Assembly: GCA_048407585.1 (NCBI GenBank)
Contig: DBFNNF010000264.1
Location: 1-32,301 of the forward strand
Direction: 5' to 3'
Source of the DNA: Lactobacillus johnsonii
GTDB lineage: Bacteria > Bacillota > Bacilli > Lactobacillales > Lactobacillaceae
Length of the DNA stretch: 32,301 nt
Positions within the stretch are counted from its first letter, which is position 1. Each line of letters opens with the position of its first letter. Positions 1 through 32,301 of this stretch are shown here, piece after piece. Position numbers and translations under genes: made by a program. The notes under the pieces were generated by a model that searched no databases, was not told the origin of the DNA, and saw nothing but the letters and a program-made list of their open reading frames with translations.

Positions 1-107
1 GTCTTTACGGGATGCTCTTTGCTTGGTCTTACTTATATTCACAAAGAATCATGATGCCAATTTATTTAGCAATCCTAAATGGAATTTTTATGGTAATTTT
101 AGCCTAA
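1..107 (+). CDS. 3' end of an integral membrane protein, possibly CPBP/CAAX-protease (Abi)-like; partial at window edge
   Basis: The frame from nt 3 reads LYGMLFAWSYLYSQRIMMPIYLAILNGIFMVILA*, stop TAA at 105-107, followed by a terminator. It resembles the CPBP C-terminal 'G.lfa..Y......pi..H...N' segment but lacks the His. Confidence 0.5.
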   Translation, partial: LYGMLFAWSYLYSQRIMMPIYLAILNGIFMVILA

Positions 108-108
108 C

Positions 109-144
109 AAAAAACGAGGAACTTCATAAAGTTCCTCGTTTTTT
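109..144. terminator. Bidirectional intrinsic terminator
   Basis: AAAAAACGAGGAACT-tcataa-AGTTCCTCGTTTTTT, with A-run and T-run flanks, lying between the convergent upstream CDS and the tRNA. Confidence 0.9.
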
Positions 145-150
145 AATATA

Positions 151-221
151 AGCGGATAGCGTGAATCGAACCCGCATCTTCAGCTTGGGAAGCTGACATT
201 TTACCATTAAACTATACCCGC
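151..221 (-). tRNA. tRNA-Gly (anticodon CCC), CCA not encoded
   Basis: The reverse complement folds into a cloverleaf: GCGGGTA/TATCCGC acceptor stem, D-loop AATGGTA, anticodon arm TCAGC-TTCCCAA-GCTGA, T-loop TTCGATT, discriminator U. Length 71 nt. Confidence 0.95.
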
Positions 222-233
222 ATAAGCAAAATG

Positions 234-262
234 ATTATATCATTTTGCTAACGATGTGGCAA
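234..262 (-). promoter_or_regulatory. Sigma-A promoter for tRNA-Gly
   Basis: Minus strand TTGCCA (262-257), 17-nt spacer, TATAAT (239-234) with an extended TGn motif; overlaps the end of the SRAP gene. Confidence 0.75.
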
Positions 263-859
263 CTGATGTCTATTTAGGTTATATTCTGACCGGTCAAGTA
301 GAGAAGTAAAGTTTTGAAAGAGCCAACGACGTAATTCAGATGGCTTTAACACTAATGGCATTCTTTCATGAACTGGAAGCACAGTATCATTAGAAGCGGT
401 AGTGACCATTGAAAAGTCATCACCTTTATAAATACCAGCAATTAATGCCATCGGTTCATCTTTTGCAGTAAAAGATGAGTGTTCATGATAGGTTTTGTTA
501 TTTGATGCAAGGTAAGTTTGCTTACTACTTTCCCAGAATTCATTAGCTAAAATAATGCAGCGCTGGCGAGCAAATGAATCATCCCACATTGATGGTTTTT
601 CTTCATAAAAACGTTCTACCCGAGCATTATAAATTACCCGATTCTTTTTAAATGGACTTGGATAGCCCCATTTCTTTTCAACTAACTTTAGTTCGTCATC
701 GCTATATAGCATAACTAAAGATGGAGATTTAGGGTAAATTTGAGTAACAGATTCAAATTTGTCTTCAATGTTTTTTGATACAACTAGTGGTAATTTTAAA
801 TCAGTTTTTAGATATGTCTTAATTTCTTTAAGTGATGGCATTTCATAATGACTACACAT
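248..859 (-). CDS. SOS response-associated peptidase (SRAP/HMCES/YedK family; abasic-site DNA-protein crosslinker)
   Basis: N-terminal Met-Cys, WG, NAR-x-E, RCII...F.E and HERMP motifs typical of the SRAP domain. RBS AAAGGA upstream. Confidence 0.88.
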   Translation of the reverse strand: MCSHYEMPSLKEIKTYLKTDLKLPLVVSKNIEDKFESVTQIYPKSPSLVMLYSDDELKLVEKKWGYPSPFKKNRVIYNARVERFYEEKPSMWDDSFARQRCIILANEFWESSKQTYLASNNKTYHEHSSFTAKDEPMALIAGIYKGDDFSMVTTASNDTVLPVHERMPLVLKPSELRRWLFQNFTSLLDRSEYNLNRHQLPHR

Positions 860-899
860 CTCTATTCATCCTTTCTTTATGTAATTTTTCTCTCAATTT

Positions 900-952
900 A
901 ATTTTAGCAAGTTTTAGGTAAGTTTAAACAAATAAGGATTTTTGCTAGAATT
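900..952. promoter_or_regulatory. Divergent overlapping sigma-A promoters (SRAP gene / trpS)
   Basis: Plus strand: TTTAAA (923-928), 17 nt, TG-c-TAGAAT (946-951). Minus strand: TG-c-TAAAAT (-10 at 906-901). Confidence 0.6.
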
Positions 953-993
953 GGAGGTAAAGCTAAAGATTACAGATATATTGGAGAAAAAAT

Positions 994-2022
994 ATGACAA
1001 AGGAAATTTTATTAACTGGAGATAGACCAACCGGAAAACTTCATATTGGTCACTATATTGGCTCTTTAAAAAACCGTGTAAAATTACAAAATGAAGGTAA
1101 ATATGACCCTTATATTATGATTGCGGACACTCAAGCACTAACTGATAATGCTAGAGATCCTGAAAAAATTAAGAATAGCTTAATTCAAGTAGCTTTGGAC
1201 TACTTAGCTGTTGGACTAGATCCTGAAAAGTCTACTATCTATGTGCAATCACAAATCCCTGCTCTTTTTGAATTAACTGCTTATTACATGGATTTGGTAA
1301 CAGTTGCACGTCTAGAAAGAAATCCAACTGTTAAAACTGAAATTAAGCAAAAGAACTTTAAGGATTCAATTCCAGTTGGTTTCTTAAACTATCCAGTTTC
1401 TCAAGCAGCAGACATTACTGCTTTTAAAGCAACAGTAATCCCAGTTGGGGATGATCAAGAACCAATGCTTGAACAAACTAGAGAAATTGTTCGTACTTTT
1501 AATAGAGTTTATAACACTGATATTTTAGTTGAACCAAAGGGTTACTTCCCACCAAAGGGACAAGGTAGACTTCCAGGTTTAGATGGAAATGCAAAAATGT
1601 CTAAATCACTTGGAAATGCAATTTACTTGTCTGATGATGCAAAGACTGTACAAAAGAAAGTTATGTCAATGTACACGGATCCAAACCATATTCATGTTGA
1701 AGATCCTGGTCAAGTAGAGGGTAATACTGTCTTTACTTATCTTGATGTTTTTGCACCAGATAAAGATAAGGTGGCTGAACTTAAGGAACAATATCAAAAA
1801 GGTGGCTTAGGGGACGTTAAAATTAAACGCTACTTGAATAAGGTTCTTGAAGAAGAACTTGGGCCAATTAGAGAGCGTAGAGAGAAGTTTGCTCAAGATC
1901 CAGATGCTGTATACGAAATGTTACTAGAGGGATCAAAGAAGGCAAATGAAGTTGCTAACCAAACTTTACAAGAAGTTAGAGAAGCAATTGGTTTAAATTA
2001 TTTTGATAGGTTAAATAAATAA
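994..2022 (+). CDS. trpS: Tryptophan--tRNA ligase
   Basis: [13 protein letters not shown] and KMSKS class I motifs; [13 protein letters not shown]. Confidence 0.98.
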
Positions 2023-2041
2023 TTTAAAGAGGGTAAGACTG

Positions 2042-2530
2042 ATGACAAGAGACAGGATTCCGTGGAAGCAATATTTTATGATGCAGGCGTTAGTTATTGC
2101 ACAGCGCTCAACTTGTGACCGGGCCTTAGTGGGAAGTGTGTTGGTCAAGGACGACCGGATGATTGCCACTGGTTATAATGGAAGTGTTTCTGGACAACCT
2201 CATTGTGATGACGTTGGTCATTTAATGGTTGATGGACACTGTGTTAGAACTATTCACTCGGAAATGAATGCCTTAATCCAGTGTGCTAAAAACGGTATCT
2301 CAACTGAAGGTACTGAAATCTATGTGACTTATTTTCCTTGCTTTAATTGCAGCAAATGCTTAGTTCAGGCTGGTATTAAGAAAATTAACTATTATTATGA
2401 TTATCATGATAATCCGTTAGCACTCAAGTTGCTGCGTGAAAAGGGTGTGGCGATTGAACAAGTAACGCTAGATCATAAATATGTTCAAAGCTTAGCTGAC
2501 AGGTTAGAGAAGGCGGATAATGAAAAATAA
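2042..2530 (+). CDS. comEB: ComEB-family dCMP deaminase
   Basis: Zinc-binding HSE...PCxxC (HSEMNAL, FPCFNC) plus RSTC.R..VG and GYNG motifs; N-terminus 'RIPW.QYFM.QA' typical of ComEB. Confidence 0.85.
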
Positions 2531-3107
2531 GTTTATCAGTTTTGGAATACTCTTGATTTCCTTTTTACTATTTACTGCTAGCACAACTTCTTTTGTTAGT
2601 GATCCGCAAAATTTATTTAATAACCAAACTAAAGAGTTAGTAACTCAAAAAAATAAAGAATACCAAAAAACAAAAAATAAACCTGAAATTCGACTTTTAA
2701 GTCTAAAAAATAGTAATGACATTAATAAAATTAGACCGATGAAAAATCAGATAATTATTGTAGCTGCGTTACAAAATAAAAGAAAAAATGTTCAAATTCT
2801 TGTTGGTAAAAATTACCAAGATGTTTTGGCACAAAACAAGTGTAGCAACATTATCCGATATGCAGGTGATAAATTACGAAGCGAGAAAAAAACAACTTTC
2901 AACTCAGGGATTCGATTAGTTTTTAATGCCTGTGCAACTTTAATTGCCCAAAAAGATAAGTTATCTTATGATAAAAATTCTTTGACGCAAGAAGAGTTAC
3001 AAAAAATTGATCACCCACAAAGTGTAAGTTTAGTTTGGGGATTAGTGATTGCAGCTTTAATTAGTTTTGGATTAGTTTTATTCAAAAGCACGCGAAAGCC
3101 ACATTAG
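2520..3107 (+). CDS. Membrane-anchored protein, TPM (DUF477)-like domain
   Basis: N-terminal hydrophobic signal or TM, C-terminal TM, and segments FVSDPQNLF...PEI and IIIVAA...RKNVQILVG resembling TPM-domain motifs. Overlaps the comEB stop. Family call is by eye. Confidence 0.55.
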
Positions 3108-3111
3108 GGGC

Positions 3112-3140
3112 TTGACTAAATGCTAGTTAGCCGTTAAAGT
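3112..3140 (+). promoter_or_regulatory. Sigma-A promoter for the M-box leader
   Basis: TTGACT (3112-3117), 17 nt, TAAAGT (3135-3140). Confidence 0.65.
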
Positions 3141-3167
3141 ATCAATAGAAATTAAATATGAGAGCAA

Positions 3168-3333
3168 ATAAACTGTTAGGTGAGACTCCTACGTGAACAC
3201 ATGCTGTCGCCCAGCAACATCCAGAGATGCCAACGGGTCAAACAGGGATCGTCGATATAAGGCCCTCCCCAGCCAGCTAGTTATATTTTTATAACCTTAC
3301 GTCACGTAGTGTTAAAACTGAACGACGAGTATA
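3168..3333 (+). ncRNA. M-box (ykoK leader) Mg2+ riboswitch aptamer
   Basis: Conserved ykoK blocks in order: GTTAGGTGAGACTCCT, GCTGTCGCCCA, GCCAACGGGTCAA.CAG, TCGATATAAGG, AGTGTTAAAACT.AACG. CTACGTGA (3189-3196) pairs with TCACGTAG (3302-3309). Upstream of an MgtA-like gene. Confidence 0.93.
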
Positions 3334-3349
3334 AAAATCGCTTGGATTT

Positions 3350-3380
3350 AAGCCGATGCAGTTTTTGCATCGGCTTTTTG
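3350..3380 (+). terminator. Riboswitch expression-platform terminator
   Basis: AGCCGATGCA-gtttt-TGCATCGGCT followed by TTTTGTTTGTTT, between aptamer and ORF. Confidence 0.9.
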
Positions 3381-3415
3381 TTTGTTTGCTAGGTTCTTAA
3401 GAAAGGATGTTGAAG

Positions 3416-4438
3416 ATGTTAAAAATCAACACTTCCGGCAAAAGACATACTACAGACACCAAGCTGGTGCGCCGGATTGCATGCGAAGATAAATTTGCAA
3501 CACTGCAACGATTAAAAACCTCAATTAGTGGCCTTCAAACTAAAGATGCGAGGCAACGCTTAGCAAAAAATGGTCCTAACGAAATTGTAAATAAACCTAA
3601 AAGTACTAGACTTCAATTTTTATGTGAAGCATTTATGACACCTTTTACAAGTATTCTTTTAGGCTTAGCAATTGTATCTATTATGCTTAACTATAAACTA
3701 AAAGTTCATAATTTAGATACACCTGTTTTAATTATTTTAGTTTTAGCTATTTCTGGAATGTTAAGTTTCATTCAAAATATTAAGATTAGAGCAGCTATTC
3801 AAAATTTACTACATAAAATATCGCCGACTACTAAAGTTATGCGTGACTGCACGCCACAAGAGTTGGCAACTAAGGAGTTAGTGGCTGGGGATATTATCTT
3901 GTTACAAGCTGGAGAAGTGGTTCCGGCAGATGTAAGAATTTTAAAGAATAATAATATAATTTGTTCAGCTGATTTCTTTATGGATGAAGATAATCCAGTA
4001 TATAAGAGTGAAATTACTTCTTTAGGTCAGAGAAACAATCATGGTTATGTAGACTATTCAAATATTTTATACGCAGGTACAAGAATTATCTCTGGTTCTG
4101 GAGTTGGAGTAGTATTTGCGACTGGAAAAGAGACTATTTTTGGAAAATTGGCTCAAAATATTTCCAAGATGGAATTAAAGAAACACGTATTTAATTTAGA
4201 TACCAGAAATTTAACAAGAGTATTTTTAATTCTAGCTGCAGTTATTGTTCCTTTGTTTTTAGTAATTAGTAGTATGATGCATGGCAACTGGGAAAATACT
4301 TTAGTATTTGCTCTTGCAGTAGTTGTCGGATTAACCTCTGATGCAGTTCCTATTTCTATCACTAGCCAATTACTAAAAAATTCAATTCACCATCCGAGTA
4401 ATAGCATGGTAATGAAAAAACAAAATCAATCTAACTAG
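3416..4438 (+). CDS. Truncated, catalytically degenerate MgtA-like P-type ATPase (N-terminal domain, actuator domain and TM1-4 only); pseudo-enzyme or pseudogene
   Basis: GL....A..RL...GPNEI, LVAGDIILLQAGEVVPADVR and GT.I.SG.G.GVV.ATG..T.FG motifs are present. The ORF stops before DKTGT. Start 3416 chosen for spacing from the AAAGGA RBS (the track gives 3407). Confidence 0.85.
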   Translation: MLKINTSGKRHTTDTKLVRRIACEDKFATLQRLKTSISGLQTKDARQRLAKNGPNEIVNKPKSTRLQFLCEAFMTPFTSILLGLAIVSIMLNYKLKVHNLDTPVLIILVLAISGMLSFIQNIKIRAAIQNLLHKISPTTKVMRDCTPQELATKELVAGDIILLQAGEVVPADVRILKNNNIICSADFFMDEDNPVYKSEITSLGQRNNHGYVDYSNILYAGTRIISGSGVGVVFATGKETIFGKLAQNISKMELKKHVFNLDTRNLTRVFLILAAVIVPLFLVISSMMHGNWENTLVFALAVVVGLTSDAVPISITSQLLKNSIHHPSNSMVMKKQNQSN

Positions 4439-4466
4439 GAATTTCTAAAAAAGAAATTCCTTTTTT
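4437..4466 (+). terminator. Intrinsic terminator directly after the truncated ATPase
   Basis: AGGAATTTCT-aaaaa-AGAAATTCCT-TTTTT, overlapping the TAG stop. Confidence 0.8.
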
Positions 4467-4485
4467 AGTACACAAATTTATATAG

Positions 4486-6512
<2,027 letters not shown>

Positions 6513-6513
<1 letters not shown>

Positions 6514-7286
6514 TGGAGATTTTTGATTCGCATACACACTTAAATGATGTACCTTTTCGCGGAAAAGAAGATATTTATCTTGAACGAGCTAAAGAATTGG
6601 GTGTTGTGAAAAGTGCGGTTGCTGGACAAGATCCTGAATTTAACGAACGTGCGATTGACTTGAGTCAAAGATTCGATAACTTATATGCTATTGTTGGCTA
6701 TTGTCCGGATGTTGCTAAAGACTATGATCAAAAAGCTGAGGATAAGCTAGTTGAGCAACTAAAAGAACCTAAAACTGTCGCTTTAGGAGAAATTGGACTA
6801 GATTATTATTGGGATGAATCCCCTAGAGATGTACAACGTAAAGTTTTTGCGCGACAACTTGATTTGGCTCATAGTTTGAAAATGCCTGTTAATATTCATA
6901 CTCGAGATGCTTTTGAAGATACTTATCAAGTTTTGAAAGATAGTCATATTGGTGAATATGGTGGGATAATTCATAATTTCAATGGTGATCCGGAATGGCT
7001 CAAGAAGTTTCTTGACCTAGGGATGATGGTTTCATTTTCTGGTGTGGTTTCTTTTACTAAAGCAGTTGATGTTCATGCTTCAGCTAAGGTTGTGCCGTGG
7101 GACAAATTTTTAATTGAAACTGATGCTCCATATTTAACCCCGAAGCCATACCGTGGAAAACAAAATGAAACAGGATATGTACGTTATGTAGCTGAAGCAA
7201 TTGCCGATTTGCGTGGAAGCTCTGTTGAAGAAGTAGCCAAGCATACATTTGAGAATACGATGAGGGCATATGGAATCAGAAAATAA
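6513..7286 (+). CDS. tatD: TatD-family nuclease
   Basis: DSHTH, GEIGLDY, IHTRDA and ETDAPYL motifs; TAATG overlap with metG. Confidence 0.95.
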
Positions 7287-7833
7287 AAAACAATTTAATG
7301 CTGTAATAATTGTTGAAGGTCGAGATGATACCAAGCGTCTAAAACAATTTTTTCCTGGAATTGAAACTATTGAAACCAATGGTTCAGAGGTATCTGAACA
7401 AACTTTAGCTGAAATAAAGAAGCTTTCAAAAACTAGAGAAATAATTATTTTTACTGACCCAGATTATAATGGCGAAAGGATTCGGCGCTTAGTTACCCAA
7501 GCAGCTCCTCAGGCTAAGCAAGCTTTTATTACACGCAAAGAAGGGGAACCAACTAAGCGTGGAAATAGTTTAGGAGTTGAACACGCTTCAAAAGAGGCCT
7601 TGGTTCGTGCTTTAAGTGATTTGCATGAAATTAAACCGATCGAAAGTGATATCACTAAAGAAAAGTACGATGAGTTAGGCTTGGGAATGAGTTCAGGTGC
7701 TCGTCTTTTACGTGAGAAGGTTGGGATTAAGCTAGGAATTGGATATGGAAATAGTAAACAATTTTATAAACGCTTAAAGATGTTTGGAATTACTTATGAT
7801 GAATTAAAGAGGGCAGTTGAAGATGTCAAATAG
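7270..7833 (+). CDS. rnmV: Ribonuclease M5
   Basis: TOPRIM motifs IVEGRDD and TDPD..GE.IR, plus GVEHAS; canonical tatD-rnmV-rsmA synteny. Confidence 0.95.
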
Positions 7834-8713
7834 TATGCCGATTGCAAGTCCAGTTAGAACTCAAGCAATTGTTAATCGCTATTTTATGCATGCGAAAAAG
7901 AATTTAGGTCAAAACTTTTTAATAGATTTAGCAGCAATTAAAGGAATTGTTGAAGCAGCAGATATTAAACCAGGAGACCAAGTTATTGAAATTGGACCTG
8001 GAATTGGTTCATTAACTGAACAACTTCTTTTAGCTGGAGCTAAAGTTTTGGCTTATGAGGTTGATCAAGATTTACCAGAAATCTTAAACAATGAATTGCC
8101 ACAAAAAATTGATGGTGAAGAATTGAAAGATCGCTTTAAGTTGGTAATGAAAGATGTATTGAAAGCTAACTTTGTAGAGGATAATGATGGCTTTCTTGAT
8201 TTAAGTAAATCAGTTAAGATTGTTGCTAATTTACCTTACTACATTACAACTCCAATTATTTTCAATCTAATTAAGAGTGATTTGGATTTCTCAAGTTTAA
8301 CTTTAATGATGCAGAAAGAAGTTGCTGAACGGTTGGTTGCTAAGCCTAAGACAAAGGAATACGGTCCTTTATCTATTGCCGTGCAAAGTCGGATGAATGT
8401 TCGCTTAGCCGAAGAAGTAAAGAGTACATCTTTCATGCCAAGACCTAAAGTTGATTCTGCTGTTGTTGTTTTAACGCCACTTCTTGAAAAGCCTGACATT
8501 AATGATTATGCATTCTTCGATCATGTAGTAAAAATGTGCTTTGCTCAACGTCGTAAAACTTTAGCTAATAATTTGAAGACTTTAATCAAAGATAAAGATG
8601 AACGCGAGAAATTAATTAATGATCTAGGGCTAGATGTTAGAGTTCGTCCGGAAGAATTAACCCTAAATCAATTTGTTCAGTTGGCACATCTTTTAAACGA
8701 TCGGCAGGCATAA
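7823..8713 (+). CDS. rsmA: 16S rRNA m6,2A dimethyltransferase (KsgA)
   Basis: [41 protein letters not shown]. Confidence 0.97.
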
Positions 8714-8733
8714 AACGGTTACAAATTACAGAC

Positions 8734-8762
8734 TTGAAAAAATATTAATTTTTTGATAAAAT
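8734..8762 (+). promoter_or_regulatory. Near-consensus sigma-A promoter of veg
   Basis: TTGAAA, 17 nt, TG-a-TAAAAT. Confidence 0.75.
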
Positions 8763-8788
8763 GAATCCAAGCAAAGGAGTGACGTCCA

Positions 8789-9028
8789 GTGCCAACAACA
8801 CTAATGGCAATTAAACAAAGTTTGGATTCTCATTTGGGTGAAAACTTAGTAGTAGTAGCTCAAGCAGGAAGAAAAAAAGTAACCCGTCGTAAAGGTAGAT
8901 TAACTAAGACTTATCGGGCTGTATTTGTTGTAGATCTTGACCAAGATCAAAATAATTTTGAACGAGTATCTTATAGTTATACCGATTTATTAACCAAAAA
9001 CATTGAACTCGAGTTTGATGAAATGTAG
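8789..9028 (+). CDS. veg: Veg family protein
   Basis: GRKK...RKG.L..TY.AVF.V and SYSYTDLLT motifs; GTG start with AAGGAG RBS; follows rsmA. Confidence 0.95.
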   Translation: MPTTLMAIKQSLDSHLGENLVVVAQAGRKKVTRRKGRLTKTYRAVFVVDLDQDQNNFERVSYSYTDLLTKNIELEFDEM

Positions 9029-9050
9029 TCGACAATAGAATATTACGAAC

Positions 9051-9087
9051 AATCACTAGTATTTCACTTAAAATGCTAGTGATTTTT
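9051..9087 (+). terminator. Intrinsic terminator after veg
   Basis: AATCACTAGtATTT...AAATgCTAGTGATT followed by a T-run. Confidence 0.7.
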
Positions 9088-9145
9088 CTTTATATAGAGT
9101 ATATTTAAACGTAGAAATCTATTTAATGTTTAGGAAGGTAAAAGC

Positions 9146-9982
9146 ATGAAACGTTCAGAAAGATTAGTTGATATGGTTAAGTATCTTTTGGCTCGCCCTC
9201 ATACTTTGATTGCATTACCATTTTTTGCAGATCGCTATGGTGCAGCAAAATCTTCAATTTCAGAAGATTTGGCAATTTTACGTCAAACTTTAGCCAACGA
9301 TCAAAATGGAATTTTAGAAACTGTAGCAGGAGCAGCCGGTGGAGTAAGATACATTCCTTTTGTAGGAAAAAAAGAAGCTACAGACTATCTTCATGATTTA
9401 GCTGACCGTATTGAAGATCCTGATCGTATTTTACCCGGTAATTTTGTTTACTTATCCGATATTTTAGGTTCGCCGCAAGATTTACGTCAAATTGGACAAC
9501 TGATTGCTACCAAATATGCCTATAGTAATGTTGACTATGTAATGACGATTGAGACTAAAGGAATTGCTCTTGCACAAGCAGTAAGTCGTTTCTTAAATGT
9601 GCCATTTGTAATGGTTAGAAGACGTCCTAAAATTACTGAGGGATCAACAATTTCAGTTAATTATGTTGCTTCTTCAAGTGAACGAGTTGAAAAAATGGAG
9701 TTAGCCAAAAGACTCCTCCCAGAAGGAAGTAATGTACTAATTGTCGATGACTTCATGAAAGGTGGAGGCACTTTAACTGGGATGGAAGAACTAGTTAAAG
9801 AATTTAAAGGTACTGTTGCCGGTATGTGTGTACTTTGCGAAACAAAGTATGCCTCTCAAAAAGTAGTTGATGACTACCAATCTTTAATTAAAATCACTGA
9901 AGTTGACAGGGATAAGAAACTAATCAAAGTACGACCAGGTAATTTCTTAGAGCAGACAGACTTCAATCGTTTCCCAAAATGA
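9146..9982 (+). CDS. purR: Firmicute-type pur operon regulator (wHTH plus PRTase domain)
   Basis: KRSERLVDM, AKSSISEDL, GAAGGV.YIP, and PRPP-binding VLIVDDFMKGGGT. Confidence 0.97.
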   Translation: MKRSERLVDMVKYLLARPHTLIALPFFADRYGAAKSSISEDLAILRQTLANDQNGILETVAGAAGGVRYIPFVGKKEATDYLHDLADRIEDPDRILPGNFVYLSDILGSPQDLRQIGQLIATKYAYSNVDYVMTIETKGIALAQAVSRFLNVPFVMVRRRPKITEGSTISVNYVASSSERVEKMELAKRLLPEGSNVLIVDDFMKGGGTLTGMEELVKEFKGTVAGMCVLCETKYASQKVVDDYQSLIKITEVDRDKKLIKVRPGNFLEQTDFNRFPK

Positions 9983-10029
9983 TATACTGATAGATAGCTT
10001 AAATACAATATTGAGGGGATATTAAATTC

Positions 10030-11415
10030 ATGAATAAATATGTTGTTATCTTAGCTGCTGGAAAAGGTACCCGTATGAAGTCAAAGCTTTACAAGGTATT
10101 ACATAAGGTTTGCGGAAAAACTATGGTAGAACATGTCGTTGATGCAGCAAAGGGAACTAATCCAGATAAGATTATCACTGTTGTTGGTAATGGCGCAGAG
10201 AGTGTTAAAGATGTATTAGCAGGTCAGTCAGAATTTGCTTTTCAAGAAAAGCAATTAGGAACTGGAGATGCAGTTTTAGCAGCAAATGATCTATTAGAAA
10301 AGTTAGAGGGATCAACTTTAGTTGCTACTGGGGATACTCCATTATTTACAGCTGAAACCTTTAATAACTTATTTAAAAAACACGAAGAGAGCGGAAATAG
10401 TGCAACTGTTTTGACCGCAAAAGCTCCAAATCCATTTGGCTATGGACGTATCATTCGTGACGAAGATGGAAATGTTCTGAGAATTGTTGAACAAAAAGAT
10501 GGTACTCCAGAAGAGTTAGCTGTTGATGAAATTAATACTGGTGTTTTTTGTTTTGACAATAAAGAATTATTTAAAGCTCTAAAACAAGTAGGTAACGACA
10601 ACGCACAAGGTGAATACTATCTAACTGATGTTTTAGAAATTATGCGCAAGGCTGGTCACAAGGTCGGTGCATATGAAATGCCAGACTTTAGCGAAAGTCT
10701 AGGGGTTAACGACCGAATTGCTCTTGCTCAAGCAACTAAAATTATGCAAAGAAGAATCAATGAGGAACACATGAGAAACGGTGTATCATTTATTGATCCT
10801 GATACTGCATATATTGATAGCGATGTTAAAATTGGCAACGATACTGTTATCGAAGGAAATGTTGTTATTAAGGGTAAGACTGAAATCGGTAGTAATTGTT
10901 ATATCACTAATAGTTCAAGAATTATTGACTCTAAGATTGGTAATAATGTAACTATTACTTCTTCAACTCTTCAAGAAGCTCAAATGGATGATAATACTGA
11001 TATTGGCCCTAACTCTCACCTTCGTCCAAAGGCAGTAATTCGCAAAGGTGCACATATTGGTAACTTTGTTGAAATTAAGAAGGCTGAAATTGGTGAAAAT
11101 ACCAAGGTAGGACACTTAACTTATGTTGGGGATGCAACTTTAGGTAAAGATATTAATATTGGCTGCGGAACTATTTTCTCTAACTACGATGGCGTTAAGA
11201 AGTTCCATACTAATGTTGGTGATCATTCATTCATTGGTGCCGGTGCTACGATTATTGCTCCAGTTAATATTGCCGATCATGCATTTGTTGCAGCAGATTC
11301 TACAATTACTAAAGATGTTGAGAAGTACGATATGGCAATTGCTAGAGGTAGACAAACTAATAAACCAGATTATTGGCACAAATTACCTTTAGCAAAAGAT
11401 AAAGAATGGAAATAA
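10030..11415 (+). CDS. glmU: Bifunctional UDP-GlcNAc pyrophosphorylase / GlcN-1-P acetyltransferase
   Basis: [26 protein letters not shown], hexapeptide repeats, HLTYVGDA. Confidence 0.98.
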
Positions 11416-11419
11416 ATTT

Positions 11420-11451
11420 AAAAGAAGTTGTTAAATACAACTTCTTTTTTT
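11420..11451 (+). terminator. Intrinsic terminator after glmU
   Basis: AAAAGAAGTTG-ttaaata-CAACTTCTTTTTTT. Confidence 0.85.
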
Positions 11452-11525
11452 GCTATTTACAAGCGTAACAAGCATTTTTTTGCTATTATTAAATGTGGAA
11501 TTGTAATTTTTCGGTGGAGGAAATT

Positions 11526-12497
11526 ATGTCTCAATTAGACAAAGAAATTAAAATTTTTGCGCTCAACTCTAATAAGCCTTTAGCAGAAAAAATTGCTGAT
11601 AAGGTGGGAGTTAAGCTTGGTAAGTCTGATGTTAAACGTTTCAGCGATGGTGAAATTCAAATTAACATCGATGAATCAGTTCGTGGTAAAGATGTTTATT
11701 TAGTACAATCAACCTCAGCTCCAGTAAATGATAATTTAATGGAATTGTTGATCATGATTGATGCTGTTAAGCGGGCTTCAGCTAGAAGCGTTAACTTAGT
11801 TATGCCTTACTACGGATACGCACGTCAAGATAGAAAAACACGTGCACGTGAACCAATTACAGCTAAGTTAGTAGCTGATATGTTACAAAAAGCTGGTGCT
11901 GATCGAGTACTTTCACTTGATTTACATGCCCCACAAATTCAAGGCTTCTTTGATATTCCTGTTGATAATTTGATGGGAGCACCTCTTCTTGCTGACTACT
12001 TCTTGAGTCATGATTTAGAAAAAGATGCCGTTGTAGTTTCCCCTGATCATGGTGGTGTAACTAGAGCAAGAAAGCTAGCAGAATTCCTTAAGACTCCAAT
12101 TGCAATTGTGGATAAGCGCCGTCCAAAGGCAAATGTTGCTGAAGTTATGAACATTATTGGAGATGTAAAAGGCAAGCGTGCCATTATTATTGATGATATG
12201 ATCGATACTGCTGGTACTATTACTTTAGCATCTCAAGCTTTAATGGATGCTGGTGCAACTGAAGTTTATGCTTCAGCTACCCATGCTGTTTTATCAGGTC
12301 CCGCAATTGAACGTTTGAATAATTCACCAATTAAGAAATTGATCTTAACTGATTCAATTAACCAACCTGAAGAAAAAGATTTATCTAAGGCTGAAATTGT
12401 TTCTGTTGGACCATTAATGGGTGAAGCAATTAAATTGATTCAAGAGCATAAACCAGTTAGTCCACTATTTAATACTCGTTTTCAATCACATAATTAA
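11526..12497 (+). CDS. prs: Ribose-phosphate pyrophosphokinase
   Basis: [40 protein letters not shown]. Start placed at the ATG after GGAGG. Confidence 0.98.
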
Positions 12498-12502
12498 GTA
12501 AT

Positions 12503-12544
12503 AAGAACCAATACCTAAATGCTTAGGTATTGGTTCTTTGTTTA
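12503..12544 (+). terminator. Long-stem terminator after prs
   Basis: Perfect 16-bp stem AAGAACCAATACCTAA-atgc-TTAGGTATTGGTTCTT followed by TGTTT. Confidence 0.85.
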
Positions 12545-12572
12545 TAAAAGCTATACCTTTATTTTAAAAATA

Positions 12573-12587
12573 AAAAAGCGTTTACAT
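12573..12587. promoter_or_regulatory. cre-like (CcpA) site overlapping the putative -35 of the LacI regulator
   Basis: Reverse complement ATGTAAACGCTTTTT partly matches TGWAANCGNTNWCA; overlaps TTTACA (12581-12586). Confidence 0.5.
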
Positions 12588-12647
12588 ATTTCCGATAATT
12601 AAGGTAGTATATAAACTATACAGTTTTAAAGAGGGAACTATGGGAAT

Positions 12648-13592
12648 ATGACTACTTTATCTGATGTAGCAAAAAAAGCTAGTGTATCTAAGATGACAGT
12701 ATCGCGGGTTATTAATCATCCGCAACAGGTGACGCCAGAATTAAGAAAAATTGTGGAAAAAGCAATGGAGCAATTGAATTATCATCCCAATTCAATTGCG
12801 AGTGCTTTAGCTCATAATCGGACTAATGTGGTTAAATTGGTAATTTTAGAAGATATTGATACAACCGAACCATACTATATGAATCTACTTTTTGGGATTG
12901 CTAAAGGACTAAGCAAAAAACACTACGCGATTCAATTAGCCACAGATAGGGATGTTGGCGGAGGAGACGGCTACATTATAACTGGTGGGCGAGCAACGGA
13001 TGCAGAATGGTTAGATCAATTAGATAAACCTTTTGTTTTATTTGGAGAAAATCGCTACGGTTATGATTTTATTGATACAGATAACAAATTAGGTGAACAG
13101 CTGGCTACACAGTATGCACTTAATAAAAATTATCAATCAGTTGTTTTCATTGGAATTGATGAAAAAGAGCCTTTTGAATATTCAAGAGAAGCTGGCTACA
13201 TCAATACACTTCAGAAACATAATATGATTCCAAAAATTTTTCGCATCCAAAACCATAGTAGTCTGGCTGAAAAATTAATTATTGATAATTGGAGAAAATT
13301 CGCACCAAATACATGCTTTATTTGTGCTAGTGATCGAATTGCAGTCGGAGTAGTACGAGCTATACAAAGAAAGAATGGAAATATTCCTCGGGATTTTGGT
13401 GTGATTGGTTTTGACGGAGTCTTTTTAGATCAAGTCTCAAATCCAAAACTCACTACAGTTAAGCAAAATTTATTTAAGCTCGGTGAGCTCTTAGCTGGGA
13501 TGATTCTACAAAAAATTAAACAAGATGGAGCTCAACAAGGTGAGGTTTTGATTGAACCAGAATTAATAAAAAGTGAATCTACAAGAAAGTAA
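12648..13592 (+). CDS. malR: LacI-family regulator of the maltodextrin locus (MalR/MdxR-like)
   Basis: LacI HTH TLSDVAKKASVSKMTVSRVIN; C-terminal GFDG...P.LTTV.Q; adjacent to the maltodextrin genes. Confidence 0.85.
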   Translation: MTTLSDVAKKASVSKMTVSRVINHPQQVTPELRKIVEKAMEQLNYHPNSIASALAHNRTNVVKLVILEDIDTTEPYYMNLLFGIAKGLSKKHYAIQLATDRDVGGGDGYIITGGRATDAEWLDQLDKPFVLFGENRYGYDFIDTDNKLGEQLATQYALNKNYQSVVFIGIDEKEPFEYSREAGYINTLQKHNMIPKIFRIQNHSSLAEKLIIDNWRKFAPNTCFICASDRIAVGVVRAIQRKNGNIPRDFGVIGFDGVFLDQVSNPKLTTVKQNLFKLGELLAGMILQKIKQDGAQQGEVLIEPELIKSESTRK

Positions 13593-13618
13593 GAAGCTGT
13601 CTAAACAGCTTCTTTTTT
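13591..13618 (+). terminator. Intrinsic terminator after the LacI regulator
   Basis: AAGAAGCTGT-ctaa-ACAGCTTCTT-TTTT. Confidence 0.85.
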
Positions 13619-13631
13619 GATACCGGTAACA
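13618..13631. promoter_or_regulatory. LacI-type operator, copy 1
   Basis: TGATACCGGTAACA near-palindrome with central CG; identical copy at 17150-17163. Confidence 0.8.
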
Positions 13632-13643
13632 GATAAAATTCAC

Positions 13644-13657
13644 TGTAAGCGCTTAAA
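13644..13657. promoter_or_regulatory. cre site (CcpA)
   Basis: TGTAAGCGCTTAAA, one mismatch from TGTAAGCGCTTACA. Confidence 0.75.
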
Positions 13658-13695
13658 ATAATTGCTTAAAATAAAATTCATGGAGGATGTGTATT

Positions 13696-15351
13696 ATGAG
13701 ACATTGGTATGATCAAGCAATTATTTATCAAATATATCCTAAGTCTTTTCAAGATTCCAATAATGACGGTGTTGGTGACTTAAATGGAATAAGAAAGAGA
13801 ATACCGTATTTAAAGGAATTAGGAATCAATGCTGTTTGGCTAAATCCAATTTTTGTTTCTCCACAAGTGGATAATGGCTATGATGTATCAAATTATTTTG
13901 CTATTGATCCAAAGATGGGAACAATGGAGGATATGGACAACTTAATTAAAGAGATGCATGAGGCTGGTATTCATGTAATTATGGACTTTGTATTGAACCA
14001 TACTTCTGATCAGCATCCCTGGTTTCAAGATGCTATAAAAAATCCAGAAAGTATATATCGCGACTATTATATTTTTGCTGGAGAAAACAATCAGCGTCCA
14101 AATAATTGGGGAAGTTTTTTCGGAGGAAGTGTTTGGGAAAAGGATCCTGCAGGAACTGGACAATTTTATTTCCATCTTTTTGATAAAAGAATGCCTGATT
14201 TGAATTGGAAGAATCCCGAAGTTAGACATGCAATGACCGAGATTGCAAAATATTGGTTGGAAAAGGGTATTGATGGATTAAGACTGGATGCCTTTATTCA
14301 TATTGCAAAAGCCGATCTAAGACAGAATTTTCCGGTTAATAGTAAAGATGAAGAGCCAGTAATTGCAGAACCATTTTTTGCTAATTTACCACAAGTTCAA
14401 AAATGGATGCGTCCATTTTGTGAAGAAATAAAACAGGATTATCCTGATGCATTACTTTTAGGGGAAGCAGCAAGTGCAAATGTGAATTTGGCTGTGGATT
14501 ATACAAATCAGGACAATCATTTAATGGATAGTGTAATTACTTTTAGATATTTTACTGAAGATCAGAGCAAAATTGATCCTAGTTTTTTGAGTAATTATCA
14601 ACCTAAGCCATTAGATTGGGTTAAATTTAAACAAAATCAAACTATTTGGCAGCAGACCTTAAGTGGAATTTCTAAACCTACTCTTTATTGGAATAATCAT
14701 GATATGGCAAGGCTGGCAACTAGGATTGCTAAAAATGATATTCAAGCAAGAAGTTTAGCAATGCTGATGTACTTACAGTGCGGTACTCCAATCATTTATT
14801 ACGGTGAAGAGTTGGGGATGAAGAATTTACAATTTGAAGATATAAATGATTTTGAAGATGACACTGTAAAAGATTTTGTGAAGAGCGCAGAAAAGGCAGG
14901 TAAGACTTCAAAAGAAGCACTGTTAATGGCAAGCCAAACCCACAAGCTGCCTGCTCGAGGTCCAATGCCATGGGATAACGAAAGAAATAATGGCTTTACA
15001 GAAAAAGAGCCTTGGATTAAAGGCAGGAAGCTTGATAAGGCAAATGTAGCTGATGAAATAGCAGATGATAGTAGTATGTTTAACTTTTACAAAAAGCTTA
15101 TTAGCTTGAAGAAAGAACAACTATTTCAAGAGGGTAATTATTATTTATGGCCAACGTCAAATGGGAGCTATGTCTATGAGCGTAATTTAAAAGATAAAAA
15201 AGCTCTTATTGCTGTTTCTTTGAGTCAAGAACCGATTGAACTTGAAGTAGGAAAAGAATTTAGTAATGAAAGATTATCAGCTGGTCAATATGATTTAGTG
15301 GCAGGAAAATTAAGACTAGAGCCATATGCCGGAGTAGTATTAGAAAATTAA
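13696..15351 (+). CDS. malL: GH13 alpha-glucosidase (oligo-1,6-glucosidase-like, MalL-type)
   Basis: YQIYPKSFQDSN.DG.GDL, DNGYD, VLNHTSDQHPWF, and catalytic RLDA / GE / NNHD. Start placed at the ATG after GGAGG. Confidence 0.85.
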   Translation: MRHWYDQAIIYQIYPKSFQDSNNDGVGDLNGIRKRIPYLKELGINAVWLNPIFVSPQVDNGYDVSNYFAIDPKMGTMEDMDNLIKEMHEAGIHVIMDFVLNHTSDQHPWFQDAIKNPESIYRDYYIFAGENNQRPNNWGSFFGGSVWEKDPAGTGQFYFHLFDKRMPDLNWKNPEVRHAMTEIAKYWLEKGIDGLRLDAFIHIAKADLRQNFPVNSKDEEPVIAEPFFANLPQVQKWMRPFCEEIKQDYPDALLLGEAASANVNLAVDYTNQDNHLMDSVITFRYFTEDQSKIDPSFLSNYQPKPLDWVKFKQNQTIWQQTLSGISKPTLYWNNHDMARLATRIAKNDIQARSLAMLMYLQCGTPIIYYGEELGMKNLQFEDINDFEDDTVKDFVKSAEKAGKTSKEALLMASQTHKLPARGPMPWDNERNNGFTEKEPWIKGRKLDKANVADEIADDSSMFNFYKKLISLKKEQLFQEGNYYLWPTSNGSYVYERNLKDKKALIAVSLSQEPIELEVGKEFSNERLSAGQYDLVAGKLRLEPYAGVVLEN

Positions 15352-15370
15352 AAAGATTGAGGAATAAAAT

Positions 15371-17095
15371 ATGCAACTTGCAGCTTTAAAACACAGAACT
15401 GAAAGTGAAGATTGTTTTGTTATTGATCATTCACACGTTAAAATTAGACTTCATACAGCAAAAGATGATGTGGAAAAAGTAATTGTTCATTACACTGATA
15501 ACTATTTACCACCAGAGCAAGCGAAGGAACTTGAGATGGAGAAAGCGGGTAGAGGTCAAGTTAGTGATTACTGGACAGTAACTTTAACTGCACCTTATCA
15601 TCGGATTAAATACACCTTTGAAGTAATTGGAAAAGATGGAAATCGTTATATCTTTGGTGATCGTAGTATTGAAAAATTTAGTGATGAAAAATTAAGAGAA
15701 GACGGAATGTATTTTAAAGTTCCATACTTCCATGATATTGATCGAATCAAAACACCAAAATGGCTTAAGGATATTGTATGGTATCAAATTTTTCCAGAGC
15801 GTTTTGCTAATGGCGATAAAAGTAATGATCCAGTAAATGTTAAAGAATGGAATCCAGAAGATCATCCAGGCAGAGAAGATTTTTATGGTGGAGACTTACA
15901 GGGAGTTTTAGATCATCTAGATGATCTACAGAAATTAGGAGTTACGGGATTATATTTCTGCCCAATTTTTAAGGCAAGTTCTAATCATAAATATGACACA
16001 ATTGATTATTTACAAGTAGATCCAGCATTTGGAGACAAGGATTTATTTGCAAAAGTAGTTAATGAAGCACATAAGCGTGGGATGAAAGTGATGCTTGATG
16101 CTGTATTTAATCACTTAGGTGATCAATCAATGCAGTGGCAAGATGTAGTTAAAAATGGCGAAAAATCACGCTTTAAAAATTGGTTCCACATTAATTCATA
16201 TCCTGTTGAACCATATCGTGACCCAAGTAAAGGTGAAAAAAATCCACCATATGAAACTTTTGCCTTTGAAAAACATATGCCTAAATTAAATACGGCTAAC
16301 CCAGCAGTACAGGACTTTTTATTAGAAATTGCGACCTACTGGGTAAAATATTTTGATATTGATGCTTGGCGGCTAGATGTTGCAAATGAAGTTGACCACC
16401 ATTTCTGGAAGAGATTCCATGATGAATTAGTTAAAATAAAGCCTGATTTCTATATTGTTGGGGAAATATGGCATTCAGCTCGTCCATGGCTTCAGGGAGA
16501 TCAATTTACAGGTGTAATGAATTATCCATATACTTTGCAAATTGAAGACCACTTCTTCAAACATAAAATGGATGCTAAAGACCTTAGTGAACACCTAACT
16601 GATCAGTTAATGATGTATCCGGATATGGTTGACCAGGCTATGATGAATATGCTTGATTCCCACGATACGGCTAGAATTTTAACTTTAGCAAAAGACAATC
16701 AAGACTTAGCTTTGCAAGCAGTTGCGTATGAATTTGTTCAACCTGGAGTGCCATGTATTTACTATGGAACAGAAATGGGGATGAGCGGTGATAATGATCC
16801 AGATTGTCGTAAACCAATGGATTGGAGTAAGATAAATGGTCCAGTATGGCAAAGAGTCCATGAATTAGTGAAATTCAGACTAGATCATAGTGATACCTTA
16901 AATAAAGGTACTGTTAAGTTAACGGTAACAGAAAAAGGACTTCTAAAAGTTGAACGAACAGGCAAAGAAACAATAAAGGCCTACTATAATACCAGTAAAC
17001 ATAATGTGAAAATTGATAAAACAGCAGCTCTTAGTCAGAATTATAAAGCGGGAGTGTTAGCGCCAGATGGCTTTTTGATTGAGATTAAAGCTTAA
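15371..17095 (+). CDS. GH13_20 neopullulanase / maltogenic amylase / cyclomaltodextrinase
   Basis: N-terminal extra domain, WYQIFPERFANGD, NHKYDT.DY, DAVFNH, MPKLN, WRLDVANE, GEIW, LDSHDT, DPDCR. Confidence 0.92.
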   Translation: MQLAALKHRTESEDCFVIDHSHVKIRLHTAKDDVEKVIVHYTDNYLPPEQAKELEMEKAGRGQVSDYWTVTLTAPYHRIKYTFEVIGKDGNRYIFGDRSIEKFSDEKLREDGMYFKVPYFHDIDRIKTPKWLKDIVWYQIFPERFANGDKSNDPVNVKEWNPEDHPGREDFYGGDLQGVLDHLDDLQKLGVTGLYFCPIFKASSNHKYDTIDYLQVDPAFGDKDLFAKVVNEAHKRGMKVMLDAVFNHLGDQSMQWQDVVKNGEKSRFKNWFHINSYPVEPYRDPSKGEKNPPYETFAFEKHMPKLNTANPAVQDFLLEIATYWVKYFDIDAWRLDVANEVDHHFWKRFHDELVKIKPDFYIVGEIWHSARPWLQGDQFTGVMNYPYTLQIEDHFFKHKMDAKDLSEHLTDQLMMYPDMVDQAMMNMLDSHDTARILTLAKDNQDLALQAVAYEFVQPGVPCIYYGTEMGMSGDNDPDCRKPMDWSKINGPVWQRVHELVKFRLDHSDTLNKGTVKLTVTEKGLLKVERTGKETIKAYYNTSKHNVKIDKTAALSQNYKAGVLAPDGFLIEIKA

Positions 17096-17107
17096 TATAT
17101 GAAGAAT

Positions 17108-17137
17108 AAAAAGCAGCAATAAGATGCTGCTTTTTTT
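17108..17137 (+). terminator. Intrinsic terminator
   Basis: AAAAAGCAGCA-ataaga-TGCTGCTTTTTTT. Confidence 0.85.
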
Positions 17138-17149
17138 CTTATAAATTTT

Positions 17150-17163
17150 TGATACCGGTAACA
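17150..17163. promoter_or_regulatory. LacI-type operator, copy 2
   Basis: TGATACCGGTAACA, identical to 13618-13631. Confidence 0.8.
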
Positions 17164-17177
17164 TTAAAACAAACATT

Positions 17178-17191
17178 GTTAAGCGCTTTCA
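17178..17191. promoter_or_regulatory. cre site (CcpA)
   Basis: Reverse complement TGAAAGCGCTTAAC. Confidence 0.7.
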
Positions 17192-17249
17192 ATGATTAGA
17201 TAATAGATTTGTAAATAAAAAGACTTCACGAAAGTGATGGAGAATGATG

Positions 17250-19520
17250 ATGAAGAGAATTTTTGAGGTTGATCCTTGGAAAGTAACGACACATGAATTT
17301 TCTAAGGAAGATAAAAGGTTACAAGAAAGTATTACTGCAATTGGTAACGATTATATGGGAATGAGAGGAAACTTTGAGGAGGGTTACTCTGGCGACACAC
17401 TTCAAGGAACATATTTAGCAGGTGTGTGGTTCCCAGATAAGACAGTTGTTGGTTGGTGGAAAAATGGATACCCAAAATACTTCGGTAAGACACCAAATGC
17501 TCCAAGTTTTATTGGAATTGGGATCACCGTCAATGGTGAAAAAATTGATTTAGCTAAAGTAAAGTTTAGTGATTTTGAATTATCTCTTGATATGCATCAA
17601 GGACTTCTTTCAAGAAGTTTTATCTATGAAGGTAAAGATGTCAAAGTTAGATTTGAATTTGAACGTTTTCTTCATATTGTGCAAAAAGAAGCTGCTTTAA
17701 TTAAGGTAAAAGCGACAGTACTTAAAGGAGAGGCCAAGATTGATTTTGATTCCACTTTAGATGGAACAGTTGTTAACGAAGATAGCAACTATGATGAACG
17801 CTTCTGGATTCCACTTGGTGAGAATAAGGATACAAAAACTATCCAAGTAAAAACTAAGCCTAATTCATATGAAGTGCCTCAATTTACAGTTTTACTTAAA
17901 GAATCTTTACGTCATAATGGTGAAATAATTCAAACTGAAGTTTCTACTAAAGAAGCGAAGTTAAGCGAAAAATTTACAGTTGAATTAAGTGAAGGACAAA
18001 GCTACGAACTTGAAAAAGACGTTATTGTTGTAACAAGTAGAGATGTTGAAGAAAAAGATCAAGCAAGTATTGCTGAAGATTTAATGAATAAGCTTCAATC
18101 AAAGAGCTTTGAAGAAAACTTAGCTGATCATACAGCTACTTGGAAGAAGCGCTGGGAAACTAGTGATGTTGAAATTGCAGGCGATGCAGCTGCACAACAA
18201 GGTATTCGTTTTAACATTATTCAATTATTCATGACTTACTACGGTGAAGATGAAAGATTGAATGTGGGTCCAAAAGGATTTACTGGTGAAAAATATGGTG
18301 GAGCAACTTACTGGGATACAGAAGCATTTATTGTTCCGATGTATCTTGCCATTACTAAGCCAGATGTTACAAAGGCACTTCTTCAATATCGTCATAATCA
18401 ATTGCCAGGGGCATATCACAATGCTAAGGAACAAGGCCTTCCAGGAGCCTTGTTCCCAATGGTAACTTTCAATGGTATTGAATGTCATAACGAATGGGAA
18501 ATTACTTTTGAAGAAATCCACAGAAATGCTGATATTCCACATGCAATTGCTATGTATACCGAATATACCGGCGATGATAGCTATGTTAAGAATGAAGGTA
18601 TGGATGTCTTAGTTGGAACTGCAAGATTCTGGGCAGCTCGAGTTCATTGGTCTAAGTGGCGTAACAAGTATGTGATGCATGGCGTTACCGGACCAAATGA
18701 ATATGAAAATAATGTCAACAATAACTGGTTTACTAACACTATGGCCAGATGGCTTCTGAAATATACGCTAGAGCGTTTACCTCTTGCAACTAAGGAAGCT
18801 CAAGAACGGGTTCATGTTACTGAAGAAGAAAAAGAAAAGTGGCAAGACATTGTTGATAAGATTTATCTACCGGAAGACAAGGAATTAGGTATTTTCTTAC
18901 AACAAGATGATTTTCTTGATAAAGAGATTCGTCCAGTCAGTGAAATTGAAGATCAACGTCCTATTAACCAACACTGGTCTTGGGATAAGATCTTAAGATC
19001 ACCATTTATTAAGCAAGCTGATGTTTTGCAAGGTATCTATTTCTTCCCAGAAAACTATACTAAGGATCAAAAAGAAAAGAACTTTGATTTCTATGAACCT
19101 TTAACTGTTCATGAAAGTTCACTTTCACCTTCAATTCACTCAGTTTTAGCTGCTGAATTAGGAAAGAAAGATAAGGCAGTTGAACTGTATGAAAGAACTG
19201 CAAGACTTGATTTAGATAATTACAACAATGATACAGTTGATGGTTTGCATATTACTTCGATGAGTGGATCATGGTTAGCTATTGTTCAGGGATTTGCTGG
19301 AATGAGATACGATCATGACCAATTGAAATTTAAGCCATTTATTCCAGATAACTGGGATCACTATAGCTTTAAGATTAACTACCGTGGTCGTTTAATTAAA
19401 GTTTATGTTGATCATCAAGAAACCAAGATCTCTTTACTTGAAGGTAAAGATCTAGAAATTCTTGTTAATGATAAGAAGGTAACGCTTAAAGAAGGTGAAA
19501 GTGAATGCTTAAAGGACTAA
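17250..19520 (+). CDS. malP: Maltose phosphorylase (GH65)
   Basis: GN.YMGMRGNFEE, GPKGFTGEKYGGATYWDTE, GPNEYE, IKQADVLQG, HESSLS. Three tandem ATGs (17244, 17247, 17250); the last has the best RBS spacing. Confidence 0.95.
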   Translation: MKRIFEVDPWKVTTHEFSKEDKRLQESITAIGNDYMGMRGNFEEGYSGDTLQGTYLAGVWFPDKTVVGWWKNGYPKYFGKTPNAPSFIGIGITVNGEKIDLAKVKFSDFELSLDMHQGLLSRSFIYEGKDVKVRFEFERFLHIVQKEAALIKVKATVLKGEAKIDFDSTLDGTVVNEDSNYDERFWIPLGENKDTKTIQVKTKPNSYEVPQFTVLLKESLRHNGEIIQTEVSTKEAKLSEKFTVELSEGQSYELEKDVIVVTSRDVEEKDQASIAEDLMNKLQSKSFEENLADHTATWKKRWETSDVEIAGDAAAQQGIRFNIIQLFMTYYGEDERLNVGPKGFTGEKYGGATYWDTEAFIVPMYLAITKPDVTKALLQYRHNQLPGAYHNAKEQGLPGALFPMVTFNGIECHNEWEITFEEIHRNADIPHAIAMYTEYTGDDSYVKNEGMDVLVGTARFWAARVHWSKWRNKYVMHGVTGPNEYENNVNNNWFTNTMARWLLKYTLERLPLATKEAQERVHVTEEEKEKWQDIVDKIYLPEDKELGIFLQQDDFLDKEIRPVSEIEDQRPINQHWSWDKILRSPFIKQADVLQGIYFFPENYTKDQKEKNFDFYEPLTVHESSLSPSIHSVLAAELGKKDKAVELYERTARLDLDNYNNDTVDGLHITSMSGSWLAIVQGFAGMRYDHDQLKFKPFIPDNWDHYSFKINYRGRLIKVYVDHQETKISLLEGKDLEILVNDKKVTLKEGESECLKD

Positions 19521-20167
19521 TTTTTGACTTAGATGGAGTTTTAACAAATTCGGCTGTCTATCATTTAACTGCTTGGAATAATTTAGCTAAGGAATTAGGG
19601 ATTAACTTAACGGATGATCAACTTGATAGCTTAAGGGGTATTTCAAGAATGGATTCTTTAAATCTGATTTTGAAATATGGCAATCAGGAAGATAAATATT
19701 CTGAAGCAGAAAAAGAAAAGTTCGCAGCAGAAAAGAATACTAAATTTGTTGAACAAGTTGAAAAAATGACGCCAGCAGATATTTTGCCAGGTATTCCAGA
19801 ACTACTTAGTGATGCAAAGAAGCAAAACTTAAAAATGGTTATTGCTTCTGCCTCAAAAAATGCACCTAAGATTTTAACAAAGTTAGGAATTATGGATGAA
19901 TTTGATGGCATTGTTGATCCAGCAACACTTCATCGCGGAAAACCAGATCCAGAAATTTATGAAAAGGCACAAGAATTGGCTGGTTTGAATGCAGACGAAG
20001 TAATTAGTTTTGAAGATGCTCAAGCCGGTGTTCAATCAATTAAAAGTGCTGGTCAATTTGCAGTTGGAATTGGGAATAAAGAGGTCTTGAAAGAGGCTGA
20101 TTATATTGTTCCAACTACTAAAGAATTGAAACTTTCAGAAATTGAATCAGTTTTTAATAAAAAATAA
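19505..20167 (+). CDS. pgmB: Beta-phosphoglucomutase
   Basis: HAD motifs FDLDGVLT, ASASKNA, KPDPEIY, EDAQAG; overlaps the maltose phosphorylase gene. Confidence 0.95.
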   Translation: MLKGLIFDLDGVLTNSAVYHLTAWNNLAKELGINLTDDQLDSLRGISRMDSLNLILKYGNQEDKYSEAEKEKFAAEKNTKFVEQVEKMTPADILPGIPELLSDAKKQNLKMVIASASKNAPKILTKLGIMDEFDGIVDPATLHRGKPDPEIYEKAQELAGLNADEVISFEDAQAGVQSIKSAGQFAVGIGNKEVLKEADYIVPTTKELKLSEIESVFNKK

Positions 20168-20187
20168 GAGGGAAGTAGGGAAAGAGA

Positions 20188-21291
20188 ATGGTTGAAGTAG
20201 ATTTAAACCATATCTATAAAAAGTACGAAGGAAATGATAAATATTCAGTTAATGACTTTGATTTACATATCAAAGATAAGGAATTTATCGTTTTTGTTGG
20301 ACCATCTGGTTGTGGTAAATCAACTACTTTGAGAATGGTTGCCGGTCTAGAAGATATTTCTAAAGGTACTTTAGAGATTGACCATAAGGTAATGAATGAC
20401 GTTGCACCAAAAGATAGAGACATTGCCATGGTTTTCCAAAACTATGCTTTGTACCCTCATATGTCCATTTACGATAACATGGCTTTTGGATTAAAGCTTC
20501 GTCATTATAAGAAAGATGAAATTGATAAGCGAGTTAAGCATGCAGCAGATATTTTAGGTTTATCAGAATATCTTGATAAAAAACCAGCTGAATTATCTGG
20601 TGGTCAAAGACAGCGTGTTGCCTTAGGACGGGCAATTGTCCGGGATGCTCCAATTTTCTTAATGGATGAACCTTTATCAAACTTGGATGCAAAATTACGT
20701 GTCACAATGCGTGCCGAAATTGCTAAGTTGCACCAAAATTTGGGAACTACTACGATTTACGTTACTCACGATCAAACTGAAGCCATGACTTTAGCAGATC
20801 GGGTAGTAGTTATGTCAGTGGGGAAAGTTCAACAAATTGGTACACCTCTAGAAGTTTACAATACACCAGTAAATATGTTCGTTGCTGGCTTTATTGGATC
20901 TCCTCAAATGAACTTCTTTAATGTTCACTTTAAAGGAAATCGAATTAGCGACGGAAAAGGTCTAGATATCGAAATCCCTGAAGGTAAAGCAAAGATGCTT
21001 AAAGAAAAGGGATATGAAGATAAAGATTTAGTCTTTGGTATTCGTCCTGAAGATATTCATTCAGAGGAAGCTTTCCTTGAAACTTGGCCTAATTCAGTTG
21101 TTGAATCAACTGTTGTTGTTTCAGAGCTACTGGGCTCAACTATTCAGCTTTATCAAAAAGTTGATGGAACAGAATTTGTAGCCATTGTAAATGCCCGTGA
21201 TTACCATACTCCAGGCGATAAAGTGAAAATGGGATTTGATGTTAATAAAGCCCACTTCTTTGATAAAGATACAACGAATGCCATTCGTTAA
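20188..21291 (+). CDS. msmK: Sugar ABC transporter ATP-binding protein (MsmK/MalK)
   Basis: Walker [10 protein letters not shown], signature LSGGQRQR, Walker [13 protein letters not shown]-terminal TOBE-type region. Confidence 0.95.
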
Positions 21292-21402
21292 CTTGCAGGA
21301 GAGGACGCTTCTGCAAAATATTAATTAGGTTTACAACGAGTGTGAAACTTGGTTCACGGTTGTAATAATGTATTTAGCCAGTCATGGCTAGGAGGAAAAA
21401 TC

Positions 21403-22620
21403 ATGAAGTTATGGAAAAAATTGGCTTTAGGTAGTGTTGTAGCAATATCTGCTATTTCATTAACTGCTTGTAGTAACAACTCTAATTCAAATGAATCAAA
21501 GAGCTCAAATAAGCAATTAACTCTTTGGGTAGATACTGCTCGTGTTAGTTGGTATAAGGGTGTAGTAAAAGACTTTGAAAAAGAACATCCTAATATTAAA
21601 GTTAAGGTTACTCAAAACCCTAATGGTTCAGCTAATGCAAAAACTGATGTTGCTAAAGACCCTTCAAAAGCCGCAGATGTATTTGGTGTTCCAAATGACC
21701 AATTAGGTCAAATGGCAGATTCAGGTTACATTAACCCATTGTCACCATCTGATACTAAAGACATTAAGAAGAATTCTGTTCCAGAAGCATACAAAGGTGT
21801 TGAATGGAAAGGCAAGCTTTACGCATATCCATATTCTGAACAAGCTCAAACTGTTTACTATGACAAGTCTAAGCTTTCACCAGAAGATGTTAAATCTTGG
21901 AAGACTATGACTTCTAAAGGTGTAGTTGCAACTGACTTCACTAATGCTTACGTAATGTGGCCAGTAATGTTCTCAGCAGGTACAAAGTTATTTGGTAACA
22001 GCGGAGAAGATGTAAAAGGCTCCACTATGGATTCACAAAATGGTGTAAATGCAATGAAGTGGTACGCTGAACAAAAGAACAATAAAGGCGTTATGCAAAC
22101 TTCAAACGCACTTAACCAATTAAAGAAGGGTAATGCCCAAGCTATCTTAGATGGTCCATGGAACGCAGCTAATATTAAGAAGATTTTAGGTAAGAACTTA
22201 GGAGTTGCTCCATATCCAACCATTGAAGTGGGCGGTAAGACTGCACAAATGGAAGCTTTCTTAGGTATTGAATGTTTCGCTGTTAACTCACATACTTCTA
22301 ATGCTAAGAATGCAGCAATTTTGGCTAAATACTTATCTAACAAAGAAAACCAATTAATTGTTCACAAGAATGCTGGTGAAATTCCTGTAAACAAGGCCGC
22401 TCAAAATACTGCAGAGGTTAAGAACGACCCAGTTGCTAAGGCTGTAATTCAAATGGCTCAACCAGGCTACTCAGTTCTTCAACCTAAATTGCCACAAATG
22501 TCAATCTTCTGGAACGACTCAGCTCCATTAATTAGTGGTGCATACGACGGCAAGATTAAGCCATCTCAATACAAGAGTAAGCTTGCTAAATTACAAAAGA
22601 AGATTTCTAAGGAAGAATAA
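21403..22620 (+). CDS. malE: Maltodextrin ABC transporter substrate-binding lipoprotein
   Basis: Signal peptide with lipobox LTAC, ADVF..P.DQLG, DGPW. Start placed after GGAGGA. Confidence 0.9.
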   Translation: MKLWKKLALGSVVAISAISLTACSNNSNSNESKSSNKQLTLWVDTARVSWYKGVVKDFEKEHPNIKVKVTQNPNGSANAKTDVAKDPSKAADVFGVPNDQLGQMADSGYINPLSPSDTKDIKKNSVPEAYKGVEWKGKLYAYPYSEQAQTVYYDKSKLSPEDVKSWKTMTSKGVVATDFTNAYVMWPVMFSAGTKLFGNSGEDVKGSTMDSQNGVNAMKWYAEQKNNKGVMQTSNALNQLKKGNAQAILDGPWNAANIKKILGKNLGVAPYPTIEVGGKTAQMEAFLGIECFAVNSHTSNAKNAAILAKYLSNKENQLIVHKNAGEIPVNKAAQNTAEVKNDPVAKAVIQMAQPGYSVLQPKLPQMSIFWNDSAPLISGAYDGKIKPSQYKSKLAKLQKKISKEE

Positions 22621-22656
22621 TCTTGAAAAAACACATAAGCAAAGGTTTGATTAATT

Positions 22657-24012
22657 ATGTTTAAGAAAAAACATGCTACGCCTGCAGTTACCTTAAAGGA
22701 AACATGGAAAGATGGAGATGCAGTAACAAAATTATCATTCTTCATCATGGGCTTAAATGCTATTAAACATCGGCAATGGGTAAAAGGATTTTCACTTTTA
22801 TTTGCTGAAATTGTATTTTTAGTTTGGTTCTTTTTAAGTGGAATCCATTCAATTGCTGGATTAAGGAACTTAGGTGCAATAAAGAGTAAACGTGTTGTAT
22901 TTGATAAAGCACAGGGAGTATATGTTACTCAACAACCAGATAATTCTGTTTTAATTCTCTTATTTGGTATTCTGGCTTTATTCATTGTTGCTGGTTTTAT
23001 CTATCTATATATCATTAATTTGAAATCTAATAAGCATACTTTCTTATTAGAAAAGAGACATGAACATATTCCAACTAACCGTGAAGAAATTGCATCTTTG
23101 TTTGATCAAAGATTACATGCAACTTTGATGACAATTCCAATTGTTTTAATCATTTTATTTACGGTTTTGCCAACAGTCTTCATGATTTCAATGGCATTTA
23201 CTAACTATGATCGTCAACACTCAGTTGGATTTTCCTGGACTGGTTTTCAAGCATTTGGCAACGTGTTGAGTGGTGATTTAGCAGGTACCTTCTTCCCAGT
23301 TTTAGGTTGGACCTTAATTTGGGCTGTTGCTGCTACAGCTACTACTTTCTTCTTTGGTGTCTTACTCGCTCTTTTGATTGAATCTAAGGGAATTAAGCAT
23401 AAGAACCTATGGAGAACAATTTTCGTAATTGTTTATGCTGTACCACAATTTGTTTCTTTATTAATGATGGCGCAATTCCTTGACTATCAAGGGCCATTAA
23501 ACACCTTACTTATGAATTGGGGATGGATTAGCCACCCAATTCACTTCATTGATAATCAGGCTAGTCCTCTTGTTGCTAGAATTACAGTTATTGTGGTTAA
23601 CATGTGGATTGGTATCCCAGTTTCAATGTTAACTTCAACAGCCATTATTCAAAACTTACCCCAAGATCAAATTGAAGCTGCTCGTATTGATGGGGCAAGT
23701 CCAGTACAAATTTTCAACCACATTACATTCCCTCAAATTTTATTCGTAATGTCTCCAGCTTTGATTCAACAATTTATTGGTAACATCAACAACTTCAATG
23801 TTATCTACTTGTTGACTGGTGGTGCACCAATGAACAATAACTACAATGGTGCTGGTTCAACAGACTTGCTTGTAACTTGGCTATATAACTTGACATTTGG
23901 TCAAGAACAACGCTATAACGCATCAGCTGTTTTGGGTATCTTGATCTTTATCATTAGTGCTACATTCTCACTAATTGCATATCGTCATACTAACGCATAC
24001 AAGGAGGGCTAA
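22657..24012 (+). CDS. malF: Maltodextrin ABC permease
   Basis: Multiple TM segments, EAARIDGA loop, FNVIYLLTGG.P, TDLLVTWLY. Confidence 0.9.
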   Translation: MFKKKHATPAVTLKETWKDGDAVTKLSFFIMGLNAIKHRQWVKGFSLLFAEIVFLVWFFLSGIHSIAGLRNLGAIKSKRVVFDKAQGVYVTQQPDNSVLILLFGILALFIVAGFIYLYIINLKSNKHTFLLEKRHEHIPTNREEIASLFDQRLHATLMTIPIVLIILFTVLPTVFMISMAFTNYDRQHSVGFSWTGFQAFGNVLSGDLAGTFFPVLGWTLIWAVAATATTFFFGVLLALLIESKGIKHKNLWRTIFVIVYAVPQFVSLLMMAQFLDYQGPLNTLLMNWGWISHPIHFIDNQASPLVARITVIVVNMWIGIPVSMLTSTAIIQNLPQDQIEAARIDGASPVQIFNHITFPQILFVMSPALIQQFIGNINNFNVIYLLTGGAPMNNNYNGAGSTDLLVTWLYNLTFGQEQRYNASAVLGILIFIISATFSLIAYRHTNAYKEG

Positions 24013-24014
24013 AA

Positions 24015-24872
24015 ATGAAGTCTTATCATAACCAAAGAAGAATTGCTTTAATTTTTAGATATGTTCTATTAGCCATCCTGGCTGTTTTATGGATATTCCC
24101 AATTATTTGGATCATTTTAGCAAGTTTTTCATACAATAATACAGGATTTGTATCTACAATTTGGCCGGAAAAATTTACTTGGCAAAATTATGTTGGGATT
24201 CTTACTAGTTCACAATATCCGTTTATAAACTGGGTATTAAATACCTTATTTGTTGCTGTTATTTCAGCAACTCTATCAACTTTTGTAACTATTGGAGTTG
24301 CTTACGTATTATCAAGATTACGCTTTCGCTTCCGTAAGCCATTTTTACAAATTGCTTTGGTATTAGGAATGTTCCCAGGTTTCATGTCAATGATTGCCTT
24401 GTACTACATTTTAAAGGCATTAAACATGTTAAACCTTGGCGGATTGATCTTAGTTTATGTTGGTGGTGCTGGCCTTGGCTTCTACATTGCTAAAGGTTTC
24501 TTTGATACTATGCCACGAGCAATTGATGAAGCTGCTGAAATTGACGGCGCTACGAAATGGCAAGTATTCATTCATATTGGATTACCACTTTCAAAGCCAA
24601 TGATTGTTTATACTGCTCTTACTTCATTCATGGCACCATGGGTAGACTTCATTTTCTCAGGTATCATCCTCTCTACCTCAGGAAATCCGAAGACCTACAC
24701 TGTTGCCTATGGACTATATAACATGGTTCACTCGGCAAAGGGTACGATGGCTCAATTCTTTACTCAGTTCATTGCCGGATGTGTAATCATTGCGATCCCA
24801 ATTACAATTTTGTTCATTGTAATGCAAAAATTCTATGTTAATGGAATCACAGCAGGTGCTGATAAAGGTTAA
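24015..24872 (+). CDS. malG: Maltodextrin ABC permease
   Basis: KGFFDT.P..IDEAAEIDGA loop; C-terminal G.TAG..KG. Confidence 0.9.
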   Translation: MKSYHNQRRIALIFRYVLLAILAVLWIFPIIWIILASFSYNNTGFVSTIWPEKFTWQNYVGILTSSQYPFINWVLNTLFVAVISATLSTFVTIGVAYVLSRLRFRFRKPFLQIALVLGMFPGFMSMIALYYILKALNMLNLGGLILVYVGGAGLGFYIAKGFFDTMPRAIDEAAEIDGATKWQVFIHIGLPLSKPMIVYTALTSFMAPWVDFIFSGIILSTSGNPKTYTVAYGLYNMVHSAKGTMAQFFTQFIAGCVIIAIPITILFIVMQKFYVNGITAGADKG

Positions 24873-24891
24873 TCAAATTAAAGTTTATGTG

Positions 24892-24925
24892 AAAAAAGTG
24901 TCCTGTCTTAACAGGGCACTTTTTT
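24892..24925 (+). terminator. Intrinsic terminator after malG
   Basis: AAAAAAGTGTCCTGT-ctta-ACAGGGCACTTTTTT. Confidence 0.85.
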
Positions 24926-24946
24926 ATTTGTTTGAAGGAGAAAAAT

Positions 24947-26563
24947 ATGAAACCTTGGTGGAAAAAAGCTGTTGTTTATCAAGTTTATCCTAAGTCATTT
25001 CAAGATAGTAATGGTGATGGAATTGGAGATATCCCCGGAATCATTTCACGACTGGGGTATCTAGAAAAACTAGGAATTGATGCTATTTGGCTGTCGCCTG
25101 TTTACTTGTCCCCTGGTGTAGATAATGGCTATGATATCTCTGATTATCAAAAAATAGACCCACAATACGGAACAATGGGTGACATGGATAATCTGATTAG
25201 AGAAGCTAAAAAACATCATATACGCATTATTATGGACCTTGTCGTTAACCATACATCTGACCAGCATCCTTGGTTCATTGAAGCAAGAAAGAGTAAGGAT
25301 AATCCATACAGAGATTTCTATATTTGGCGTGATCCGGTAGAGGGCCATGAACCTAATAAGTTGAAATCTGCTTTTTCTGGTTCAGCTTGGAAGTTTGATG
25401 AAAAAACTGGTCAATATTACTTACACTTCTTTGATGATCAACAACAAGATCTTAATTGGAATAACCCAAAATTAAGAAATAAAATTTATGAAATGATGAA
25501 TTATTGGATCGATAAGGGAATTGGCGGCTTTAGGATGGATGTCATTGAACTTATCGGAAAAGATCCCGATAAAAAGATTCGCGAGAATGGTCCAATGCTT
25601 CATCCATATTTAAAAGAGATGAATGAGAATACTTTTGCCGGTAAAGAATTAATGACAGTGGGTGAAACATGGAACTCTACTCCAAAAATTGCTGCCGAAT
25701 ATTCAGATCCAGCTCGTCATGAATTATCGATGGTATTTCAATTTGAAAATCAAGGCTTAGATCAGCAAGAAGGAAAAGAAAAATGGGATTTACGGCAGCT
25801 TGATTTAGGTGAATTGAAAAAAGTTCTAGTTAAATGGCAAACTGAAATTGATTTTGACCATGCATGGAACAGTCTTTTTTGGGAAAATCATGATATTCCG
25901 CGAGTTATTTCACGATGGGGAAATGACAAAGAATATCGAATTCAAAGCGCAAAAATGTTTGCGATTGTACTGCATTTAATGCACGGAACCCCTTATATCT
26001 ATAATGGTGAAGAAATTGGCATGACGAATTGTCCTGTTAAGTCAATTGATGAAGTAGAAGACATTGAAAGTATCAATATGTATCGTGAAAGAATTGATAA
26101 GGGCTACAGTAAGGATGAACTAATTAAAGCAATTAATACTAAAGGTCGAGATAATGCACGCCGCCCAATGCAGTGGTCAAACGAAGAAAGTGCGGGCTTT
26201 ACTACTGGAAAACCATGGTTAAAATTAAATCCAAACTACAAGACAATTAACGTTGAAGAAGCCTTGGAAGATCCAAATTCTATTTTTTATACCTATCAAA
26301 AGCTAATTAGACTGCGACATGAAAATCCTGTTGTTGTAGATGGAGACTTTGAACTTGTTGAAAATACTAGTGACAATATTTTGGCTTTTTGGCGAAAACT
26401 AGAAGATGAAAACTGGCTAGTAGTCGCTAACTTGTCTGGTGAGGACCAAAATCTAAATTTAGATATTCCCTTTAAAGAAGTTTTGATTAGTAACTATGAA
26501 AAACGGGACAGTTTAAAGGATATGGTTTTAAAACCTTATGAAGCTTTTGCTGTTAAGGCGTAG
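24947..26563 (+). CDS. dexB: Glucan 1,6-alpha-glucosidase (GH13_31, DexB-like)
   Basis: WWKKAVVYQVYPKSFQDSNGDG, catalytic GFRMDVIELIGK / VGE / ENHD, GRDNAR.PMQW. Start placed after AAGGAG. Confidence 0.85.
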   Translation: MKPWWKKAVVYQVYPKSFQDSNGDGIGDIPGIISRLGYLEKLGIDAIWLSPVYLSPGVDNGYDISDYQKIDPQYGTMGDMDNLIREAKKHHIRIIMDLVVNHTSDQHPWFIEARKSKDNPYRDFYIWRDPVEGHEPNKLKSAFSGSAWKFDEKTGQYYLHFFDDQQQDLNWNNPKLRNKIYEMMNYWIDKGIGGFRMDVIELIGKDPDKKIRENGPMLHPYLKEMNENTFAGKELMTVGETWNSTPKIAAEYSDPARHELSMVFQFENQGLDQQEGKEKWDLRQLDLGELKKVLVKWQTEIDFDHAWNSLFWENHDIPRVISRWGNDKEYRIQSAKMFAIVLHLMHGTPYIYNGEEIGMTNCPVKSIDEVEDIESINMYRERIDKGYSKDELIKAINTKGRDNARRPMQWSNEESAGFTTGKPWLKLNPNYKTINVEEALEDPNSIFYTYQKLIRLRHENPVVVDGDFELVENTSDNILAFWRKLEDENWLVVANLSGEDQNLNLDIPFKEVLISNYEKRDSLKDMVLKPYEAFAVKA

Positions 26564-26564
26564 C

Positions 26565-26600
26565 AAAAAAGACGCATTGAATTTTATCAGTGCGTCTTTA
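26565..26600. terminator. Bidirectional terminator between dexB and the HD gene
   Basis: AAAAAAGACGCATTGA-atttta-TCAGTGCGTCTTT. Confidence 0.8.
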
Positions 26601-26602
26601 GC

Positions 26603-27967
26603 TTATTTCTTTTTATTTGGACGTCGTAAGTGGCGTAAAGTATTATTTCGAATATATTTTTGGAATTCTTGATAAATTGGATCAAAAATTTGAGGTTCAT
26701 CAGTTTCTTTAACCATTACTTTTGGAAAGAAGAAACGCTCATCTCCTTGGAGAGTTCCATTTAAGGATTTAACGAGTGGACTCAATTCAGATAGTTCGAC
26801 TAAGCTGCCATCAGCTTGCATGATCTCAATTGGACTATGAGCATTTTTTCCAGTTGGCTTATATGCGTCATAAGGCTCATCAAAAGCTGAATTAGTAGCA
26901 GTATAGTAGTTAGGATCAAAACCAGCTTGCTTAATGAGATTCTTTAGTTTTGGCAGTAAACTCTTAGTATCCTCATTAATCTTGACACTTTCAAGGGGAT
27001 GACGGTATAAGTAACGATTTGAAAGGTCAGATAAAATTTGATCCCCTGAGTTGGTCCAGAGTAAGAAATTAGTTTCCATCACGCCATCATCTAACTTGAG
27101 ATAATCTTCAAGTGTCCATTTTCCGTTCAAAAAGGCTTCGAGTTGAGGAGTAACTTGAAGTTTACCTTCTTCGTAAATAATTTGAGCTCGTTCAAGTAAA
27201 TGATGTAAGATAACTTCCATTGAACGATTGACGCGATGGAAATAAACTTGTTGATACATTTGATATCGGCTAATGATGTAATCCTCGACTGAGTGGATAC
27301 CTTTATCTGTAAAGCAGATACCATCTCTATAGGGACGGATTACTTCTAAAATTCTCGTTAAGTCAAAACTTCCATAAGTTACGCCAGTAAAGTAAGCATC
27401 CCGCAGTAAGTAATCCATTCTGTCTGCGTCAGCTTGACTTGAAATTAGTTTGACTACCTGAGGATTAGGATATGTTTTAGCAATAACACTAGCAACTAAT
27501 TCTGGAAAATTAGGACTTACTTTTCTCAGGGCTTGATTTACTTCAGTATTTTTATCGGTAATAATTTGTTGGCCCATTTTTTCATGATTAGTACCAAATA
27601 GGTGCTCAAAAGTATGAGAATAAGGGCCATGACCGATATCATGAAGTAAAGCTGCACATTCTGCTAAGAGTCTTTCGTCTGGATTCCATAATCCGTCGCC
27701 TGGCTCTTTACTTACATACTTTTCTTCAAAAATATCACAAATTCTCCGGGTTAATTCATAAACGCCCAGGTTATGTTCAAAGCGAGTATGAGTTGCACCT
27801 TGAAAAACGTAAGATGCCGGTCCTAATTGCTTAATTCGGCGTAAACGTTGGAATTCCTTTGAATTAATGATATCTAAAATAACTTGATCTTTAACATGAA
27901 TATAATTGTGAACTGGATCTCTTAATACTTTTTCATGATCCAGCTTTTTACTTTGAAATTTTTCCAT
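26603..27967 (-). CDS. HD-domain phosphohydrolase (YwfO / SAMHD1-like dNTP triphosphohydrolase family)
   Basis: DPVH.YI, FQRLRRIKQLG, HTRFEH, LLHDIGHGPYSH.FE, DADRMDYLLRD, R..MY.QVYFH. Confidence 0.9.
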   Translation of the reverse strand: MEKFQSKKLDHEKVLRDPVHNYIHVKDQVILDIINSKEFQRLRRIKQLGPASYVFQGATHTRFEHNLGVYELTRRICDIFEEKYVSKEPGDGLWNPDERLLAECAALLHDIGHGPYSHTFEHLFGTNHEKMGQQIITDKNTEVNQALRKVSPNFPELVASVIAKTYPNPQVVKLISSQADADRMDYLLRDAYFTGVTYGSFDLTRILEVIRPYRDGICFTDKGIHSVEDYIISRYQMYQQVYFHRVNRSMEVILHHLLERAQIIYEEGKLQVTPQLEAFLNGKWTLEDYLKLDDGVMETNFLLWTNSGDQILSDLSNRYLYRHPLESVKINEDTKSLLPKLKNLIKQAGFDPNYYTATNSAFDEPYDAYKPTGKNAHSPIEIMQADGSLVELSELSPLVKSLNGTLQGDERFFFPKVMVKETDEPQIFDPIYQEFQKYIRNNTLRHLRRPNKKK

Positions 27968-28012
27968 TTTTCTTATACTATTTTCTCGGATAATAAAATA
28001 AATTTGCTAACG

Positions 28013-28034
28013 TATAATCAATTTGATTATAACA
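28013..28034. promoter_or_regulatory. Palindromic bidirectional -10 pair (HD gene / DUF1934-rpoE)
   Basis: TATAATCAA-t-TTGATTATA gives TATAAT on both strands; the minus copy has an extended TG. Confidence 0.6.
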
Positions 28035-28079
28035 ATAATGCTACTTTAAGGCTATCTTGGCGTGAATGAAGGTGAAAAT

Positions 28080-28499
28080 ATGAGCAAGAAAGTTGAGATT
28101 AAAATTACTAGTAAAATTCATCAGGAAGATGAATCAGCCGTTTTTGAAAGAGATGGCTTAGGATCAATTGAAAAAGTTGGTGAAGATTGGCGCATAAAAT
28201 ATAGCGAAAAAAATAAAGAGGGCGATGTTGAGGTAAAATTATTAATTAAGCCAAATGAGCTTGTAATGCAACGGGGCGACGCTAAAGGTGATCATACGCT
28301 AATGAAATTTGAACCAGGAGAAAAAAGAAAATGCAAGGTTGTAGCTTCTGGTAAGCAAATGAATTTAGAGTCTTTGACTAATAAATTGAATTTTTCTGAA
28401 ATTTCTCCAGGAAAGATGCAACTAAAAGTTGAATATGATCTCTTTTCTGGTCTATACTTAGTAGGTAACTATGCAATAAAGATTGATATAATAGAATAG
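28080..28499 (+). CDS. DUF1934 (YwiB-like) beta-barrel protein
   Basis: Beta-rich sequence with Y.E, R.G and M.F..G motifs; position immediately upstream of rpoE is typical in lactobacilli. Confidence 0.7.
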   Translation: MSKKVEIKITSKIHQEDESAVFERDGLGSIEKVGEDWRIKYSEKNKEGDVEVKLLIKPNELVMQRGDAKGDHTLMKFEPGEKRKCKVVASGKQMNLESLTNKLNFSEISPGKMQLKVEYDLFSGLYLVGNYAIKIDIIE

Positions 28500-28547
28500 A
28501 TCTTTAGCAAATTTAGATAAATTGATTACGTGAAAGGACGTGCCACT

Positions 28548-29090
28548 GTGGGGTTAGATGATTTTCAAGGCCAAAATAAAGACGAATTGTCAATGATCGA
28601 AGTTGCTCGTGCAATTTTACAAGATAGCGGCAAGCGAATGGCCTTTGCTGATATCGTTAACGCCGTCCAGAACTTTCTGGGTAAGAGTGACGAAGAAATT
28701 CGTGAGCGTTTGCCACAATTTTACACTGATATGAACACTGATGGTGAATTCATTTCAATGGGTGATAATGTTTGGGCATTGCGTTCTTGGTTCCCATATG
28801 AATCTGTTGATGAAGAAGTAAACCATCCAGAAGATGAAGAAGATGTACCACGTAAGAAACACCACAAGAAAGTTAATGCTTTCATTGGTGATTCTGACGA
28901 TGATGATATTATCGACTACGATTCAGATGATCCAGAAGATGAAGATTTGGATGTTGACGAGGAAGATACTAATGAAGACGACTACTCAGATGATGATCTT
29001 GATGATGCCGATGACAATGAATTAGATGATGGTATTGAAGGCCAATTATCTGAACTTCATCAAGATGATCTTGATGACGATGATGAGTAA
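28548..29090 (+). CDS. rpoE: RNA polymerase delta subunit
   Basis: ELSMIEVA, QFYTDMN.DG.F...G.N.W.LRSW, a basic tract and a highly acidic tail. GTG start after AAAGGA. Confidence 0.97.
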   Translation: MGLDDFQGQNKDELSMIEVARAILQDSGKRMAFADIVNAVQNFLGKSDEEIRERLPQFYTDMNTDGEFISMGDNVWALRSWFPYESVDEEVNHPEDEEDVPRKKHHKKVNAFIGDSDDDDIIDYDSDDPEDEDLDVDEEDTNEDDYSDDDLDDADDNELDDGIEGQLSELHQDDLDDDDE

Positions 29091-29095
29091 AGTAC

Positions 29096-29179
29096 TTGAC
29101 GGAAAGCAAATTTCCCTTTAGTATTTTGTATGGGCACTCTATGTGCAATTAAGCTCCCATGTATTTGGGAGCTTTTTTT
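29096..29179 (+). promoter_or_regulatory. pyrG promoter and CTP-sensing (reiterative transcription) attenuator
   Basis: TTGACG, 17 nt, TAGTAT; +1 region GGGCAC (29132); terminator AAGCTCCCA-tgtatt-TGGGAGCTT-TTTTT containing GCTCCC. Confidence 0.85.
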
Positions 29180-29219
29180 GATTTTAACAGAGAATAAAAG
29201 AAAAGAGAGGAAGCACGGC

Positions 29220-30842
29220 ATGACAAAGTATATTTTTGTGACTGGTGGAGTTGTTTCATCACTAGGTAAGGGGATTTCAGCTTCAAGTTTAGGACGTTTA
29301 CTTAAAAATCGTGGCTTAAAAGTTACCATGCAAAAGTTTGATCCTTACATTAATATCGATCCAGGTACAATGAATCCATATCAACATGGGGAAGTTTATG
29401 TTACCGATGACGGTACAGAAGCTGACCTTGACTTGGGTCACTATGAAAGAATTGTTGATGTTAGAACAAGTAAATATTCTAATGTTACTACTGGTAAAAT
29501 TTATCAAGAAGTGCTTGATAAAGAACGTCGCGGTGACTATCATGGTGCAACTGTGCAAGTAATTCCGCATATTACGGACATGATTAAGAAAAAAATCATG
29601 CGTGCTGCCTTAACAACTGATTCAGATGTCATTATTTCTGAAATTGGTGGTACCGTAGGTGATATCGAGTCTACTCCATTTATGGAAGCAATTCGCCAAA
29701 TGCGTCGTGAAGTTGGAGAAGAAAATGTAATGTATATTCACTGTACATTAGTACCTTATCTTCATGCCGCTCACGAAATGAAAACTAAGCCAACACAACA
29801 TTCAGTTGCTGAACTTAGAAGTATTGGTATTCAACCAAATATGCTTGTTTTAAGAGCTGAGAAACCAATTGCTCAAGAGTTAAAAAATAAGATTTCTACC
29901 TTTACTGATGTTCCAGTAGACCGCATTATTGAATCTATTGATGCTCCTTCACTTTTTGATTTACCACTTGCTTTTCAAGCTCAAGGTATGGATCAAAAGG
30001 TTTGCGACTTTTTACACTTGGAGAGTCCAAAGCCAGAAGCAGATATGGAAGCTTGGAAGAAATTAGATGAACGTGCAAAGAACTTAAAGAACGAAACTAC
30101 TATTACCTTAGTAGGTAAGTATGTAGAACTTGAAGATGCATATATTTCTGTTACTGATGCATTGCAACACGCTGGCTACTTATATGACACTAAAATTAAG
30201 GTAAATAAGATTCAAGCAGAAGACATTACTGAAGACAATATTGCAGAAATTATGAAGGATTCAGATGGATTAATTGTACCTGGTGGTTTTGGTACACGTG
30301 GTCTTGAAGGTATGATTACTTCAATTAAATATGCCCGTGAACACGATATCCCATTTTTAGGAATTTGCTTAGGTATGCAAATGGCAAGCGTTGAATTTGC
30401 CAGAAATGTACTTGGCTTAAAAGATGCTAATAGTGCAGAAGCTAATCCAGACACTAAGAATAATATTATTGATATTATGGCTGACAAGCGTGATGAAGAG
30501 AATATTGGTGGTACGCTTCGTTTAGGTCTATACCCAGCAACTTTAAAGAAGGGTACTAAGACACGTGAAGCATATGATGACCAAGATGTAATTCAAGAAA
30601 GACACCGTCACCGTTATGAATTCAATAATGAATATCGTGAAGCATTTGAAAAGGCAGGCATGGTCTTCTCTGGTGTTTCTCCAGATAATCATTTAGTAGA
30701 AATTATTGAAATTCCAAATAAAAAATTCTTTATCGCAGCTCAATATCATCCAGAATTTTTAAGTCGTCCACAAAGACCAGAAGGATTATTTAAAGCATTT
30801 ATTGGTGCAGCAAGTGGTCTTCCAGCACAACATTTTAACTAG
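29220..30842 (+). CDS. pyrG: CTP synthase
   Basis: [51 protein letters not shown]. Start placed at MTKY. Confidence 0.99.
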
Positions 30843-30864
30843 ACTTTAAAAATTAAATTTCGGT

Positions 30865-30904
30865 AACAAGAGAGCCATAATCCTCGGCTTCTCTTGTTTT
30901 TTTT
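30865..30904 (+). terminator. Intrinsic terminator after pyrG
   Basis: AACAAGAGAGCC...GGCTTCTCTTGTT (one bulge) followed by a long T-run. Confidence 0.8.
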
Positions 30905-30973
30905 GCGTTTTTCATTTAATATATTTTGTGATACATTTGGGTATTACAAATAGAGAAAAGGATTGTTTCCCCA

Positions 30974-32239
30974 ATGAAACAGATGATTATTCATGGTGGA
31001 AAGCCCCTGAAGGGCGACGTATGGATCGGCGGTGCTAAGAATTCCACTGTAGCATTGATTCCAGCGTCAATACTTTCGCGGACTCCTGTTACCCTAGAAG
31101 GGGTTCCGCGAATTGCTGATGTAGATAATTTGATGGATCTACTTAGTGAAATGGATGTAAAGTGTGATTTTCATGAAACTACTTTACGAATAAATCCGGA
31201 TGACATTAAGCGTAGTCCCCTTCCAGCAGGAAAGATTAAGAGCTTGAGAGCTTCTTACTACTTTATGGGTGCATTATTAGGTCGCTTTGGTAAAGCTGTG
31301 GTGGGCTTTCCAGGCGGAGATGATATTGGCCCTCGTCCTATTGATCAGCATATTAAAGGCTTTGAAGCATTAGGTGCAACTGTTGAGAATGAAAACGATC
31401 AAATTATCATTACAGCTCCTAAAACTGGGCTTCGTGGTGCAAAAATTCATTTAAAGATGCCTTCTGTAGGCGCAACAATGAATATAATTATGGCTAGCGT
31501 AATGGCAAAGGGCCAAACTATTATTGAAAATGCGGCTAAGGAACCAGAAATTATTGATTTAGCTACATTTTTGAATAATATGGGCGCTGTTATTCGTGGT
31601 GCAGGTACTGAAGTGATTCGAATTGAAGGAGTAGAGGAATTAAAAGCACAAACTCCTCATACTATTATTCCTGATCGAATTGAAGCTGGAACGTATGTGG
31701 CTCTAGCTGCTTGCATCGGAAATGGTATTAGAATTCATAATATTATCGAAGAACACCTAGATTCTTACTTGGCTAAAGTAGAAGAAATGGGTGTAGTAAT
31801 TGATGCGGATGAAGATTCACTTTATGTTTATCCAGCAGGTGACTTGAAAATGATTCAAGTTAGAACTGACGTATATCCTGGATTTGCGACTGATTTACAG
31901 CAGCCAATTACTCCACTTCTTCTAACAGCTAAGAGCGGTGAAGGCGTAGTAATTGATCAAATATATCCTAAGCGTGTTGGTCATATTCCTGAACTTCAGA
32001 AGATGGGTGCTAATATTCAAGTAGAAGATAATATTATCTTAGTTCATCCAACTCATCATTTGCATGGAGCACATGTTAGTGCTGGTGAAATTAGAGCAGG
32101 AGCTTGTTTGATGCTTGCTGGCTTAATGGCAGATGGTGAAACTATCATTTCAAATGCAGGAAACATTTTGCGTGGCTATGATAGAATTGAACAAAAGTTG
32201 CGTCAACTAGGTGCAGAGGTATCTGTGATTGATGTCTAA
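30974..32239 (+). CDS. murA: UDP-N-acetylglucosamine 1-carboxyvinyltransferase (Asp variant)
   Basis: GAKNS, LRASYY.MG.LL, PGGDDIG.RPIDQH, NAA.EPEI, PDRIEAGT, YPGFATDLQQP, RGY. Confidence 0.97.
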   Translation: MKQMIIHGGKPLKGDVWIGGAKNSTVALIPASILSRTPVTLEGVPRIADVDNLMDLLSEMDVKCDFHETTLRINPDDIKRSPLPAGKIKSLRASYYFMGALLGRFGKAVVGFPGGDDIGPRPIDQHIKGFEALGATVENENDQIIITAPKTGLRGAKIHLKMPSVGATMNIIMASVMAKGQTIIENAAKEPEIIDLATFLNNMGAVIRGAGTEVIRIEGVEELKAQTPHTIIPDRIEAGTYVALAACIGNGIRIHNIIEEHLDSYLAKVEEMGVVIDADEDSLYVYPAGDLKMIQVRTDVYPGFATDLQQPITPLLLTAKSGEGVVIDQIYPKRVGHIPELQKMGANIQVEDNIILVHPTHHLHGAHVSAGEIRAGACLMLAGLMADGETIISNAGNILRGYDRIEQKLRQLGAEVSVIDV

Positions 32240-32254
32240 TTAAAATAGAACATT

Positions 32255-32287
32255 AAAAAAGGGCTTGGAATCTCCAAGTCCTTTTTT
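32255..32287 (+). terminator. Intrinsic terminator after murA
   Basis: AAAAAAGGGCTTGGA-atc-TCCAAGTCCTTTTTT. Confidence 0.85.
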
Positions 32288-32301
32288 ATTGGTTTTAAGA
32301 A

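Follow-up and report, generated by a model that had tools for sequence, protein, structure and literature searches.

A stretch of 32,301 nucleotides of Lactobacillus johnsonii DNA (hereafter the window) contains an M-box riboswitch followed by an uninterrupted reading frame that resembles the front part of the Mg2+-importing P-type ATPase MgtA, naturally raising the question of whether a gene that ends before the phosphorylation motif of the pump is a decaying relic or has been kept for something other than pumping. The original prediction had argued for repurposing. It had listed a promoter, a well-preserved M-box, two terminators, an RBS, an open ORF of about 340 codons and a metG gene about 100 nt further on, and all of these were found where it had placed them (Table 1), with the metG start (MAEKK) at 4537, 98 nt past the stop codon of the short gene. 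For the promoter, the site was present, but its consensus match by itself did not rise above chance, as the scan gave 3 such sites versus 6.7 ± 2.5 in shuffled sequences. The call is nevertheless supported by conservation, because the block 3116–3155 keeps 93–95% identity between clades whose neutral sites are saturated. All six lineages in the alignment retain the hairpin of the leader terminator, two sequences showing a two-sided change in one pair, and the RBS/start region GAAAGGATGTTGAA was invariant in six of six. Since the first ATG (3407) overlaps the RBS core AAAGGA (3402–3407), the second ATG is the likelier start and, judging from this arrangement, probably the true one; the representative of the largest database cluster also begins at the second Met and is 340 aa long. 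The stretch was present in 12 RNA-Seq runs from three studies, and in the four runs inspected (4/4) the contigs of 9–20 kb spanned the whole 2.5 kb and were too long to bear on transcription, transcript ends or induction.

Table 1. Features of the short-gene locus, in window coordinates
Feature	Position	Strand	Basis
Promoter-like site, TTGACT-17-TAAAGT	3112..3140	+	Consensus scan, 9/12 matches
M-box (Mg2+) riboswitch aptamer, RF00380	3165..3337	+	Rfam, 135.4 bits vs gathering score 44, E 1.3e-30
Leader intrinsic terminator (expression platform), hairpin 3350–3376 + T-run	3350..3386	+	12-bp stem, 6 GC pairs
RBS GAAAGGA (3401–3407) and probable start codon ATG (3416–3418)	3401..3418	+	Sequence read
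ORF, truncated MgtA homologue	3407..4438	+	ORF list: 343 aa from first ATG, 340 aa from 3416
N-terminal segment (residues 1–58), most conserved part of short family	3407..3580	+	Amino acid identity, dS
Degenerate dephosphorylation loop, MDED for TGES	3980..3991	+	Alignment to MgtA 9zlk/9ejn
Degenerate TM4 ion-site motif, SDAVP for PEMLP	4337..4351	+	Alignment to MgtA 9zlk/9ejn
Terminator overlapping stop codon, hairpin 4437–4461 + T-run	4437..4467	+	Scan: 10 pairs, 3 GC
metG promoter-like box TGCTATGTTATACT (extended -10)	4489..4502	+	Boundary marker, outside the unit

The riboswitch proved to be complete. The Rfam match spans the whole model (positions 1–169 of 169) and is well above the gathering threshold, with an intrinsic terminator directly downstream of the aptamer, so the description of a well-preserved M-box stands. 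The control genomes of B. subtilis and L. lactis were positive in the same scan. At every short-gene locus scanned the M-box scored 134–135 bits, and its nucleotide identity was 90–100% even against the most distant clade; full-length mgtA genes of the genus carry the same leader. Judging from this aptamer, the short gene should be under Mg2+-dependent control. With its full aptamer, intrinsic terminator and transporter-family ORF, the locus resembles the M-box (ykoK) Mg2+ transporter genes of Firmicutes (RF00380), but its product is no recognisable transporter, and in two genomes from two species (G022 and G016) the M-box upstream of the short gene is the only one in the genome.

Pfam recognised only two domains in the short protein, Cation_ATPase_N (PF00690, residues 31–91, E 1.8e-13) and E1-E2_ATPase (PF00122, residues 138–319, E 6.7e-29), and gave no match to a hydrolase, P or N domain. 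The MgtA model TIGR01524 was matched over profile positions 19–327 of 867 at 185.1 bits versus a cut-off of 610.75, and PRK15122 at 189.8 bits versus a cut-off of 975. In phmmer, the protein covered residues 43–358 of 921 of the solved MgtA chains 9zlk/9ejn (E 1.2e-45), and its ORF comes to an end at a point corresponding to MgtA residue ~358–361, about 10 residues ahead of DKTGT. It therefore encodes an N-terminal segment, TM1–TM2, the A domain, TM3–TM4 and a short disordered tail, with four TM helices only. AF2 predicted a confident fold for the protein alone (pLDDT 82.3, pTM 0.76), whose top Foldseek match was MgtA 9me9 at 32% identity; a two-copy complex prediction gave no answer (score 0.00, without controls) and bears neither way on dimerisation. 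The relationship to MgtA, a type IIIB Mg2+-importing P-type ATPase with structures from E. coli/Salmonella (PDB 8uy7–8uyc) and Gram-positive bacteria (9ejn, 9me9, 9zlk), is thus one of homology over the N-segment, TM1–TM4 and the A domain, and the short protein has ~340 of ~900 residues and lacks DKTGT, the P and N domains and TM5–TM10.

Alignment to solved MgtA bore out the end before DKTGT as well as the predicted replacements of TGES by MDED, PEMLP by SDAVP and the TM2 QE by QN. The TGES-loop position varies by sub-lineage, reading MDED, TNEG, LGEE or TGQA/TGQN. Among eight short-family representatives, T192 was kept in three, G193 in four and E194 in six, versus 86–100% in 49 full-length homologues, while P311 and E312 were kept in two and three of the eight, versus 100% and 92%. 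The residue at the TM4 ion-site position was D, D, D, D, G, E, E and E, that is, acidic in 7/8. The 49 full-length homologues have 36 positions with conservation of at least 85%; all eight representatives keep 21 of them, and the losses concentrate in two places, the TGES loop and PExLP of TM4, which agrees with the claim that catalytic residues were lost while structural positions were kept. Because the phosphorylation and nucleotide-binding domains and TM5–10 are missing, and both the TGES loop and the ion site in TM4 have degenerated, the short protein, as judged from its sequence, cannot hydrolyse ATP or pump.

The original prediction had proposed checking whether the truncation point and the M-box are conserved in relatives, and both are: the same truncated gene occupies the same locus in 18 of 99 genomes of the genus, among them all 17 genomes of a clade defined independently of the short gene by metG identity of at least 96%. 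In the nearest outgroups, with metG identity of at most 90%, the gene next to metG is full-length. Gene order at all 18 short loci was trpS, dCMP deaminase, TPM protein, M-box, short gene, metG, and every copy was open over 331–346 codons with a homologous end point (...N-stop). Carriers are of the types L. johnsonii, gasseri, paragasseri, isalae and hominis, which include gut and vaginal commensals and probiotics, and intact copies fall into database clusters of 486, 271, 74 and 11 member sequences. In public sources, near-identical proteins bear the name L. johnsonii rather than L. gasseri. Matches of 300–400 aa also occur in the representative library, where they are indistinguishable from contig-end fragments.

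The terminator hairpin behind the short gene begins at the second base of the TAG stop (4436–4438). The scan found 2 terminator-like sites versus 1.0 ± 0.9 in shuffles; a hairpin with a T-run directly follows the stop in 18/18 short genes, and a similar hairpin lies behind the full-length gene at the four syntenic loci examined, so that, from its position, this is probably the ancestral mgtA terminator. In a quick tree, the short genes group together (SH-aLRT 87). Because the 18 short genes are syntenic, end alike, share the hairpin found behind full-length genes and form one tree group, a single old truncation event is indicated. We propose that the short gene would be a domesticated remnant of the syntenic mgtA: one internal deletion of ~570 codons, from just before DKTGT to the gene end, in the common ancestor of the johnsonii/gasseri/isalae/hominis lineages would have brought the former mgtA terminator up against codon ~340 and left the promoter, M-box, leader terminator and RBS untouched.

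A truncated gene may simply be decaying. A redundant syntenic mgtA could have been cut short and left without function, its frame and riboswitch persisting by chance or through weak selection against toxic fragments, and the full-length, M-box-controlled MgtA found in most carriers would fit such redundancy. However, the short gene evolves under purifying selection. NG86 dN/dS in three independent shallow contrasts was 0.17 (bootstrap CI 0.12–0.25), 0.16 (0.11–0.25) and 0.12 (0.08–0.17), with upper bounds of at most 0.26 and maxima of at most 0.37 over 200 bootstraps, far from the value near 1 that the original prediction had taken as the mark of a pseudogene. Neutral expectation is 10–22 stops per pair, giving a probability of 5e-5 to 2e-10 of seeing no stop, whereas all 18 species-level copies are open with the same end; the other two frames of each short gene contain 27–42 stops. 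These figures come from few lineages (four), whose members are kin and not independent. In the shallow contrasts, omega was 0.08–0.28 in the A domain and TM3-4. Codon ML (8 sequences per group, GY+F3X4, -fast) likewise gave a low omega for the short gene, 0.107, but 0.025 for the corresponding region of the full-length paralogue. This ~4-fold weaker constraint agrees with decay; in addition, the tree branches of the short genes are long, and between clades the gene body retains 45–75% nucleotide identity versus ~80% for the genome background. The ML estimate for the SYNT8 set was saturated (tree length 56.6).

Strain-level alleles bear on the same question. Two frameshifted forms without TM3-TM4 occur in the gasseri/paragasseri-type cluster (P0214 on 5 contigs and P0216 on 4 contigs), and some gasseri-type strains have in-frame deletions of 4–23 residues, some of which fuse TM1 and TM2. 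Because loss-of-function alleles segregate, the short gene appears dispensable in at least some strains. The original prediction had named variably frameshifted remnants as evidence against repurposing; they are absent from the 18 species-level copies, but broken alleles do exist at the strain level in one lineage. Ordinary broken mgtA copies are also found elsewhere in the genus (one split into 303 + 598 aa in G020 and a 277-aa fragment in G018), and a 543-aa relative without DKTGT that groups with the short clade (P0020) fits, on its sequence features, a history of decay as well as one of repurposing. Set against these observations, retention in 17/17 clade genomes and a near-invariant M-box, terminator and RBS, even in the two species in which no other gene depends on them, make the relic reading unlikely. 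The conserved truncation point and M-box, the low dN/dS and the selective loss of catalytic residues all support repurposing over decay, and we consider the short gene to be probably a selected, functional non-pump.

How constraint is distributed along the protein also argues against decay. Across five deep short–short pairs, amino acid identity was 0.74 in the N-segment, 0.49 in the A domain, 0.39 in TM3-4 and 0.34 in TM1-2, whereas 29 full-length pairs gave 0.40, 0.73, 0.77 and 0.61, respectively. Constraint is inverted relative to real pumps, not flattened, and this is changed constraint rather than uniform relaxation. In the short genes, dN of the first 58 codons fell below that of the remaining codons, whereas it was the higher of the two in 7/8 full-length pairs, and 11 of the 17 family-specific fixed residues lie at positions 10–50. 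Synonymous divergence was low in the same segment, with dS of 0.08–0.27 in the first 58 codons versus about 0.3–1.4 in the rest, a 4–6-fold difference, and nucleotide identity was 93–100% from 3116 to about 3551. Some of the N-terminal conservation is thus nucleotide-level and may come from RNA-level constraint or recombination rather than from protein function.

Taken further, this pattern could mean that the protein is irrelevant and that the unit owes its retention to a cis or RNA role, for example transcription running on into metG in a Mg2+-dependent way, or a regulatory RNA made of the leader and the first ~145 nt of the ORF. The modest downstream terminator, with only three GC pairs, and the proximity of metG would suit read-through, but metG has its own conserved promoter-like box, TGCTATG(A/T)TATACT, present in 8 of 10 intergenic regions compared (6/6 short, 2/4 full-length). 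The conserved 5' CDS gave no sign of structured RNA, folding no better than shuffles (MFE z-score -1.0; 34/200 shuffles as good), and in the alifold consensus two-sided changes affected 7/57 pairs, mostly in the known leader terminator, with no new structured element. Moreover, full-length mgtA genes share the drop in dS at the 5' end, though less strongly, and constraint at the amino acid level runs the full length of the ORF, which 18 genomes keep open over 340 codons. A role confined to RNA is thus very improbable.

A search for a complementary C-terminal half or a full-length mgtA, as suggested in the original prediction, returned only the latter. In the genome profile search with TIGR01524, a full-length paralogue on contig C33 scored 985.9 bits versus 183.7 for the window gene. 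The candidate of a split gene was rejected, as every tblastn match to the last 573 residues of the paralogue was a full-length P-type ATPase (on C33, C135, C57, C169, C19 and C288, and on C56, C121 and C52 as open frames of 824, 642 and 631 aa). The short protein might instead be a partner of full-length MgtA. However, the two genomes with a single M-box have no MgtA above the TIGR01524 cut-off, CorA being their only recognised Mg2+ transporter, and the dimer interface of E. coli MgtA lies in the N/P subdomains, so that such an interface is impossible for the short protein. Both points weaken the partner candidate and suggest that the short protein acts independently of MgtA.

The architecture has a described counterpart in human cells, the C-terminally truncated SERCA1 splice variants S1T (Chami et al. 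2001, PMC2192035). S1T is a P-type II/III pump cut just after M4 that keeps the A domain and M1–M4, is without P/N domains and M5–M10, and does not pump; one variant is without part of M1-L1/2-M2, recalling the TM1-TM2-fused alleles here. It is also shown there to homodimerise and to raise Ca2+ leak (PMC2192035). By analogy, the TM1–TM4 bundle, perhaps oligomeric, could form a passive pathway that leaks Mg2+ or another cation when Mg2+ is scarce, which the low-Mg2+ induction predicted from the M-box, the mostly acidic TM4 ion-site position and the two carriers with CorA alone would suit. S1T differs, however, in arising by alternative splicing of an intact eukaryotic gene and in retaining the TM4 Glu and TGES; here the truncation is genome-fixed in a bacterial clade, with its own riboswitch and a long history of selection, and both sites are degenerate. 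Within the short protein, conservation is lowest in the TM hairpins; most lineages have lost PExLP, which shapes the ion site, and alleles with fused TM1-TM2 exist. For full pumps, residues of TM5, TM6 and TM8 are also required in the ion path (E331, N706, N734 and D738 are the path residues named for E. coli MgtA), and these TM5, TM6 and TM8 residues are absent. On balance, a cation pathway appears improbable, somewhat more so than simple decay.

We therefore favour, though by no wide measure, the explanation that the short gene is a domesticated mgtA remnant encoding a low-Mg-induced, membrane-tethered and non-pumping actuator module. At low cytoplasmic Mg2+, the M-box would let transcription pass the leader terminator, and the product would be a ~38-kDa membrane protein made of the N-segment, a TM1-TM2 hairpin, the A domain, a TM3-TM4 hairpin and the disordered tail. 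Its working part would be a cytosolic module in which the N-terminal segment packs on the A domain. Anchoring in the membrane may be the main role of the four TM helices, because they are poorly conserved and in-frame TM1-TM2 fusions are tolerated in some strains. The protein would then be neither an ion path nor an MgtA subunit, but a low-Mg-induced regulator or adaptor of another membrane process. This specific mode of action, a cytosolic N-segment/A-domain regulator or adaptor held by TM helices, is put forward tentatively.

A bolder version, which we regard as rather unlikely, would make the short protein the first of a class of bacterial pseudo-pumps. Acting in trans at low Mg2+ on some other membrane machine (CorA, a further P-type ATPase or the ATP synthase, for example), it would adjust the Mg2+ or ATP economy of the cell, with residues 1–58 as the business end and the protein as the sole output of the only Mg2+ riboswitch in L. 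isalae and L. hominis. MgtC, MgtR and MgtS of enterobacteria are membrane proteins made at low Mg2+ that tune Mg2+ economy through other proteins and not by transport. Small protein binding is one regulatory feature described for MgtA. The parallel drawn with them would be one of function only; they share no sequence or structural kinship with the short protein, are controlled by PhoPQ and leader peptides rather than an M-box, and belong to another phylum.

Within the literature covered, which leaves subscription journals aside, we found no earlier account of an MgtA or other P-type ATPase truncated in this way, and S1T was the only described stand-alone 'front half' of a P-type ATPase found in these sources. 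Public records name the short protein a 'magnesium-transporting' or 'cation-transporting P-type ATPase' (40 of 486 and 40 of 271 members examined in the two largest clusters), and caution is needed here, as a transporting-ATPase label cannot hold for it.

Few membrane enzymes have been studied as closely as the P-type ATPases. If the short protein is functional, it would mean that an A domain with TM1–4 is able to fold and work alone, and it would represent a new kind of output for M-box regulation. It would also provide a genetic handle on Mg2+ limitation in these bacteria, which would be cleanest in the two species that are without MgtA.

Positions 3112–4467 of the window form a complete-looking transcription unit for a truncated MgtA homologue, hereafter the short gene, and the original prediction of a riboswitch-controlled half MgtA proved right about the unit and its ORF in every particular checked (Rfam, terminator scan, ORF, Pfam and structure alignment). 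The promoter that it also named is present as a site but is no better a match than expected by chance, since 3 such matches were found vs 6.7 expected in shuffled sequence; it is conservation between clades that supports the site. Because the first ATG overlaps the RBS, the ATG at 3416 is more likely the start, giving a product of 340 aa, which is also the length of the representative of the largest database cluster. Judged by its sequence, the unit carries every feature of an M-box OFF-switch gene. At gathering thresholds, the only RNA matches of Rfam in the whole window were the M-box and one tRNA, with no T-box leader reported ahead of trpS or metG. Directly upstream is the gene of a TPM-domain (PF04536) protein of 195 aa, both ends of which are hydrophobic; the gene lies outside the riboswitch unit, is present at most syntenic M-box–mgtA slots, short and full-length alike, and has a within-clade dN/dS of 0.05–0.09.

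Features of the short-gene locus and its surroundings in the window
Feature	Position	Strand	Basis or remark
tRNA	151–221	−	Rfam
trpS	994–2022		
TPM-domain protein gene	2520–3107	+	PF04536
Promoter-like site TTGACT-17-TAAAGT	3112–3140	+	consensus scan
M-box aptamer (RF00380), full length	3165–3337	+	Rfam, 135.4 bits vs gathering score 44
Leader terminator, strong hairpin, T-run after	3350–3376	+	pattern scan
Conserved block, RBS and first ~48 codons	3377–3551		between-clade identity
RBS AAAGGA	3402–3407	+	overlapped by first ATG of short gene
Short-gene ORF	3407–4438	+	343 codons from first ATG
Second terminator-like hairpin	4437–4461	+	pattern scan; first base is second base of stop codon
metG	4537–6513	+	starts 98 nt past short-gene stop

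Pfam found only Cation_ATPase_N and E1-E2_ATPase in the ORF, and curated MgtA models matched it at profile positions 19–327 of 867 with ~185 bits vs cut-offs of 611 and 975. MgtA chains were the best matches among solved structures (E 1.2e-45), aligned at chain residues 43–358 of 921; the alignment stops shortly before DKTGT and has MDED in place of TGES, SDAVP for PEMLP and QN for the TM2 QE. An AlphaFold2 model built on a 66-row alignment was confident (pLDDT 82.3, pTM 0.76), with N-terminal helices, TM1–TM2, a beta-rich A domain, TM3–TM4 and a disordered tail, and Foldseek placed MgtA 9me9 first and other type II/III pumps next. As predicted, the rest of the pump is absent from the locus, where metG follows directly. 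A full-length MgtA of 918 aa, with DKTGT and PEMLP intact and its own M-box, is encoded on contig C33 of the same genome. A complementary C-terminal half was also sought in this genome and none was found, every other P-type match being a full-length gene. On these alignments, the short-gene product cannot be a pump. The C33 paralogue (G000:C33:6804-9557, L023/L048) has NGES, not TGES, in its A-domain loop (SLNGESSPVEK), as does the database protein P0021. In genome G013, a P-type ATPase outside the MgtA subfamily is split into frames of 377 and 530 aa (C1:1664070-1666636), and an intact 907-aa version exists in G022 (1508227-1510818).

An MgtA-like gene (E ≤ 1e-55) occurs in 97 of 99 species-level genomes of the genus. 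It is an open frame of 333–348 aa with 55–100% identity to the window's short gene in 16 genomes, and a 343-aa gene with 39% identity in two more (G016 and G105). All 18 short genes occupy one slot, in the order trpS, dCMP deaminase, TPM-domain membrane protein, M-box, short gene and metG, and all share a homologous ATG start and an asparagine codon and stop at a homologous position, followed by a hairpin and T-run. The proposed check of whether relatives share truncation point and M-box came out in favour, the latter scoring 134–135 bits at every short locus scanned; its nucleotide identity is 90–100%, hominis-type clade included, and leader hairpin and RBS are kept in 6/6 aligned lineages. 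When four syntenic full-length loci were extended, stop, hairpin and metG promoter-like box followed in the same layout as behind the short genes, so that the short genes appear to have been joined to the ancestral terminator by a single internal deletion, roughly 570 codons long. With the clade set independently by metG identity ≥ 96%, the short gene was present in 17/17 genomes, while at metG identity ≤ 90% a full-length gene adjoins metG, except in G105 (84%), which has the short form. A quick ML tree put the 18 short genes and the database protein P0020 on one side (SH-aLRT 87), with branch lengths of 0.29–0.9 inside this group vs mostly 0.05–0.3 among full-length genes.

By public labels, the window's type belongs to L. 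johnsonii, the 56% type to L. gasseri/paragasseri, the 78% type to L. isalae and the 38% type to L. hominis; annotations call the protein a P-type ATPase that transports cations or magnesium, and in one case hypothetical. An exhaustive search of database representatives returned 93 proteins at E ≤ 1e-30, of which only P0010 (gasseri-type), P0051 (hominis-type), P0020 and a paralogue fragment are close; the short family therefore appears confined to the johnsonii/gasseri/isalae/hominis-type clade. The accessible portions of the literature on truncated MgtA or P-type ATPases, mgtA pseudogenes and the M-box in Lactobacillus gave no account of such a gene.

Between johnsonii-type and gasseri-type genomes, neighbouring proteins are 96–100% identical but the short protein only 54–57%, and neutral decay was therefore tested. 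NG86 dN/dS was 0.17 (bootstrap 95% 0.12–0.25), 0.16 (0.11–0.25) and 0.12 (0.08–0.17) in three phylogenetically independent shallow contrasts, in agreement with the predicted repurposed, non-decaying gene; deep contrasts gave 0.24–0.40 at saturated dS, and neighbour genes 0.00–0.09 within the clade. Single substitutions in the short ORF create stops in 4.7% of cases, so the 210–473 differences per pair would bring 10–22 stops if neutral (probability of none, 5e-5 to 2e-10), and the other two frames of each short gene hold 27–42 stops. A single-ratio codon model yielded omega 0.107 for eight short genes vs 0.025 for the same region of eight full-length paralogues, and a saturated 0.011 for eight syntenic full-length genes. 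The short gene is under purifying selection, about 4 times weaker than that on the working pump, and is maintained by selection.

Some gasseri/paragasseri-type strains carry damaged alleles, as surveyed in 40 of 271 cluster members. P0214 (267 aa, 5 contigs up to 240 kb) and P0216 (257 aa, 4 contigs) are frameshifted and lose TM3–TM4, P0218 lacks the last six residues, and in-frame deletions remove 4, 5, 5, 20 or 23 residues, the larger ones fusing TM1 and TM2. The listed members of the window's own cluster (15, from 40 of 486) are 340 or 343 aa long, except for one 192-aa fragment found on contigs of 730 nt at most. P0020/P0244 (543–546 aa, contigs ≤ 3.9 kb), relatives with 43% identity that group with the short clade, have the DKTGT region replaced internally by unrelated residues and keep part of the N domain; catalytic death may thus have come before the truncation or together with it, and these proteins possibly represent an intermediate stage.

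Two further mgtA loci are fragmentary or split. Locus L022 (G018:C2:117100-122400, gene ~2020–2850, − strand) is non-syntenic and has an independent M-box (134 bits) before a fragment of 277 aa from the N-terminal part of MgtA, which stops within the A domain or directly behind it and sits on a long branch (0.86); no C-terminal remainder lies within the locus, and a full-length MgtA is encoded elsewhere in G018. P0023/P0024 (263 aa, ~1-kb contigs) group with this fragment, which may be either a second truncation case or just an ordinary pseudogene. L024 (G020:C34:20000-25000, 1759–4439) occupies the syntenic slot of the short genes; its mgtA, of full-length size and behind an intact M-box (130 bits), is split into 303 and 598 aa by one TAA, which in this 51%-complete genome resembles either an assembly error or ordinary gene breakage.

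Across 49 full-length homologues, 36 alignment columns are conserved at ≥ 85%, and all eight short-family representatives compared retain the same residue in 21 of them: 5/5 in the N-terminal segment, 3/4 in TM1–2, 11/18 in the A domain and 2/9 in TM3–4. Losses lie in the L-T-G-E loop (191–194), the TM4 P-E-x-L-P motif and G325, and the TGES position reads MDED, TNEG, LGEE or TGQA/TGQN across short lineages, a drift to be expected because no phosphoenzyme is left to hydrolyse. Comparing 5 deep short-family pairs with 29 full-length pairs below 70% identity, which share lineages and are not independent, identity was 0.74 vs 0.40 in the N-terminal 58 residues, 0.34 vs 0.61 in TM1–2, 0.49 vs 0.73 in the A domain and 0.39 vs 0.77 in TM3–4. 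Short genes have a lower dN in codons 1–58 than further along, and 7/8 full-length pairs have a higher one. The short family has 17 fixed residues that full-length pumps seldom carry, 11 of them at positions 10–50. In these alignments the constraint profile is inverted relative to full-length pumps, which argues against uniform relaxation, as that would flatten it.

At the nucleotide level, between-clade identity is 93–97% for ~145 nt of CDS and then 45–75%, and dS is 0.08–0.27 in codons 1–58 vs about 0.3–1.4 elsewhere; in full-length mgtA genes the 5' dip is weaker, at roughly 2-fold. RNA-level constraint, recombination with the M-box block and translation control are candidate causes in the short gene, and an RNA structure test of the conserved 5' CDS gave nothing significant (z −1.0).

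A second M-box precedes a bona fide MgtA (986–991 bits, TIGR01524) in three of five genomes examined, and CorA was found in 5/5 and MgtE in 0/5. In G022 (100% complete) and G016 (99% complete), nothing exceeds the TIGR01524 cut-off for MgtA, the best matches (423–427 bits) belonging to another subfamily, and each of the two has exactly one M-box, in front of the short gene. In E. coli MgtA, the dimer interface is described as formed by the N and P subdomains, without a contribution from the TM domains (10.1101/2024.02.28.582502). Given these two carriers and this interface, the short protein would work independently of MgtA. In architecture, the closest analogue described is S1T, SERCA1 cut after M4, reported not to pump, to form homodimers and to raise ER Ca2+ leak (PMC2192035). 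By analogy the short protein could possibly be a cation leak too, a reading that fits poorly with its weakly conserved TM segments and lost TM4 motif. The N-terminal tail of MgtA is described as packing under the A domain, with a regulatory role proposed (10.1101/2024.02.28.582502). We rate the short gene as an MgtA-derived pseudo-pump that is riboswitch-controlled and under selection; its product would be made at low Mg2+ and would act via its N-terminal segment together with the A domain, the TM hairpins serving as an anchor.
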